The notes: generated by a model from the sequence alone, not told the origin. Positions 1-64,000 are shown, counted from the first letter of the stretch. The stretch: DNA of 64,000 bases from an uncultured Pelagibacteraceae bacterium (GCA_902635795.1 CACPPH010000001.1:16244-80243), one strand, 5' to 3'. Translations and numbers: made by a program.

Positions 1-969
1 GAAGTTGCAAAAACTGTTTTATCTAAATTTCCTTTTCAAAAAGTTGAAAAATATATTCAAGAAATTTTTTGGAGAGTTTATTGGAAAGGATGGCTGGAGC
101 TCAGACCTCAAGTTTGGACTGACTTTATAGAAGATTTAAAAGGGCTTAAGGAAGACGATAATTATAAAAAAGCAATCAATGGTGAAACTCAAATTGAATG
201 TTTTAATGATTGGGTAAAAGAGCTTAAAGAAAATAACTATTTACATAATCATACAAGAATGTGGTTTGCTAGCATTTGGATATTTACTTTAAATTTACCT
301 TGGCAGAAAGGTGCAGAGTTTTTTATGAAACATTTATACGATGGTGACGCCGCCTCTAATACTTTAAGTTGGAGATGGGTTGCAGGCTTACAAACTAAGG
401 GCAAACACTATGTTGCTCAGCCATGGAATATCAGCAAGTTTACAAATAATAGATATAAGAATGTTAAATTAAACGAAAATCCTTCTCCTTTAACAGACAA
501 TAGAGAGTATAAATTAAACACGCTTAATTTTATTACAGAAGATAATTCAAATGAAAATTTACTAGTTTTTGAAAACGAATTAAATTTAGAAAATAAAAAT
601 TTAAAAAAATACAAAAATATTTACTTAGTTTTATTGAGCAATAAGGCTCGAAAGTTAAAGCTCGGACAAAAGGTCCTAGACTATAAGACAAAAATAATTG
701 ATGACCAAAAAAAAAGATTTGAAGATTTACAAATCATAGATGAAGTAAAATTTCAAAATATAATAGAGGAAGTTAACTCTTTCGATGTTGTCCACCCGAG
801 CATTGGAGAGAATTTTTCTTATTTAAATTCTATGAGAAAAAAACGAGATTTAGAATTAAACTTAGTTTTCAGCGAGGAAGATAAATTTTCTTGGCAATTT
901 TCTAACAAAGGATTTTTTAATTTTAAAAATAACATTCCCAAAATTTTAACTAGTTTTAATTTACAATAA
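1..969 (+). CDS. Photolyase-family FAD-binding protein, 5'-partial; probably the inverted-domain (NewPHL-like) class
   Basis: Frame is open from base 1 (EVAKTVLSKF...QEIFWRVYWKGWLE), so the true start lies upstream of the window. Contains LHNHTRMWFAS and HLYDGDAASNTLSWRWVAG FAD-domain motifs. Confidence 0.85.
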   Translation, partial: EVAKTVLSKFPFQKVEKYIQEIFWRVYWKGWLELRPQVWTDFIEDLKGLKEDDNYKKAINGETQIECFNDWVKELKENNYLHNHTRMWFASIWIFTLNLPWQKGAEFFMKHLYDGDAASNTLSWRWVAGLQTKGKHYVAQPWNISKFTNNRYKNVKLNENPSPLTDNREYKLNTLNFITEDNSNENLLVFENELNLENKNLKKYKNIYLVLLSNKARKLKLGQKVLDYKTKIIDDQKKRFEDLQIIDEVKFQNIIEEVNSFDVVHPSIGENFSYLNSMRKKRDLELNLVFSEEDKFSWQFSNKGFFNFKNNIPKILTSFNLQ

Positions 970-970
970 T

Positions 971-1096
971 CTATTTAGAAGCACACTTTTTCGAGCAATA
1001 TTTTACTTTGCCCCAATTAAGTCTCCATTTTTTTCTCCAGGCAAAAGGTTTATTACAAATTGGACAAGTTTTTTTGGGCAAATTAGCTTTTTTCAT
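971..1096 (-). CDS. DUF2256-family small Cys-rich protein (41 aa)
   Basis: Not in the ORF track. Read manually: MKKANLPKKTCPICNKPFAWRKKWRLNWGKVKYCSKKCASK, matching the LPxKxCxxCxxPFxWRKKW...VxYCSxxC pattern. Overlaps the stop of the upstream DCC gene. Confidence 0.9.
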   Translation of the reverse strand: MKKANLPKKTCPICNKPFAWRKKWRLNWGKVKYCSKKCASK

Positions 1097-1442
1097 CATT
1101 AAGCAGATGTTTATTTTTTATAAATAGAAAATAAGCTACAATCTCATAGAGAATATTTAATATGAAAAATAAAGGTTTAATTTTAAATATCTTATATAAA
1201 AAATTATATTTAGGAACATTTTTCCAAATTATTAAAAAAGACTCTGCACCATCAATTACTCTCCCGTCTTGTATAACATGCATTCTTCTTAAAAGTTCTT
1301 TATATGATTTTGAGGTAACTTTTTGAGCTTCTTCATTAGTAGTTATATCTATCCATTCTACACTGTTATCACTATGTTTTTTGTAATGATTGATTTCAGC
1401 TCTACAAATATTACATGAATTGTTAAAAAAAACTTTAACCAT
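1083..1442 (-). CDS. DCC1-like thiol-disulfide oxidoreductase (DUF393)
   Basis: N-terminal FFNNSCNIC (DxxCxxC-like) and GAESFLIIW motif. Confidence 0.8.
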   Translation of the reverse strand: MVKVFFNNSCNICRAEINHYKKHSDNSVEWIDITTNEEAQKVTSKSYKELLRRMHVIQDGRVIDGAESFLIIWKNVPKYNFLYKIFKIKPLFFILNILYEIVAYFLFIKNKHLLNDEKS

Positions 1443-2916
1443 TAGTATTTTCTTTAATAAAATTATTTGCAGCTTTAAAAATTCTTATTTTTCTCTCTTT
1501 ATTCATTTTTTCAGAAACTCTAACCATCATTGCAAGACGTGGATTTTTTAAAAAGAATTTCTTATGTCTATCTATAAATTTCCAATATAATCCGTCCATT
1601 ACATCACACCAAGGACCTTTTTTAAAATGCATCATTTTAAGAAAATAACTAGATCCACAAATATAAGGTTTAGTTGCAAAAATTCCGCCGTCACTAAATA
1701 ACCCCATTCCATAAACATTTGGAGCCATTACCCAGTCAGATGAATCTACGAACATTTCCATAAACCATTTGTAAACTTGTTTAGGATTTATCTCACAAAG
1801 ATTCATTATATTTGCTAATATCATTAGTCTTTCAATATGATGCGACCAGCCGTAGTTTTTAGCATTATTAATTGCATGATCTAACGGATCTAAACCAGTA
1901 TTTCCGTCGTACCAGGATTTTTTCATTTTTCTTTTATGATTAAAAAAATTAGTGTTATCTAGTCGTTGATCATAGTTTTGATAAATTCCTCTCATAAACT
2001 CTCTCCAACCTATAATCTGTCTAATATAACCTTCTAAGGAATTCATAGGTACTTTATTTTCAATCTTTCTTAACTTCTCTATTATTTCTTCTGGGACTAT
2101 TAAACCTAAGTTTATAAGTGGACTTAACGCGCTATGAAAAACAGTATTTGATTTATCTGTTACTGCATCCTCATAATCTCCAAAAAGCTTTATTCTCTCT
2201 TTCAAAAACTCATCAAGCCACTTACTTGCGTCTTTTCGTGTTGTTGGAAACCAAAATTTATCAGTATTTCCTGGATGATCTTTAAAATTAGAATTTATAA
2301 ATTTTTTAAGAGTAATAGTTTCCTTTGTCTCTTTTACCTTAGAAATAACAGGAACTTTAATAGTATTCGGAAGTTTTTTTCTATTTTCTTCATCGAAACT
2401 CCATTTATTTCCTTTTGGAGTTCCATTCTTATTCATCAATAAATTCATTTTTGTTCTTACAATTTTATAAAAATTTGCCATGAAAGGCCGTTTATTTTTA
2501 GAAAGGTAATCTTTAAATTCCTGCCTCTCCATTAAAAACATTGGAGATCTAACTTGGTTAATCTTAAGTGAATTTTTTTTTCCTAAATTCAATATTCTTT
2601 TTTCAAAAAATTTATCCTCAATTTCAAAAAAAGTAATTTCTCTTATCTTTTTTTCTTTAATAGTCTTTTCTAATTTTTTTTCGTAAGATAATTTAAAATC
2701 TTTATTTACATCTTTATATATTAAATTAAAATTTTTTGATTTAAGCTCATCTTTAAATGATCTCATTGAAGATAAAAATAACAGTATTTTCAGTTTGTGA
2801 TGTTTTTCAAAGGTGCATAGACCATAGTCTTCTGCCATAAAAAAAGTATGATCTTTATAATCAGAGAGATATTTTGTGTTAAATAATTGATTTCCTAAAA
2901 TAATAAAAAGCTTCAT
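1435..2916 (-). CDS. Bacterial cryptochrome/(6-4) photolyase family (PhrB/CryB-like), lacking the Fe-S cysteines
   Basis: ILGNQLF, HHKLK, KWSFDEENRK, FGDYEDA, EGYIRQIIGWREFMRG, HHIERLM and KPY motifs. Start placed at MKLF (2916). Confidence 0.9.
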   Translation of the reverse strand: MKLFIILGNQLFNTKYLSDYKDHTFFMAEDYGLCTFEKHHKLKILLFLSSMRSFKDELKSKNFNLIYKDVNKDFKLSYEKKLEKTIKEKKIREITFFEIEDKFFEKRILNLGKKNSLKINQVRSPMFLMERQEFKDYLSKNKRPFMANFYKIVRTKMNLLMNKNGTPKGNKWSFDEENRKKLPNTIKVPVISKVKETKETITLKKFINSNFKDHPGNTDKFWFPTTRKDASKWLDEFLKERIKLFGDYEDAVTDKSNTVFHSALSPLINLGLIVPEEIIEKLRKIENKVPMNSLEGYIRQIIGWREFMRGIYQNYDQRLDNTNFFNHKRKMKKSWYDGNTGLDPLDHAINNAKNYGWSHHIERLMILANIMNLCEINPKQVYKWFMEMFVDSSDWVMAPNVYGMGLFSDGGIFATKPYICGSSYFLKMMHFKKGPWCDVMDGLYWKFIDRHKKFFLKNPRLAMMVRVSEKMNKERKIRIFKAANNFIKENTNG

Positions 2917-3000
2917 AGGTATCAAAATACATATTTTATTTATATATTACACGCGTCATTATTTGCATGTAAATAACCGTTAATAATGTTATTTTTAATC

Positions 3001-3711
3001 ATGAAAAAAGTAATTTTAGGTGCAACAGGATCGATTGGATCCTCTCTAGCAAAGAAATTAGCTAAGAGTGGCGAGGAATTACACTTAGTTGGTAGAGATG
3101 AGTCAAGCTTATCATCATTAGCCAATGAATTAAACTCAACATTTACTGTATGTGATGTTCTCGAAGAAAATTTTTCTGAAAAAATATTAGCAGATTTAAA
3201 AGATGAACAAATTAATGGTCTTGCTTTTTGTGTAGGCTCTATAGATTTAAAACCATTAAAGTTAACAAAAAAAAGTGATTTCATGCAGTCTTTCAATCTT
3301 AATCTTATTTCAGCAACAGAGATAATTAAGTCTTTAGCAGATAATTTAAAAAAAAATAAAGGTTCAATAGTTTTATTTTCAACAGTTGCCGTAAAACAAG
3401 GTTTTCCTAATCATGCGATTGTTTCATCAGCGAAAGGTGCAATAGAGGGTTTGACATTGGCTTTAGCCGCTGAGTTCGCCCCGAATATTCGTGTGAACTG
3501 TATTGCCCCTAGTTTGACAAACTCTAAAATTTCAAATTTTTTACTAAAAAATGAAAAAGTTGCCGAAGGTATCGCCAAAATGCACCCAATGAAAAGAATA
3601 GGTGAGGGAGCTGACTCCGCATCTGTTGCAAAGTTTCTTCTTACAGACGAGAGTTCTTGGATAACTGGTCAAATACTAGGCGTAGATGGGGGAAGATCAT
3701 CTGTCGCATAA
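3001..3711 (+). CDS. SDR-family NAD(P)-dependent oxidoreductase
   Basis: GATGSIG Rossmann motif, SSAKG, IRVNCIAP, WITGQILGVDGG. Confidence 0.85.
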   Translation: MKKVILGATGSIGSSLAKKLAKSGEELHLVGRDESSLSSLANELNSTFTVCDVLEENFSEKILADLKDEQINGLAFCVGSIDLKPLKLTKKSDFMQSFNLNLISATEIIKSLADNLKKNKGSIVLFSTVAVKQGFPNHAIVSSAKGAIEGLTLALAAEFAPNIRVNCIAPSLTNSKISNFLLKNEKVAEGIAKMHPMKRIGEGADSASVAKFLLTDESSWITGQILGVDGGRSSVA

Positions 3712-3742
3712 CAATTTAATTTTAAGTCGCTAAATAGATCTT

Positions 3743-4243
3743 ATGAAATATTTAAAAATATCGTTAATTTTTATTTTACTCAGTTCAAACCTCTTTGCTG
3801 CTGGCAGCGATAGCAGCAGTAGTAGTAGTGGAGGAGAAGATGCTTCAAAATCTGATTACAAGCAAGCAGTAAACTTAATTAAAAGAGCTAGTAAATTGGA
3901 AAAAAAAGATAAAATTGACAAAGCAAAAAAACTTTATTCTCAAGCTTTTAATAAACTCGAAAAAGCATATAAGTCTGATAAAAAAAATCCGGACATACTG
4001 AATTATATGGGCTTCACTACAAGAAAAGCCGGAAACTTTGATCAAGCTGAAAAATATTATCTTAAAGGATTGAGTATCAAACCTAATCATAATGGAATTA
4101 ATGAATATCTTGGGGAACTTTATGTGCAAACTAATAGAATCGATAAAGCCAACGAAAGGCTCGAAGTTTTAAAAGGTTGTAACTGTGAAGAATATGGTGA
4201 GCTCGAGCTAATAATTAAAACTCGAGGCACAAAAGTTTACTAA
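3743..4243 (+). CDS. Exported tetratricopeptide-repeat protein
   Basis: Signal peptide, Ser-rich linker, TPR helices (LNYMGF...YYLKGLSIKPNH...EYLGELY). Confidence 0.75.
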   Translation: MKYLKISLIFILLSSNLFAAGSDSSSSSSGGEDASKSDYKQAVNLIKRASKLEKKDKIDKAKKLYSQAFNKLEKAYKSDKKNPDILNYMGFTTRKAGNFDQAEKYYLKGLSIKPNHNGINEYLGELYVQTNRIDKANERLEVLKGCNCEEYGELELIIKTRGTKVY

Positions 4244-4617
4244 GACAAATCCACCGCAAATTTTTTCAATTTCTCAATTGGTATAAGTTCAAGTGTTTTA
4301 ATATTGGTTTTTTTTAAAAAAATTGAACATGCAGTATTTTCCTCTATCGCTCTCGCATACCAAGTCGCACAGACACACCAACAATCTCCATCTTTTAATC
4401 CTGCGAATCCAAATTCAGGATGAGGTGTAATCAAATCATTACCTACTTTCTTAGACCAAAGTAAAAATTTATCTGTCACTTTTGCACAAACTGTATGCAC
4501 CCCTCTATCATTTTTATCTGTATTACAACATCCATCCCTAAACCAACCTGTTAACGGATCATTAGAGCAAGGTTCTAAAGGCTCACCAAAAACATTTTTT
4601 TGAATTTCATCACTCAT
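4240..4617 (-). CDS. DUF2237-family protein
   Basis: NVFGEPLEPCS.DPLTGWFRDGCC, GNDLITP, GLKDGDCWCVCA. Confidence 0.9.
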   Translation of the reverse strand: MSDEIQKNVFGEPLEPCSNDPLTGWFRDGCCNTDKNDRGVHTVCAKVTDKFLLWSKKVGNDLITPHPEFGFAGLKDGDCWCVCATWYARAIEENTACSIFLKKTNIKTLELIPIEKLKKFAVDLS

Positions 4618-5222
4618 TTTGAAAAAACATTAGCAATTTTTTTATCTATTTCCAGATTAAACGAAAAGGATCTTCTTTCTCCACTTGCTTTAAATGGATA
4701 TGCTGTATGCATCAAATAATGCGGAAAAAGAATTACATCTCCTTCTTTTGGCTGATGATTGTAAATACTATCACTTAAAAACATCTTATTTCCATTTATA
4801 AAATCAATTGTGCCATCGATTTTTGATTTCTTGTAGCCCTTTGAAACAAATTTCGGAATTTTTAAGTAACCAACACCAGATATGTGTCCATCGTGGTAAT
4901 GTATTGGGTTATACTCATTATTAAATTGTCTTACTATCCAAAAATTTTTAATTGAAATTTTTTTTACTTTTTTTCCAATAGTTTTAAAAATATATTTTTT
5001 TACCTCATTAGATATTACTTTTTCCAAATTTTTTTTTATAAAAGATTTCGGTAATTGAAATTCCTGTTTGACCTGTCCGACTAATTTTTTTGAGTAATCC
5101 AGTTTTTTTAATAAACTCTTTTTATTTAAAATTTGGTCGACTTCGTTATTAATTTTTTTTATTAATTGATTAGAAAATTTTAATTTAGCTATTTTTGGAC
5201 CAAAAGGGCTTATTACTCTCAT
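4614..5222 (-). CDS. Putative 2OG-Fe(II) oxygenase
   Basis: NPIHYH...ISGVGYL...EGDVILFP..LMH...ERRSFSFN. Confidence 0.75.
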   Translation of the reverse strand: MRVISPFGPKIAKLKFSNQLIKKINNEVDQILNKKSLLKKLDYSKKLVGQVKQEFQLPKSFIKKNLEKVISNEVKKYIFKTIGKKVKKISIKNFWIVRQFNNEYNPIHYHDGHISGVGYLKIPKFVSKGYKKSKIDGTIDFINGNKMFLSDSIYNHQPKEGDVILFPHYLMHTAYPFKASGERRSFSFNLEIDKKIANVFSK

Positions 5223-5224
5223 AA

Positions 5225-5692
5225 TTAAAGCTTTGTTGGGTTGGGCTGACCTTTATAAACTTTTTCAGGGTCAAATTTTTTTTCTTTTTCTTTAAATTCT
5301 AATTTAATTTCTTCAGAATTTTTAATTTTTCCCAAAGGTATTGATCTGTAAAAGCATGATTTATATCCTACATGGCAGCTTGATCCGTTTCCTATATCTA
5401 CTGACATCCACAATGCATCCTGATCATCATCTATTCTTAGATCAATAACTTTTTGCACAAAACCGCTTGTTTTCCCTTTGTGCCATATATCTTTTCTAGA
5501 TCTACTCCAATAATGAGCTTCTTTACTTTCAATTGTTTTTTTTAGAGCTTCTTCATTCATGTAACCATGCATTAATAATTCACCGGAACTACTGTCAGAG
5601 GTGGTTACTGGAATAAGTCCATCTTTATCAAATTTAGGAGATAGAAATTTTCCTTCTTCTACCTCAAAAACGCTTTCTCTCTTTTTGAACAT
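5225..5692 (-). CDS. hisI: Phosphoribosyl-AMP cyclohydrolase
   Basis: GLIPV, YWSRSR..IWHKGKTSG, DDDQDA, CHVGYKSCFY. Start placed at MFKKR (5692). Confidence 0.95.
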   Translation of the reverse strand: MFKKRESVFEVEEGKFLSPKFDKDGLIPVTTSDSSSGELLMHGYMNEEALKKTIESKEAHYWSRSRKDIWHKGKTSGFVQKVIDLRIDDDQDALWMSVDIGNGSSCHVGYKSCFYRSIPLGKIKNSEEIKLEFKEKEKKFDPEKVYKGQPNPTKL

Positions 5693-5766
5693 GAGGGTAA
5701 AATAATGAAAAAAAGACAAAATAGCAATTTGCATTAATCAAATATGTCCTATAAAACCCTGTAACA

Positions 5767-6375
5767 ATGAAGTTAGTTAAAAATACAGATAAAACATCCT
5801 CAAAAAAGACTGAAGTTTCGGACAAACAGGCCGAAGAGGCATTTAAAACTATTCTTAAATGGATAGGTGAAGATCCAAATAGAGAAGGTCTTGTTGAAAC
5901 ACCAAAAAGAGTAATTAAAGCATTTAAGGAATATTTTAAAGGTTATAATCAAGATGCTGATGCTGATTTATCCAAAACATTCGGAGATGTTGAGGGTTAT
6001 GACGATATGGTGGTAGAAAAAAATATCACACTTGAAAGTCATTGTGAGCATCATATGGCACCTATAATTGGAGTGGCACATGTTGCTTATATTCCTGACA
6101 AAAAGGTTGTAGGCTTAAGCAAGTTAGCGAGAACGGTAGAAATATTCTCCAAAAGACTTCAAACTCAAGAAAGACTTACAATGCAGATCGCTAAAACTTT
6201 AATGAATTCATTAAACGCGAAAGGAGTAGCAGTTACTATTGATGCTGCTCACCAATGTATGACCATGAGAGGTGTTAAAAAAGAGAGAGCAACAACGGTT
6301 ACTAACTATTTTTTAGGTTCTTTCAGAGAAGACTTGGGTATTCAAAATAGATATTTAAGATATATTAAAAAATAA
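5767..6375 (+). CDS. folE: GTP cyclohydrolase I
   Basis: REGLVETPKRV, SHCEHH, GLSKLAR, QTQERLT, HQCMTMRG. Confidence 0.97.
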   Translation: MKLVKNTDKTSSKKTEVSDKQAEEAFKTILKWIGEDPNREGLVETPKRVIKAFKEYFKGYNQDADADLSKTFGDVEGYDDMVVEKNITLESHCEHHMAPIIGVAHVAYIPDKKVVGLSKLARTVEIFSKRLQTQERLTMQIAKTLMNSLNAKGVAVTIDAAHQCMTMRGVKKERATTVTNYFLGSFREDLGIQNRYLRYIKK

Positions 6376-7377
6376 ATGACTCAAAAATTTAAAGCCGTAG
6401 TCATAGATAATCAAAACGAAAAATTTACAAGAGAAATTAAAGAAATCGACACAAGTCATCTTAAGGATGGAAACGTTTTAGTCAAAATAGATTATTCAAG
6501 TCTTAATTACAAAGATGCATTAATTTTAAATAATGGAGGCAAGATTGTTAGAAAATTTCCCTTCGTTCCAGGTATAGATTTTTCAGGTACTGTAGTTGAA
6601 AGTGAAGATAATAAATTTAAAAAAGACGATAAAGTAATTTTAACTGGCTTTAGGGTAGGAGAGGCTTTCTTTGGTGGTTTTGCTCAGTACGCTAAAGTTG
6701 ACGCTAACTTTTTAATCAAAATACCTAAAGACTTAGATACTCGAAAGTCTATGATGCTAGGCACAGCAGGTTTTACAGCTCTTTTGTGCTCTTTTGCAGT
6801 CAAAGCTAAAGAAGAATTGTTGTTAGGTGAAAAAGTAAAAGATGTTTTGGTTACTGGCGCTACGGGGGGCGTTGGAAGTATTGCAGTAATGATCTTATCT
6901 AAAATGGGATATGATGTTCACGCTGTAACAGGAAAAAAAGATAAAAATGATTATCTAAAAGATTTAGGTGCGAAAAACATTATAGACAGAAAAGAATTTG
7001 AGGGAGAAAGTAAACTTCTAGAAAAAGGAGTATGGGACGGAGTTGTTGACACTGTAGGAGGTGCTGCCTTAACAAAAATATTTGCTCAAACAAAACCCGG
7101 CGGAATAGTTGCTGCATGTGGAAATGCAGGGGGAATAAAAATCAACACAAATGTGATGCCTTTTATTATAAGAGGAGTAAAACTATGGGGCATCGATTCG
7201 TCTGGTTCCTCAATAAAAAGAAGAGAGTTTGTCTGGGGCGAAGCAGCGAAATTGATTGATTTTTCAAAAGTTCAATCATTTACTAAAGAGCTCTCGTTTT
7301 CTGAACTTTTAGATACTTATCCTATGCTTTTAAAAGGTGAGTTTTCTGGAAGAGCTATAGTAAATCCAAATAAATAA
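6376..7377 (+). CDS. acuI: Acryloyl-CoA reductase (AcuI/YhdH, MDR family)
   Basis: YSSLNYKDAL, VPGIDFSG, GTAGFTA, TGATGGVGS, PFIIRGV.L.GIDS. Confidence 0.85.
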   Translation: MTQKFKAVVIDNQNEKFTREIKEIDTSHLKDGNVLVKIDYSSLNYKDALILNNGGKIVRKFPFVPGIDFSGTVVESEDNKFKKDDKVILTGFRVGEAFFGGFAQYAKVDANFLIKIPKDLDTRKSMMLGTAGFTALLCSFAVKAKEELLLGEKVKDVLVTGATGGVGSIAVMILSKMGYDVHAVTGKKDKNDYLKDLGAKNIIDRKEFEGESKLLEKGVWDGVVDTVGGAALTKIFAQTKPGGIVAACGNAGGIKINTNVMPFIIRGVKLWGIDSSGSSIKRREFVWGEAAKLIDFSKVQSFTKELSFSELLDTYPMLLKGEFSGRAIVNPNK

Positions 7378-7395
7378 ACTATAATCATTTAAATA

Positions 7396-8286
7396 ATGGA
7401 TTGGGATAAATTAAAAATTTTTCATACTGTTGCTGAGGCATCGAGTTTTACTAAAGCATCTACAATCTTAAACTTAAGCCAATCAGCAATTAGCCGCCAA
7501 ATTCAAGGTTTAGAGACTGATTTAAAGGTCCAATTATTCGAGCGTCATGCTAGAGGTTTAGTGCTTACCGAAAATGGTGAGTATCTTTTTAAATCAGCCC
7601 ACGAGGTTATTTCCAAATTGAAAGATGTTGAGTCAAACTTAAGCGGTCACAAAGATAAACTAAACGGAAAACTTATTGTAACTACCGTTGTAAGTTTTGG
7701 AACTACTTGGCTTACACCCAGAATAAAAGAATTCATGGATCTTCATCCAGGTATAGAAATTGAATTAATTTTCGACGATAGAGAGCTAGATTTAGCAACT
7801 CGTGAAGCTGATGTGGCAATCAGAATGAGACGACCAAAACAATTAAATTTAATACAGAAAAAATTCGTAGACTTCAATTATCACATATATGGTTCAAATG
7901 AATATTTAGAAAAAAACGGTTATCCAAAAACGCTTAAAGATTTAGATAAACACAAATTTATTACTTATGGTAAAGGAGCTCCTTCTCCTGTTTATAATCC
8001 TGATTGGGTATTGAAAGTTGGTTCAAAAGATGGAAAGAAAAGAAGATCCTTGATGAAAGTAAATAGTGTTTACGGACTTTTACTAGCTGTTCAAAGCGGC
8101 GTTGGTTTGGCTGCGCTTCCAGATTACATAGCTCATAATATTAGTGGTATCTCCAAAGTTTTACCAAACGAACCTGGCAAGCCGACCGAAACACATTTTG
8201 TTTATCCATCTTCTCTAAAAAATAATGCAAGACTTATGGCTTTTAGAAACTTTCTTTTTAGTAAGGTAAACGAGTGGAAATTTTAA
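7396..8286 (+). CDS. LysR-type regulator, LsrB/VtlR-like
   Basis: MDWDKLKIFH...LSQSAISRQ...RHARGL N-terminus and W.F C-terminus resemble rhizobial LsrB / Brucella VtlR as I recall them. Confidence 0.85.
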   Translation: MDWDKLKIFHTVAEASSFTKASTILNLSQSAISRQIQGLETDLKVQLFERHARGLVLTENGEYLFKSAHEVISKLKDVESNLSGHKDKLNGKLIVTTVVSFGTTWLTPRIKEFMDLHPGIEIELIFDDRELDLATREADVAIRMRRPKQLNLIQKKFVDFNYHIYGSNEYLEKNGYPKTLKDLDKHKFITYGKGAPSPVYNPDWVLKVGSKDGKKRRSLMKVNSVYGLLLAVQSGVGLAALPDYIAHNISGISKVLPNEPGKPTETHFVYPSSLKNNARLMAFRNFLFSKVNEWKF

Positions 8287-9392
8287 TATCTTTTATCATA
8301 CCGTTTATAATACTACTTACAGTTGTAGTATTTATTCATGAATATGGCCATTATTACTATGCTAAGAAGTATGGAGTGGGTGTCACAGATTTTTCTATAG
8401 GATTTGGTAAAGAAATATTTGGCTTTAATGACAAATCTGGAACAAGATGGAAATTCTGCGCAATTCCTCTTGGCGGATATGTAAAATTTTTTGGCGATAG
8501 AAATGTTTTTAGTCAAGCAGAGCAAGAAGAATTGTTAAAAAATTACAGTAAAGAAGATCAAGAGAAATTATTTGTGGTCAAACCTTTATATCAAAGATCA
8601 ATAATAGTAGCGGCTGGACCTTTTGCAAATTTTTTATTAGCAATATTTATTTTTGCATTCATCTATATGTTCGCCGGAAAAGATTTTACCCCTGCTCAAA
8701 TACAAGAGGTTCAAATTGAAAGTCCTGCTGAAGAGGCAGGCATTAAACCAGGTGATATTATCCAATCTATAAATGGCAAAGATGTAAATAGCATTATGGA
8801 AGTATCAGCTTTCATTAATTCCTCTTCATCAGAAATAATTGATATCGGCATATTAAGAAATGACAGTGAAATTACATTTTCTGTAAAACCTGAGGTAATT
8901 AGAGGGGAGGACTCTTTAGGCAATAAAGCAAATAAAAAGATTATTGGTATAAAAATAGCTCCTCTAAATGAAGAAATTAATAGAGAAAGACTAGGCCCAG
9001 CAACTGCTTTGTTTTATGCTTTTAAAGAGACTTGGTTTGTAATTGATGCTTCATGGAATTTTATTATTTCGATGTTTAAAGGCACAGGAGACACCACTCA
9101 ATTAGGTGGCCCTATAAAAATTGCTAAAATCACTGGTCAGGTTGCAAAACTGGGCTTTATAGCTTTTCTAAGCATTATGGCTTACATATCGATCAGTTTA
9201 GGATTTATTAATTTGTTACCTATTCCCATGTTAGATGGAGGGCACCTGATGTTTTATGCTTTTGAAAAGATTTTAGGGAGACCTTTAACACAAAGGACTC
9301 AGGAAGGATTTTTTCGAATCGGTCTTTTTTTATTACTTTCTTTAATGTTTTTCACAACATTTAATGATTTAAGAGATTTAGGCTTATTTTAA
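8274..9392 (+). CDS. rseP: RIP metalloprotease RseP
   Basis: HEYGH zinc motif, PLGGYVK, AAGPFAN, PDZ domain, NLLPIPMLDGGH. GTG start. Confidence 0.95.
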   Translation: MEILISFIIPFIILLTVVVFIHEYGHYYYAKKYGVGVTDFSIGFGKEIFGFNDKSGTRWKFCAIPLGGYVKFFGDRNVFSQAEQEELLKNYSKEDQEKLFVVKPLYQRSIIVAAGPFANFLLAIFIFAFIYMFAGKDFTPAQIQEVQIESPAEEAGIKPGDIIQSINGKDVNSIMEVSAFINSSSSEIIDIGILRNDSEITFSVKPEVIRGEDSLGNKANKKIIGIKIAPLNEEINRERLGPATALFYAFKETWFVIDASWNFIISMFKGTGDTTQLGGPIKIAKITGQVAKLGFIAFLSIMAYISISLGFINLLPIPMLDGGHLMFYAFEKILGRPLTQRTQEGFFRIGLFLLLSLMFFTTFNDLRDLGLF

Positions 9393-9438
9393 GCCATTTT
9401 TTTATTGAAAAAAGTCAATAAAATCAACGATTTTGACC

Positions 9439-9454
9439 ACACAATATATTGTGT
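9439..9454. promoter_or_regulatory. NrdR-box-like perfect palindrome upstream of the HU gene
   Basis: ACACAATATATTGTGT matches the NrdR consensus acaCwAtATaTwGtgt. It lies inside a 13-bp inverted repeat (9416-9428 / 9483-9495). Confidence 0.6.
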
Positions 9455-9533
9455 TGATATTTACGTGAAACACCAAAAAAATGTTGATTTTATTGGATTT
9501 TTATAGAGATTAATAAATAACTAAGGGGCATAA

Positions 9534-9809
9534 ATGAATAAAAAACAACTAGTAGCAAAAATATCGTCCACACTGGGTCAAAGCAAAGCTGATGCTGAAA
9601 GAACTTTTGACTCAATAACGACTATTATTTTAGATGCTTTAAAGAATGACGATACTGTAAAAATAGCTGGTTTTGGCACATATAAAGTAGCAAAAAGAAA
9701 AGCTAGGGTGGGAAGAAACCCAAGAACAGGTGAGTCCATTCAAATCGCTGCATCTCAGAAAGTTAAGTTTTTACCAGCTAAAAGCTTAAAAGAAATGTTT
9801 AATAGATAA
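9534..9809 (+). CDS. hup: DNA-binding protein HU
   Basis: MNKKQLV...GFGTY...ARVGRNPRTGE...KF.PAKSLK. Confidence 0.95.
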   Translation: MNKKQLVAKISSTLGQSKADAERTFDSITTIILDALKNDDTVKIAGFGTYKVAKRKARVGRNPRTGESIQIAASQKVKFLPAKSLKEMFNR

Positions 9810-9818
9810 ATGTTCAAT

Positions 9819-9853
9819 TTAGCCCTTGTTTGAGTTTCTCAAATAAGGGCTAA
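9819..9853 (+). terminator. Hairpin after the HU gene (probable terminator)
   Basis: TTAGCCCTTGTTTGAG-TTT-CTCAAATAAGGGCTAA, a 16-bp stem with one G.U pair; no clear U-tract. Confidence 0.65.
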
Positions 9854-9947
9854 GTACTTGCAAAAACTGCATAGCTCAAATTAAGACAATTCAATTCTTT
9901 TTCAATAGTTAAAACCCTATAACGCACGCTTAACAAGGGAGTTAGTA

Positions 9948-11240
9948 ATGAAAAAATACTTAGGATACTTTCTAGCAGGTGCAGCCATTTATTTTGGCTT
10001 TGCAGGTCTTGGATATGCTGAGACTACAGTTTCTGCAGAAGTACAATACATTTTTAATACCCTATTATTTTTAATGTCAGGTTTCTTGGTCATGTGGATG
10101 GCCGCAGGTTTCGCAATGTTAGAGTCTGGATTAGTAACATCAAAATCTGTATCAGCAATCTGTGCTAAAAATATAGGTTTATATTCAATCGCCGGAGTTA
10201 TGTTCTGGTTGGTTGGTTACAATTTAGCTTACGGTATCCCAGAAGGCGGATATATTGGCTCATTCACGCCATGGAGTGACAATTCATCATTAGAGACAGG
10301 ATATTCTGATGGTTCTGATTGGTTCTTCCAAATGGTGTTCTGTGCCACTACAATGTCAATCGTATCTGGTACGTTAGCTGAAAGAATTAAGATCTGGCCA
10401 TTTTTCTTATTTGCCGCAATTTTAACTGGAATTATATATCCAATTTCAATGGGTTGGCAGTGGGGTGGTGGATGGTTATCGGTAGCTGGATTCTCAGATT
10501 TTGCTGGTTCAACGTTAGTACATGCTGCTGGAGGAGCCGCGGCTCTTGCAGGTGCAATCGTATTAGGCGCTAGAAGTGGCAGATTCTCAGGAAAAGGCGA
10601 GGCTAAACCGATGGCACCATTTGCTGCATCATCAATTCCGTTAGCAACATTAGGAGTATTTATACTTTGGTTAGGTTGGTTCGGATTTAATGGTGGATCT
10701 CAGTTAGCTTCTGGAACGTTAGAAGACGTTTCAGCAGTTGCAACAATTTATATCAATACGAACTTAGCTGCAGGTGGTGGTGTATTAGCTGCTGCAACAG
10801 TATCAAGAGTTATTGGTGGAAAAACTGACGTAGTGATGATGCTAAACGGCGCAATTGCTGGATTAGTAGGTATTACGGCAGAACCATTAACACCAAGTCC
10901 GTTAGCTGCAATCTTTATTGGAGCAATAGCAGGAGTACTAATGTACTTCTCAACAAAACTATTGTTCAAAATGAAAATTGATGACGTAGTTGGAGCCATC
11001 CCAGCACACTTAGTAGCTGGAGTATGGGGTACATTAGCAGTGCCATTAACAAATGGAGATGTTACTTTCGGAGCACAATTCTTAGGAACTATCTCAGTTG
11101 TGGTATTCGTATTCATAGTCTCGTTTATTGTTTTCCAAATAATTAAAAGTACAATTGGATTAAGAATAAGCAAGGAAGCTGAAAGACTAGGAACTGACAA
11201 AGCAGAGGTCGGTGTAATAGCTTACGGTATTAGAGACTAA
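9948..11240 (+). CDS. amtB: Ammonium transporter (Amt), copy 1
   Basis: DFAGSTLVH, WFGFNGGS, DDVVGAIPAH; twin-His pore residues retained. Confidence 0.95.
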   Translation: MKKYLGYFLAGAAIYFGFAGLGYAETTVSAEVQYIFNTLLFLMSGFLVMWMAAGFAMLESGLVTSKSVSAICAKNIGLYSIAGVMFWLVGYNLAYGIPEGGYIGSFTPWSDNSSLETGYSDGSDWFFQMVFCATTMSIVSGTLAERIKIWPFFLFAAILTGIIYPISMGWQWGGGWLSVAGFSDFAGSTLVHAAGGAAALAGAIVLGARSGRFSGKGEAKPMAPFAASSIPLATLGVFILWLGWFGFNGGSQLASGTLEDVSAVATIYINTNLAAGGGVLAAATVSRVIGGKTDVVMMLNGAIAGLVGITAEPLTPSPLAAIFIGAIAGVLMYFSTKLLFKMKIDDVVGAIPAHLVAGVWGTLAVPLTNGDVTFGAQFLGTISVVVFVFIVSFIVFQIIKSTIGLRISKEAERLGTDKAEVGVIAYGIRD

Positions 11241-11246
11241 TTAAAA

Positions 11247-11317
11247 TTCCCTCCCTCGTTAGTTGGGAAAAATTATAAGGCCTGTATCGGTTCCCCCGTT
11301 CAGGCCTTATTTATTTT
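11247..11317 (+). terminator. Two-hairpin 3' element of amt1 ending in an intrinsic terminator; candidate sRNA
   Basis: Hairpin TTCCC(11247-51)/GGGAA(11265-69), then ATAAGGCCTG(11275-84)/CAGGCCTTAT(11301-10), followed by TTATTTT. Confidence 0.7.
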
Positions 11318-11395
11318 ACAAAGCTCGTATGCATTTAATTCATACTTTAAAACCCTGAAAACTGATATCAAAGCATCAAAAAAAAAGGGGGAAAC

Positions 11396-12685
11396 ATGAA
11401 AAAATTAACTTTCATTTTATTAGGTTGTATTTCTGCTCTACTAATTAGTTCTCAAAGCTTTGCAGAAACTACAATGTCTCAAGAGGGACAATATATTTTT
11501 AACTCGTTAGGGTTTTATATAGGTGGAGTGCTAGTAGCTTTCATGGCAGCAGGTTTCTGTATGCTTGAGAGTGGATTAGTGACTACAAAAAGTGTATCGA
11601 CAATTGCCGCGAAAAATATAGGTAAATTCGCTATATGTTCGCTGGTATTCTTTTTAGTTGGCTATAATTTAGCTTACGGAGTGCCAGAAGGTGGTTATTT
11701 AGGTTCATTTACCATTTGGACTGACTCGTCTAATGCTGAAACAGGATATTCAGGCTATTCAGACTGGTTCTTTCAAACAATGTTCGTGTGCGCAACAGCT
11801 TCAATTGTATCTGGAGCAGTAGCAGAGAGAATTAAGATCTGGCCATTCTTCATTTTTGCAGCAGTGATGGCCGGAATTATTTATCCAATTTCTATGGGCT
11901 GGCAATGGGGAGGAGGCTGGTTAGCAAGTGGCGGATTTTCAGATTTTGCGGGATCCACTTTGGTTCACGGGTGTGGAGGTGCAGCAGCACTTGCGGGAGT
12001 TATAGTCTTAGGCGCTCGAGAAGGAAGGTTTGGCAGAAAAGGTGAAAAAAAATCTATGCAGCCTTTCGCAGCATCAAGTATTCCATTAGTAACTTTAGGA
12101 ACTTTTTTACTTTGGTTTGGTTGGTTTGGATTTAATGGCTTTAGCCAATTAGCAATGGGAACATTTGATGATGTAAATGCAATTTCAAAAATTGCAGTGA
12201 ACACGCATTTAGCTGGCGCAGCAGGAACTTTTACAGGCGCAGCTATAACTAGATTAATTGGTGGTAAAACCGATATAGTTATGATGCTTAATGGTGCATT
12301 AGCGGGTTTAGTTGCTATTACAGCTGAACCTTTAACACCAGGACCTATTACAGCAATGTTCATTGGATCTATAGGGGCAATTATAATGTACTTTGGTACA
12401 AAAATGTTGGAAAGCTACGGGTTAGATGATGTAGTTGGTGCTATTCCAGTACACATGTTTGCAGGTATATTTGGAACACTTGTAGTTCCTTTAACTAATC
12501 CGGAAACATCTTTTGGAACTCAATTCATAGGTACAGCATCTGTATGTATATTTAGTTTTGTATTATCCTGGGTTACTTTTACAATTCTTAAGTCAACAAT
12601 TGGTTTGAGAATTAGTAAAGCAGCTGAGAAACTAGGAACAGATAAAGCTGAAGTGGGTGTTACTGCTTATTCGATAAGAGATTAA
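11396..12685 (+). CDS. amtB: Ammonium transporter (Amt), copy 2
   Basis: DFAGSTLVH, WFGFNG, DDVVGAIPVH; clear paralogue of 9948-11240. Confidence 0.95.
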   Translation: MKKLTFILLGCISALLISSQSFAETTMSQEGQYIFNSLGFYIGGVLVAFMAAGFCMLESGLVTTKSVSTIAAKNIGKFAICSLVFFLVGYNLAYGVPEGGYLGSFTIWTDSSNAETGYSGYSDWFFQTMFVCATASIVSGAVAERIKIWPFFIFAAVMAGIIYPISMGWQWGGGWLASGGFSDFAGSTLVHGCGGAAALAGVIVLGAREGRFGRKGEKKSMQPFAASSIPLVTLGTFLLWFGWFGFNGFSQLAMGTFDDVNAISKIAVNTHLAGAAGTFTGAAITRLIGGKTDIVMMLNGALAGLVAITAEPLTPGPITAMFIGSIGAIIMYFGTKMLESYGLDDVVGAIPVHMFAGIFGTLVVPLTNPETSFGTQFIGTASVCIFSFVLSWVTFTILKSTIGLRISKAAEKLGTDKAEVGVTAYSIRD

Positions 12686-12692
12686 AAATTCG

Positions 12693-12724
12693 TTAAAAGG
12701 GCTTGTGTAAACAAGCCCTTTTAA
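12693..12724. terminator. Bidirectional intrinsic terminator
   Basis: TTAAAAGGGCTTGT-GTAA-ACAAGCCCTTTTAA between convergent genes. Confidence 0.85.
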
Positions 12725-12728
12725 ACTT

Positions 12729-13298
12729 TCACATATTTTTCAATTCAATATCAGTTATTTTACCACTACATAAGATGCTTTTCTCATTATTTGGATGTAT
12801 GATGCTAATTTTAATTTGAGTTTTATTTAAGATCTCTTTTTTTTGACCTTCATTTAAATTTGTTATGTTAAGAATGTTTTGATTTATTGAATCGGAGATT
12901 AAATCCTTATTAACAAGACTATTAAGTTTTTGTGTAAAAAATGAATAACCATATTTATTTGTAAATAATTTGTTTCGTATTTGAGTACAATCTTTTATTT
13001 TTGGAAAGTATTTTTTTGTTTTATATCTTTTTCTATCCATCAAGGCATCTAATGAAATTATAAAATTATTTTTTGTATCAAATCTAAAATTATAATCAAT
13101 TTTCTGATAAGCAATTCCTGTGATACCGCCACCTTGAAAAATTTTCGTTAAGTTCTTTTGAAAAAAAATATCAAATTTTAAAACTATAAAGTCTTTTAGG
13201 GGTATATATTTTTTATCTAAATCATCTATATTCGCCTTCAAGTTCAAATTAAAGGAGGATAATAATAATATGATTATTAAAAATAATTTAATTTTCAT
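12729..13298 (-). CDS. Hypothetical exported protein
   Basis: 189-aa ORF with a signal-like N-terminus; overlaps the upstream gene's stop. Confidence 0.6.
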   Translation of the reverse strand: MKIKLFLIIILLLSSFNLNLKANIDDLDKKYIPLKDFIVLKFDIFFQKNLTKIFQGGGITGIAYQKIDYNFRFDTKNNFIISLDALMDRKRYKTKKYFPKIKDCTQIRNKLFTNKYGYSFFTQKLNSLVNKDLISDSINQNILNITNLNEGQKKEILNKTQIKISIIHPNNEKSILCSGKITDIELKNM

Positions 13299-14313
13299 TT
13301 TCTTCCCATATTTTTTTCCAATTTATATTTGGAGATAAGCCAAAAATAGAATTTACATTAGTGAAATGTAAAGCTAGAGACGGAATAGGTGATATACATA
13401 ACTCTTTTTCATAAATATCATGCAATGGTTTTTCAAAAGGATAATGCTCTTTTTCACACATGCTTACAAATTTATCCCAGTATTTTTCAACCATTTTTCT
13501 ACTAGTTAGAAAAGTGCAAAGTGACTCACTAATTTTACGCCAATGGTTTTTTTCTCCTAGAAAATTTTGTGTATATTCCGCTTTAGTATAAAGATAAGGA
13601 TAGTCACTTGGGCAAATAATTATTTCTCTATTTAATTGGGTTGAAATACGTTCATAAGTCAAAACCATCTCACTTAAAGAGTTTTTAGTATGTAAATAAT
13701 CGTCTTCAACAAAGTATATTAGATCTTTCGCATTTTTTGCCTCTAATAAAGATTGATTTATATTAGCCATATTCGAAATCTGGTTCACGGAAACATTTTC
13801 GCCTTTTTCGTTTACTTTTTCAATTTTACTTTCAAATTTTGTTAAGTCTAAATTTATTAGTTTAAATTTTGTATCGTAATTTTCAAAAATTTTTTTAATT
13901 TTCTTTAAATTTTGTTCGGAGGAGTCGTGATCGATGACTGTAAATTTTATTTCAAGGTCTTCAAGTTGGGTACTATAAATTACTGAATTTAACAAAGATT
14001 TGATGGTTCTTAAAGTATATTCTATCTTTTCCTTTTCAAATAGTCTTTTCTTGTTTTGTGTGAGCATATTAACACTCGTACAAGTTCTGATTATAATATC
14101 TATTGATTTTACTTTTCTTGTAGTTTTTATAATCCCTAAAGGTAAATTGATAGAATACTTACCCAATTTACTTAATTCATCGTCTACATTTTTATTTAAT
14201 GTAGGTATATTGAAATTATTCTGATCTATTATTTCGTACCCTAATTTTCTACAAAGTTTAATAAAAATTTTTTTCAAAATTCCTATTTTTTTCATTTTTT
14301 CTATATTTTTCAT
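13288..14313 (-). CDS. Glycosyltransferase family 2-like protein
   Basis: VIDHDSS and YFVEDDYLH (DxD-like) motifs. Start uncertain (14295, 14313 or 14349). Confidence 0.65.
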   Translation of the reverse strand: MKNIEKMKKIGILKKIFIKLCRKLGYEIIDQNNFNIPTLNKNVDDELSKLGKYSINLPLGIIKTTRKVKSIDIIIRTCTSVNMLTQNKKRLFEKEKIEYTLRTIKSLLNSVIYSTQLEDLEIKFTVIDHDSSEQNLKKIKKIFENYDTKFKLINLDLTKFESKIEKVNEKGENVSVNQISNMANINQSLLEAKNAKDLIYFVEDDYLHTKNSLSEMVLTYERISTQLNREIIICPSDYPYLYTKAEYTQNFLGEKNHWRKISESLCTFLTSRKMVEKYWDKFVSMCEKEHYPFEKPLHDIYEKELCISPIPSLALHFTNVNSIFGLSPNINWKKIWEENEN

Positions 14314-14351
14314 ACTAGTAAAATATATATAATAGTTTAAATATTTCATCT

Positions 14352-14750
14352 ATGAGTATTAAATCCTCTCAAATATTGGTCGAAGAAGCCAAAAAATCAA
14401 TAGAAACTCTAAACTCAGATCAAGCAAAGAAACTTTTTGAAAAAAAAGAGATCACTCTTATTGACGTTAGAGATATTAGAGAACTTTGGAAAGATGGTAC
14501 AATCGAAAATTCGAAACATATACCGAGAGGAATGCTTGAGTTTTGGCTAGACCCCGAAAGTAAATACTACAAAGAAAATAAAATCAAGGATGTAAAAAAA
14601 ATGGTATTATTTTGTGCTCTTGGTTGGCGATCGGCACTAGCAACTAAGTCTTTAGTAGATATGGGTTTTAAAAATGTTGCTCATGTTGATGGAGGTTTCG
14701 AGTCATTAAAAAAATCTGGATTCAAAGTCGTCGAAAAAGTAAAAAAATAG
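14352..14750 (+). CDS. Rhodanese-like domain protein
   Basis: LIDVRD, HIPRGMLEF, FCALGWRSALA, DGGF. Confidence 0.9.
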   Translation: MSIKSSQILVEEAKKSIETLNSDQAKKLFEKKEITLIDVRDIRELWKDGTIENSKHIPRGMLEFWLDPESKYYKENKIKDVKKMVLFCALGWRSALATKSLVDMGFKNVAHVDGGFESLKKSGFKVVEKVKK

Positions 14751-14751
14751 A

Positions 14752-15339
14752 TTATTTACTTGCTTCATTTAATACAAATTCAATCCTGTCTTGACCCCAA
14801 AAAATTTTATTATTTGATACAAATGTAGGTGCACCAAAAACCCCTTTTTCATAAGCTTCGCTAGTTCTTTTTTTTAGCAGGTCCTTAATAGATGAAGATG
14901 AAGACCTTAATATAAATGTTTTAGGATTAACATTTAAATTTTTTAATACTTTGTAAAAAATATTTTCATCGTTTAAATTTAAGCCGTCTTGCCAAATAGT
15001 GTCAAAAATACTGTCTATATAATAACTTTTAAAATTATCTTCTTCAGCTACAAGTACTCCCCTCATAAGATTTAAGCTTTTAATTGGAAAATAGGAGTTA
15101 AATTTAAATTTTGTGTTATTTTTTTCTGCTATTAATTTACAATCTCTTATCATATGTCTTGCCTTAGCAGGAATAAAAGCAGGCGCCTTTATTCCATGTA
15201 AATTGTGCAACCCGCCGAGTAGTATAGGAAGGTAGCGTACCTTAATTGCAGCTTTACTCTCAATTTTTCTTATTTTCTTATGAGCAAGAAATGAATATGG
15301 ACTTACGAAGTCGAAATAAAAATCAAAGGGTTTAATCAT
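14752..15339 (-). CDS. 2-hydroxychromene-2-carboxylate isomerase / kappa-GST (DsbA-like)
   Basis: FYFDFVSPYSFL, GVFGAPTF, FWGQDR. Confidence 0.9.
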   Translation of the reverse strand: MIKPFDFYFDFVSPYSFLAHKKIRKIESKAAIKVRYLPILLGGLHNLHGIKAPAFIPAKARHMIRDCKLIAEKNNTKFKFNSYFPIKSLNLMRGVLVAEEDNFKSYYIDSIFDTIWQDGLNLNDENIFYKVLKNLNVNPKTFILRSSSSSIKDLLKKRTSEAYEKGVFGAPTFVSNNKIFWGQDRIEFVLNEASK

Positions 15340-15802
15340 TGAAACTGATTTTTTTTGCAAAGAAAATTCTTAGAAACCAATAAATTATTAAACCAACTGG
15401 GCCTGAAAAATAAGTTAAGATTAATGAAAAAACCGTAATTATTCTTGGAATGAAATATTTTCTCGAATCTCTTGCAATCCAAGCACCAGCAAAAAGACTT
15501 ATTGCAAGAAAATGTAACCAAAAAATTAGTAGTAAATTTTCGTTTGAAAACATTGAATAAAGTCCATCTATCCCATCGTATAATTCAAATCCATCAAAAA
15601 TATTATTTTCTAAATAAAGATTGTAAGATAAAAAAACATAAGCTGTCCCTAAAATTAATGGAACTATTATAGATTGCACAAAAAAAGCTGTTATTGCATG
15701 ATTGGGTGCAAAAATTAATAATAACCAAAATGGTATTATTCCCCAATTTGCCATCAAATAAATAGTTTCAGGATTTAATAAAGACAATAGATTATTTAAC
15801 AT
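15332..15802 (-). CDS. ABA4-like (DUF4281) membrane protein
   Basis: PFWLLLIFAP, WLHFLAISLFAGAWI..D, GPVGL. Confidence 0.8.
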   Translation of the reverse strand: MLNNLLSLLNPETIYLMANWGIIPFWLLLIFAPNHAITAFFVQSIIVPLILGTAYVFLSYNLYLENNIFDGFELYDGIDGLYSMFSNENLLLIFWLHFLAISLFAGAWIARDSRKYFIPRIITVFSLILTYFSGPVGLIIYWFLRIFFAKKISFND

Positions 15803-15828
15803 AAAAAATAATATAGTATATTACTCCA

Positions 15829-16389
15829 ATGAATCCCACATCTAATAAAAGTGATTTTGAAGATCTGACCACAAATTTAAAAGACCTAGCTTATTCTTAT
15901 CTTGAAAAATATAATCCTTCTAAACAACAATTAAAAGTGTATTTGCTTAAAAAATATTTAACAAAAATTAAAGGAAGTAAATCAAAAAAAGAAGTTACAT
16001 CAATAATAGATGAAATAATTTTAAACTTAGAAAAAAATAAGATATTGAATGACGAAATGTATTCAGATTCTAAAGCTAGAATGTTATTGAGAAGAGGGTA
16101 CTCTTTGAACAAAATTAATCAATCCTTAAGGGGCAAAGGCATAGAAAGTAAATTCATAAAAATTAGTATTGATAAAATTAAAGAAAATCAAATTGAACCA
16201 GATTTTGTATCTGCATTGAAGCTTTGTAAGCGAAGGAGAATTGGCCCAGTAAGATCGGAAAATAATCGAGAATTATTTTACAAGAAAGATATGGGAATAT
16301 TAGCAAGAGGCGGTTTTAGTTTCGATTTATCTAAAAGAATTTTGGATCTTGACCCAGATGAGTTTCAAAAATTAATCAAGATTATCTGA
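15829..16389 (+). CDS. recX: RecX-family regulatory protein
   Basis: A.SYLEKY..S, LNDEMY, RRGYS...I...L..KG, LARGGFS. Confidence 0.75.
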   Translation: MNPTSNKSDFEDLTTNLKDLAYSYLEKYNPSKQQLKVYLLKKYLTKIKGSKSKKEVTSIIDEIILNLEKNKILNDEMYSDSKARMLLRRGYSLNKINQSLRGKGIESKFIKISIDKIKENQIEPDFVSALKLCKRRRIGPVRSENNRELFYKKDMGILARGGFSFDLSKRILDLDPDEFQKLIKII

Positions 16390-16515
16390 TTTTCTTTTTT
16401 TTTCTTCCTGAACTAAAACATCTAGTTTTCTTTTTAAAGCATTTCTAACTAGTATAAAAAAAATAACACCAAACAATGTCACAGAAATAATTATAATCAA
16501 AATAGTTTTAGTCAT
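16372..16515 (-). CDS. Small single-TM hypothetical protein (47 aa)
   Basis: Not in the ORF track: MTKTILIIIISVTLFGVIFFILVRNALKRKLDVLVQEEKKRKSDNLD. ATG overlaps the end of cysQ. Confidence 0.55.
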   Translation of the reverse strand: MTKTILIIIISVTLFGVIFFILVRNALKRKLDVLVQEEKKRKSDNLD

Positions 16516-17287
16516 TTAAATTTTCAGCTCGTTTAATTAAAAGACTTGGATTTCTATAATCCTCTTTACCGTATAAAAAAGGTTTTTCATCTAAAGTTTT
16601 TATAATTGCACCTGCATTTTGAGCTACAGCATGTCCAGCTGCATAATCCCATTCATTTGCTCTTTCCCTTGCAGCGTAAATATCATATTCTCCTGTTGCT
16701 ATAACACAAAATTTATAAGAGCTTGCCATTTTGACTATAGAAGTAACATTATACTCTTTAAGTTTATTTAAAATTAAATCGGATGGTTTTATAACACTTG
16801 ACAAGGCAACTATCTTATTTTTAGGTTGTTGTTTTTTACAATTTAATTTTCTTATTTTATTTTGTTCAATTAAATAACTTTCACCAGGACCATAAGTAAA
16901 AAAAAGTCTATTTTTTTTTGGAACACCAACAACCCCCAGCACTGGTACAGTATTTATTATTAAAGCTGCATTCAAAGTAAATTCATCCTTCCCTGCTATA
17001 TATTCTTTCGTTCCATCGATTGGATCAATTAACCAAAAGATTTTTGAAGTATTTTTCTTTCCCAAATCTACCGTTTCCTCAGATACTATTGGAATGGAGG
17101 GTGTCAATTCATATATTTTTTTAGTAATCAATTCGTTCACTCTTAAGTCACCATTACTTACAGGAGAATTATCCTCTTTAATTTCAATTTTTAAGCCTTC
17201 TTTAAAGAGTCTAATAGACTCTTTTCCGGCGAATTGAAAAGTTTCGATTAGATTTTCGGCAATTTCTTTAAGTTTTAATTTATTCAT
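16508..17287 (-). CDS. cysQ: 3'(2'),5'-bisphosphate nucleotidase CysQ
   Basis: K.DNSPVS.GD, SEE, WLIDPIDGTKEY, EWDYAAGHA. Confidence 0.9.
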   Translation of the reverse strand: MNKLKLKEIAENLIETFQFAGKESIRLFKEGLKIEIKEDNSPVSNGDLRVNELITKKIYELTPSIPIVSEETVDLGKKNTSKIFWLIDPIDGTKEYIAGKDEFTLNAALIINTVPVLGVVGVPKKNRLFFTYGPGESYLIEQNKIRKLNCKKQQPKNKIVALSSVIKPSDLILNKLKEYNVTSIVKMASSYKFCVIATGEYDIYAARERANEWDYAAGHAVAQNAGAIIKTLDEKPFLYGKEDYRNPSLLIKRAENLND

Positions 17288-17453
17288 TATCAATTTTTTC
17301 TAACTTAATATTTTCAATATTAATTACTCTTTTTCCAAAATTTTCAAAGTTTACAGTGACTTTATTGCCTATAATTGATTGCACTTGCCCAACTCCCCAA
17401 TCTTTATTCTCAGGGTTTTTTACGTAATCTCCTGGCTCGAAGTCAATTAGCAT
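17280..17453 (-). CDS. DUF3553-family small protein (57 aa)
   Basis: Not in the ORF track: [57 protein letters not shown] (DWG.GQVQS...TVNFE motif). Confidence 0.85.
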
Positions 17454-17492
17454 TATGGAAAAAAGTATTTAATTATATTATATACTTTTAAT

Positions 17493-18620
17493 ATGAATTC
17501 TCTAGGAATTAATAAACCTAAAAAGGAAACAAAAGTCGTTGTAGCTATGTCTGGAGGAGTTGACTCCTCCGTTGTAGCAGCTCTTATGAAAGAAGAAGGG
17601 TACAATGTTACGGGTATTACTCTAAAACTTTACGATGATACTAAGAAAGCTGAAAAAGGGAGACAATGTTGCGCAGGTCAAGATATTTTAGATGCTAAAA
17701 GAGTTTCTGAGAAGATTAATATCGAACATGAAATTTTATATTATCAAAAAAAATTTAAAACCGAAGTAATCGACTCATTTATTGATAGCTATGTAGCCGG
17801 TGAAACTCCAATACCTTGTGTACAATGCAATCAAACTGTTAAATTTAGAGATCTTTTTAAATATGCTAAAGATTTAAACGCAGATGCATTAATCACTGGT
17901 CATTACGTCTCTAGGTTAAAAAGAAACGGTCACGCAAGTATGTACAGAGCTAAAGATCATAATAGGGATCAAAGCTATTTTTTATTTAGTACTACGCAAG
18001 AGCAACTTGAATATTTGAGATTTCCTTTAGGTGAAATCGACAAATCTGAAACAAGGTCAATAGCAAAAAAGTTGAACCTTAATGTCGCTGATAAACCAGA
18101 TAGTCAAGATATTTGTTTTGTTCCAAATGGAGATTATAGTTCAGTGATAAAGAGATTCAGACCAGAGTCATTTATGAAAGGAAAAATAATTGATTTAAGT
18201 GGAAAACAAATTGGAGAACATCAAGGTATAATAAATTACACAATTGGTCAAAGAAAAGGAATTAAAATTTCAAGCGACAAACCATTATATGTCATTAATA
18301 TAAATGCCGAAAATAATACAGTGATAGTAGGCAAAAAAGAAAACTTGGAAATAAAAGAAATACAATTGAGAGATCTTAACATTTTATCACCGAAAAAAGA
18401 ATTCGATCAAATTATAAATATTAAGGTGAGATCTACTGGGAGATTTTTAAAAGCTAAGATAAATTTTAAGAATGAAAATGTTAGAGTAGAAATTTTAGAT
18501 AAAGAAACAGGAATTTCTCCTGGTCAAGCATGTGTTTTTTATTCAAAAGATGAAGTTGGGGATAAGGTCCTTGGCGGAGGATGGATAGACAAGACTTTTA
18601 ATAATAATTTATCCACTTAA
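17493..18620 (+). CDS. mnmA: tRNA 2-thiouridine(34) synthase
   Basis: [50 protein letters not shown]. Confidence 0.97.
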
Positions 18621-18688
18621 TTAACACAAAAAAAATAGACACGTATTAAGTGATTACTCTAAAATAGTTTTTGTGATGTAATGTTTTT

Positions 18689-18832
18689 AATTAAGAGGCA
18701 ACTCTTAACTGACCATTTAAGGAAAAACCGAGAGGTTCAAGCTTAAGGGGCAGAAAGATGGACCTAGTAGCGCTAGAATAGTCCGTCGGGATGGCTTGGC
18801 GGTAGCGCCTACAACGACGAGCCAAAACTACT
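18689..18832 (+). ncRNA. Structured intergenic RNA, IMES-2-like
   Basis: GC-richer non-coding island with four stem domains, two capped by GNRA loops (GCAA, GAGA). Sequence resembles the marine IMES-2 motif as I recall it; not verified. Confidence 0.65.
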
Positions 18833-18860
18833 AAATTTCTGGGCGAAAGCCTAGAAATTT
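18833..18860 (+). terminator. Terminator hairpin of the ncRNA (likely bidirectional)
   Basis: AAATTTCTGGGC-GAAA-GCCTAGAAATTT. Confidence 0.75.
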
Positions 18861-19560
18861 AAGTGGTTCTTCTCCAAAACATTCTTGATAATAAATAAAA
18901 CAAAACTACTCCTACAAAATAATTCCATTCTAAAGCATGTTTAAAATGTGTATTTCCTTTAGCTACCAGTATAGGTAAACTGAGTATTGCTACGGCAGCT
19001 AAGATTGAAACCAATATTAATTTTAAAAATAAAATTTTCCTATTTATAAATTTATCAATTTTTGTTTTCAATTTGTAAAAATGGAAAACCAAATAACCTT
19101 GAGCAATAATTTCAAATATAATAAATAAAACTAGCACCAATCTTCTAAATAATTTGTAAATTTGAATATCGAACTTTATTCCTAAAAAAACAGAGTGAAT
19201 AGCCAGAAATACAGCTGATAAAATACCTAATGTTTTAAAATTATAATTTATGTTTGTTTCGTAAAATTTATTTATTAATTGATTATTACTTTTCCAGTAA
19301 AAATATAGAAGCACAGAAGTTAAAATCATTGATGGTTTGAAAATTAAGTATTGAGGAAAAGTTCTCGAAGCTCGACTGATAGATAGACTTCCATCTAAAT
19401 AAGGAATTGAAAAATTAGATCGACCAATGTGGTCTACAGAAAAAATTGTATTCTCTAATAACTCATAGTTTTGAGATATTAATAAACAAAAGTTTATTGC
19501 CAATAATGGAATAAAGAATATCCATAAACTCAATTTTCTTATTTGAGTTATTTCAAGCAT
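18859..19560 (-). CDS. Hypothetical multi-pass membrane protein
   Basis: 233 aa, about six hydrophobic segments, SISRASR and HALEW motifs. Confidence 0.7.
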   Translation of the reverse strand: MLEITQIRKLSLWIFFIPLLAINFCLLISQNYELLENTIFSVDHIGRSNFSIPYLDGSLSISRASRTFPQYLIFKPSMILTSVLLYFYWKSNNQLINKFYETNINYNFKTLGILSAVFLAIHSVFLGIKFDIQIYKLFRRLVLVLFIIFEIIAQGYLVFHFYKLKTKIDKFINRKILFLKLILVSILAAVAILSLPILVAKGNTHFKHALEWNYFVGVVLFYLLSRMFWRRTT

Positions 19561-19572
19561 AAAATTTTATGA

Positions 19573-19656
19573 TTATTTCTTTTTGTTTCTTTTTCTTGCT
19601 CTTCTTTTTTTTGAGCCAATTTTTCTTCTACCACGGTGCTTTTTTGGGTAACCCAT
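19573..19656 (-). CDS. 27-aa Lys/Arg-rich peptide
   Basis: MGYPKKHRGRRKIGSKKRRARKRNKKK; AGGAGG Shine-Dalgarno (19664-19669) 7 nt before the ATG. Confidence 0.75.
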   Translation of the reverse strand: MGYPKKHRGRRKIGSKKRRARKRNKKK

Positions 19657-19722
19657 ATTTTTGCCTCCTTTTTTCTATTTTAATGTGTAAAGTTATATAT
19701 AAAGTTCAATTATACTTAATTT

Positions 19723-20919
19723 ATGAAAAAGTCTATAAGCACATTTCTTAAACATCCAACAAAAGATAGCTCAAATAGATCGGCAAATCCCCCTGTAACT
19801 CGGGCATCTACTATTTTATTTAACTCAATGCAGGAAATGTATCAACATGAGCTTAAAATTAAGAAACACAAAAAAGTATCTCATTATACTTACGGGAGAT
19901 ATGGTAGTACGACTACAATTGAACTTGAAAATATTTTAAAAGAATTAGAGCAGGCCTATCATGTTTTCCTTACTGGCACAGGATTTGGTGGTATAGCTTT
20001 GGCATTAATGTCTCTCTGCAGGCCTGGAGATGAAATTTTAGTTTCAGATAATGTTTATGGTCCAACAAAAGAAATATCGCAAGAACTTATGAAAGAATTT
20101 AAAGTCGATGCTAAATTTTATAATCCTGATTCTTTTAATGATTTAAAAAGAAAAATATCAAATAAAACGAAAATGATTTTAGTTGAAAATCCAGGGAGTA
20201 ATACTTTTGAATTTCAAGACTTATCTAAAATTGTCAAGGTAGCTAAAAGAAAAAAAATTTTCACCTTACTTGATAATACTTGGGGAACACCACTGTACCT
20301 TAAACCATTGAAGTTAGGATTTGATATGTCTTTTTGCTCTGCCACAAAATATTTTTCTGGTCACTCCGATGCTATGGGCGGCTCTTTAGCTGTAAGCCAA
20401 AAAGTTTTTAAAAAAATAATGTTCTTTTACAAATTATCAGGATATCGAATGTCAGCTGACGAAGCTTACTTAATAATAAGAGGTTTAAGAACTTTAGATA
20501 CCAGATTAAGACAACATTATGAAAATACAAAAACCGTAATTAAATTTTTAAAAAAACAAAAAAAAATTAAAGAAATCCTATACCCACACAATCCCCTAAG
20601 TAAGAATTATAAGCTTTGGAAAAAGTATTATTCGGGAGCGACAGGGCTGTTTTCTATTGTAGTCAAAAGTAGAAAAAAATCTTCGGTAATTGCCTTTGTT
20701 AATTCTCTTAAATTATTTGGAATTGGTTATAGCTGGGGTGGTTTTGAAAGTCTTGCTATTCTTCAAGAGATAAAAAATTCAAAAAAAGATGAATATTTAA
20801 AAGGACGACAATTTTATCGATTTAAAAAAGATGAGTATATTGTAAGACTTCACATTGGTTTAGAAGATACAAAAGATTTGATTAATGATTTAAAACAAGG
20901 ATTAAAGAAAATTAGATGA
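19723..20919 (+). CDS. metC: Cystathionine beta-lyase (PLP trans-sulfuration family)
   Basis: NPPVTRAST, YGRYG, ENPGSNTFE, DNTW, SATKY, GYSWGGFESL, RLHIGLED. Confidence 0.9.
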   Translation: MKKSISTFLKHPTKDSSNRSANPPVTRASTILFNSMQEMYQHELKIKKHKKVSHYTYGRYGSTTTIELENILKELEQAYHVFLTGTGFGGIALALMSLCRPGDEILVSDNVYGPTKEISQELMKEFKVDAKFYNPDSFNDLKRKISNKTKMILVENPGSNTFEFQDLSKIVKVAKRKKIFTLLDNTWGTPLYLKPLKLGFDMSFCSATKYFSGHSDAMGGSLAVSQKVFKKIMFFYKLSGYRMSADEAYLIIRGLRTLDTRLRQHYENTKTVIKFLKKQKKIKEILYPHNPLSKNYKLWKKYYSGATGLFSIVVKSRKKSSVIAFVNSLKLFGIGYSWGGFESLAILQEIKNSKKDEYLKGRQFYRFKKDEYIVRLHIGLEDTKDLINDLKQGLKKIR

Positions 20920-22142
20920 TAAAAAATTTTTTTCCAAATAAAATTGCTTTGTATGCCTTAGTAGCTGCATGCTTTGTTGTTTGCACTACAATGGGAGTAA
21001 GACAAACATTTGGACTTTACTCAAGCGAATTCGAGTCATCAGCTGGAACATCAAATACTGAATTTGGATTAGCGATCGCCGTTCACGCAATATTTTGGGG
21101 AATTTTTACTCCAGTTTTTGGCAGGATTTCAGATAGATTAGGCGGATATGTAGTAATAGTTCCAGCTTTAATTTTTTACTCAATCGCGATGCTGCTTATG
21201 GGCAATAATTATGTTTCAGGCATGTGGCTACAAATCAATCTTGGTTTATTTGTTGGTTTAGGTTTAGCTGGAGCAGCTGGAACCATCCTAACTCCAATGA
21301 TCTCAAAACATTTTCCAAATGAAAATAGAAGTAAAGCCGCGGGTCTTGTTACTGCATGCGGAGGATTAGGTATGTTTATTTTTCCAATATTATCTACTTT
21401 GTTTAAAAATATTTCTACATGGCAGATGTCTTTTATTATATTTTCTATAATTTTATTTTTGATGTGTATACCTGGTTTTTTTGTAAAATTACCTCAAAAT
21501 AAAACTACAGCTATTAATTCTAACATAGACAGTCGAAGCTTAAGTGAAGTCTTAAAAGAGTCATTTGCACATAAAGGTTTTAGATTATTAATCCTTGGAT
21601 TTTTTGTGTGCGGATTTCAAATTACTTTAATAGCAACTCATGTCCCGAGATATGTTCAAGATAAAGGTTTAGCAGACTGGACAGGAATGGCGATTTTAGC
21701 TTTGATAGGTTTTTTTAACATTATAGGAACACTTGTTATGGGCTATTTAGGTGATAAATACAGTAAAAAAATACTCTTGAGCGGATTATATTTCTTAAGA
21801 GGAATAGCTTTAATATTATTTATTTTCTTACCAGCATCAAATTTATCTGCAGTTTTATTTGGAACTTCTTTTGGGTTATTATGGCTTGCAACTGTTCCCG
21901 CAACAAATGGAATAGTTGCTCAAATTTTTGGAACAAAAAATTTAACACTCCTCTTCGGTATAGTGTTTTTGAACCATCAAGTTGGATCATTTCTTGGTGC
22001 ATATTTAGGTGGGTATTTTTATGATCAGTTCGGAAGTTTTGATTATGCTTGGTATTTAGCAATTGTGCTATCTTTTATAGCTTCAGCTTTGCACTTACCA
22101 ATCGATGAAAGACCGATAGCTGCTGTGGATAAAACTATCTAA
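20916..22142 (+). CDS. MFS transporter
   Basis: About 12 TM; RQTFGL, GFFVCGF, HQVGSFLG, LHLPIDE. Confidence 0.9.
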   Translation: MIKNFFPNKIALYALVAACFVVCTTMGVRQTFGLYSSEFESSAGTSNTEFGLAIAVHAIFWGIFTPVFGRISDRLGGYVVIVPALIFYSIAMLLMGNNYVSGMWLQINLGLFVGLGLAGAAGTILTPMISKHFPNENRSKAAGLVTACGGLGMFIFPILSTLFKNISTWQMSFIIFSIILFLMCIPGFFVKLPQNKTTAINSNIDSRSLSEVLKESFAHKGFRLLILGFFVCGFQITLIATHVPRYVQDKGLADWTGMAILALIGFFNIIGTLVMGYLGDKYSKKILLSGLYFLRGIALILFIFLPASNLSAVLFGTSFGLLWLATVPATNGIVAQIFGTKNLTLLFGIVFLNHQVGSFLGAYLGGYFYDQFGSFDYAWYLAIVLSFIASALHLPIDERPIAAVDKTI

Positions 22143-22224
22143 GGTTGTATTCTGAGTCCCTAAGTGAATCAAAAGTGAATCAAAACGTGAACATTTAAAC
22201 TACTCAACTAAAAAGTGTGGATAA
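22124..22224. promoter_or_regulatory. Two DnaA-box matches flanking an 11-bp tandem repeat and three GANTC sites
   Basis: TGTGGATAA at 22124-32 and 22216-24; GTGAATCAAAA x2 at 22164-22185; GAGTC at 22154, GAATC at 22166 and 22177. Confidence 0.45.
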
Positions 22225-22283
22225 TTTTTTACTTAAATAATTTATAATTTGAGAGTAGTCTTTAAATCAACAAAAGGAGCAAA

Positions 22284-22955
22284 ATGTTTTCAAAAGAATT
22301 AGGGGCAAAATTAGATAAGTTTCATTTATTAAAACATCCATTTTATCAAATTTATTGGAACGAGGGAAAATTAAACAGAGAGATTATTAAAGATTACGCT
22401 GAACAATATTATCAACATGTTAAAGCGTTCCCAAGATACATTAGTGCTACACACTCTATTTGTGAAGATATCGAAAAAAGAAGAATACTTTTAGAAAATT
22501 TACAAGATGAGGAAAACAAAGACGGGGATCACCCAAAACTTTGGAAAAACTTTGCTAAAGCTTTAGGGGCTGATGAAAAAGAAATTGAAAGAGTAAAACT
22601 TGATTGGTTTACAAAAGATATGATTGATAATTTCTTTTCTCAAGCAAGAAAATCATACGCAGAAGGTCTTGCTTCTTTATACACTTATGAGAGACAAATA
22701 CCTGAAATTGCTGAAACAAAAATACAAGGATTAAAAAAATTCTATGGGGTTAGCTCTAAAGAAGGGCTTGAATTCTTTGAAGCCCATAAATCAGCAGATG
22801 TAATTCATCGAGCAGAATGTGAAAAATTATTAGATGGATTATCAAAGGAGGAGCAGGAGAAAGCTGAAACCGCATCTTTATTGACAGCAAGATATCTTTG
22901 GAACTTCTTAAGTGGAATGACCTCTAAGCATAAACTGCAAACGATTGCAGCTTAG
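22284..22955 (+). CDS. CADD/CT610-family heme-oxygenase-like dimetal oxidase (putative pABA synthase)
   Basis: HLLKHPFY, YYQHVKAFPRYIS, NLQDEE....HPKLW, LYTYERQIP.IAETK, H..AD..H, colinear with chlamydial CADD. Confidence 0.85.
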   Translation: MFSKELGAKLDKFHLLKHPFYQIYWNEGKLNREIIKDYAEQYYQHVKAFPRYISATHSICEDIEKRRILLENLQDEENKDGDHPKLWKNFAKALGADEKEIERVKLDWFTKDMIDNFFSQARKSYAEGLASLYTYERQIPEIAETKIQGLKKFYGVSSKEGLEFFEAHKSADVIHRAECEKLLDGLSKEEQEKAETASLLTARYLWNFLSGMTSKHKLQTIAA

Positions 22956-22978
22956 AGCTCAAATAGCTTAATAATTTA

Positions 22979-23359
22979 ATGAAAAACGATAATCACGTTT
23001 GGGATAACAAACATCCTACCGCTCAAATGTTAGGTAGATGGCAACCTTGGCACGCAGGACACCAAAAGCTTTTTGAAGAAATTATAAAAAAAACTGGCCA
23101 AGTAAATATTATGGTTAGGGATGTTCAAGGTGTCGAAGACAACCCATTTGATTTTGAAACAGTAAAATCAAACATAATTGAAGCTTTAAAGGACTACAAG
23201 AACCGAATAAAAGTCACTCTAGTACCAAATATTACAAATATTTGTTATGGGAGGGGTGTAGGCTATAAGATTGAAGAAATTGTTTTAGACGAAAAAACTC
23301 AACAAATATCAGCAACCAAAATTAGAGAACAGTTGAGAAAAGAAGGAAAAATCAAATAG
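22979..23359 (+). CDS. Stand-alone cytidylyltransferase-like (HxGH nucleotidyltransferase) protein
   Basis: GRWQPWHAGH and ISATKIR. Confidence 0.75.
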   Translation: MKNDNHVWDNKHPTAQMLGRWQPWHAGHQKLFEEIIKKTGQVNIMVRDVQGVEDNPFDFETVKSNIIEALKDYKNRIKVTLVPNITNICYGRGVGYKIEEIVLDEKTQQISATKIREQLRKEGKIK

Positions 23360-23410
23360 CGTCTTTCTAGTTTGACAAACATCTTCAAGGGGAATACCTA
23401 TGTTTCAGGT

Positions 23411-24499
23411 ATGGAAATTTTTCTTCCAATTGTTCAAGTTAAAATAGATATTATCTTTATATTATTTTTAAGTTTCGGTGTGGGTGTTTTATCTGGCCTA
23501 TTCGGAGTTGGAGGGGGATTTTTAATGACACCTTTTTTAATTTTTTTAGGCATCCCACCTGTTTATGCTGTACCTAATGAGATTACAAATATTTTATCAA
23601 CCTCTGTATCAGGTTCATTAACGCATTGGTTCAAAAATACTTTAGATTACAAAATGGGTTCAATGATTATTATTGGTGGGGTTGCAGGTACCATATTGGG
23701 GATGACAGCTTTTAATTTTTTTAACGAGATTGGGAAATTAAGTTTAATAATTTCTTTATCTTACATGTACCTCTTAGCAATTATTGGAACATTAATGTTA
23801 ATTCAAGGTGTTGCAGAGATAGATAGAGAGAGAAAAAAAATAAATTTAAAACAAAAACTTCACAGTCACTATTGGATACATGGATTACCCTTTAAAGTTC
23901 GTTTTCCAAAATCTAGATTGTACGAGAGTGTGTTTACTCCAATTATTCTTGGTATTTTTACAGGTTTTGTAGCTGCTCTCATTGGAGTTGGTGGTGCTTT
24001 TTTAATGGTTCCAGCAATGATCTATTTGATTGGTATGCCAGTGAAATTAATTCCAGGCACCTCTTTATTTGTGACGGTATTTATTAGTGCAATAGTCACT
24101 GTGCTTCATGCATTTAATTATAGTTCTATCGATTTAGTTTTAGCTATAAACCTAATTATTGGCTCAATAATTGGAGTACAAGTTGGACAAAAAGTCGGCC
24201 AGTACTTAGATAGTTCGCATTTAAAAACTTTATTCGCTATGCTTTTGTGTTGTGTGGCTATAGCTATTGCTTACGATACTTTTTTCTTTGAGGGTATGAA
24301 ATCATCAAATGTTCAAGAAACTATTGACATAAATAATTTAAATAGTTTTTCTAAATATATAATTAAACTATCTGAAAAAAGTCCGCTTTTATATGGATCT
24401 TTTGCTATAATTTTAGCTATCGTTTTGGGAGTGATTAGCGCTGGCCTAAGACAATTATTGAGCAAATATAGAAATAAAATCTTAATTAAAAAAATTTAG
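23411..24499 (+). CDS. TauE/SafE (TSUP) family exporter
   Basis: SGLFGVGGGFLMTP and a repeat GVGGAFLMVPAM. Start placed at ATG 23411. Confidence 0.9.
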   Translation: MEIFLPIVQVKIDIIFILFLSFGVGVLSGLFGVGGGFLMTPFLIFLGIPPVYAVPNEITNILSTSVSGSLTHWFKNTLDYKMGSMIIIGGVAGTILGMTAFNFFNEIGKLSLIISLSYMYLLAIIGTLMLIQGVAEIDRERKKINLKQKLHSHYWIHGLPFKVRFPKSRLYESVFTPIILGIFTGFVAALIGVGGAFLMVPAMIYLIGMPVKLIPGTSLFVTVFISAIVTVLHAFNYSSIDLVLAINLIIGSIIGVQVGQKVGQYLDSSHLKTLFAMLLCCVAIAIAYDTFFFEGMKSSNVQETIDINNLNSFSKYIIKLSEKSPLLYGSFAIILAIVLGVISAGLRQLLSKYRNKILIKKI

Positions 24500-25251
24500 A
24501 TTACAGATTTTATTAATCCAAAAAAAGAAATAACAATTAAAAAATATAGAACATATTTCTTATAACTTTCTTTAGTACTACCTTTAAAAAGCCTTGTACC
24601 CATAAAAACACCAATTGGAATTATTAAAATCATAGGTAGAGTCCTTAATAAAAATGACAAATCTAGAAGACCGCTAAAGTAAGTTAAAATTAACGCATAT
24701 GAGTCAGTAAAAAAAAATAAAGCAGCAATTGATGCCCTGATAACTGCAGGTTCTACTGCGATCACTAAAAAATATAAAGCAATTGGCAAACCAGCTAAAG
24801 TTCCAAAACCATTTGCTGTACCTGCGACTGTTCCTACAAAAAATTTAGTTAAGTTCTGATTTAGTTTTTTATTTTTATATCCTTTGAGCAGTAATACAGC
24901 AAAAAAAATTACTGTTATAGAAATAATCATGTGCATTAATTTAGGCTCTAAGATAGAAAGTAATTTTACACCTATTGGAGTTCCTAAAGCTACTCCAAAA
25001 AGTAAATATACAACAAATTTCCAATTAATTTTACCCCATATGCTTGGAATCATAAAAAAACTTGCTATTACCTCTAACAAAAGAATAATAGGAACAATTT
25101 CTACTGGAGGAAGAATAAAAGATAACAAAGAAACACTTGATGCAGAAAATCCAAACCCACTAAAACCTCTGACGAATGAAGCGAGTAGTATTACTGCACA
25201 AAAAAATGTGAAGTTTCCTATTGTTAAATTAATAGTTTCTAAAAATTCCAT
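24496..25251 (-). CDS. TauE/SafE (TSUP) family exporter
   Basis: VRGFSGFGF, GTPIG, about 8 TM. Confidence 0.85.
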   Translation of the reverse strand: MEFLETINLTIGNFTFFCAVILLASFVRGFSGFGFSASSVSLLSFILPPVEIVPIILLLEVIASFFMIPSIWGKINWKFVVYLLFGVALGTPIGVKLLSILEPKLMHMIISITVIFFAVLLLKGYKNKKLNQNLTKFFVGTVAGTANGFGTLAGLPIALYFLVIAVEPAVIRASIAALFFFTDSYALILTYFSGLLDLSFLLRTLPMILIIPIGVFMGTRLFKGSTKESYKKYVLYFLIVISFFGLIKSVI

Positions 25252-25336
25252 AAATAATTATAGTATTCTGATTATACTTTACATAAAACTACTTAAAATG
25301 ATATGAAGCTTAAATTATATAACTAATTGATAAATT

Positions 25337-25717
25337 ATGCACAAGAGATCATCAAATAGAAGTTTTGGATTACTATTTTTTATCGTTTTTTTGGTCATTG
25401 CATTTTGGCCATTAACAAAAAAAGGTGAGGTTAATCTATATTTAATTTCCATTGCTTTAATTTTCTTAGTATTAGGACTGCTAAACTCCAAAATATTATC
25501 ACCCTTTAATAAAGCATGGATAAAGCTTGGTGAAATATTAGGAAGAATTGTTGCACCCGTAGTGATGGCAATAGTTTATTTTATAATATTAACGCCAATA
25601 AGTTTGCTTGTGAGATTATTTGGTAAAGATTTAATAGGAATGAAATTTAGTAATGATATAAAGAGTTATTGGATTAAAAGAAAAAAAAATTTAGGATCTA
25701 TGGATAAACAATTTTAA
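25337..25717 (+). CDS. SxtJ-family membrane protein
   Basis: SNRSFG, P.NKAW.KLG..LG.IV.P, TPI.L..R..GKD, SYWI, M.KQF. Confidence 0.85.
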   Translation: MHKRSSNRSFGLLFFIVFLVIAFWPLTKKGEVNLYLISIALIFLVLGLLNSKILSPFNKAWIKLGEILGRIVAPVVMAIVYFIILTPISLLVRLFGKDLIGMKFSNDIKSYWIKRKKNLGSMDKQF

Positions 25718-25869
25718 TGATTGATTTTTTAAAAGAATTCTGGGAATTTTTAAATGAAAGAAAAAAATATTGGTTACTACCAATTATAATTGTTCTAGCA
25801 TTATTTGGCGTTTTAATTGTATTAAGCCAAGGATCAGCAGTAGCTCCATTTATTTACACAATATTTTAA
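25717..25869 (+). CDS. SxtK-like (DUF5989) small membrane protein (50 aa)
   Basis: Not in the ORF track: MIDFLKEFWEFLNERKKYWLLPIIIVLALFGVLIVLSQGSAVAPFIYTIF. TAATG overlap with the sxtJ-like gene. Confidence 0.9.
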   Translation: MIDFLKEFWEFLNERKKYWLLPIIIVLALFGVLIVLSQGSAVAPFIYTIF

Positions 25870-27705
25870 GTGACATCTATTTTAGGAATATCAGCGTTTT
25901 ATCATGATAGTGCAGCAGCTATGATTAAAGATGGAGAAATAATAGCTGCAGCTCAAGAAGAGAGATTCTCAAGAAAAAAGCACGATGCAAGATACCCTAT
26001 GAATGCAGTTAATTACGTATTGTCAGAGTGCAAGCTAAAACTTAGTGAAATTGATCATATAGTTTTTTTTGAAAAACCATTTTTGAAATTTGAAAGATTG
26101 CTGGAAACCTATATGGCATTTGCACCTAAGGGATTTAAGTCTTTCAGTTTATCTATGCCTTTATGGTTAAGAGAAAAATTATTTCAAAAGAAATTTTTAT
26201 TTGAAAATTTGAAACAACACGATGAGAATTTCAACGATATTACAAAAATTAAATTTTCAGAACACCATTATAGTCATGCAGCCAGTGCATTTTACCCATC
26301 ACCATTTAAAGAGGCCGTTGTATTAACATTAGATGGCGTTGGTGAATGGGCAACTACAACTGTAGCTATAGGTAAAAATAATAAATTAGAAATGATAAAG
26401 GAAATTCATTTTCCTCATTCATTAGGACTGCTTTATTCTGCTTTCACTTATTATACAGGGTTTAAAGTTAATAGTGGTGAATATAAAGTGATGGGATTAG
26501 CACCATACGGAAAGCCAAAATATAAAGATTTAATAATTAAAGAATTAATGGATCTCAAAGAAGATGGTTCCTTTAAATTAAATATGAAATATTTCAATTA
26601 TGCTACAGGGTTAACAATGACAAACAAAAAATTTTCTAACCTCTTCGGACAACCTGTCAGAGATCCAAAAAAAGATTTACTAAATAATTTTCACATGGAT
26701 ATTGCATCATCAATACAAGCAGTTACAGAGGAAATTGTGATGAGACTTACAAAAAGTATAGCTAATGAATATAAGATTAAAAATTTATGTTTGGCAGGAG
26801 GAGTTGCTTTAAATTGTGTAGCAAATGGAAAAATATTAAGAGAAAAAATATTTGATAATATTTGGATCCAGCCGGCTGCAGGAGACGCTGGTGGGTCACT
26901 CGGAGCTGCTCTAGCATACTGGTATCACGAATTAAGTAAACCAAGAGAAATTTTTAAAGATCAAATGAAAGGGGCATATTTGGGCCCTAAGTTTTCTGAA
27001 AAAGACATAGAGAATAAGCTGAATAAATTAAAAGGAAAATTTAATAAAAAAACTTCAGATGAGATTTCATTAATAGTTGCAAAAGAATTATCAAATAACA
27101 AAACAGTCGGTTGGTTTCAAGGAAGAATGGAATTTGGGCCTAGGGCTTTAGGAGGAAGATCAATTTTAGCTGACCCTAGATCGGAGAAAATGCAAAAAGA
27201 GCTAAATTTAAAAATAAAATTCAGGGAAAGTTTTAGACCATTTGCGCCCTCAGTTTTAAGAGAGGATTTAAATAACTGGTTCGAATTAAATTATGATAGC
27301 CCTTATATGCTTTTAGTTTCAGATGTAAAAAAAGATAAACAAATTACTATGTCTGAAAAAGATGAAAAGTTGTTTGGGATTGAAAAACTTAATATTAAAA
27401 GATCTAGTGTACCTGCTATTACTCATGTCGATTATTCTGCAAGAATACAAACAGTACACAAAGAAACAAATCCTAAATATTACAACTTACTAACTCAATT
27501 TAAAAAAATTACTAACTGTCCAGTATTAGTCAATACCTCGTTTAATGTCCGAGGAGAGCCAATTGTATGTACTATAGAAGATGCATTTAATTGTTTTATG
27601 GGAACAAACTTAGATATTTTAGTTATTGAAGATTTTATTTTATACAAAAATGATCAAGATAGTTCTTTGTTAAAAGATTACAAAAATAAATTTGAATTAG
27701 ATTAA
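25870..27705 (+). CDS. O-carbamoyltransferase (NodU/CmcH/SxtI family)
   Basis: ILGISAFYHDSAA, EHHYSHAASAF, DGVGE, EYKVMGLAPYG, AGGVALNC, EFGPRALG.RS, RESFRPFAP, NTSFN. Confidence 0.95.
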   Translation: MTSILGISAFYHDSAAAMIKDGEIIAAAQEERFSRKKHDARYPMNAVNYVLSECKLKLSEIDHIVFFEKPFLKFERLLETYMAFAPKGFKSFSLSMPLWLREKLFQKKFLFENLKQHDENFNDITKIKFSEHHYSHAASAFYPSPFKEAVVLTLDGVGEWATTTVAIGKNNKLEMIKEIHFPHSLGLLYSAFTYYTGFKVNSGEYKVMGLAPYGKPKYKDLIIKELMDLKEDGSFKLNMKYFNYATGLTMTNKKFSNLFGQPVRDPKKDLLNNFHMDIASSIQAVTEEIVMRLTKSIANEYKIKNLCLAGGVALNCVANGKILREKIFDNIWIQPAAGDAGGSLGAALAYWYHELSKPREIFKDQMKGAYLGPKFSEKDIENKLNKLKGKFNKKTSDEISLIVAKELSNNKTVGWFQGRMEFGPRALGGRSILADPRSEKMQKELNLKIKFRESFRPFAPSVLREDLNNWFELNYDSPYMLLVSDVKKDKQITMSEKDEKLFGIEKLNIKRSSVPAITHVDYSARIQTVHKETNPKYYNLLTQFKKITNCPVLVNTSFNVRGEPIVCTIEDAFNCFMGTNLDILVIEDFILYKNDQDSSLLKDYKNKFELD

Positions 27706-28745
27706 TTTTTACCAACAATCTCTAAAAATTCAGGAAAAATTAATTCACTGATTTTTTCTGAGCCTTTGGGTGTAGTATGAATACCATCCCACCAATATTC
27801 TTGCTTTCCTTCAAGTTTTTTTGCCAAGTCAATACACGAATAACCCTTTTTTTCACAATGAGATATTAGAGAATAATTAAGTATAAATAATTTCTTATTA
27901 TAATTTCCTTTTTCAGTAAGTTGATTGATAAAAATTGGTTTAGCATTCATTAACTTTGAATAATTAACCAATGTATCTATATTAGACAAATAATTCCTAA
28001 TTAAAGAAATATTTTCCTCTTTAAGTTTTTCTATATCAAAATTTTTTTTTGCTTCTTCAAAATTCAAAAATTTAAAATCTTCAATTTTTTTTTCTTTTAT
28101 TCTTCTATTAAAATCATAAGTCACTTGTTTGCCTTTATTATAATACTTATGTTTTATTTTTCTTAATAAATCATAAAAAATACTTCTAGATTTAAAGTTA
28201 TCCTTAAACCTTTCTAATTTTGAAGGATTTAAAACGTGCCCGTCTTTTGTTTTTTCAACAGTATTATCTAAAATATGATCATTGATACCTACATAAAAAA
28301 TAAAATAATCCGGTTTGAATTTATTTAGTTTTGGAAACCAAACTTCAAAATTATAAATATGCCCCAAAGTAGACTGCCCCTCAATTCCTGCATTTACTAT
28401 TTTTAAATTAATATTATTTTTGGAAAGTTGTTTGTTAAGGAATCCTACTATTGTATATTCCTCAGGTTTATATCTTTCATCTGCTGTGCTTCCACCAATC
28501 ATCACAGCTTTTATTTTTTCAAGCTTAGTCTCTTCTCCTCTAAAACCAAAATAATTTCTTTTGTATACATATTCATATACTTCATCATTGTACTTTAAAG
28601 AATAAAAATTTTTTTTCATTCTGTGCTCTCTCATGTAAGGCCCAATATTATTTGGATCAAACCAATATCCAAATATTATCTCTATACCTATAATTGAAAC
28701 AAAAAGGATTAAAATATTTATCGATAAGATTTTAAATATTTTCAT
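27702..28745 (-). CDS. Membrane-anchored SGNH/GDSL hydrolase-fold protein
   Basis: N-terminal TM, GGST, NAG, GIND, DGIH. Confidence 0.8.
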   Translation of the reverse strand: MKIFKILSINILILFVSIIGIEIIFGYWFDPNNIGPYMREHRMKKNFYSLKYNDEVYEYVYKRNYFGFRGEETKLEKIKAVMIGGSTADERYKPEEYTIVGFLNKQLSKNNINLKIVNAGIEGQSTLGHIYNFEVWFPKLNKFKPDYFIFYVGINDHILDNTVEKTKDGHVLNPSKLERFKDNFKSRSIFYDLLRKIKHKYYNKGKQVTYDFNRRIKEKKIEDFKFLNFEEAKKNFDIEKLKEENISLIRNYLSNIDTLVNYSKLMNAKPIFINQLTEKGNYNKKLFILNYSLISHCEKKGYSCIDLAKKLEGKQEYWWDGIHTTPKGSEKISELIFPEFLEIVGKN

Positions 28746-28747
28746 TG

Positions 28748-29536
28748 TTATTTTAGAATAGAAGAGGGATCCAGTTTTACATCAAACCAATTTAATCTTA
28801 TATCTAAATGAGGACCTGTTGCTCTACCACTTTGCCCTAGAGTTCCAACAATTTCACCCTTCTTAACTTTCTGACCTTTCTTAACATTTATATCCTTCAT
28901 GTGCATGTACAATGTACTTACGCCATGACCATGATCAAAAATGATAGTTCCACCTGTGAAGTACATATCATTCGCTACTAACGTGACAACTCCATCCATC
29001 ATGGATTTAACTGGAGTTCCTTCTGGAGCATGAAAATCTATGCCATAGTGAGGTCTTCTTGGTTTACCGTTTAAAATTCTTTGACTGCCGTAAACACCTG
29101 TAATTATATATTTATCAATAGGATAGATAAATTTATCTTTAAAGAATACTAGCTTACTATCGATAGCTCTAGCTTTGCCAATTAAAATGTTATCTTTTTT
29201 AATTCTCTCATAAACTTCTGGTGGAGGTGTTACCTGTTTTGGTGGTAGACCATCAATTCTTTGTATTTTATATTTTCTTTTAAAAACCTTTTTTTCAATT
29301 AACTTAGTTTCTTTTCCAGTTTTTACTTTAATTAAAACATTATTTTTTCTATCTCTATCTAATCCAAAAGCAAAATATCCCTCACTTGAAACTCTTACTT
29401 TTCTATCATCAATAAATACTTTTGAATTTGGATCTGTTTTTCCCAAGATAAAAGAACCTTGTTTAAAATCTCCCAAAAATTCAACTGAGTGAGAAATATT
29501 AAATATTAATAAAAAAAATACTATAAATTTAATCAT
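28748..29536 (-). CDS. M23-family metallopeptidase
   Basis: HYGID, DHGHG.ST.Y.H, GRATGPHL. Confidence 0.9.
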   Translation of the reverse strand: MIKFIVFFLLIFNISHSVEFLGDFKQGSFILGKTDPNSKVFIDDRKVRVSSEGYFAFGLDRDRKNNVLIKVKTGKETKLIEKKVFKRKYKIQRIDGLPPKQVTPPPEVYERIKKDNILIGKARAIDSKLVFFKDKFIYPIDKYIITGVYGSQRILNGKPRRPHYGIDFHAPEGTPVKSMMDGVVTLVANDMYFTGGTIIFDHGHGVSTLYMHMKDINVKKGQKVKKGEIVGTLGQSGRATGPHLDIRLNWFDVKLDPSSILK

Positions 29537-30105
29537 AATATAATTTTTAAATCCTCATATATTAATTGGATTGCTACGATTAGTATTGCAAATAATCCAA
29601 CCCAACTAATCCAAGAATATTTTTTAATCAGTTTCGCAGTATAATTAGCTGCAAAAGCCATTAATAGTATTGATAGACCTAAGCCAAAAGCAAGAAGAGT
29701 ATAATGATCTCCTGCTGCACCAGCTACACCTAAAACGTTGTCTAAGCTCATTGTTACATCTGCAAGAATTACCGTAAAGATTGCTTTTTTAAGATTTGAG
29801 TTATCAACTTCAATATTTTTTTCTTCAATTTTATTTTGAATTACATCTCTATAAAGTTTGTAGCAAATATAAAGTAATAAAATACCACCAATTAATCTTA
29901 AACCAGAGATTTGTAATAAATAAGCTGTGATTAAAGTAAAAAGAATTCTCAAAACAACCGCTCCACCAATGCCCCAGAAAATTATTTTTTTTCTATTCGA
30001 GTCATCAAATTTTGAAGCAACCATCCCGATAATAATTGCGTTATCTCCTGCTAGAACTAAGTCAATAAGGATGATTTCTATCAATATAATTAGTTGCTCT
30101 GTCAT
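29533..30105 (-). CDS. TerC/YjbE-family membrane protein
   Basis: IDLVLAGDNAIII, ADVTMSLDNVL. Confidence 0.9.
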   Translation of the reverse strand: MTEQLIILIEIILIDLVLAGDNAIIIGMVASKFDDSNRKKIIFWGIGGAVVLRILFTLITAYLLQISGLRLIGGILLLYICYKLYRDVIQNKIEEKNIEVDNSNLKKAIFTVILADVTMSLDNVLGVAGAAGDHYTLLAFGLGLSILLMAFAANYTAKLIKKYSWISWVGLFAILIVAIQLIYEDLKIIL

Positions 30106-30127
30106 ACTGAAATTTATATTCTATTAA

Positions 30128-30889
30128 TTGATGAACTATAAAAATATTAAGGTAGAAAAGCGAGAAAATTACGCAATTATTGAAATTGCTAACAATAAAA
30201 ATAATAGTTTAGATCAAAAAACCCTTAATGAAATTGGAGATGCAACCAAAAATTTGAATAAATTAAAAGAGATTAGATGCATCGGTTTAATTGGAGGTTC
30301 AAAGTTTTTTTCACCTGGTGCTGATATTAAAGATTTAGAAAAACTAGACTCCAAAAAAGCTAAGAAACAAAAACTTTTTTCTAAAGTTGATGATTTACAA
30401 AAAATCGATATTCCAATTATTTCATTTGTTGAGGGTTATGCTTTAGGAGGCGGTTTTGAACTTGCTCTTACAAGTGATTTAATAATTGCAAGTTCAGCAG
30501 CTAAATTTGGATTACCGGAAATTAATTTAGGATTAATTCCAGGCATTGGAGGAACCCAAAAAACAAAAAGATTTACCTCAAATCAAAATGTTAAATATTT
30601 AGCAATGTCAGGAGAAATTATTGATGCTGAAACTGCAATGAAGTATGGGATTGTTTCACAAATTATTCCCAAAGAAAATTTTAAAGAATTTACTTTAAAC
30701 TTTTTAAAAAAAATTTCATCAAAGCCAAAAAAGTCACTAAAAATAATTAAAAATTTAGTTAACTCAGAAGAAAATTTAAAAAAATTACTTAAAAAAGAGA
30801 GACAAGAATTTTATAAATTGCTTGATAGCGAAAATAAAAAAATTGGCATAAAAAGTTTTCTCAATAAAACTAAGCCTAATTGGAAATAA
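30128..30889 (+). CDS. Enoyl-CoA hydratase/isomerase family protein
   Basis: FSPGADI, GYALGGGFELAL, FGLPEINLGLIPG.GGTQ. Confidence 0.9.
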   Translation: MMNYKNIKVEKRENYAIIEIANNKNNSLDQKTLNEIGDATKNLNKLKEIRCIGLIGGSKFFSPGADIKDLEKLDSKKAKKQKLFSKVDDLQKIDIPIISFVEGYALGGGFELALTSDLIIASSAAKFGLPEINLGLIPGIGGTQKTKRFTSNQNVKYLAMSGEIIDAETAMKYGIVSQIIPKENFKEFTLNFLKKISSKPKKSLKIIKNLVNSEENLKKLLKKERQEFYKLLDSENKKIGIKSFLNKTKPNWK

Positions 30890-30975
30890 ATCATCTTCAA
30901 GTTGTAGACAATTTGCATACCTGTAATAAAATTTTAACATAGTTAAACTATTCTAAATTTAATTAAAATTTACTT

Positions 30976-31359
30976 ATGAAATTTAAATTTATTTTAATTG
31001 CAACTCTGTTATTTATGGGCTCAGCGATAGCTGCAGGACATATAACAAAAGCTCAAAAAGAAAAAACAATAGAGTGTTTAGGACACTACAGCGCTACAGC
31101 TGTTTTGCCTGCAGAAACTATTGAGGTTAAAAATATGGAATTAGCTTTAGCTTCGGTAAAAGTAATTAGGGAGTATCTTGCATCTGAAGGTGTAAAAGAT
31201 GATGAAATGAATAAAGGTATGAATGTTTACGTAGATAAAGTTTATGGCAAGCCTTTTAATAAATCTAAGAATACCGAGTGTAATAAATTTATATATAAGC
31301 AGATTAAAGGTTCAGAGGAAAAAATTGAGAAATTATCCAGAACAATTTACGCAGGATAG
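30976..31359 (+). CDS. Exported hypothetical protein (two Cys; predicted mature N-terminus AGH)
   Basis: Signal peptide ending AIA; first gene of a tight seven-gene run. Confidence 0.7.
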   Translation: MKFKFILIATLLFMGSAIAAGHITKAQKEKTIECLGHYSATAVLPAETIEVKNMELALASVKVIREYLASEGVKDDEMNKGMNVYVDKVYGKPFNKSKNTECNKFIYKQIKGSEEKIEKLSRTIYAG

Positions 31360-31361
31360 AC

Positions 31362-31649
31362 ATGAGCGGATACGTGATTGCTAATATAGACGTTAAAAAT
31401 CCCGAAGCTTATAAAGAGTATGTTGGTAAAGTAGTACCTACGGTTCAAAAATTTGGAGGGGAATACCTTGTTCGTGCTGGTGAATACACAGTGATTGATG
31501 GTGAATGGAAATACCCTAGAACAGTAGTAATTAAATTTCCAACATATGAAAAAGCTTTAGAGTGGTATGACTCTGAGGAATATAAACCGGTAAAACCAAT
31601 TCGATTAGCAAATTCAGTTGCCAATGGAATAATAATTAAAGGAATTTAA
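31362..31649 (+). CDS. DUF1330-family protein (dimeric alpha+beta barrel)
   Basis: Y.EY.......KFGG.YLVRAG....DGEW...R.VVIKFP....A..WY.S.EY. Confidence 0.9.
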   Translation: MSGYVIANIDVKNPEAYKEYVGKVVPTVQKFGGEYLVRAGEYTVIDGEWKYPRTVVIKFPTYEKALEWYDSEEYKPVKPIRLANSVANGIIIKGI

Positions 31650-31664
31650 ATAAAAGGAAAAAAA

Positions 31665-31955
31665 ATGGAAAAAGAAATGTTAGTACATCTTAAATTCAAA
31701 GAGGGCAAATTAGAAACTTTTACTAGCTGGATGCAATCAGATGAAGGTATGGGCGTTAGAAAGAGTGTTGCTTACCCAGAAAAAACCGTCGGGGCTATGA
31801 TTCCTGATAAAAGCGGAATGTTATTTAAAGTTAATGTTCATAACGAAGCTGGGATGAAAGAGTTTGTAACTGGGAACAATCCTACAGCTAAAGCGATTTA
31901 TGCAGAATGTGTAGATAGTGCTCAGTTATATGAGCTATCAAAAATAAATCTATAA
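31665..31955 (+). CDS. Small hypothetical protein, probable ferredoxin-like/ABM-type fold
   Basis: 96 aa; VHLKFKEGKLETF resembles the ABM first strand-helix; AAGGA RBS. Confidence 0.6.
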   Translation: MEKEMLVHLKFKEGKLETFTSWMQSDEGMGVRKSVAYPEKTVGAMIPDKSGMLFKVNVHNEAGMKEFVTGNNPTAKAIYAECVDSAQLYELSKINL

Positions 31956-31965
31956 AGGAGGAAAA

Positions 31966-32253
31966 ATGAAAAACTATATGGTAACGCATACTTTTAAGTC
32001 TGCCGAAATGAAGAAAAAATTTACTGATACAGTGGCTTCTATGAAGATGGAAGATATTGTTAAGAGCATGAAAAGTGACAATGCAGCTTGTCAAATGACT
32101 TGGAACACGCCAGGAGATACAATGGAAATGTATTGTTGGTGGAAAGGTAAAGATGAGCAAGCAATTATTAATCAACTAGGTCAAATGAATGATTTTTTCA
32201 CTCCTCATAAGTTTGTTGAGTGCACAGATCAAGTCATGGACTATAACGCATAG
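31966..32253 (+). CDS. Small hypothetical protein, DUF4242/SCO4226-like
   Basis: 95 aa; MKNYMVTHTF...MYCWWKGKDEQAI pattern; AAGGAGG RBS. Confidence 0.6.
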   Translation: MKNYMVTHTFKSAEMKKKFTDTVASMKMEDIVKSMKSDNAACQMTWNTPGDTMEMYCWWKGKDEQAIINQLGQMNDFFTPHKFVECTDQVMDYNA

Positions 32254-32260
32254 GATATTT

Positions 32261-32677
32261 ATGATCGATAAATTTGGAAACGCATTTTATTTAATAATTT
32301 TCTTAGCACATTTTATTATAGTTGGTAGCTACGCTTACCAATTAGTCTTTGATACGAAAAAATTTCTAAAGGGTAGAGGAGTTGATAAAACTGCTACCTT
32401 GATTACGAGATTTGCAGGCTCATTCATGATCGCTACTGTTCTAATGGCAATATATATCGCTTTTATAAGACCAGGTGGTGTAGAGGCTACTTGGGCCTTC
32501 TTTAACTTAGTTTTTATAATGAATGTTTCGATATTAGTTGTTAATTTTTATACATTAAAGATTGATAAAACAGGTTTAACTAAAAAAACTAGAAACGATG
32601 GAATATATGCTCCACTCGTCCTTGTTATTATCAGTGCTATTCTTTGTTACGGTTTAGCAGATAAAATTTACGTTTAA
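32261..32677 (+). CDS. Four-TM hypothetical membrane protein
   Basis: Start moved to ATG 32261 (AGGA RBS, just after the previous stop); four hydrophobic segments. Confidence 0.7.
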   Translation: MIDKFGNAFYLIIFLAHFIIVGSYAYQLVFDTKKFLKGRGVDKTATLITRFAGSFMIATVLMAIYIAFIRPGGVEATWAFFNLVFIMNVSILVVNFYTLKIDKTGLTKKTRNDGIYAPLVLVIISAILCYGLADKIYV

Positions 32678-32685
32678 GGAGATAC

Positions 32686-32979
32686 ATGGCAAAGTTCATG
32701 AATATTGTTAGATGTAAAGTTAAATCATCTAGCAGAGAAGAATATTTGAAAAAAATAGATGAGATGCCAAAGTTCGATGGGCAGACTTCAGCTAAGTATG
32801 TTGAGACAAAGCCCAACGAATTTTTTATGATAGGTGAATGGAATTCTGAAGATGATATTGCTAAAGCAAGACCAAAAATGATTGCATTCTTGGACACACT
32901 TCGGCACACTTTAGAAGAGCTGTCATCAGATTTAGGAGTAACAGATCCTCATTCTGGTACAGTTGTAATCGAGAAATAG
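32686..32979 (+). CDS. ABM/DUF718-like small barrel protein
   Basis: NIVRCKVK, IGEWNSE....ARP.M...LD..R..LEE....LGVTDP.SG; AAGGAG RBS. Confidence 0.7.
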   Translation: MAKFMNIVRCKVKSSSREEYLKKIDEMPKFDGQTSAKYVETKPNEFFMIGEWNSEDDIAKARPKMIAFLDTLRHTLEELSSDLGVTDPHSGTVVIEK

Positions 32980-32992
32980 GAAAGGGGTAACA

Positions 32993-33316
32993 ATGGCAAA
33001 ATTTTATACACTTGGATGTTACACAGCTAAAGGTCTTGGAGGATTTGTAAGCAATCCATCTACAGACAGAAAAGCTGCTACATCTGCACTTGCTGCTTCT
33101 GTGGGAGCTAAAGTAACTCAATACTCAGGCCTTAGAGGAAAATATGATTTTATGGCAGTGATTGAGGGAACTTTTGAACAAGCTGCTGCAGCTGCAATGG
33201 TTGCTGTTTCTAGTGGTGCCGTTTCAGATTTTACAATTTTAGAAGATGTAAATCTAAATGAGATAGCTAAAACTGCTCAGAAAATGGCTTCATCATACAA
33301 AGAGCCTGGAAAATAA
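32993..33316 (+). CDS. GYD-domain protein (dimeric alpha+beta barrel)
   Basis: YT..G..G......DR..A...LA.SVG.K......GKYD. Confidence 0.85.
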   Translation: MAKFYTLGCYTAKGLGGFVSNPSTDRKAATSALAASVGAKVTQYSGLRGKYDFMAVIEGTFEQAAAAAMVAVSSGAVSDFTILEDVNLNEIAKTAQKMASSYKEPGK

Positions 33317-34024
33317 TTATTTTCTGTAGCTAATACATTTTAAGGTATCAGTGAATTTTATTTGATTTTTATACTTTAATTTAATTTCACTGATACCTAG
33401 ATTAATTTCTTTATTACTCATGTTTAATAAGCATGAAATGTATCTTTCTCTGATCATTCTTATGTATTTTTGTTTCGAGATATTTACTTTAAAGTTAAAG
33501 TTTGTGTAGCTTATTTCTTTTAAGTTTTTTTTAATTATCTTAAATAAAACTTCATCTCTTTTTAAACTTTTTTCTAAATTTTTTCTCATTTTTTTAAAAC
33601 AAGGTATTTTATTATCATTTGTTTTAAGTGAAAAAATTAATATTTTACCTTTGTTATTTAAGCTTTTCTGAGCAAGATTTATAAGACGATTTAAATTTGA
33701 TTTAGAAAAAAAATGAATAGTTTGTTTGATTAAAATTAGATCGTATTTTTTTTGTTTATCTAAATATTTAAGGGCATCTACTCTCTTAAATATAATATTC
33801 TTTTTAACATCTTTATTTGCAACAATATCAATTCCTATAGGTTTATTTCTAAATTTATATTTCTTTTGAAGGGCGGAAATAATATTTGCTCTCCCGCATC
33901 CAATATCTAATATTTTTGAATTTTTATTAAAATTAATTTTTTTTTTAAGAAATTTATTAAATTTAGAGATATATGATTTAGATGATAGCCAGGTTTTATT
34001 ATCCCAGTTTTTTAAATTTTTCAT
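33317..34024 (-). CDS. Class I SAM-dependent methyltransferase
   Basis: ILDIGCGRA, GID, YDLIL.KQTIH. Confidence 0.85.
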   Translation of the reverse strand: MKNLKNWDNKTWLSSKSYISKFNKFLKKKINFNKNSKILDIGCGRANIISALQKKYKFRNKPIGIDIVANKDVKKNIIFKRVDALKYLDKQKKYDLILIKQTIHFFSKSNLNRLINLAQKSLNNKGKILIFSLKTNDNKIPCFKKMRKNLEKSLKRDEVLFKIIKKNLKEISYTNFNFKVNISKQKYIRMIRERYISCLLNMSNKEINLGISEIKLKYKNQIKFTDTLKCISYRK

Positions 34025-35175
34025 TTATTCAAAAATGTTGATATTCTGTCAGCAATAATTTTATAGCCACTTCCATTAAAGTGGACATCATTGTAAATAA
34101 AATTTTTACCAATAGTTTTATAAACATTCTCCTTCAAAAATTCATCATATACAGACAAAGTTTTAATCTTATTATTTTCTAGTAATGGAATTATAAAATC
34201 TAAATATTTGTTTCTTACTTCTTCATCTTCAATCTCAAAGGACCATGGATAAAGTACTACAATTAAATTAATATTTTTTTTATCCAGATAATCTTTTAAA
34301 ATCTTCAAATTTTCGATTGAAAAAATGATATTTTTCTTAGCTTTATTTTCCCATCCAGCACCAACAAACCAATTTTTAATATAAGGTCTATTGTTAATTG
34401 ATTTAATTGCCATGATTTCTAGATCTGTAATTTGAAAAAAGCTTTTATTTAGTTTTTTTGATAGTGAAATTCTTTTATTTAAATTTGAAAAAAAATTTTC
34501 TAAGATGTCAGTAAAAATTTTTATCATTTTTCCTGAGATTGTTTGTTTTGTATAAAATCTCCAAAAACTTAAATCTTGTAAATCAACAAAAAAATCTTCT
34601 TTTCTCTTGTGTATGAATTTACCTTTAGTATTTTTAAAAATATTAGGTCTATTAAGATACATCTCGTCATCAAGAACATCGCTTTTATCCAGCATAACAA
34701 TTACATCTTTTATTTTTAAATCAGGATTATCATCGAGTATTGTTTTAATTTTCTTCAAATAAATATAGCTTGAGTAAGAGGAAACACCTGCATTTAAAAA
34801 TCTGATTTTTTCTTTAAGATTATTTGAATTTTTATTCAGCTTACCAACTAAAGTATCATCGTATTCTAAACCTACGCCCTCAACGAAGCTATCTCCTATA
34901 ACGATTGAAAACTTTTCATTTCTGTTTAGCGGTCTTGAGGATTCATCTCTAAACCCTAAGTCATTTGTAGATACTTTATAAATATTTCCATAATATTGAG
35001 AATTAAAATTTGCAGATTTTTTAAATGTATATTTATAGTCTTTATTAAATATTCTATTTTCAAAACTTTCTTTATTGGCGTTAACCATATTCTTTTCTAA
35101 AAAATTTAACAAAAATAATTGAGAAAAAATTAGATCAATTATTAAAAAAAAAAAAACGAAGAAAATTTTTTTCAT
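34021..35175 (-). CDS. Membrane-anchored SGNH hydrolase-fold protein
   Basis: TN.LGFRD, GDSFVEG, NAGVSSYS, DVHFN..G. Confidence 0.8.
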   Translation of the reverse strand: MKKIFFVFFFLIIDLIFSQLFLLNFLEKNMVNANKESFENRIFNKDYKYTFKKSANFNSQYYGNIYKVSTNDLGFRDESSRPLNRNEKFSIVIGDSFVEGVGLEYDDTLVGKLNKNSNNLKEKIRFLNAGVSSYSSYIYLKKIKTILDDNPDLKIKDVIVMLDKSDVLDDEMYLNRPNIFKNTKGKFIHKRKEDFFVDLQDLSFWRFYTKQTISGKMIKIFTDILENFFSNLNKRISLSKKLNKSFFQITDLEIMAIKSINNRPYIKNWFVGAGWENKAKKNIIFSIENLKILKDYLDKKNINLIVVLYPWSFEIEDEEVRNKYLDFIIPLLENNKIKTLSVYDEFLKENVYKTIGKNFIYNDVHFNGSGYKIIADRISTFLNK

Positions 35176-35490
35176 TATAGCGTTATTGCTGTTTTTACTG
35201 GTCTCTTTGATCTAGATAAATAAGGCAAATTATCTGGGTAAGTGATATTTTTTTTAATTAGCATTTATATTTTCTCACAGAAGCTTCAGCTAAAATTAAA
35301 TTTGTATTTATTCCTAGCTAAGGAATAAATTTTATCTTTTTAATTGTGATATCAAAAATTAAACCTAATTTAAACATGATAAATTTGCAATTCGTATTAA
35401 TTCATGTTGGAAACATTTTTTTAAGATATTTTCCACAATGCCAACCTTGAATTATTTTAATTTTTTCATGATATTTAGATAGCATTCAAA
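35175..35490 (-). pseudogene. Possible degraded gene relic
   Basis: Unusually long spacer with fragments MLSKYHEKIKIIQGWHCGKYLKKMFPT* and MLIKKNITYPDNLPYLSRSKRPVKTAITL*; the latter ends in a TAATG overlap with the SGNH gene. Confidence 0.3.
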
Positions 35491-35514
35491 AAATTACTTT
35501 GTTATAATTTAACT

Positions 35515-36852
35515 GTGAGTACTTCATTTCAAAACAAAATACCAAATTCATTAAATGAACATTGGATGCCTTTTTCATCTAATAAAGATTTTAAGAAAAA
35601 TCCTCGTATTATTGTAAAGGCTGAAGGCATTTACTTAAAAACTCACGATGGAAATACTTTAATTGATGGTAGTTCTGGGTTGTATTGCAATCCTCTTGGA
35701 CATGGACGAAAAGAAATAATTGAAGCAATCAAAAATCAACTAGAGAATTTAGATTACACAATGCCCTTTCAACAAGGATATGGAGGCTCGTTCGAATTAG
35801 CATCTATGATTGCTAAAAAAACACCAGAAGATTTAAATAGAATTTTTTATACAATTTGTGGATCTACTGCTGTAGAGACAGCGATAAAAATTGCAGTAGC
35901 CTATTTTAGATCAATTGGACAAAATAATAGATTTAAGTTTGTAGGAAGAGAAAGAGGTTATCATGGTATGAATATTGGTGCTTTAACAGTTGGTGGAATT
36001 CCAAATAATTCAAAAGAATTTAAAAATATTTTAATGCCAGGTGTAGAGCACATGAGACATACTTTTTTACCTGAACATAAGTTTGTTAAAGGTCAACCTG
36101 ATACAGGATCTGAGCTAGCGGATGATTTAGAGGTTATTACTAAAAAATTAGGTGGTGAAAATATAGCCGCATGTATTGTTGAACCAATTGCAGGCTCTAC
36201 TGGTACTTTAATTCCTCCAAAAAATTATTTACAAAAATTAAGAAATATCTGTGATAAGCATGGCATACTTTTAATTTTTGATGAAGTAGTAACTGGTTGG
36301 GGAAGGACAGGGTCGGCATTCGCATCTCAAGAATTTGGCGTAACACCTGATATCATTACAATGGCTAAAGCTACAACAAATGGGATTGTACCTATGGGAG
36401 TAGTAGCAGTAAGAGAAAAAATTTATCAGTCAGTTATGGATGCTTCTCCAGATGGAGCAGTTGAGTTATTTCATGGTTACACTTACTCTGGAATACCTGT
36501 GGCTGTATCAGCAGCTATCGCTGTTCAAAAAATATTTGAAAAAGAAGATATTTTTAAAAGAGTAAAGAAATTATCAAAATATTTTGAGGAAGGCCTCCAT
36601 TCATTAAAAGATTTAAGTTGCGTTGATAGTATTAGAAATTATGGACTGCTTGGCGGAATAGATATTTCGATGCGAAACAAGCCAGGAAAAGCAGGCTTTA
36701 ACGTTTATAAAAAATGTTACGATGCAGGAGTAAACATTAAACCGACCGGAGATGCCCTAATTATCGCTCCACCTTTTGTTTGTGAAAAAAAAGATATTGA
36801 TGAAATTATAAATAAAATGCGTGAAGGGATATCAAATCACATCAAATCATAA
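35515..36852 (+). CDS. Class III omega-amino acid:pyruvate aminotransferase (beta-alanine type)
   Basis: HWMPF, GSTAVETAIKIA, GYHG, EPIAGSTG, FDEVVTGWGRTG, DIITMAK, HGYTYSG. GTG start. Confidence 0.9.
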   Translation: MSTSFQNKIPNSLNEHWMPFSSNKDFKKNPRIIVKAEGIYLKTHDGNTLIDGSSGLYCNPLGHGRKEIIEAIKNQLENLDYTMPFQQGYGGSFELASMIAKKTPEDLNRIFYTICGSTAVETAIKIAVAYFRSIGQNNRFKFVGRERGYHGMNIGALTVGGIPNNSKEFKNILMPGVEHMRHTFLPEHKFVKGQPDTGSELADDLEVITKKLGGENIAACIVEPIAGSTGTLIPPKNYLQKLRNICDKHGILLIFDEVVTGWGRTGSAFASQEFGVTPDIITMAKATTNGIVPMGVVAVREKIYQSVMDASPDGAVELFHGYTYSGIPVAVSAAIAVQKIFEKEDIFKRVKKLSKYFEEGLHSLKDLSCVDSIRNYGLLGGIDISMRNKPGKAGFNVYKKCYDAGVNIKPTGDALIIAPPFVCEKKDIDEIINKMREGISNHIKS

Positions 36853-36944
36853 CTGTTTATTCATTTTGGGCCGAATCACTTTTTCTAGACCAATTTGATC
36901 AAAAAAATTATTTAAAATGTTCCAAAATATGATTTAATTAAATC

Positions 36945-37127
36945 ATGAGTACTCAATATAAATTCGATAATCACATAGAAGAAGTGAAACAACAGAATAA
37001 AGTTAAACTCACTGATTTGCTGAACCGAATTAATGAAGAAAAAAAAATTGAAAGAAACAGAAATTTAGCTTTGAGCGTTGCAGCGGTATCTGCAGTGACA
37101 GTTTTCGGGATTATTCTTACTCTTTAA
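36945..37127 (+). CDS. Small C-terminally anchored hypothetical protein (60 aa)
   Basis: LLNRINEEKK..R followed by a C-terminal hydrophobic helix. Confidence 0.6.
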   Translation: MSTQYKFDNHIEEVKQQNKVKLTDLLNRINEEKKIERNRNLALSVAAVSAVTVFGIILTL

Positions 37128-37128
37128 A

Positions 37129-38328
37129 TTAACCAAATTTTTTTAAAAATTTTCTTATATTGTTAAACATATAATCTATTTCATTTTGTTTTAAACCTTG
37201 ATGACACCCTAAAAGAATTCCATTTTTCATTATGTTGTCACTATTTATAAATCTATTTTTTACTTTTTTATATTTTTTATTTTTCATTATTGGTTGACGT
37301 AAAATATTACCAGTGAATATTGTTCGAGTTTGAATACCTTTTTTTTCTAAAAAAATTTGCATCTTTTTTCTTTGAATCTTAGATTTTTCTTTTATAATTA
37401 CTGGATAAGCTAACCATCCAGTTTTAATACCGGGTAACTGGATTGGAAGATCAAAGTGCTCTGGGTAAGATTTAAAAAAGTTATAAATTTTTTCAAAATT
37501 ACTTATTCTAATTTTAATATTTTTTTTTAATTTTTTGAGTTGTTCTAATGCAAAGGCAGCAGATATTTCAGATGGTAAAAAGTTAAATCCAAGTTCAGAA
37601 AATATATATTTACCATCATAAGGTATCCCATCAACTTTCTCATTAAATCTAAGTTTTAAACCTTCTGACTCATTAAAAATAGCAGATGATCTTCCCCAGC
37701 CTCTTAAAAGTTTAGCTCTCTCATATCTTTTCTTATCGTTAAAACACGCAATGCCACCAAATCCTGCACCAGTTATCACATGAGATGCATACAGACTATT
37801 AGTTGTGATATCTGAAAATTTTCCAAAGTTTTTATTTTTATAAGTATAACCTATCGTATCAGCAGAGTCTTCAATGACAATTATTTTTCTTTTTTTGGCT
37901 ATTTTATAAATTTTTTTCCAATTTAAAATATTTCCCAATAAATTAGGAAGCATAATTGCTACTGTTTTTTTATTGATAGCCTTTTCTACTTGCGATAAAT
38001 CAGATAAAAAAGAAAATTTTTCAACATCAACAAAATGAGGAACACACCCAACTTGATATATTGGAGATACTGTAGTTGAAAATGTTAACGCTGGTGTGAT
38101 GATTTCTGAACCTTTTTTAAAGTTAAAACTTGCAAGAGCTAATAAGTTTGCTGAAGATCCAGAATTGACCATCAAACCATATTTTTTTCCAAAAACTCTG
38201 GATATTTTCTTTTCAAGATCTTTTACAGATGGGCCATCAATTAGACTAATCGATTTATTTTTTAATACATCTATTGCTGCTGCTATTTCAGCCTTTCCGT
38301 ATACTGCTTTACCATAATATACTCTCAT
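37129..38328 (-). CDS. DegT/DnrJ-family PLP enzyme, probable NDP-4-keto-6-deoxysugar 3-dehydratase (ColD/RfbH-like)
   Basis: VNSGSSANLLA, LTFSTT, EDSAD, SLYASHVIT (His at the usual Lys position), RGWGR. Confidence 0.8.
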   Translation of the reverse strand: MRVYYGKAVYGKAEIAAAIDVLKNKSISLIDGPSVKDLEKKISRVFGKKYGLMVNSGSSANLLALASFNFKKGSEIITPALTFSTTVSPIYQVGCVPHFVDVEKFSFLSDLSQVEKAINKKTVAIMLPNLLGNILNWKKIYKIAKKRKIIVIEDSADTIGYTYKNKNFGKFSDITTNSLYASHVITGAGFGGIACFNDKKRYERAKLLRGWGRSSAIFNESEGLKLRFNEKVDGIPYDGKYIFSELGFNFLPSEISAAFALEQLKKLKKNIKIRISNFEKIYNFFKSYPEHFDLPIQLPGIKTGWLAYPVIIKEKSKIQRKKMQIFLEKKGIQTRTIFTGNILRQPIMKNKKYKKVKNRFINSDNIMKNGILLGCHQGLKQNEIDYMFNNIRKFLKKFG

Positions 38329-38434
38329 AAGAATTATTTTTTTTGTTTGATGTTTAATATAATAAAAAAGAGAATTATACCATAAACTTAATTAATGATT
38401 TAATTTATTAAATATATTATAAACCTTTTAAGTC

Positions 38435-38511
38435 GGCGAGGTAGCTCAGTTGGTTAGAGCACAGGACTCATAAGCCTGGGGTCGGCGGTTCGAATCCGCC
38501 CCTCGCTACCA
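38435..38511 (+). tRNA. tRNA-Met(CAT), elongator type
   Basis: 77-nt cloverleaf GGCGAGG...CCTCGCT-A-CCA, anticodon loop CTCATAA, GTTCGAATC T-loop; lacks initiator features (no C1:A72 mismatch, no GGG/CCC anticodon stem). Confidence 0.93.
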
Positions 38512-38512
38512 G

Positions 38513-39049
38513 TTATAAATATTTAAATTTCTCAATAAACTCTGAAAGTGAAGGTAAAATTTTGTCTTTTTTCGAAATTATCAATTTCTTAGAAGGCCAC
38601 TTGATTTTTAATCTTTTATCTAAAACGTTAATTCCTCCTTCATATTGTGGCTTATAATAATTTGAAAGTTTATAATATACAATATTGATTTTTTCAAAAC
38701 TGTAATAAGAATGCGCAAATCCCTCTGGTATATAAAGACTTAAACAGTTTTGATCTGATAAGATGATTTTAAAATTTTTTCCAAAAGTTTTTGAATTTTT
38801 TCTAAGATCGATAACACAGTCTAATATTTTTCCTTTTAAGACATTTACATATTTTGCTTGTTGGAATTTATATTGAAAATGAAAGCCTCTTAAGGAATTA
38901 GCCTTAGAGGTAGTACAATATTCAAAAATAAAATTATTTTTACCAAATCTTTTCTTGCTAAATATCTCTCTTAAACTTCCTCGTTTATCAATATTATTTT
39001 TCTGTTTGATTATTAATAAATCTTTAATATTAGTTTTAATAATTTTCAT
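38513..39049 (-). CDS. rmlC: dTDP-4-dehydrorhamnose 3,5-epimerase
   Basis: DKRG, LRGFHFQ, QAKYV, DLRKNS.TFG, IPEGFAH. Confidence 0.92.
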   Translation of the reverse strand: MKIIKTNIKDLLIIKQKNNIDKRGSLREIFSKKRFGKNNFIFEYCTTSKANSLRGFHFQYKFQQAKYVNVLKGKILDCVIDLRKNSKTFGKNFKIILSDQNCLSLYIPEGFAHSYYSFEKINIVYYKLSNYYKPQYEGGINVLDKRLKIKWPSKKLIISKKDKILPSLSEFIEKFKYL

Positions 39050-39747
39050 CTTTTAGTAAGTTTCTTATATTTTGATAAGTTCATATCCATTTTTAAGGGT
39101 AGCTCTCCCTTAGATTTTATCTTTTTAACTTTATCATTATATTTCTTTGCAAATTGAAAGACAGTTTGTTGCGACCCCCCAATATTTATAACGCCTTTTT
39201 TTTTAATTACTTTAATAAACAGTTTAATAAATTCATCATGGAAAATAAAATTTGATCTCACGTTACTAAAAGCAAATTTGTGCACAAAAGGTTTTTCAGT
39301 CATGCAGGCTCTTATAATTAGAGAATTTTTGTACATTTGAACTGCAGACTCCGCGCCAAGTTTCGACCAGCCATAATTATTCCAAGGTAACAAAGGGTCA
39401 GTTTCTTTATAATTCCCTTTTTTTCCAGGGTACACATAACTAGTAGAAAAAAAAATTATTTTAATATTAAAATTATTACAAACCTTCACTAAGTTTGAAG
39501 TTCCTATAATATTTAAATCAATACTTTTATTTATCATCTTATCGTGAATAGACATCGGCCTTGATAATGCCGCTAAATGTAAAATACAATCAGCTTTAAA
39601 TTTTTTAATGTTTTTCTTTATCGAATTTATTGAGAGAATATTTAGTTGTTTTTTATCCCTAAAAATAAAATTATAATAATTTTTAGTCTTCTGTAACTCA
39701 TTTGCAAAGCGTCCTTTTCCTCCTGTAACTAATATATTTTTTATCAT
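39046..39747 (-). CDS. rmlD: RmlD-like sugar-nucleotide reductase (short, 233 aa)
   Basis: LVTGGKG, HLAA, STSYVY.G..G.YKE.D...P.N.YG.SK; sits between rmlA and rmlC. Confidence 0.7.
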   Translation of the reverse strand: MIKNILVTGGKGRFANELQKTKNYYNFIFRDKKQLNILSINSIKKNIKKFKADCILHLAALSRPMSIHDKMINKSIDLNIIGTSNLVKVCNNFNIKIIFFSTSYVYPGKKGNYKETDPLLPWNNYGWSKLGAESAVQMYKNSLIIRACMTEKPFVHKFAFSNVRSNFIFHDEFIKLFIKVIKKKGVINIGGSQQTVFQFAKKYNDKVKKIKSKGELPLKMDMNLSKYKKLTKR

Positions 39748-39750
39748 TAA

Positions 39751-40617
39751 TTAAATAAGTTTTTTTAAATAGTTTGAATACATACAATTTCCATAAAAAT
39801 TTATTGCATCTCTAATTTCTTTTTTACTGATCCACTTATTGTTGAATGCTATTTCTTCAAGACATGCAATTTTTAAACCCTGTCTATTTTCAAGTGCAGA
39901 TACAAATGCAGAGGTATTGTAAAAATCATCTATTGAACCTGTATCAAGCCAAGCTCCACCTCTTCCCAAAAATTCCGGGTAAATTTTTTTCTTTTTTTTG
40001 TATTTATTTAATAAATCAATTATTTCTAGCTCTTTTCTTTTAGATGGTTTTAATGTTTTACTTAAATTTACAACTTTATTGTCAAAAAAATAAAGCCCTG
40101 TTATGGCTAGATTTGATTTTGAATTTTTTGGTTTTTCTTTAAGAGATAAAATTCTATTTTTTTTATTTATTGTTGCAACACCATAAAGATTTGGATTTTT
40201 TACTGAATGAAGCAAAATTTTACAACCTGATTTTAATTTTATACAGTTTTTAAGTTTATTAGTTAAGCTTTGGCCGTAAAAAAAATTGTCTCCTAGAATT
40301 AAAGCTATATTATTTTTTCCGATAAATTTTTCACCTAAAATAAATGCGTCAGGTAAACCTCTTGGAGTTTTTTGCTCTATATAATTAATTTTTATTCCTA
40401 ATCTTTCTCCATTTGAAAGTATTTTTCGAAACTGATTTAACTGACCTTTGTTAACAATTACCAATATATCTCTTATTCCTGCTAACATTAAAACTGACAG
40501 AGGATAATAAATTAAAGGCTTATCGTAAATTGGAAGTAATTGCTTATTAACTGCTTTCGTTAAAGGACTCATTCTTGTTCCATGACCACCAGCTAATAAA
40601 ATTCCTTTTGTAATCAT
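39751..40617 (-). CDS. rmlA: Glucose-1-phosphate thymidylyltransferase
   Basis: GILLAGG.GTR..PLT...NKQLLPIYDKP, LGDN, WLDTG. Confidence 0.95.
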   Translation of the reverse strand: MITKGILLAGGHGTRMSPLTKAVNKQLLPIYDKPLIYYPLSVLMLAGIRDILVIVNKGQLNQFRKILSNGERLGIKINYIEQKTPRGLPDAFILGEKFIGKNNIALILGDNFFYGQSLTNKLKNCIKLKSGCKILLHSVKNPNLYGVATINKKNRILSLKEKPKNSKSNLAITGLYFFDNKVVNLSKTLKPSKRKELEIIDLLNKYKKKKKIYPEFLGRGGAWLDTGSIDDFYNTSAFVSALENRQGLKIACLEEIAFNNKWISKKEIRDAINFYGNCMYSNYLKKLI

Positions 40618-41627
40618 ATTGTGCCTAATCTTTTAATAAAAAGTTTTTTCGATATACTGGAAAAAAATTTCCGATTATTTATATACCAGTCTATTGTTTT
40701 GGTAAGTCCTTTTTCAATATTAGTTTTACATTTCCAGCCCAATGATTTTTTAATCTTTTCACTGTTAATTGCATATCTAAAATCATGTCCTGGTCTATCT
40801 TTAACGTAATATATTTTAACTTTCTTACCAATTTTGAGATTTTTTTTCCTGAATATCTTTAAAATTTTTTTTATGATAAATAAATTTGAGCAATTAAAGC
40901 CTGATCCAATATTATACTTTTCACCAACTTTTCCTCGAAAAAAAAGTTTTATTAGTGCATCACAATGATCGTCTACATATATCCATTCTCTAGAATTTTT
41001 GCCCTTAGCATAAACAGGCAAAGGTTTATTATTTAAAATATTATAAATCATTTTTGGAATGAGTTTTTCTGGAAATTGCCTTGGACCATAATTATTTGAA
41101 CAATTCGAGATTAATGCATTCATTTTAAAAGTTCTAACATAAGCCAAAACAAGATGATCAGAAGATGCTTTTGAAGCAGAATAAGGGGAGCTTGGAATAT
41201 AAGGAGAGTTTTCATAAGATCTTTTTGGGGCTGGCACATCTCCATACACTTCATCGGTAGAAATATGAATTAGTTTTATTTTTTTTTCAAATAATCTTAG
41301 TGCTTCAAGCAAGTTATAAGTACCTAAAATATTGTTTTTGATAAAATTATAAGAATTATCAATTGATCTATCAACATGTGTGTCAGCGGCCAAATTAAAA
41401 ATTCCATTTGGTTTAAAATTTCTTAAAACTTTTAAAATTTCTTTCTTTTTATTTATGTCAATTTTTTTAAATTTATAATTCTTGCTATTAATACCAATTA
41501 AATTATATTTTTGCGCTGAATATGAGAGATTGTCTATATTGAGAACTTTATAATTTTTATTCAAAAGATGTCTAATTAGATTACTACCAATAAAACCAAA
41601 GCCTCCAGTAACAATAAACCTTTTCAT
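40614..41627 (-). CDS. rmlB: dTDP-glucose 4,6-dehydratase
   Basis: TGGFGFIGS, HVDRSI, HISTDEVYG, PYSASKA, NCSNNYGP.QFPEKLIP, DRPGHD.RYA. Confidence 0.95.
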   Translation of the reverse strand: MKRFIVTGGFGFIGSNLIRHLLNKNYKVLNIDNLSYSAQKYNLIGINSKNYKFKKIDINKKKEILKVLRNFKPNGIFNLAADTHVDRSIDNSYNFIKNNILGTYNLLEALRLFEKKIKLIHISTDEVYGDVPAPKRSYENSPYIPSSPYSASKASSDHLVLAYVRTFKMNALISNCSNNYGPRQFPEKLIPKMIYNILNNKPLPVYAKGKNSREWIYVDDHCDALIKLFFRGKVGEKYNIGSGFNCSNLFIIKKILKIFRKKNLKIGKKVKIYYVKDRPGHDFRYAINSEKIKKSLGWKCKTNIEKGLTKTIDWYINNRKFFSSISKKLFIKRLGTI

Positions 41628-41688
41628 TTATAATTATTTATATTATTTATGTTTTTAAGTATACTTCTATTACAATGAAGGCATTTTT

Positions 41689-42558
41689 TTGATGCAAATT
41701 ACAAAAGAAAACTTAACAATAATAATAGTTACAATAAAGAGCGAAAAAATTATAGAGAATTGTTTAAATTCAATCGATCCAAACATAAAGAAAATTATTG
41801 TTGAAAATTCCTCAGATGAGAAATTTAAAAATTCTATAGAAAAAAAATTTCAAAATGTAAAATGTTATCTCACAGGTAAAAATTTAGGTATGGGCTCTGG
41901 AAATAATTTTGGTCTAAAAAAATCAACAACAGATTATGTGATGATTCTCAACCCAGATACAATCTTAAAACAAAACACACTTTCTGAAATATTTAAAATT
42001 TCATATAATTTAGATTTTGCCATTCTAAGTCCTATAAGTTCTGATGAAAAATTTCCTAACTTTATCAAAAATAAAAATAATCAACAAAAAATCATACATA
42101 AAGATTTATTTGAGGTTGATCGTGTAGATGGTTATTCAATGATACTTAATAAATCAAAATTTAGTAATCAATTTTTTGACGAAAACATATTTATGTATTT
42201 AGAAAATGATGATCTATGTTTACGTATGAAAAAAAAAAATGAGAAAATTTATGTTTACAAAAAATCTATTATTTCTCATATAGGCGCCAAAGCTGTAGAT
42301 GAAAAATATTTTGAGGAAGTTGAGCTATCAAGAAATTGGCATTGGAACTGGTCAAAATTTTATTTCAGAAAAAAACATTACGGATTTTTTAATGCTTTTT
42401 TCTTTAATTTCCCTACGTTTATCAAGTCAACTTTTAAAAGTATTTATTATTATTTATTCAATAATAGAAAAAAATTTAAACTTTATTCCTGTAGAGCTTC
42501 AGGTTTTTTAAATTCTTTTTTGAATAAAGAGTCTTGGTACCGACCAAAATTTGATTAA
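41689..42558 (+). CDS. Glycosyltransferase family 2 (rhamnosyltransferase-like)
   Basis: NLGMG.GNN.G, ILNPD, FDENIFMYLENDDLC.R. Confidence 0.85.
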   Translation: MMQITKENLTIIIVTIKSEKIIENCLNSIDPNIKKIIVENSSDEKFKNSIEKKFQNVKCYLTGKNLGMGSGNNFGLKKSTTDYVMILNPDTILKQNTLSEIFKISYNLDFAILSPISSDEKFPNFIKNKNNQQKIIHKDLFEVDRVDGYSMILNKSKFSNQFFDENIFMYLENDDLCLRMKKKNEKIYVYKKSIISHIGAKAVDEKYFEEVELSRNWHWNWSKFYFRKKHYGFFNAFFFNFPTFIKSTFKSIYYYLFNNRKKFKLYSCRASGFLNSFLNKESWYRPKFD

Positions 42559-42591
42559 TAAAATTAATTCGAATATATATTCAATCTGAAA

Positions 42592-43500
42592 ATGACAAAA
42601 AAAAACAATATAGTAGTCACAGGTGGTGCAGGATTTGTCGGAACTAACCTTATAAAACTTTTATTAAATAAAACAAAATTAAAGATAATAAGTGTAGACA
42701 ACTACTCATCTGGAAATAAAAAAAATCAAATTAAAAATACAAGAGTTAAATATATAAAAGGTGATACGGTTGATATTGAAAAAATAATTAAAAATCCGAA
42801 AAAGATTAAAGCAGTTTTTCATTTTGGTGAGTTTGCAAGAATTTACCAAAGTTTTTTAAAAATGAATCAATGTATTAAATCTAATAATGTTGGATCAAAT
42901 TCAGTTTTTAATTTTTGCTTGAAATATAAAATTAAACTTATTTATTCAGCAACATCTGCTTCTTTAGGCAACAAAGGAAAAGATAAGAATTTATCACCTT
43001 ATGCTTTCTCAAAAGCTAAAAATTTAGAGTTTCTTGAAAATTTAAAAAAGTGGTTTAATTTTAAATATGAGGTGATTTATTTCTATAATGTTTATGGACC
43101 CAATCAGATCGGTAAAGGCGATATGTCCACAGTGATTGGAATTTTTGAGGAAAACTTTAAAAAAAACAAACCTTTACCGATTGTAAAACCAGGAACGCAA
43201 ACTAGAAGATTTACCCATATAAATGATACAATCAACATTTGTTATTTAGCTTGGAAAAAAAATTTATGTCGCCATTACAGTATTGCGAATAAAAAGACTT
43301 ATTCAATTTTACAGGTGGCAAAATTGTTTAATAGTAAAATTAAGTATTTACCAAAAAGAGCTGGAGAAAGATACGCGTCAGCTTTGACAAATAAAAATTT
43401 ATCTAACAAAATACACAAATTTTACGGCGAGATTGACTTAAAAGATTATATCAAAGAAATTGTTTCAAAAAAAAATTTAATGACCAGGAAATTCTATTAA
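42592..43500 (+). CDS. NAD-dependent sugar epimerase/dehydratase
   Basis: TGGAGFVG, SPYAFSK, FYNVYGP, G.QTR.FTHI.D. Confidence 0.85.
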   Translation: MTKKNNIVVTGGAGFVGTNLIKLLLNKTKLKIISVDNYSSGNKKNQIKNTRVKYIKGDTVDIEKIIKNPKKIKAVFHFGEFARIYQSFLKMNQCIKSNNVGSNSVFNFCLKYKIKLIYSATSASLGNKGKDKNLSPYAFSKAKNLEFLENLKKWFNFKYEVIYFYNVYGPNQIGKGDMSTVIGIFEENFKKNKPLPIVKPGTQTRRFTHINDTINICYLAWKKNLCRHYSIANKKTYSILQVAKLFNSKIKYLPKRAGERYASALTNKNLSNKIHKFYGEIDLKDYIKEIVSKKNLMTRKFY

Positions 43501-44004
43501 ACTCTCAGTTTTAAAACCTTTTTTTTTAAGCAAATTGTTGCCAGGTAAATCAAAAAGATTAATAACAAAAATAAATCCAGCAACTTTACCTCCAGAAATT
43601 TCGATTAGTTTTGCAGCTGCTTCTGCTGTTCCTCCCGTTGCAATTAAGTCGTCGATTACTAAGATTTTCTCACCTCTTTGAATAGAGTCTTTATGCACCT
43701 CAATTGTAGCTTCACCATATTCAAGTTTAAAATCTACTGAGTGAGTTTCTGCAGGCAATTTATTTTTTTTTCTCAGTAAAATAAAAGGTTTATTTAGAGC
43801 ATATGATACAGTGGAAGCAAAAACAAATCCTCTTGATTCTATCGCAGATACTTTGTCAAATTTAATTTTTTTAGCTTTTTCTATAATTTTATCGTTGGCA
43901 AACTTAAAAGCTTCGGGATTTTTTATTAAAGTTGTGATGTCTCTAAATAAAATTCCCTTTTTAGGATAGTCTGGAATAGATCTTATATATTTTTTTAAAT
44001 CCAT
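43477..44004 (-). CDS. apt: Adenine phosphoribosyltransferase
   Basis: DYPKKGILFRDIT, ESRGF, LEYG, IDDLIATGGT. Confidence 0.97.
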   Translation of the reverse strand: MDLKKYIRSIPDYPKKGILFRDITTLIKNPEAFKFANDKIIEKAKKIKFDKVSAIESRGFVFASTVSYALNKPFILLRKKNKLPAETHSVDFKLEYGEATIEVHKDSIQRGEKILVIDDLIATGGTAEAAAKLIEISGGKVAGFIFVINLFDLPGNNLLKKKGFKTESLIEFPGH

Positions 44005-44046
44005 AATTTATGCTTCAAGTTCTAGCAAAAAATCATTAATAATTAA

Positions 44047-44925
44047 ATGATGAAAAAAAGAAAGCTTGGGATAATTGGTGGAAGCGGTCTCTATAAAATG
44101 GAGGGTTTTGAAAAAACAAAATGGAAAAAAATTAACACACCCTGGGGAAAACCCTCAGATGAAATCTTACAAGCAAGTATTGGGAATGAAGAAATTTGTT
44201 TCATTCCTAGACATTCAAGAGGTCACAAAATTAATCCCACAAATATCAACTTTAGAGCAAATATAGATGCAATGAAACAATTAGGGGTAACAGATATTAT
44301 TTCAGTATCAGCTGTTGGATCTCTTAAGGAAAACCTAGAACCAGGAAAATTTGTTATAGTAGATCAATTTATTGACAGAACATTTTCAAGAGTAAAAACT
44401 TTTTTTGATGAAGAAATAGTAGCACATGTTTCAATGGCTAAACCTACAAGTTCTGGACTTTCAAACTGCTGTGAGGCTGCGTTAAATAAGTTGAATATCA
44501 GCCACCAAGTTGGGGGGACATATGTGGTAATGGAGGGCCCACAATTTTCTACATTAGCAGAGTCAAACTTATACAGATCTTGGGGAGCTGATGTAATTGG
44601 TATGACTAATATGCCTGAAGCTAAATTAGCTAGAGAGGCAGAAATTAGATATAGCACAGTAGCAATGGTAACAGACTACGATTGTTGGCATCCTGATCAT
44701 GATGAAGTTGATGTTAGCATGGTTGTCCAAACTTTGATGAAAAATGCAAAAAATGCGCAAAATATGATTAAAGAAATAATAAAAACATTTAAAAACTATT
44801 CAGTAGAAAAGGATCCTGCAAACGACTGTTTAAATGTAGCTATTATTACAGATCCAAAGTTAAGAACAAAAAAAACAATTAAAAGATTAAAAACTATAGC
44901 TGGTAGAGTTTTAAGCAAAAAATAA
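44047..44925 (+). CDS. mtnP: 5'-methylthioadenosine phosphorylase
   Basis: GIIGGSGLY, TPWG.PSD, EGPQFST.AES, GMTNMPEAKLAREAE, VTDYDCW. Confidence 0.93.
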   Translation: MMKKRKLGIIGGSGLYKMEGFEKTKWKKINTPWGKPSDEILQASIGNEEICFIPRHSRGHKINPTNINFRANIDAMKQLGVTDIISVSAVGSLKENLEPGKFVIVDQFIDRTFSRVKTFFDEEIVAHVSMAKPTSSGLSNCCEAALNKLNISHQVGGTYVVMEGPQFSTLAESNLYRSWGADVIGMTNMPEAKLAREAEIRYSTVAMVTDYDCWHPDHDEVDVSMVVQTLMKNAKNAQNMIKEIIKTFKNYSVEKDPANDCLNVAIITDPKLRTKKTIKRLKTIAGRVLSKK

Positions 44926-44930
44926 TCTTA

Positions 44931-45377
44931 ATGCCAACGTACACTGTCAAATATTCAAATATTAATCTTTCTCAAAAACAAAAAAATTTAATTGCAAACG
45001 ATATAACAAATACTCACAGTAAATTTACAGGTGCAAATACTTTTTTTGCTCAGGTCATATTTCAAAAAAATGAAAAAAATTCTCATTTCATGGGTGGCAA
45101 GTTAGTTAAAACTAAAGAAATTTTTTTAAATGGACAGATAAGAGCTGGAAGAACATCAAAAGTGAAAAAACAATTAATTTTAGGTTTAAGAAAAATTTTG
45201 ATTAAAAATACAAAGTTACAGAGTGACTTTGTTTGGGTTTATTTAGAGGATCTATTACCGGATCAAATGATTGAATATGGAGAAGTTTTACCTAAATCAG
45301 GACAGGAAAAAAAATGGTTTAATTCGTTATCACCAAGTTTAAGAAAAAGATTAAAAAAAATGGAAAAAAGAAAATGA
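44931..45377 (+). CDS. Tautomerase-superfamily protein, cis-CaaD/Cg10062 family
   Basis: After Met removal: Pro1, His28, Arg70, Arg73, Tyr103, Glu114 at the cis-CaaD positions; M.EYG..LP..G.E..WF. Confidence 0.85.
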   Translation: MPTYTVKYSNINLSQKQKNLIANDITNTHSKFTGANTFFAQVIFQKNEKNSHFMGGKLVKTKEIFLNGQIRAGRTSKVKKQLILGLRKILIKNTKLQSDFVWVYLEDLLPDQMIEYGEVLPKSGQEKKWFNSLSPSLRKRLKKMEKRK

Positions 45378-46444
45378 AAATTAAGGGAAAGACTTACAAA
45401 ACGATATGGTTTGAAAATAATTTAGTAAAAATTATTGATCAAACAAAACTTCCTCATCAGTTTATCGTTAAAAGTTTAAAAACCGTCCAAGACGCAATTA
45501 ATGCCATTAAAACAATGGAGGTGAGAGGCGCCCCATTAATTGGCGCAACAGCTGCCTATGGTTTGGTTTTATCAATAATTGAAAAAAATGATTTATCTTT
45601 TCTAAAGAAATCTAGCGAGGACTTAATTGCATCAAGGCCCACAGCAATTAATCTTAAATGGGCAGTAGACAGAATGATGAAAAAGCTTACCGGAGTTAAT
45701 GATAAAGAAATCTTGAAAATAGCTTTAGATGAGGTAAAGGCAATTACAGAAGAGGATGAAAAATTTTGTAAAAATATCGGCTTAAATGGTCTTAAAATTA
45801 TTGAAGATATTGCTAACAAAAAAAAAGATACAGTTAATATTTTAACCCATTGTAATGCAGGATGGTTAGCTACTATTGACTGGGGAACAGCTACTTCACC
45901 AATATATCACGCACATCAAAAAGGCATTAAAGTTCATGTTTGGGTTGATGAAACAAGACCAAGAAATCAAGGTGCTAATTTAACCTCTTATGAATTAAAC
46001 GAAGAAGGAATATCAAATACCGTAATCACAGATAACGCTGGCGGTATATTAATGCAAAGAGGAGAAGTGGATATGTGTATTGTTGGAACCGATAGAACTT
46101 TATCTAATGGAGATGTTTGTAACAAAATCGGAACTTATCTTAAAGCTTTATCTGCAAAAGATAATAACATTCCTTTTTATGTAGCCTTGCCAAGTTCAAC
46201 TATAGACTGGAGTATTAAAGATCACAAACAAATCCCCATCGAAGAAAGAAATTCAGAGGAGCTATCACATGTTGAGGGAATAGATGAAAATAATGAAATT
46301 AAAAAAGTGAGAATTTACCCACAAAAAAGTAAGTCATTAAACCTAGCCTTCGATGTGACACCTGCTAAACTAGTAACAGGGTTAATAACAGAAAAAGGCA
46401 TTTGTGAAGCATCAGAAAAAGGATTGAAAGGACTATTTAAATGA
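45374..46444 (+). CDS. mtnA: Methylthioribose-1-phosphate isomerase
   Basis: DQTKLP, VRGAP.IG, RPTA.NL, THCNAG.LAT, ETRP.NQG, NKIGT, AFDVTP. Confidence 0.95.
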   Translation: MKIKGKTYKTIWFENNLVKIIDQTKLPHQFIVKSLKTVQDAINAIKTMEVRGAPLIGATAAYGLVLSIIEKNDLSFLKKSSEDLIASRPTAINLKWAVDRMMKKLTGVNDKEILKIALDEVKAITEEDEKFCKNIGLNGLKIIEDIANKKKDTVNILTHCNAGWLATIDWGTATSPIYHAHQKGIKVHVWVDETRPRNQGANLTSYELNEEGISNTVITDNAGGILMQRGEVDMCIVGTDRTLSNGDVCNKIGTYLKALSAKDNNIPFYVALPSSTIDWSIKDHKQIPIEERNSEELSHVEGIDENNEIKKVRIYPQKSKSLNLAFDVTPAKLVTGLITEKGICEASEKGLKGLFK

Positions 46445-47367
46445 AAAAAATATTATTAATATTCGTAATCTTTCCTACTTTAACATTTGCTGGAAGCGAT
46501 GATATAACAAAAAGCGGCTTCTTAAAAAAACCAATAAGTACTGAAGTAGATAAATTGGAAATTACTGAACCTAAAAATAAAATAATTATTATTTTTAATC
46601 ATGGGCAGTCTTCTAATGACTCTCAAAAAAAGAATAAATGCACTTGGATAGGTAATGTTAGAAATATGGCATCACTTATTGGGGAAAAAGTAAAAGGTAA
46701 AGAGATAATGGTGTACAATTTTTGTACTAATCATTTAGAAGGTGATCAAATGTTAGAAAAATACCCTTTATGGCACAAAAAATACGTAGGACCCTATAAA
46801 GGAAAACATAAACTAGAAAAAAGAGTTGATGCAAACATCAAACTTATAAAGCAATTAGTCAGTATGGGTGTTCCAAAAAAACAAATAATAGTCACCGGGC
46901 ATTCCTGTGGCGGGCTTATGACACTAATGCTTTTTGCTAAACATCCTGATGCAGCAGGCGGAGGTATTTCTTTAAATCAAGCTTGTTTTGGTAAAATTTC
47001 AAAAAAATATAAAGCTGCAAAAGTCGGCCCTAAAGCAGCTTTAGAAAGTTTTAAAAAAAAAAAACCAGGACCCTCAGTTGTTAGACAGTCACAAATTGAT
47101 GAAATAAAAAGTTCTAAAAATTTACCTTTACTTGCATTTACACATCCAAAAGATAGTTACGAAGGATTATTGTCTGACTGGCTTGATGAGATACCTGGTT
47201 TAGAAAGAATTATTATTTCAGAAGACTATAAAATCAATGGTCAAAAATGTTTTAAAGAACATGCCAATGAAAAAGAGCCTGTTAAAGATGGTCACAGAAT
47301 GGATCATGCTACTTGTTTTCAATATTATAATCCAAAAATCTTAGATTATATATCTTCCAGAATTTAA
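46441..47367 (+). CDS. Exported alpha/beta-hydrolase-fold protein
   Basis: Signal peptide, FNHG, GHSCGG nucleophile elbow, later Asp and GH candidates. Confidence 0.65.
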   Translation: MKKILLIFVIFPTLTFAGSDDITKSGFLKKPISTEVDKLEITEPKNKIIIIFNHGQSSNDSQKKNKCTWIGNVRNMASLIGEKVKGKEIMVYNFCTNHLEGDQMLEKYPLWHKKYVGPYKGKHKLEKRVDANIKLIKQLVSMGVPKKQIIVTGHSCGGLMTLMLFAKHPDAAGGGISLNQACFGKISKKYKAAKVGPKAALESFKKKKPGPSVVRQSQIDEIKSSKNLPLLAFTHPKDSYEGLLSDWLDEIPGLERIIISEDYKINGQKCFKEHANEKEPVKDGHRMDHATCFQYYNPKILDYISSRI

Positions 47368-48011
47368 TGAATAAGCTAAAGTCAGAGGTAATAAAATATT
47401 CTAAAAAATTAAATATTACTAACTTATCTGCTTTAAGATCAGGAAATATCTCTGCAAGAGCAAAAGAAAAAGGTGTGGATGGTTTTTATATAACTCCATC
47501 GGGGAGAAAGTATTCATCTTTAAAAATAAAAGACATCGTCTTTGTTTCTCTTAAAGGTGTTTATGATAAAAAAAAGGGTAAGCCCTCATCAGAGTGGAGA
47601 TTTCATCAAGATATTTATGTGAATAAAAAAGAGGCTAAAGCTATAGTTCATGCCCACTCAACTTGTGCTACAGCTGTCTCTACTCATCAAAAAAATATTC
47701 CAGCTTTTCACTACATGGTTGCAGTAGCAGGCGGGGAAGATATTAAGTGTAGTAAATACGCAACTTTTGGAACAAAGAATCTTTCAAAAAATATTATTAA
47801 AGCGTTAAAAAATAGAACAGCATGTTTGATTGCTAATCACGGTCAGGTTGCTTTCGGTGAAAATTTAGAAAAGACTTTTGAGCTTGCCCAAGAAATCGAA
47901 AATATTTGCCATCAATATATAAATGCCATAAGAATTGGAATACCTAAGATTCTTTCGAAAAAAGAAATGAAAATTGTCTTGGGAAAATTTAAAAATTATA
48001 AAAAAGGATAG
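47367..48011 (+). CDS. Class II aldolase (FucA-like; Ald2 of the DHAP shunt by context)
   Basis: SGNIS, ITPSG, PSSEWRFH, VHAHS, FHYMVA.AGG, ANHG. Confidence 0.88.
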   Translation: MNKLKSEVIKYSKKLNITNLSALRSGNISARAKEKGVDGFYITPSGRKYSSLKIKDIVFVSLKGVYDKKKGKPSSEWRFHQDIYVNKKEAKAIVHAHSTCATAVSTHQKNIPAFHYMVAVAGGEDIKCSKYATFGTKNLSKNIIKALKNRTACLIANHGQVAFGENLEKTFELAQEIENICHQYINAIRIGIPKILSKKEMKIVLGKFKNYKKG

Positions 48012-48017
48012 TTTTTA

Positions 48018-49058
48018 ATGATTAAAGTCGGTGAGCACATTACAATTGATTTTCTTGGTGTTAAAAAAGACTATTCACCTGAATTTTACGAAAAAGTTAT
48101 TTACAAAATAGCAAAAGCTGCAAAGGTAGAAATATTAAATGTAGCCTCTCATAAATTCGAACCGCAAGGTTTTACTTTAGTTGCTTTATTGTCAGAGAGC
48201 CATTTTAGTTTTCATACTTTTCCTGAGAGAGATGTTATAAGCTTTGATTTTTTTACATGCGGGAAAGTAAACCCTAAAGTTGCACTTAAAATTTTAAGAA
48301 AAGAGATAGATCACAAAAGAGTAGTGACCAATGCTTTTGATCGAAGTAGCGTTGGTCTTTATGATGATATTTATAGCACTCCTGGTCAAAAGAAATTCTA
48401 TGTTGTCAAAGATGTTTTAGAAAAATTCACTTCTAAAGTTGGTCAATTTGTTGAAATAATGGATCTAGAAGAGTTTGGTCATGCATTGTTTATTGATCAT
48501 GAAATCCAAGTAGCTGAAAAAGATGAAAAAATTTATAGCTCAAACTTTTTTAAATCTAGTTATGATTTGAGTAAAAAAAATAACAATGTTGCGATAATTG
48601 GTGGAGGTGACGGAGGTGTTGTCAGAGCCTGTTTAGAGAATAACTCTAACTACATCGATTGGTTTGAACTAGATCCTGAAATAGTTGATGTTTGCTTTCG
48701 TCACTTACCTAAAGTTTGCTCAAAAGTTAAAAAAAGTAATAAGATTAAAACATTCTGGGGAGACGCATTTAAAAGTATTAAAGAAATTGAAGACTCGAAA
48801 TATGATAAAATTTTTGTAGATTTGAATGATGATCAATACTGTATTGATCTAGCAAAAAAAAATATGAAAGGTCTAAAAAGAATTCTTAAAAAAGGTGGCG
48901 TGATAACTGCTCAAGTTGGAAGTCAGGATAAAAAACCCAAACAAGTTGATAACTGGTGTAAGGTTTTAGGAAAAAGCTTTGGAAACGTTAGATTATCCGG
49001 GGCATATATCCCTAGTTTTGACTGTAAATGGAATTTTGCCTCATCTATAATGAAGTAA
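48018..49058 (+). CDS. S-adenosylmethionine decarboxylase / aminopropyltransferase fusion (SpeD-SpeE)
   Basis: N-domain: F.PQG.T....LSESH.S.HTFPE....D.FTCG. C-domain: IGGGDGG, ELD, GDA, YD.I.VD. Confidence 0.88.
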   Translation: MIKVGEHITIDFLGVKKDYSPEFYEKVIYKIAKAAKVEILNVASHKFEPQGFTLVALLSESHFSFHTFPERDVISFDFFTCGKVNPKVALKILRKEIDHKRVVTNAFDRSSVGLYDDIYSTPGQKKFYVVKDVLEKFTSKVGQFVEIMDLEEFGHALFIDHEIQVAEKDEKIYSSNFFKSSYDLSKKNNNVAIIGGGDGGVVRACLENNSNYIDWFELDPEIVDVCFRHLPKVCSKVKKSNKIKTFWGDAFKSIKEIEDSKYDKIFVDLNDDQYCIDLAKKNMKGLKRILKKGGVITAQVGSQDKKPKQVDNWCKVLGKSFGNVRLSGAYIPSFDCKWNFASSIMK

Positions 49059-49855
49059 TGTTTCGTGTTTCTTGTATTCAATTAAGATCAAATAACAATA
49101 TTCATAGTAATTTAAATAAAACATCGAAACTTATTATTAAAGCAATAAAACAAAAAACTGATTTCATAATTACTCCAGAAGTTTCGTCACATTTCTCTTT
49201 AAATAAAAAAGAATTGCTAAAAGTTTGTACGTCAATGCAAAATGACATTTATCTGAATGGAATTAAAAAACTTGCAAAAAAATATAAGAAATGGATTTTG
49301 ATAGGATCTTTAATAGTTAAGATTTCAAGAAATAAATTAGTTAATAGATCTGTTTTAATTGATAAGAGTGGGAGAATAAGAACTCACTATGATAAAATTC
49401 ACATGTACGACGTTGTGTTAAGTAAAAAAGAGAAATATTTTGAGTCAAAAAGTTTTAATCCAGGAAACAAATTAAAGACTTTCAACTTACCTTGGGGAAA
49501 GATTGGCCTAACTATTTGTTATGACCTTAGATTTCCAGTTCTATATAGAAAACTGGCTAAGGCGGGATCATTATTTTTAACTGTTCCATCTGCCTTTACT
49601 GAGACTACCGGCAAGAAACATTGGCATTCTTTATTGAGAGCTAGAGCTATAGAAAATTTTTGTTATATTTTCGCTCCTGCACAAGGAGGGACACACTATA
49701 ATGGAAGAAAAACTTTTGGACACTCGTTAATAATTTCTCCAGATGGAGAAATATTAAAAGAATTAAAGAAATCAGAGGGCGTGATTACAGCTGTTGTAAA
49801 TCCTAAATTGTCAAAAAATCTTAGGTTAAGAATACCTAGTTTAAAGAGCAACTGA
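49058..49855 (+). CDS. Carbon-nitrogen hydrolase, Nit1/deaminated-glutathione amidase-like
   Basis: E-K-C triad (TPE, YDKIH, ICYDLRFP), HW..LLRARAIEN. Start at the TAATG overlap. Confidence 0.85.
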   Translation: MFRVSCIQLRSNNNIHSNLNKTSKLIIKAIKQKTDFIITPEVSSHFSLNKKELLKVCTSMQNDIYLNGIKKLAKKYKKWILIGSLIVKISRNKLVNRSVLIDKSGRIRTHYDKIHMYDVVLSKKEKYFESKSFNPGNKLKTFNLPWGKIGLTICYDLRFPVLYRKLAKAGSLFLTVPSAFTETTGKKHWHSLLRARAIENFCYIFAPAQGGTHYNGRKTFGHSLIISPDGEILKELKKSEGVITAVVNPKLSKNLRLRIPSLKSN

Positions 49856-50251
49856 CTATTCGTAAGATTTTACTTCTTTAATATTTGATCCAAGAGCATT
49901 GTTAATTGCTAATTTGATTTTTGCTCTTTCATCATTAAATTTATAAACACTTCTGGAAAGTTCGATAAACTTTTCATCAAATTTATTATTTTTTTCAGCT
50001 AATCTTTTTCCATCCTCTATATCCCAAAGTTTTAAATTTATATTTTTAAGATCATTCTTAAAGTTAATTATTTTACTTTCATCATTAATCGATTTTTTTA
50101 AAGTTTCATTTAATGAAATTAGCTCTTTATTCACTTCTACTAATTTTTCTTTATTACTTATTTTTACTTTTTTAATTTCTAAAATGGTAATTTTATCTAT
50201 TAATTCACCAGCTGAGATTTCTGCCAATATTTTGTCCATTTTCTTGTCCAT
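49856..50251 (-). CDS. DUF6165-family protein
   Basis: ISAGELIDKITILEIK, LWDIED..R, F..L.RSVY..NDERA..K, EVKSY. Confidence 0.8.
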   Translation of the reverse strand: MDKKMDKILAEISAGELIDKITILEIKKVKISNKEKLVEVNKELISLNETLKKSINDESKIINFKNDLKNINLKLWDIEDGKRLAEKNNKFDEKFIELSRSVYKFNDERAKIKLAINNALGSNIKEVKSYE

Positions 50252-50297
50252 ATTAATATTTGACTATACTAATCATTAAATATACTTCGAAATAATA

Positions 50298-51230
50298 ATG
50301 TCAAATATATTAATAATAAAGCATGGATCTTTAGGTGATTTAATTCAAGCAAATGGAGCTATAAAAGATATAAAAAAATTTTACAAAAATAGAAAAGTTT
50401 TTTTACTTACAGCCCAGCCTTATGCAATTTTTATGTCAGAATGCCCTTATTTAGATGGCGTTATAATAGATAAAAGATTACCTAGATGGAATTTATTTTA
50501 TTTAAAAAATTTAAAAAACAATCTAGCAAAATATAATTTTACGAAAATTTATGATTTACAAAATTCAAGTAGAACAAAATTTTATAAAAGATTTATTTTA
50601 AAAAATGTTGAGTGGTCATCTACTGAAACTACCTTAGAGCCAGGTCAAAAAAAGAGTGATTTTGATAAAGACCCTGTTCTTGATAGAATGGAAATTCAAT
50701 TAAAAAAAAGTGGCATACAAACTGAATTTGTAAAAAATATAGACTTGAGTTGGGCTATATCAGATATCTCCAGGTTAAAAAAACAATATGCTAATAATGA
50801 CTATATTTTATTATTTCCTTTTTGTTCAAAAAAACTTCCTAAAAAAAAATGGCCTTTTTTCAAAGATTTAATTTTACGACTAAAACAAGATTATAAAAAT
50901 AAATATCCAATTCTATTAGCTCCAGGACCAGAGGAAATTGACGAAGCCAATGAGTTAAATGCTAAAGTAGTTTTAGATAATAATCAGCCGATTAATATTA
51001 AAACTTTAGTATCTCTAATAAGTAACGCTAAATTTATCATTGCAAATGATACAGGACCGGCACATATAGCTTCACATTTAGATAAAGCAGGAATCGTACT
51101 TTTTGGAAGTCACACGACTGCAAAGAAAGTAAGTATCGAAAGTTTTAATTTTAAAGCAATCAGTGTTGAAAACCTAAAGAATTTAACTGTTGAAACTGTT
51201 ATAGAAAAAGTAAAATCTAAATTAAATTAA
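50298..51230 (+). CDS. Glycosyltransferase family 9 (heptosyltransferase-like)
   Basis: ILIIK.GSLGD, YDLQ, K.WP, NDTGPAHIA. Confidence 0.9.
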   Translation: MSNILIIKHGSLGDLIQANGAIKDIKKFYKNRKVFLLTAQPYAIFMSECPYLDGVIIDKRLPRWNLFYLKNLKNNLAKYNFTKIYDLQNSSRTKFYKRFILKNVEWSSTETTLEPGQKKSDFDKDPVLDRMEIQLKKSGIQTEFVKNIDLSWAISDISRLKKQYANNDYILLFPFCSKKLPKKKWPFFKDLILRLKQDYKNKYPILLAPGPEEIDEANELNAKVVLDNNQPINIKTLVSLISNAKFIIANDTGPAHIASHLDKAGIVLFGSHTTAKKVSIESFNFKAISVENLKNLTVETVIEKVKSKLN

Positions 51231-52302
51231 TGTAATTCTTGATAATTTTGTTCCAAGCAAAACCTTTGGAAAATTCAAAAGCATTAGCACCGAGTTCTTT
51301 ATATTTTTCGTTTGATAAAATTTTTAAAAGTGTATCGTAAATAGCATTTAAATCGTTACCATTACAAAGATATCCTGTTACACCAGATTTTATTGCATCT
51401 CCTTCACCGCCATATATTCCTCCAACTGACGGTTTCCCGTAGGATGCAGCTTCAATATAAGTAATACCAAATCCCTCAACTGATTTTTTATAAACAACCG
51501 AAGGCATTACGAACACATCTGATTGTTCAAGTAAACCAACTTTTTCTTGTTCTGTAGAGCTAAAAATTAATTCTACATTTTTTTCTAGACCTAATTCTTT
51601 TCTTAATATCTCAAGATTTTTTCTTTCATCTCCGTCACCAATTGATACATACTTTAAATTTGGAAATTTTGGTAAAAGATTTTTAATTGACATTAAAATA
51701 TTTTGATGGCTTTTACGACCATCTAATCTCGAAACGGTGATCAATTTCGGTGACGCGTTGCCAAAAATATGTTTGGAAAATTCTCTAGCTGCTTCACTAA
51801 CAGCGATAGGATAGTTACAACCAGGATTGATGACATGAATATCTTTTAATCCAAGTTTTAATCCTAATTCCTTAGTAAATTTTGAATTTGCAATAACAAA
51901 ATCTGCTTTTCCTAACGATTTTAAAACTCTTTGATTTAAGGAAGAGCCAACAGGATGATTAATTTCCTTTGAGTGAATTAAGCAGAAAGATTTTGTTTTT
52001 TTAAGGGTCTCTAATTCAATATTTTCAATACTTTTCCAATGATCAAAGAAACATGCTCTTATTTGATTTTGTTTAATAAAATCTTTAACTAAATTGGCTT
52101 TTCTATACTTTCTAAATATTTTAAAACCTGAAATTCTTTCTATATTTAATTTAGAATTTCGATCATATGTATTTGCATCTTGATAATTATCTGCAAAAAC
52201 TTTTACTGGACCATGATTTGTAAGAGCATTAGACAAACCTTCCATGAGGTTTTGCATACCACCATGCTCAGGAGGAAAATTTCTTGTAGAAACTAAAAAC
52301 AT
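51217..52302 (-). CDS. Glycosyltransferase family 4
   Basis: FPP..GGMQ, TVSRL..RK, EGFGITYIEAA..G.P. Confidence 0.9.
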   Translation of the reverse strand: MFLVSTRNFPPEHGGMQNLMEGLSNALTNHGPVKVFADNYQDANTYDRNSKLNIERISGFKIFRKYRKANLVKDFIKQNQIRACFFDHWKSIENIELETLKKTKSFCLIHSKEINHPVGSSLNQRVLKSLGKADFVIANSKFTKELGLKLGLKDIHVINPGCNYPIAVSEAAREFSKHIFGNASPKLITVSRLDGRKSHQNILMSIKNLLPKFPNLKYVSIGDGDERKNLEILRKELGLEKNVELIFSSTEQEKVGLLEQSDVFVMPSVVYKKSVEGFGITYIEAASYGKPSVGGIYGGEGDAIKSGVTGYLCNGNDLNAIYDTLLKILSNEKYKELGANAFEFSKGFAWNKIIKNYINLI

Positions 52303-52859
52303 TAATTAAACCACTTTATGTTGCATCCCATACTAGGAGTTTGACTCTTTGGTCCAGCTTGCGTTTCAGAAATCATTTTCATCGCTACTTTTAAATCACT
52401 ATCTCCACCAGAAACAGGTTTCAAATCTTTAAGTTCCCTAAACCTTCCTCGATACTGAAGCTTTAATTCCTTATTGTATCCAAAGAAATCAGGTGTACAA
52501 ACTGCACCGTACTTTTTGGCAATTTCTTGTGTTTCATCTATTAAATAATTTACGTCACCAAAATCATTTTTTTTTGCAAATTTAATCATGTTATCGAACG
52601 AGTCTTCAGGATAATTTTTAGTATCGTTAGACATGATTGCAACAGAGTTAACCCCGTTCTTTTTTAATTCATTACAATCTATCGCTAAATCACGAATGAT
52701 AGCTTTAACGTAAGGACAGTGATTACATATGAACATAATAAGTGTAGCTTTTTCACCTTTTATATCTTTTAGAGAAATAAGTTTATTTTCTATCGATTTT
52801 AGTTTGAAATCCTCAGCTTTTTTTCCAAAATCGCAGACTGGTGTCTTTGTTAAAGCCAT
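52302..52859 (-). CDS. Thioredoxin-like AhpC/TSA family protein
   Basis: FICNHCPYV, YPEDS, GAVCTPDFF, PSMGCNIKW. Confidence 0.9.
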   Translation of the reverse strand: MALTKTPVCDFGKKAEDFKLKSIENKLISLKDIKGEKATLIMFICNHCPYVKAIIRDLAIDCNELKKNGVNSVAIMSNDTKNYPEDSFDNMIKFAKKNDFGDVNYLIDETQEIAKKYGAVCTPDFFGYNKELKLQYRGRFRELKDLKPVSGGDSDLKVAMKMISETQAGPKSQTPSMGCNIKWFN

Positions 52860-52900
52860 AATATATTATAAGATAATTAATTATACATTACAGCAAATTT

Positions 52901-53404
52901 ATGATTTACGATGTTAACGGTCACACTCCTAAAATAGATCCAGACAGCTGGGTAGCTTCTAACGCAGTTATCATCGGTAGAGTAGAATTAAAGAAGAATT
53001 CTAATATTTGGTTTAATGCAACTTTAAGAGGTGATTTAGAACCAATTATTATTGGTGAAGGTTCGAACATTCAAGATGGTAGTGTAATACACACAGACCC
53101 AGGGTGTCCAACAATAGTCGGCAAGGGTGTTACGGTCGGACATATGGTAATGTTACATGGATGCGAAATTTCAGACGATTGTATTATAGGAATAGGTTCA
53201 ACTATTTTAAACAAAGCAAAGATTGGAAAAAATTGTATCATCGGAGCAAACTCATTAGTAACTGAAAATAAAGTTATACCAGATAGATCACTAGTTCTAG
53301 GAAGCCCGGGTAAAGTAGTTAGACAAGTCACAGATGAAGAAATAGAACATATCAAAGAAAACGCTAGAGATTATGTTGAGAATATTAAAAAATATAAGAA
53401 ATAG
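52901..53404 (+). CDS. Gamma carbonic anhydrase-family protein
   Basis: LRGD, SNIQDG..IH, VGH...LHGC, hexapeptide repeats. Confidence 0.92.
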   Translation: MIYDVNGHTPKIDPDSWVASNAVIIGRVELKKNSNIWFNATLRGDLEPIIIGEGSNIQDGSVIHTDPGCPTIVGKGVTVGHMVMLHGCEISDDCIIGIGSTILNKAKIGKNCIIGANSLVTENKVIPDRSLVLGSPGKVVRQVTDEEIEHIKENARDYVENIKKYKK

Positions 53405-54182
53405 TTTTTTTTTATTTGCCATTTTATTATCAGGCTTTTCAGATTTAGAAGCTAAAAACAGTAAAGATGTCTCTAACACTGAGGTAAAAAGAAAAACTAT
53501 CTCTCACAAAAAAAAATATTCTCTAACTTTAGCTAATAGTAAAGATGGTCATCCTGTAAGATCTGGAAAAAAATCTTACAGATTTGAAGTAAGATTAGGT
53601 GATTGCGGTAAAGATAGCGGGCATGATGATTGCAAAAAAGATAGACAAAGAACTGAGCTTCAATTCAAAAAACATCAAATGGGTAAAAAAGATCATTGGT
53701 ATTCGGCATCAATTTATTTACCCGAAGACTATCAATCAGTAGCCCCTGTTAGAACTACTTTTGCTCAACTTTATGAAAAAGGTTGGAAACCTATTCTTAT
53801 GGTTACAGATAGAAGTGGTGAATGGTTAGAAGTAGGAAGAATGTGGAGTGGCGAGTATGTTGAAATGAAAAAGGCAATTAGGATAAATGATATGAGAGGA
53901 AAATGGACGGATGTACTAATCAACGCTCGATACTCAAGAGAAGAAAATGGATTCATGAAAGTTTGGATTAATAATAGATTAATATTAAATGCTGAGAATA
54001 TAAAAAATATTACACCATACACTAAAAGAGGTGTTGGACTAGATTTTGGAATTTATCAGACATTTGTAAGCGGGTGGAAAAGGGAACATGGAGATAAACC
54101 CTATCCTAATATGGTTGTTTATTTTGATGAAGTTAATTTAGGCTCGACAAAAGAAAAAGTTACTAAAAAATTAGGGAACTAA
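53373..54182 (+). CDS. Exported polysaccharide-lyase-like beta-jelly-roll protein
   Basis: Signal-like N-terminus; S.RFEVR.GDC, R.RTEL, WY..SIYLP, G.W.D, G..KVWIN, FGIY, YFDEV. Confidence 0.65.
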   Translation: MLRILKNIRNSFFLFAILLSGFSDLEAKNSKDVSNTEVKRKTISHKKKYSLTLANSKDGHPVRSGKKSYRFEVRLGDCGKDSGHDDCKKDRQRTELQFKKHQMGKKDHWYSASIYLPEDYQSVAPVRTTFAQLYEKGWKPILMVTDRSGEWLEVGRMWSGEYVEMKKAIRINDMRGKWTDVLINARYSREENGFMKVWINNRLILNAENIKNITPYTKRGVGLDFGIYQTFVSGWKREHGDKPYPNMVVYFDEVNLGSTKEKVTKKLGN

Positions 54183-54779
54183 CCAAGTAAATTTTTTAGA
54201 CTCATTTAAATCAATTAAAGCTCTTCGATGACCTTTTGCTGCTAAATAAAGCCACTCAATACTTTTAATGTTGCATCTTATGACGCAAAAGTTTTTATAA
54301 CCAGCTTCGCTCTCTTCTTTAGTAAAATCAAAATTATCAAACTTATTATCTAACCCTGAGGTCGGTTTTTCAGATTCTGTTCCTGGTCCATTAGTAACCA
54401 AGTAACATTTTCTGCTGATATGGCCAGTTTTTTCCCAAGACTCTTTTGTAACATCATTGTTGTAATTTACCTCGCACTCAGCCTTAACTCTAAGCTGTAT
54501 TTTTTCTTCTTTACCATAAAATAAAATTGAGCACTTAGGATTTTTTTTTATTTTCTCAATTTTTGAAGATCTAATATCACTATGATATTGAATAAAATTA
54601 TTTTGTTGATCTGCCTTTCTAAGAACAACGACTCTTCCATCAAGATCCATATCATTTCCGCAAATAAATACGGGTGTTCTGAATTCAGAGGATCTATCTT
54701 TGACAGCTTTTGATAATAAATCCCAGATTTTTTTTTCAATCTCTTTTGAATCTTCGTAGTAACTAACTGCTTCTGACAC
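54171..54779 (-). CDS. Pyridoxamine 5'-phosphate oxidase-like FMN-binding protein
   Basis: R.VVLR, H.DIRS.K, QLR, EWLYL...GHRRA, WLVP. Confidence 0.85.
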   Translation of the reverse strand: MSEAVSYYEDSKEIEKKIWDLLSKAVKDRSSEFRTPVFICGNDMDLDGRVVVLRKADQQNNFIQYHSDIRSSKIEKIKKNPKCSILFYGKEEKIQLRVKAECEVNYNNDVTKESWEKTGHISRKCYLVTNGPGTESEKPTSGLDNKFDNFDFTKEESEAGYKNFCVIRCNIKSIEWLYLAAKGHRRALIDLNESKKFTWLVP

Positions 54780-54782
54780 GAT

Positions 54783-55652
54783 TTATTTTCTAAATCTTTT
54801 AATTAAACTTGAAGTATCCCACCTTTGACCACCCATTTTTTGTACTTCAGAATAATATTCGTCAATTATTTTTGTGATAGGTAAAGGTGAGTTATTTTTT
54901 TTAGCTTCATCCATCGCTATTTTTAAATCTTTTCTCATCCAATCAACGGCAAAACCATAATCAAATTTATCTTCAATCATTGTTTTATGTCTATTTTCCA
55001 TTTGCCAAGATTGAGCGGCACCTTTTGAAATTACTTCAATTACATCATGCATATTTAATCCCGCATTCATCCCAAAATTTATTGCCTCAGATAATCCTTG
55101 TACTAAGCCTGCAATACAAATTTGATTGACCATTTTTGTTAATTGACCATTACCAGCTGGACCCATTAGTTTAACTTTTTTGCTATAGCAATCTATAACT
55201 GGCAAAGCTTTATCGTAATCTGATTGGTCTCCACCCACCATTACAGTTAATATTCCACCTTCGGCACCGGCCTGCCCCCCTGATATTGGAGCATCTAAGA
55301 ATCCCCACCCATGAGCTTTAGATGATGCGTATAATTTTCTTGCGATGTTAGCTGAAGCTGTTGTGTTATCAATATGTACCGCTCCTTTTTTAATAGTATT
55401 ATAAATTCCTTGTTTACTTGTTGTTACCTCTTCTAAATCATTATCGTTTCCAACACATGTAAAAACAAAATCGCAATCTTTGGCTGCATCTTTTGGAGCA
55501 TCGGCTAATTTACCTTTATATTCTTTAATCCATTTTTCAGCTTTAGTTCTGGTACGATTATAAACAGTTACATCATGACCAGCTTTTGATATATAACCTG
55601 CCATAGGGTATCCCATAACACCCAAACCTATGAAAGCAACTTTACAAGTCAT
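54783..55652 (-). CDS. 3-hydroxyisobutyrate/2-hydroxy-3-oxopropionate dehydrogenase-family oxidoreductase
   Basis: FIGLGVMG.PMA, DAPISGG, GQLTKMVNQI, KDL. Confidence 0.9.
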   Translation of the reverse strand: MTCKVAFIGLGVMGYPMAGYISKAGHDVTVYNRTRTKAEKWIKEYKGKLADAPKDAAKDCDFVFTCVGNDNDLEEVTTSKQGIYNTIKKGAVHIDNTTASANIARKLYASSKAHGWGFLDAPISGGQAGAEGGILTVMVGGDQSDYDKALPVIDCYSKKVKLMGPAGNGQLTKMVNQICIAGLVQGLSEAINFGMNAGLNMHDVIEVISKGAAQSWQMENRHKTMIEDKFDYGFAVDWMRKDLKIAMDEAKKNNSPLPITKIIDEYYSEVQKMGGQRWDTSSLIKRFRK

Positions 55653-55654
55653 AA

Positions 55655-56869
55655 ATGATTAACCTCTCAATAAATAAAAAAGTAATTATTTTTGGTTTCA
55701 TATTTACATTTTTTTCAAGTTTTGGACAGAGTTTTTTTTTGGGATTGTTTAACGCACCAATAAGAAATGAATTAGGTATTACTCATGGACAATTCGGAAA
55801 TATTTATGCTACTGCAACAATATTTTCTAGTCTTTTACTTATATGGGTCGGAAAGAAAATCGATGAATATCAAATAATCTATTATTCTTTTTTTGTAATT
55901 CTATTATTATTTTTTTCATCTTTATTTTTTTCTTTCATTAATAGTATTATTTTTTTATCAATCGGTATATTTTTAATGAGATTTTCTGGCCAAGGTTTAA
56001 TGAGCCATACATCTACGACTACAATCTCAAGATTTTTTGAAAAGTCTAGGGGTAAAGCTCTAAGTACAATTTGGTTTGGATTATCTTCTGCAGAATTTAT
56101 TTTACCAGTATTAATAACTTATCTATTTGTAATTTATTCTTGGAGATCAGTTTGGCAAGGAATAGCAATTATTATAATTATATTTTTGCCATTTGTTGTT
56201 TTGAATACAATCAAAAAAATCAAATTAGACTCTAGAGAAAAAGATTTAGATCCTAAAAAAAATTTTAAAATTAAAAGCTGGAAAAGAAGAGAGGTAATTA
56301 AAGATTATAGATTTTATATTGTCTCACTTAATATGCTTGCAATGCCTTGGATAGCCACTGGAGTATTTGTATATCAGTCATTTATTTCAGACTCAAAAAT
56401 GTGGAACATTTACACAATACCAAAAGCATTTATGGTTTATTCATTAGCTTCAATTATAACTTTATTCTTCTCGGGTTTTTTAGTCGATAAATTTACGAGT
56501 AGAAAATTAATTCCAATTATGAACATACCTCTATTAATAGCTATGTTTGTACTATTTTATTACAAACATGAAATGTCAGCATTTGTTTTTTTAGGTTTAG
56601 TAGGTATTTCAAATGGATTAGCTAACGTGCTTGGGTCATCCACTTGGGCCGAAATATATGGAGTAAAGTTTATAGGATCTATTAAAGCTTTAACCACAGC
56701 TTTTATGGTTTTTTCAACTGCCTTTGGAACAGCAGTTTTCGGTTTATTGATCGACAATGGCTTTTCAATTGAAAATATTGCTTTTGTATCAGGCATATAC
56801 ATAGTTATTTCGTTATTTCTTTTAATATTAATAAGAAATAAGCTTGAACCTGTTAAGCTTAGAAAATAA
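55655..56869 (+). CDS. MFS transporter
   Basis: FSSFGQSFF, RFSGQG, RGKAL, WAE.YG...IGSI; about 12 TM. Confidence 0.85.
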   Translation: MINLSINKKVIIFGFIFTFFSSFGQSFFLGLFNAPIRNELGITHGQFGNIYATATIFSSLLLIWVGKKIDEYQIIYYSFFVILLLFFSSLFFSFINSIIFLSIGIFLMRFSGQGLMSHTSTTTISRFFEKSRGKALSTIWFGLSSAEFILPVLITYLFVIYSWRSVWQGIAIIIIIFLPFVVLNTIKKIKLDSREKDLDPKKNFKIKSWKRREVIKDYRFYIVSLNMLAMPWIATGVFVYQSFISDSKMWNIYTIPKAFMVYSLASIITLFFSGFLVDKFTSRKLIPIMNIPLLIAMFVLFYYKHEMSAFVFLGLVGISNGLANVLGSSTWAEIYGVKFIGSIKALTTAFMVFSTAFGTAVFGLLIDNGFSIENIAFVSGIYIVISLFLLILIRNKLEPVKLRK

Positions 56870-56907
56870 TTGATTTCTTAAGATTATTTGAATATATACT
56901 CTGCATC

Positions 56908-57405
56908 ATGGCAAGAATTACTGTAGAAGACTGTTTAGAAAAAGTTGATAATCAATATGATTTAGTTTTGTTAGCTAAAGAAAGAACAGTCCAATTAAAT
57001 GCTGGTGCTCCAATGTTAGTTGAAGAAGATAACGACAAACGAACAATTATATCATTAAGAGAAATTGGAGACGGCAAAATAAACGTTAAAGAAGTCGAGG
57101 CTAGTGCCATTAAAAGATTAAGAAAAGAGCCAGACGAGTTAGAGGAACAAGAAGAAATCGAAGAGGAAACTAACGACGATTTCGAAAACTTATATAAAGG
57201 CCAGGTTTCTAAAAGTGGTGTGGCGATATTACCTTCAAAAAGAACAAGAAGAATTCCTGAGGTAAAAAAACCAAGCTTAGCTGACGAAGCCCTTTCAGAA
57301 TTAAAAGCAGAGCAGCCAGAAATAAAAGAAGAAAACTTAGATACAGAAGAAGCTCCTCTTGAATTAAGTGAAGAAGTTCCAGCAGAAGAAAACAAATCAG
57401 AGTAA
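56908..57405 (+). CDS. rpoZ: RNA polymerase omega subunit with acidic C-terminal extension
   Basis: MARITVEDC..KV.N.YDLVLLA..R...L, DK....SLREI. Confidence 0.95.
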   Translation: MARITVEDCLEKVDNQYDLVLLAKERTVQLNAGAPMLVEEDNDKRTIISLREIGDGKINVKEVEASAIKRLRKEPDELEEQEEIEEETNDDFENLYKGQVSKSGVAILPSKRTRRIPEVKKPSLADEALSELKAEQPEIKEENLDTEEAPLELSEEVPAEENKSE

Positions 57406-57408
57406 ATT

Positions 57409-58392
57409 ATGAAAAAAACTGTTTCAGTTGCACCTATGATGGATTGCACTGATAAGCACGAAATTTATTTTCTTAGTCTTATTAGTAAAAATATACATTT
57501 CTACACTGAGATGATTGTTGCTAATGCAATCGTTAGAGGAGACAGATCAAAACTCCTTTCTTTTAAAAGGATAAATAATCCAGTAACGCTTCAAGTTGGT
57601 GGATCGAAACCATATGAATTAGCCGAAGCATGTAAGATTTCAGAAGATTATGGTTATAAAGAAATAAATTTAAACTTAGGCTGTCCAAGTAAAAAAGTAC
57701 AAAAAAATAAATTTGGTGCATGTCTAATGCAAGAACCAGATCTTGTAGCTAAATGTATTGAGGCAATGACTAAAGCAACTAAATTACCTATTACAATAAA
57801 AACTAGAATTGGTTACAACGATGTTGAAAATTTTGAGTTTTTAAAATCTTTCATTCAAACAACTAAAGATGCTGGTTCAAAAAAATTCATTATTCATGCA
57901 AGAAAAGCTTTACTCAAAAAACTTACTCCAAAAGAAAATTTAAATATTCCACCTTTGAAATATGATTTTGTTTATAAGTTAAAAGATCATTTTAAAAAGG
58001 ATGAAATAATAATAAATGGAGGAGTAAAAACAACAGATGAAATTAAAAATCATTTATTAAAAGTAGATGGTGTGATGATCGGCAGAGCTATTTATCACTC
58101 ACCTTATTTTTTAGCAGATATTGAAAGAGAAATTTTTAAAAATGATAATGTACCAACAAGAACAGAGGTAATGGAAAATCTTATTCCTTATATTCAAGAG
58201 CAAACTTCAAAAGGTGTACAATTAAATCATATAATGAGACATACGGTAGGATTGTTTCATGGACAAAATGGTTCAAAAACTTGGAAGCAATACTTATCTA
58301 AAAATATGTGTGTAAGAGACGCGGATTTACAAAAAGTAAATCATATTATGGATCAAGTTAGAAAAACTAATCCTGTTTCTTTAGAGAGATAG
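57409..58392 (+). CDS. dusA: tRNA-dihydrouridine synthase DusA
   Basis: SVAPMMD.TD, QVGGS, NLNLGCPS, HARKA, EN..IPPL.Y, GVMIGR. Confidence 0.93.
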   Translation: MKKTVSVAPMMDCTDKHEIYFLSLISKNIHFYTEMIVANAIVRGDRSKLLSFKRINNPVTLQVGGSKPYELAEACKISEDYGYKEINLNLGCPSKKVQKNKFGACLMQEPDLVAKCIEAMTKATKLPITIKTRIGYNDVENFEFLKSFIQTTKDAGSKKFIIHARKALLKKLTPKENLNIPPLKYDFVYKLKDHFKKDEIIINGGVKTTDEIKNHLLKVDGVMIGRAIYHSPYFLADIEREIFKNDNVPTRTEVMENLIPYIQEQTSKGVQLNHIMRHTVGLFHGQNGSKTWKQYLSKNMCVRDADLQKVNHIMDQVRKTNPVSLER

Positions 58393-58394
58393 TT

Positions 58395-59225
58395 TTGGAC
58401 ATCCTTTCTCAATCAGAAATAATTTATTTAGTTTTAATAATGGTTGCTACAGCAATACCAGCAGGTTTTGCTGCTGGATTGTTTGGTATTGGGGGAGGGT
58501 TAGTTACAGTCCCTATTTTATTTTATATATTTAGCTTTTCTGGGATAGAAACAGCTTACGTTATGCACTTAGCAGTAGGAACTTCTTTTGGAATTATCAT
58601 ACCCACTTCAACTGTTTCTGTATTAACTCACCATCAGCATAAAGCTGTAGATTTTAATATTGTAAAAGGTTTTGGTTTTTTTGTTGCTACCGGAGTGATA
58701 TTGGGAACAATTTTCGCTGCAAGCTTAGAAACAAAACCTTTGATACTTTTTTTTACAATTATTGTATATATTCTTGCGTTTTACTTACTGTTTTTAAAAG
58801 AAAAAGAAACAAATATAGAAATCAAAATAGGATTATTTTCGAAAGCAATTTCAGGAATAGTTAGTGGCTTTATTTCTGCACCAATGGGTATTGGTGGAGC
58901 CGTGATGAACGTTCCAATTTTAAAATTTTTTGGTTATCCAATAAATAAAGCCATTGGTAGCGCTGCTGCAATTGGGTTTATTATTGCTTTATTTGGTGCA
59001 GGAGGTTTTTTAATTTCTGGCTCATATCTAGAAGCTGATTTACCTTTGAGCATTGGGTTTTTGAATATTCCAGCCTTTTTAGTTTTTTTTCCTATCACTG
59101 CATTCATGGCAAGACTAGGAGCAAAAGCCAGTCATAGAGTTAACAAAATGAGAATGACTAAATATTTTGGATTATTTTTAGTGGTTATTGGAACAAGATT
59201 TTTATATGAGTATTTTAAAATTTAA
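58395..59225 (+). CDS. TauE/SafE (TSUP) family exporter
   Basis: AGLFGIGGG...VP, AVGTS, MGIGG....VP. TTG start. Confidence 0.88.
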   Translation: MDILSQSEIIYLVLIMVATAIPAGFAAGLFGIGGGLVTVPILFYIFSFSGIETAYVMHLAVGTSFGIIIPTSTVSVLTHHQHKAVDFNIVKGFGFFVATGVILGTIFAASLETKPLILFFTIIVYILAFYLLFLKEKETNIEIKIGLFSKAISGIVSGFISAPMGIGGAVMNVPILKFFGYPINKAIGSAAAIGFIIALFGAGGFLISGSYLEADLPLSIGFLNIPAFLVFFPITAFMARLGAKASHRVNKMRMTKYFGLFLVVIGTRFLYEYFKI

Positions 59226-59233
59226 TTATAAAG

Positions 59234-60160
59234 ATGAAAATTGTAACACTTATACCTAGCGCTACAGAAATTGTAGCTTTTTTTGGAAAAAAAAAAGAAA
59301 TTATTGGAAAATCTCATGAATGTGATTACCCTAAAGATTTATCTAATATTGTAAAACTCACTGAGCCTAAGATAAGGGTTGATGGTACAAGTAAAGAAAT
59401 TCATCAACAGATTGAGGCTATTTTAGAAAAGTCCCTTTCAGTTTATAAAGTAAATGTAGAAAAACTAAAAAATCTTGACCCAGATTTTATAGTTACCCAA
59501 GCTCATTGTGAAGTATGTGCAGTCAGTTTTTCGCATGTAGAAAATATCACTAAGAAACACTTAGGGCTAAAAACAAAAATTATCTCTTTACAACCTAATA
59601 CCCTTAAAGAAGTTTTTGATGATTTGGAAAGAGTTGCAAAAAATTTAAAAATTGAGTCTTCCAAATCAAATGAGCTTATAAATGGATTAAAAAAAAGAAT
59701 ACATAACGTTAAGATCAAATCATCAAAATTAAACAAACCTAAAATTCTCTGTATAGAGTGGTCTGAACCTTTGATGGCTGCGGGTAATTGGATACCTGAA
59801 ATGATAGAAATTGCTGGCGGTAAAGATATTTTAGGAAAAAAGGGATCAGATTCTCATTGGATAAAATTTGAAAATATTATTGAAAGCGATCCTGATTTCA
59901 TTATTTTTATTCCTTGTGGTTTTAATTTAAAACAAACAAAAAACGACGTCGATACGTTAGTTAAATGCAATAATAAATGGAAAAATCTTAGAGCTTTCAA
60001 GAATAAAAATTTTTATATTGCTGATGGAAATCAATATTTTAATAGACCTGGACCACGTTTAGTAGAGTCCATCGAAATTTTATGTGAAATTATTCATCCA
60101 AATAATTTTGATTTTGGACATAAAAATCTATCGTGGACTAATTTTTTTGATACTAACTAA
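59234..60160 (+). CDS. BtuF-like (TroA helical backbone) binding protein without signal peptide
   Basis: KIVTLIPSATEIV, SHECDYP, TQ..C.VCAV, EW..P...G.W.PE, NRPGPRL. Confidence 0.8.
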   Translation: MKIVTLIPSATEIVAFFGKKKEIIGKSHECDYPKDLSNIVKLTEPKIRVDGTSKEIHQQIEAILEKSLSVYKVNVEKLKNLDPDFIVTQAHCEVCAVSFSHVENITKKHLGLKTKIISLQPNTLKEVFDDLERVAKNLKIESSKSNELINGLKKRIHNVKIKSSKLNKPKILCIEWSEPLMAAGNWIPEMIEIAGGKDILGKKGSDSHWIKFENIIESDPDFIIFIPCGFNLKQTKNDVDTLVKCNNKWKNLRAFKNKNFYIADGNQYFNRPGPRLVESIEILCEIIHPNNFDFGHKNLSWTNFFDTN

Positions 60161-60174
60161 TCTTTATTTTTTTT

Positions 60175-61617
60175 TTAAATTTTTTGGTCGTATTCTCCAA
60201 TTTTACCAGTTTTTTGAAGTAGATTATCTATAAAATAAAAAATCTTTTCCTTTCTTTTTTCAGAAGTTGTGCTTTCTGTAACAACTACTAAGGATGGTTT
60301 ATTCGAAGAAGCTCTTATTAAACCCCAGGACCCATCTTCTAGAGAAAATCTAACACCATTAACCGTCAATACTTCAACAATATTTTGATTATCAATTTTT
60401 AAGCCTTCATCTTTTAATGTCTTTATCTCATTTACCATTTGTTCAACTACCTTATATTTTTCCTCATCTTTACAATAAGGAGCCATCGTTGGGGTTTGAT
60501 AAGTTACGGGCAATGATTTAATAATTTCACTCATTTTTCTGTTTTGGTCCCTGATAAGGTGGCAAACTTGTATTGCTGAATTAATACCATCATCATATCC
60601 ATAGCCCAAAGGTTGATTAAAGAAAAAATGACCGCTCTTTTCAAAACCTGCTAATGCTTTTTCCTTATTAACTTTCCTTTTAATGTGTGAATGTCCAGTT
60701 TTCCAATATATGGTTTCACATCCATTTTCTTTTAAGATTTTATCATTTTTAAACAGCCCAGTTGATTTAACGTCAACGATAAATTTTGAATTTTTATGTT
60801 TACTTGAAAGATTTCTTGCAATTAATAACCCGATTTTATCCGAGAATATTTCATTTCCTTGTTCATCTATTACTCCACACCGATCTCCGTCTCCATCAAA
60901 ACCAAATCCAATATCAGCTTTATTATCTTTTACAGCTTTAGCTATAGCATGGAGCATTTCAAGATCTTCAGGATTTGGGTTATATTTAGGAAAGGACCAA
61001 TCTAAATTACAATCTAACTCTATAACTTCGCATCCAATACCTTTTAAAATTTCTGGTGCAAATATTCCTGCCGTCCCGTTTCCACAAGCAACAACGGCTT
61101 TTATTTTTTTATTTATCTTATTTTTTGTAATCAAATCTTGAATATATACATTTTTAAAATCATCAATTTTTTTTAATGACCCATCTCCATTTAAAAATTT
61201 TTTATTTAAAGTAATATCTTTTAAGTTTGCCATTTCTTCAGGCGCATGTGTTAAACCTTTTTGAATACCCATTTTCACACCTGTCCAACCGTTTTCATTA
61301 TGACTGGCAGTTACCATAGCTATTGCGTCTGAGTTTAAATTAAACTGAGCAAAATAAACCATTGGTGAAAGAGACAAACCTACATCTTCAACATTACATC
61401 CAGTTGAAATCAAACCTTCAGTTAAAGCTTTTTTAATTTTCTCGCTGTAAGATCTATAATCATGACCAACTGTCACTCTAGGATTGTTTATTTTAGTGTT
61501 TTGAATGATTTGAGTTCCGAGGCCTTTGCCTAGATTAGTGATTCCCTCAATATCGATCTCTTTTTCAAAGATCCACCTTGCGTCGTACTCTCTAAAACCA
61601 TTCGGGTTGATTTTCAT
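60175..61617 (-). CDS. Phosphomannomutase/phosphoglucomutase
   Basis: FREYD.R, TASHN, FDGDGDR, E.SGH, RASSN.P. Confidence 0.93.
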   Translation of the reverse strand: MKINPNGFREYDARWIFEKEIDIEGITNLGKGLGTQIIQNTKINNPRVTVGHDYRSYSEKIKKALTEGLISTGCNVEDVGLSLSPMVYFAQFNLNSDAIAMVTASHNENGWTGVKMGIQKGLTHAPEEMANLKDITLNKKFLNGDGSLKKIDDFKNVYIQDLITKNKINKKIKAVVACGNGTAGIFAPEILKGIGCEVIELDCNLDWSFPKYNPNPEDLEMLHAIAKAVKDNKADIGFGFDGDGDRCGVIDEQGNEIFSDKIGLLIARNLSSKHKNSKFIVDVKSTGLFKNDKILKENGCETIYWKTGHSHIKRKVNKEKALAGFEKSGHFFFNQPLGYGYDDGINSAIQVCHLIRDQNRKMSEIIKSLPVTYQTPTMAPYCKDEEKYKVVEQMVNEIKTLKDEGLKIDNQNIVEVLTVNGVRFSLEDGSWGLIRASSNKPSLVVVTESTTSEKRKEKIFYFIDNLLQKTGKIGEYDQKI

Positions 61618-61722
61618 TAGTAATAAATACTAGAGAATATAGGCATTTGTTATTAAATGTTTATTAACAAAACTTTCCACTTGCAAAATTAATCAAATGT
61701 TCTTATAATGTTCTATTGATTT

Positions 61723-61769
61723 CGATGTTATATAGTATATTAACATATCTGTAACACAACATATAGTTG
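61723..61769. promoter_or_regulatory. NrdR box(es) upstream of nrdA
   Basis: ACACAACATATAGTTG (61754-69), plus a weaker half-match sharing ATATAGT 31 bp upstream. Confidence 0.7.
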
Positions 61770-61803
61770 TTTTGTTAACAAATCGAGTAAAAACAAGGAA
61801 ATT

Positions 61804-63753
61804 ATGAATAAAAGTGTGTCATTGGCAATAGAGAAAGCTGTCGGCTCAATAAGCCAAAAAAACCAAAACGAACTAAAGAATAACGGACCTAAAAAACCTG
61901 ATCTTTTTTCTTTATCTGGAGAGACTGAATTATTTCAAAACGAGAAGGGTATCACTATCAAGATTGATAGGTCGAGAGATGAAAATTTAACTGATTTTGG
62001 AAAAGCCACATTAACAGATAGGTATTTAGGTCAGAGCGAAAGTTTTCAAGATTTATTTGCTAGAGTTGCAAGTGTTTACGCTGACGATAATTTACATGCA
62101 CAAAGAATTTATAATTACATAAGCAATTTATGGTTTATGCCTGCTACACCTGTTTTGTCTAATGGCGGTACAGAAAGAGGACTGCCAATTTCATGTTTCT
62201 TAAACGAAGCTAGCGATAGCTTAGAAGGTATTACAAATCTTTGGGAAGAAAATGTTTGGCTTGCAGCCAGAGGTGGCGGTATCGGAAGTTATTGGGGAAA
62301 TTTAAGGTCTATTGGAGAAAAGATTGGAAAAGTTGGAAAAACTTCTGGAATAATTCCTTTCATTAAAGTGATGGACTCTTTAACTTTAGCAATCAGCCAA
62401 GGTTCCTTAAGAAGAGGTTCGGCTGCTTGTTATTTACAAATTGATCATCCTGAAATTGAGGAGTTTATTGAAATGAGAAGACCAACTGGCGGAGATGTTA
62501 ATAGAAGATCATTAAATTTACATCATGGAGTTTTAGTAACTGATGAATTTATGAGAGCAGTAGAAACAGGCGGTCAATGGGCATTGAGAAGTCCTTATGA
62601 TGGATCTGTTCAACAGACTATACCAGCAAGAAATTTATGGATAAGATTATTGACTGCAAGAATTGAAACAGGTGAGCCTTACATTGTTTATATTGATACA
62701 GTCAATAGACAAATTCCACAACATCACAAACTTGCTGGGTTAAAAGTTAAAACATCTAATCTTTGCAGTGAAATTACATTACCAACTGGAGTTGACAATG
62801 AAGGAAATCAAAGAACAGCTGTTTGTTGTTTATCGTCATTAAACCTAGACACCTACGATCAATGGAAAGATGATCCTCAATTTGTAGAAGACGTAATGAG
62901 ATTTTTAGATAACGTTATGACTGATTTTATTAATAGAGCCCCTGATGAATTTGCTCACGCAAAATATTCGGCAATGCGAGAGAGAAGTGTTGGTCTTGGA
63001 GTTATGGGATTACATTCATACTTCCAACAAAAAAATATTCCTTTTGGATCAGTAATGAGTAAAGTTTGGAATAAAAAAATATTCCAAAACATTCAAGAAA
63101 AAGTTGATGAAGCTTCAAAGACCTTAGCTGACGAAAGAGGATCATGTCCTGACGCAGCAGAGTACGGAATGAAGGAGAGATTTTCAAATAAAACCGCAAT
63201 AGCCCCAACAGCCTCTATATCGATCATTTGTGGCGGTTCTTCACCAGGAATAGAACCTATTGCTGCAAATAGTTATACTCATAAAACGCTTTCAGGATCT
63301 TTTAATGTAAGAAATAAATACTTAAAAAAGATACTTCAAAAATACAAAAAGGATACAGATGAAGTTTGGTCAAGCATTACTACAAACCAAGGATCTGTAT
63401 CTCATTTAAATTTTTTAACTGCAAATGAAAAAGATACTTTTAAAACTGCTTTTGAAATCGATCAAAGATGGATCGTTGAGTTAGGCGCAGATAGAACGCC
63501 TCACATATCACAAGCACAATCAGTAAATATTTTCGTGCCAGCAGATATACATAAAAAAGAACTTCACGATATTCATTTTCAAGCGTGGAAAAAAGGTTTG
63601 AAGAGCCTTTATTACTGTAGATCCAAATCAATCCAGAGAGCTGAAAATGTAAACAATGGATCTTCAACAGATGTGACAAAAAATGTTTACTCTGGAAAAC
63701 AAGAATCAAATAATGAAAGCAATAACTATGAGGAGTGTTTATCATGTCAGTAG
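61804..63753 (+). CDS. nrdA: Class I ribonucleotide reductase alpha subunit
   Basis: PATPVLSN, PISCF, SQG..RRG, TSNLCSEI, AIAPTAS, KSLYY, C-terminal CLSC. Confidence 0.96.
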   Translation: MNKSVSLAIEKAVGSISQKNQNELKNNGPKKPDLFSLSGETELFQNEKGITIKIDRSRDENLTDFGKATLTDRYLGQSESFQDLFARVASVYADDNLHAQRIYNYISNLWFMPATPVLSNGGTERGLPISCFLNEASDSLEGITNLWEENVWLAARGGGIGSYWGNLRSIGEKIGKVGKTSGIIPFIKVMDSLTLAISQGSLRRGSAACYLQIDHPEIEEFIEMRRPTGGDVNRRSLNLHHGVLVTDEFMRAVETGGQWALRSPYDGSVQQTIPARNLWIRLLTARIETGEPYIVYIDTVNRQIPQHHKLAGLKVKTSNLCSEITLPTGVDNEGNQRTAVCCLSSLNLDTYDQWKDDPQFVEDVMRFLDNVMTDFINRAPDEFAHAKYSAMRERSVGLGVMGLHSYFQQKNIPFGSVMSKVWNKKIFQNIQEKVDEASKTLADERGSCPDAAEYGMKERFSNKTAIAPTASISIICGGSSPGIEPIAANSYTHKTLSGSFNVRNKYLKKILQKYKKDTDEVWSSITTNQGSVSHLNFLTANEKDTFKTAFEIDQRWIVELGADRTPHISQAQSVNIFVPADIHKKELHDIHFQAWKKGLKSLYYCRSKSIQRAENVNNGSSTDVTKNVYSGKQESNNESNNYEECLSCQ

Positions 63754-64000
63754 CAGAAAAAACTAAACCAACAATTATTCAGCCTAATAAAATGGGTTTA
63801 TTAGTAGAAAACCCAGTTTACAAACCCTTTAGATATCCATGGTGTTATGATGCCTGGTTAACTCAACAACGAATTCATTGGTTACCAGAAGAAGTGCCAT
63901 TAGGAGACGACGTAAGAGATTGGCAAAAAAATCTTTCAGTAGAAGAAAAAAATCTTTTAACTCACATATTTAGGTTTTTTACCCAAGCAGATGTTGAAGT
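63744..64000 (+). CDS. nrdB: Ribonucleotide reductase beta subunit, 3'-partial
   Basis: MSVAEK...YKPFRYPWCYDAW..QQRIHWLPEEVPL..DV.DW...IFRFFTQAD; GAGGAG RBS inside the end of nrdA. Confidence 0.93.
   Translation, partial: MSVAEKTKPTIIQPNKMGLLVENPVYKPFRYPWCYDAWLTQQRIHWLPEEVPLGDDVRDWQKNLSVEEKNLLTHIFRFFTQADVE

What the first reader, a model, noticed from the sequence alone, without database searches (positions are those of the whole stretch)
43477..49855. Self-contained polyamine synthesis plus MTA/5'-deoxyadenosine recycling locus (DHAP-shunt type)
Seen: apt is divergent from mtnP-tautomerase-mtnA-hydrolase-class II aldolase-speD/speE-nitrilase, all abutting or overlapping; no mtnB/C/D in the window. 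Established: MtnP + MtnA + a FucA-like class II aldolase form the DHAP shunt, converting MTA or 5'-deoxyadenosine to adenine, DHAP and methylthioacetaldehyde or acetaldehyde; aminopropyl transfer produces MTA; Apt salvages adenine. Inference: producer, recycler and purine salvage are co-located, so an aerobic oligotroph recovers carbon and adenine. The fate of the methylthio-C2 product is open and matters for an organism dependent on reduced sulfur.
Basis: partly seen in the sequence, partly recalled or inferred. Interest (0 to 1): 0.62.

Follow-up and report, generated by a model that had tools for sequence, protein, structure and literature searches.

The report
SAR11 polyamine and MTA-disposal (DHAP-shunt) operon
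This SAR11 (Pelagibacteraceae) ocean bacterium makes spermidine and most likely breaks down the sulfur by-product methylthioadenosine by the already known three-enzyme "DHAP shunt", while two of the seven operon genes (a cis-CaaD-type hydratase and an exported esterase) are variable cargo and not pathway steps.

Summary

In 121 family genomes at least 90% complete, no MtnB, MtnC or MtnD passes its family cut-off, and a RuBisCO-like protein occurs in one. The simple aldolase was found only in genomes that also have mtnA. It keeps the FucA/DrdA metal and catalytic residues, and on a tree it is clearly separated from true MtnB. Of its 28 nearest non-SAR11 homologs, 21 sit directly behind mtnA and none next to fuc genes. 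The DHAP-shunt reading is therefore well supported, though only by inference from sequence.

The conserved core is apt | mtnP-mtnA-aldolase-speDE. The hydratase occurs only in part of this genus. The hydrolase carries a signal peptide and six invariant cysteines (an exported esterase) and is missing from all 14 same-genus reference genomes. Nit follows speDE even where the shunt has been lost.

The pathway is known (R. rubrum, R. palustris, E. coli) but I found no paper describing it for SAR11. This scan has already reported the same operon in several other SAR11 genomes. The fate of the methylthio-C2 product remains open.

The parts
43477..44004 (-). apt, adenine phosphoribosyltransferase, divergent from the operon
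   Evidence: NF002634 scores 219 bits against a cut-off of 170. It lies divergent from mtnP in nearly all SAR11 loci examined.
44005..44046 (.). 42-bp AT-rich divergent intergenic region between apt and mtnP (presumed promoters)
   Evidence: Sequence read. It is too short for a riboswitch. The promoter scan found no more sites than shuffled sequence gives.
44047..44925 (+). mtnP, S-methyl-5'-thioadenosine phosphorylase (MTA or 5'-deoxyadenosine to adenine plus the 1-phosphosugar)
   Evidence: NF006492 scores 443 bits against a cut-off of 437, and TIGR01694 scores 319 against 275. No MtnN/Pfs was found in 5 shunt-bearing relatives.
44931..45377 (+). cis-CaaD/Cg10062-type hydratase (Tautomerase_3); variable cargo, not a core gene
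   Evidence: PDB 3n4g scores 96 bits, and Pro1, His28, Arg70, Arg73, Tyr103 and Glu114 are conserved. At this site it occurs only in some same-genus genomes: L015-L017, L045-L048 and L055 have it, L049-L054 and L056 do not. Other genera lack it here.
45374..46444 (+). mtnA, 5-methylthioribose-1-phosphate isomerase
   Evidence: TIGR00512 scores 424 bits against a cut-off of 279. It passes the cut-off in 91 of 121 family genomes.
46441..47367 (+). exported alpha/beta serine hydrolase (esterase) of unknown substrate; an insertion specific to this strain or population
   Evidence: It has a signal peptide, six invariant Cys, GHSCGG, and invariant Asp238 and His285 (alignment A1). It is absent from 14 of 14 same-genus genomes. 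The same insertion occurs in the single-cell genomes L045 and L094. There is no PDB sequence hit. The AF2 model (pTM 0.80) matches only generic alpha/beta hydrolases.
47367..48011 (+). FucA-like class II aldolase, inferred 5-(methylthio)ribulose-1-P / 5-deoxyribulose-1-P aldolase (Ald2/DrdA type)
   Evidence: PF00596 scores 160 bits; the mtnB model TIGR03328 scores only 67 against a cut-off of 137. It is 41% identical to the characterised E. coli Ald2 and 43% to FucA. Glu76, His95, His97, His158, Tyr116 and Tyr211 are invariant. The tree separates it from MtnB. 21 of 28 nearest non-SAR11 homologs lie directly behind mtnA.
48018..49058 (+). speD-speE fusion: SAM decarboxylase plus aminopropyltransferase, the MTA producer
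   Evidence: PF02675 (94 bits), PF01564 (84 bits) and TIGR03330 (93.5 against a cut-off of 75.65). It is present in 109 of 121 family genomes. The aldolase|speDE junction is tight in 67 of 68 loci. The fusion and its broad substrate range are described in PMC8437039.
49028..49855 (+). Nit-branch carbon-nitrogen hydrolase (Nit1/Nit2-like amidase); associated with speDE, role unresolved
   Evidence: PF00795 scores 159 bits. The best NCBIfam match, deaminated glutathione amidase, scores 212 against a cut-off of 500. The best PDB match is the NitFhit Nit domain at 153 bits. It stays behind speDE in genomes that have lost mtnA and the aldolase (L037, L038).

Best explanation
The locus is the SAR11 version of the MtnP-type DHAP shunt, fused into one operon with the enzyme that makes its substrate. 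SpeD/SpeE decarboxylates SAM and transfers the aminopropyl group to a diamine, releasing MTA. MtnP phosphorolyses MTA, and probably also 5'-deoxyadenosine from radical-SAM enzymes, to adenine plus 5-methylthioribose-1-P (or 5-deoxyribose-1-P). Apt, transcribed divergently, returns the adenine to AMP. MtnA isomerises the sugar phosphate to the ribulose-1-P form. The FucA-like metal-dependent aldolase then splits it into DHAP, which enters central metabolism, and 2-(methylthio)acetaldehyde (or acetaldehyde). Shown here: gene identities, gene order, conservation, co-occurrence, intact catalytic residues, and the absence of the alternative routes in relatives. Inferred: the substrate of the aldolase and everything downstream of the aldehyde. 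The cis-CaaD-like hydratase and the exported esterase are cargo genes that landed at two permissive operon junctions. The Nit amidase goes with speDE and is not needed for the shunt.
For: The gene identities pass curated cut-offs. Canonical downstream enzymes were not found in 121 family genomes at least 90% complete: MtnB 0, MtnD 0 and MtnC 0 over their cut-offs, and RLP in 1. The simple aldolase was found in about 75 genomes, all of which have mtnA. Genomes without mtnA have no such aldolase, and G025 shows a decayed aldolase remnant where mtnA is gone. In 16 mtnA-positive genomes the slot holds something other than the simple aldolase. In the three examples I checked it is a class II aldolase-SDR fusion, which means the slot needs an aldolase. 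The aldolase|speDE junction is tight in 67 of 68 loci. The FucA/DrdA metal ligands and catalytic Glu and Tyr residues are conserved (Glu76 as the catalytic residue of DrdA from PMC6079011). On the tree, SAR11 aldolases form one clade (SH-aLRT 99) inside a FucA/Ald2 group separated from six true MtnB by a branch of 2.35 with support 92. 21 of the 28 nearest non-SAR11 homologs lie directly downstream of mtnA and none is near fucI, fucP or fucO. No fucI and no MtnN/Pfs were found in 5 relatives.
Against: No enzyme activity was measured. The aldolase is as similar to FucA (43%) as to the characterised Ald2 (41%), so sequence does not fix the substrate. It falls below every NCBIfam equivalog cut-off, including those for FucA. 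No dedicated aldehyde reductase or dehydrogenase for the product lies in the operon. The window's own genome is only 65% complete, so absence in this particular strain is inferred from relatives. About 20 family genomes keep speDE without mtnA or the aldolase, so the shunt is dispensable. The tree is the quick version; the careful search did not finish.
Confidence: 0.8

Rival explanations
1. All seven genes form one extended pathway. On this view the cis-CaaD-like hydratase, the alpha/beta hydrolase and the Nit amidase process the methylthio-C2 product, or otherwise complete a new methionine- or sulfur-salvage route.
For: All seven genes abut or overlap and are presumably co-transcribed. The hydratase has a complete catalytic set. 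Esterase genes of three unrelated types have entered this operon in different SAR11 lineages, which could hint at a functional link.
Against: The hydrolase has a signal peptide and six invariant cysteines, so it works outside the cytoplasm. It is absent from 14 of 14 same-genus genomes whose aldolase is 92-98% identical. The hydratase is present in only part of the genus and lies about 7 kb away in some other genomes. Nit stays with speDE where the shunt is lost. Other cargo at the same junctions consists mostly of unrelated exported proteins, lipoproteins or membrane proteins.
Confidence: 0.06
2. The aldolase-family protein is an MtnB-type dehydratase, and methionine is regenerated by a canonical or substitute downstream pathway encoded elsewhere.
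For: MtnB belongs to the same Pfam family (PF00596) and normally follows MtnA in the pathway. A 2026 preprint scores KEGG 'methionine salvage' as at least 98% complete in Pelagibacter.
Against: TIGR03328 scores 67 bits against a cut-off of 137, while FucA-type models score 181-199. No protein passes the MtnB, MtnC or MtnD cut-off in 121 family genomes. On the tree the protein is separated from six true MtnB by a long branch. The FucA catalytic Tyr113 and Tyr209 equivalents are conserved.
Confidence: 0.04
3. The aldolase is a true sugar-phosphate aldolase for another substrate (L-fuculose-1-P, ribulose-1-P or similar), and its place in the mtn-spe operon is an accident of genome streamlining.
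For: E. coli FucA is its best PDB match by sequence (161 bits, against 127 for DrdA). It also scores 165 bits on the haloarchaeal ribulose-1-P aldolase model.
Against: No fucI was found in 5 relatives. The protein is below the FucA equivalog cut-off (181 against 400). Co-occurrence with mtnA is strict and the junction with speDE is never interrupted across six genera. The nearest homologs in other proteobacteria are also mtnA-linked. E. coli Ald2 is itself FucA's sister on the tree, so similarity to FucA is expected for this function.
Confidence: 0.05
4. The chemistry is the same, but the physiological purpose is sulfur salvage (an aerobic DHAP-methanethiol shunt as in R. palustris) and not mere disposal with recovery of carbon and adenine. 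On this view 2-(methylthio)acetaldehyde is reduced, methanethiol is released by an unidentified enzyme, and MetY recaptures it as methionine.
For: SAR11 depends on reduced sulfur (established knowledge, restated). A MetY-type O-acetylhomoserine sulfhydrylase passes its cut-off in 5 of 5 relatives. R. palustris does exactly this aerobically, also with unidentified enzymes (PMC5893883). Sister genomes fuse an SDR to the aldolase in the same slot, which suggests that the aldehyde is processed further.
Against: No candidate enzyme for methylthioethanol cleavage is known or seen here. About 20 family genomes drop the shunt yet keep speDE, replacing it with a small PNP_UDP_1 protein. That pattern fits a dispensable clean-up route better than an important sulfur source.
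Confidence: 0.3

Closest known systems
MtnP-type DHAP shunt of Rhodospirillum rubrum and Rhodopseudomonas palustris (MtnP-MtnA-Ald2; DHAP-ethylene and aerobic DHAP-methanethiol shunts; PMC5893883)
   Same: It uses the same three enzyme families in the same order, starts with a phosphorylase and not a nucleosidase plus kinase, and lacks MtnB/C/D. The host is also an aerobic alphaproteobacterium with a MetY-type sulfhydrylase.
   Different: Here the three genes are fused into one operon with the MTA producer (the SpeD-SpeE fusion) and lie divergent from apt. No RLP-cupin isoprenoid shunt runs in parallel (1 of 121 genomes has an RLP). The host is a marine oligotroph, whereas the published survey described carriers as mostly terrestrial. 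Downstream steps are unidentified.
E. coli ATCC 25922 DHAP shunt (mtnK-mtnA-ald2; PMC10986504)
   Same: It has an MtnA plus a FucA-like aldolase that NCBI annotates as 'L-fuculose-phosphate aldolase'. That aldolase is 41% identical to the window's. It handles both MTA-derived and 5'-deoxyadenosine-derived sugars.
   Different: E. coli enters the pathway through Pfs plus the MtnK kinase, carries the cluster on a genomic island with a sugar transporter, and uses it to grow on exogenous 5'-deoxynucleosides. SAR11 uses MtnP, and no transporter is linked.
Bacillus thuringiensis 5-deoxyribose salvage DrdK-DrdI-DrdA (PMC6079011; PDB 6BTD/6BTG)
   Same: It has the same aldolase fold and the same catalytic Glu76 with three His metal ligands. 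DrdA scores 127 bits against the window protein. It yields DHAP plus acetaldehyde.
   Different: Entry is through a kinase. The cluster is a paralog set dedicated to 5-deoxyribose alongside a canonical methionine salvage pathway, whereas SAR11 has only this one set.
Class II aldolase-SDR fusion variant in sister SAR11 genomes
   Same: It occupies the same slot between mtnA and speDE, with the same flanking genes.
   Different: It is a 677-aa two-domain protein on the opposite strand with a very divergent aldolase domain (branch of 6.8 on the tree). This window has the simple 214-aa aldolase.

Membership tests
DHAP shunt (MtnP/MtnA/Ald2 type) | An MTA/5'-deoxyadenosine phosphorylase (MtnP), or a nucleosidase plus kinase | tested here: met
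   NF006492 scores 443 bits (cut-off 437) and TIGR01694 scores 319 (cut-off 275).
DHAP shunt (MtnP/MtnA/Ald2 type) | A 5-(methylthio)ribose-1-P / 5-deoxyribose-1-P isomerase (MtnA) | tested here: met
   TIGR00512 scores 424 bits (cut-off 279).
DHAP shunt (MtnP/MtnA/Ald2 type) | A FucA-like class II aldolase with intact metal and acid/base residues, genetically linked to mtnA | tested here: met
   PF00596 scores 160 bits. Glu76, His95, His97, His158, Tyr116 and Tyr211 are invariant. The gene lies in the operon with mtnA here and in about 66 SAR11 loci. Co-occurrence with mtnA is strict.
DHAP shunt (MtnP/MtnA/Ald2 type) | The aldolase cleaves MTRu-1-P or 5-deoxyribulose-1-P to DHAP plus an aldehyde | not testable with these tools
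   This needs an enzyme assay. Sequence cannot separate Ald2 from FucA, which are 58% identical in E. coli.
DHAP shunt (MtnP/MtnA/Ald2 type) | A downstream aldehyde reductase, or another defined fate for 2-(methylthio)acetaldehyde | tested here: inconclusive
   No dehydrogenase lies in this operon. Sister genomes carry an aldolase-SDR fusion in its place. The reductase is also unidentified in the model organisms.
Canonical methionine salvage (MtnB dehydratase) | The protein reaches the MtnB equivalog score, and MtnC/MtnD (or MtnW/X) are present | tested here: not met
   TIGR03328 scores 67 bits against 137. MtnB, MtnC and MtnD pass their cut-offs in 0 of 121 genomes. The tree separates the protein from six true MtnB.
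L-fuculose-1-phosphate aldolase (FucA, fucose catabolism) | The protein reaches the FucA equivalog score and lies in a fucose-utilisation context (fucI, fucK, fucP) | tested here: not met
   TIGR01086 scores 181 against 400, and NF005984 scores 199 against 264. No fucI was found in 5 relatives. No fuc genes lie near any of 80 homolog loci.
MTA-isoprenoid shunt (RLP plus cupin) | A RuBisCO-like protein acting as MTRu-1-P 1,3-isomerase | tested here: not met
   PF00016 was found in 1 of 121 family genomes and not in this genus.
cis-CaaD / Cg10062 branch of the tautomerase superfamily (gene 44931-45377) | Pro1, His28, Arg70, Arg73, Tyr103 and Glu114 | tested here: met
   All six align with Cg10062 (PDB 3n4g, 96 bits).
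Deaminated-glutathione amidase (Nit1) / omega-amidase (Nit2) (gene 49028-49855) | The protein reaches an equivalog score for either activity | tested here: inconclusive
   NF043013 scores 212 against 500, and NF033621 scores 120 against 355. The PDB order is NitFhit 153, yeast Nit3 138, mouse Nit2 119 bits. The protein belongs to the Nit branch, but its specificity is unresolved.

The most novel reading that the evidence does not exclude
SAR11 uses this operon as an aerobic sulfur-recovery route and not only as a waste route. On this reading the methylthio group of MTA is carried through 2-(methylthio)acetaldehyde to methanethiol by still-unknown enzymes and recaptured by MetY. The MTA could be the cell's own or MTA released by Prochlorococcus. 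This would give a sulfate-reduction-deficient organism a previously unrecognised source of reduced sulfur and a new marine source of methanethiol. A side branch of this reading is that the cis-CaaD-type hydratase inserted in this genus acts on a 3-substituted acrylate such as 3-(methylthio)acrylate.
Probability: 0.2. Interest if true: 0.65.

Novelty: new member of a known kind. Interest (0 to 1): 0.36.

Why it matters
SAR11 is the most abundant bacterial group in the ocean and cannot reduce sulfate, so how it handles every sulfur-containing metabolite matters for marine sulfur budgets. Genome-scale surveys currently score "methionine salvage" as present in Pelagibacter. The evidence here says the classical cycle is absent. 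What exists is a DHAP shunt that returns adenine and a triose phosphate, and releases a C2 organosulfur aldehyde whose fate is unknown. That changes what metabolic models should predict: no oxygen-dependent MtnD step and no direct regeneration of methionine. It also points to a concrete missing enzyme. The variable states of the locus (simple aldolase, aldolase-SDR fusion, or complete loss) offer natural comparisons for experiments.

Tried and rejected
(1) I tried to separate Ald2 from FucA by sequence or phylogeny and rejected the approach. E. coli Ald2 and FucA are 58% identical and sister taxa, and the SAR11 protein is equidistant from both.

(2) I tried to assign the hydrolase a function. 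It has no PDB sequence hit and only weak Pfam/NCBIfam hits. Its homologs are all unnamed marine or Pelagibacter proteins. An AF2 model (pTM 0.80) matches only generic alpha/beta hydrolases at TM about 0.45. No substrate could be proposed.

(3) I considered Nit as an N-carbamoylputrescine amidase. This is not supported: the aguB model scores 90 bits against a cut-off of 410, and agmatine deiminase occurs in only 1 of 5 relatives.

(4) I looked for regulatory signals in the operon. Promoter-like and terminator-like sites are no more frequent than in shuffled sequence, and the 42-bp apt-mtnP spacer leaves no room for a riboswitch.

(5) North et al. 2020 (PMC7237333), which surveyed the distribution of the shunt, is not held. 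I therefore could not check whether SAR11 appears in its tables.

(6) The careful maximum-likelihood tree did not finish within the time limit, so the quick IQ-TREE result is reported.

Full report
WHAT IS THERE. The window has about 29% G+C. Its closest public relatives are single-cell genomes of uncultured Pelagibacteraceae, that is SAR11, with aldolase genes 91-97% identical. After a 42-bp spacer come seven plus-strand genes, separated by gaps of 5-6 nt or overlapping by 1-31 nt: mtnP, a Tautomerase_3 gene, mtnA, an alpha/beta hydrolase, a class II aldolase, a speD-speE fusion and a CN-hydrolase. Curated models confirm apt, mtnP and mtnA above their cut-offs, and the SpeD half of the fusion above the cut-off for the Bacillus-type SAM decarboxylase.

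IS THERE A CANONICAL PATHWAY ELSEWHERE? The window's own assembly is only 65% complete (735 kb in 39 contigs), so its lack of MtnB and MtnD proves little. I therefore searched 120 further genomes of the same family, all at least 90% complete. None has a protein over the cut-off for MtnB (TIGR03328), MtnD (PF03079) or MtnC (TIGR01691), and only one has a RuBisCO-like protein. MtnN/Pfs was not found in five shunt-bearing relatives, so MtnP is the only MTA/5'-deoxyadenosine-cleaving enzyme found there. One unpublished genome (G087) is among the 121 counted, but no individual claim rests on it.

WHAT IS THE ALDOLASE? It scores 181-199 bits on FucA-type models and only 67 bits on the MtnB model (cut-off 137), and it lies below every equivalog cut-off. 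Its best solved relatives are E. coli FucA (161 bits) and B. thuringiensis DrdA (PDB 6BTD/6BTG, 127 bits; identity of the entry confirmed in PMC6079011). I retrieved the characterised E. coli ATCC 25922 Ald2 from its mtnK-mtnA-ald2 cluster, where NCBI calls it "L-fuculose-phosphate aldolase", and FucA from K-12. The window protein is 41% identical to Ald2 and 43% to FucA, while Ald2 and FucA are 58% identical to each other.

What sequence does show is an intact aldolase active site. The equivalents of FucA Glu73, His92, His94, His155, Tyr113 and Tyr209 are Glu76, His95, His97, His158, Tyr116 and Tyr211. All are invariant across six SAR11 genera. The roles of these residues are from my knowledge of the FucA literature and, for Glu76, from PMC6079011. 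A tree of 51 sequences puts the SAR11 aldolases in one clade (SH-aLRT 99). That clade lies inside a FucA/Ald2-type group separated from six true alphaproteobacterial MtnB by a branch of 2.35 changes per column with support 92 (quick method).

CONTEXT AND CO-OCCURRENCE. Context settles what sequence cannot. Among the 28 nearest homologs outside SAR11 (beta-, alpha- and gammaproteobacteria, 42-51% identity), 21 lie immediately downstream of mtnA. None has fucI, fucP or fucO within 8 kb, and fucI is not found in five SAR11 relatives. Within the family, orthologs of the aldolase occur in about 75 of 120 genomes, every one of which has mtnA. Genomes without mtnA have no such aldolase.

Sixteen genomes have mtnA but not the simple aldolase. 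In eleven of them the mtnA-speDE gap is about 2.16 kb. In the three I examined, that gap holds a 677-aa class II aldolase-SDR fusion on the opposite strand. This confirms earlier notes of this scan. About 20 genomes keep speDE but lack both mtnA and the aldolase. In two examples a 174-178-aa PNP_UDP_1 protein takes the place of mtnP-mtnA-aldolase, and in G025 a decayed aldolase remnant with an internal stop lies next to speDE. Across 72 SAR11 loci, which are not independent of one another, the aldolase|speDE junction is tight in 67 of 68 cases. Together these results tie the aldolase to MtnA's product and to the MTA producer, which is what defines the DHAP shunt.

WHAT IS NOT PART OF THE PATHWAY. 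The conserved unit across six genera is apt | mtnP-mtnA-aldolase-speDE. The "tautomerase" is a cis-CaaD/Cg10062-type hydratase with all six catalytic residues. It sits between mtnP and mtnA only in some genomes of this genus, and in a few others it lies about 7 kb away. The alpha/beta hydrolase has a signal peptide, six invariant cysteines, a GHSCGG nucleophile elbow, and invariant Asp and His. It is an exported serine esterase and cannot act on cytoplasmic sugar phosphates.

The hydrolase is absent from all 14 same-genus reference genomes. It recurs at this junction only in two single-cell genomes (L045, L094). In other Pelagibacter genomes, a 55%-identical ortholog sits at the other junction, mtnP|mtnA. 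No function could be assigned to it. The mtnP|mtnA junction carries an insertion in 20 of 61 loci and mtnA|aldolase in 9 of 66. The cargo is mostly exported proteins, lipoproteins or small membrane proteins, including two further unrelated esterase types. The operon is flanked by envelope genes (GT2, epimerase, DUF6165, GT9). It thus looks like a permissive insertion site at the edge of a variable surface-polysaccharide region. The Nit gene belongs to the Nit1/Nit2 branch but reaches no equivalog cut-off. It remains directly behind speDE in genomes that have lost the shunt, so it goes with polyamine synthesis and not with MTA recycling. An N-carbamoylputrescine amidase role is not supported.

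MECHANISM. The most likely mechanism (about 0.8) runs as follows.
- SpeD/SpeE makes a triamine and MTA.
- MtnP yields adenine, which Apt recycles, plus MTR-1-P.
- MtnA yields MTRu-1-P.
- The aldolase yields DHAP and 2-(methylthio)acetaldehyde.
- 5'-Deoxyadenosine probably takes the same route to acetaldehyde.
The gene-level facts are shown; substrate specificity and all steps after the aldehyde are inferred. [quoted passage not shown] However, the enzymes from methylthioethanol to methanethiol are unknown even there. The frequent loss of the shunt in SAR11 argues that it is a dispensable clean-up route.

NOVELTY. The pathway is known from R. rubrum, R. palustris, E. coli and, for 5-deoxyribose, B. 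thuringiensis. The SpeD-SpeE fusion of SAR11 is published. No paper in the searchable library links the DHAP shunt to SAR11. A 2026 preprint instead scores "methionine salvage" as essentially complete in Pelagibacter from KEGG modules, which my searches contradict for MtnB/C/D. The published survey described carriers of the three enzymes as mostly terrestrial. This scan has already reported the same operon in several other SAR11 genomes, and I reach the same conclusion independently. The finding is therefore a correct and useful annotation: a new member of a known kind. This particular window adds two cargo insertions.

Noticed in passing
L015-L034 and L045-L096 (SAR11 loci); window junctions at 44925/44931 and 46444/47367: Two operon junctions (mtnP|mtnA and mtnA|aldolase) repeatedly receive cargo genes in different SAR11 lineages: 20 of 61 and 9 of 66 loci. 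The aldolase|speDE junction is almost never interrupted (67 of 68 tight). The cargo is mostly exported proteins, lipoproteins or small membrane proteins and includes three unrelated esterase types (an alpha/beta hydrolase, a DLH-like hydrolase and a GDSL-like protein). Whether this reflects a permissive expression site or a functional link to periplasmic substrate processing is unknown.
   Followed up: partly
L035:4447-6480(-), L039:4236-6269(+), L040:6296-8329(-): In sister SAR11 genomes a 677-aa class II aldolase-SDR fusion on the opposite strand fills the slot between mtnA and speDE in place of the simple aldolase. Eleven further genomes show the same gap of about 2.16 kb. This hints that the aldehyde product is reduced or oxidised directly by the fused domain.
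   Followed up: partly
L036:5820-6344(-), L037:5238-5774(-), L038:4935-5066(-): About 20 family genomes keep speDE and apt but have lost mtnA and the aldolase. In two of them a short (174-178 aa) PNP_UDP_1 protein replaces mtnP-mtnA-aldolase. In G025, mtnP remains and the aldolase is a decayed remnant with a TGA stop.
   Followed up: partly
bioRxiv 10.64898/2026.04.03.716430: This preprint scores KEGG 'methionine salvage' as at least 98% complete across 135 Pelagibacter genomes. My family-wide searches find no MtnB, MtnC or MtnD over their cut-offs. The FucA-like aldolase is probably being counted as MtnB, or the module is being scored loosely.
   Followed up: partly
L045:5945-7075(+) and L053:6871-8001(+): A 376-aa exported protein of unknown family lies between mtnA and the hydrolase in single-cell genome AG-912-J06, and between mtnA and the aldolase in AG-909-N22. 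It is further cargo at the same junction.
   Followed up: no
L063, L064 at 7679-8002(+); L068 at 7664-7999(+): A small (107-111 aa) hydrophobic membrane protein sits between mtnA and the aldolase in several Pelagibacter loci. It is absent from this window.
   Followed up: no
window 41689-43500 and 49856-51230: The operon is flanked by cell-envelope genes: a GT2 glycosyltransferase and an NAD-dependent epimerase upstream, and DUF6165 and a GT9 heptosyltransferase-like gene downstream. This is consistent with a position at the edge of a variable surface-polysaccharide region.
   Followed up: no
G107:C1:124168-124905 and G011:C2:192094-193107: One of 121 family genomes carries a RuBisCO-like protein, and one of five same-genus or family genomes checked carries an agmatine deiminase. 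Both are rare accessory genes bearing on MTA or polyamine metabolism.
   Followed up: no
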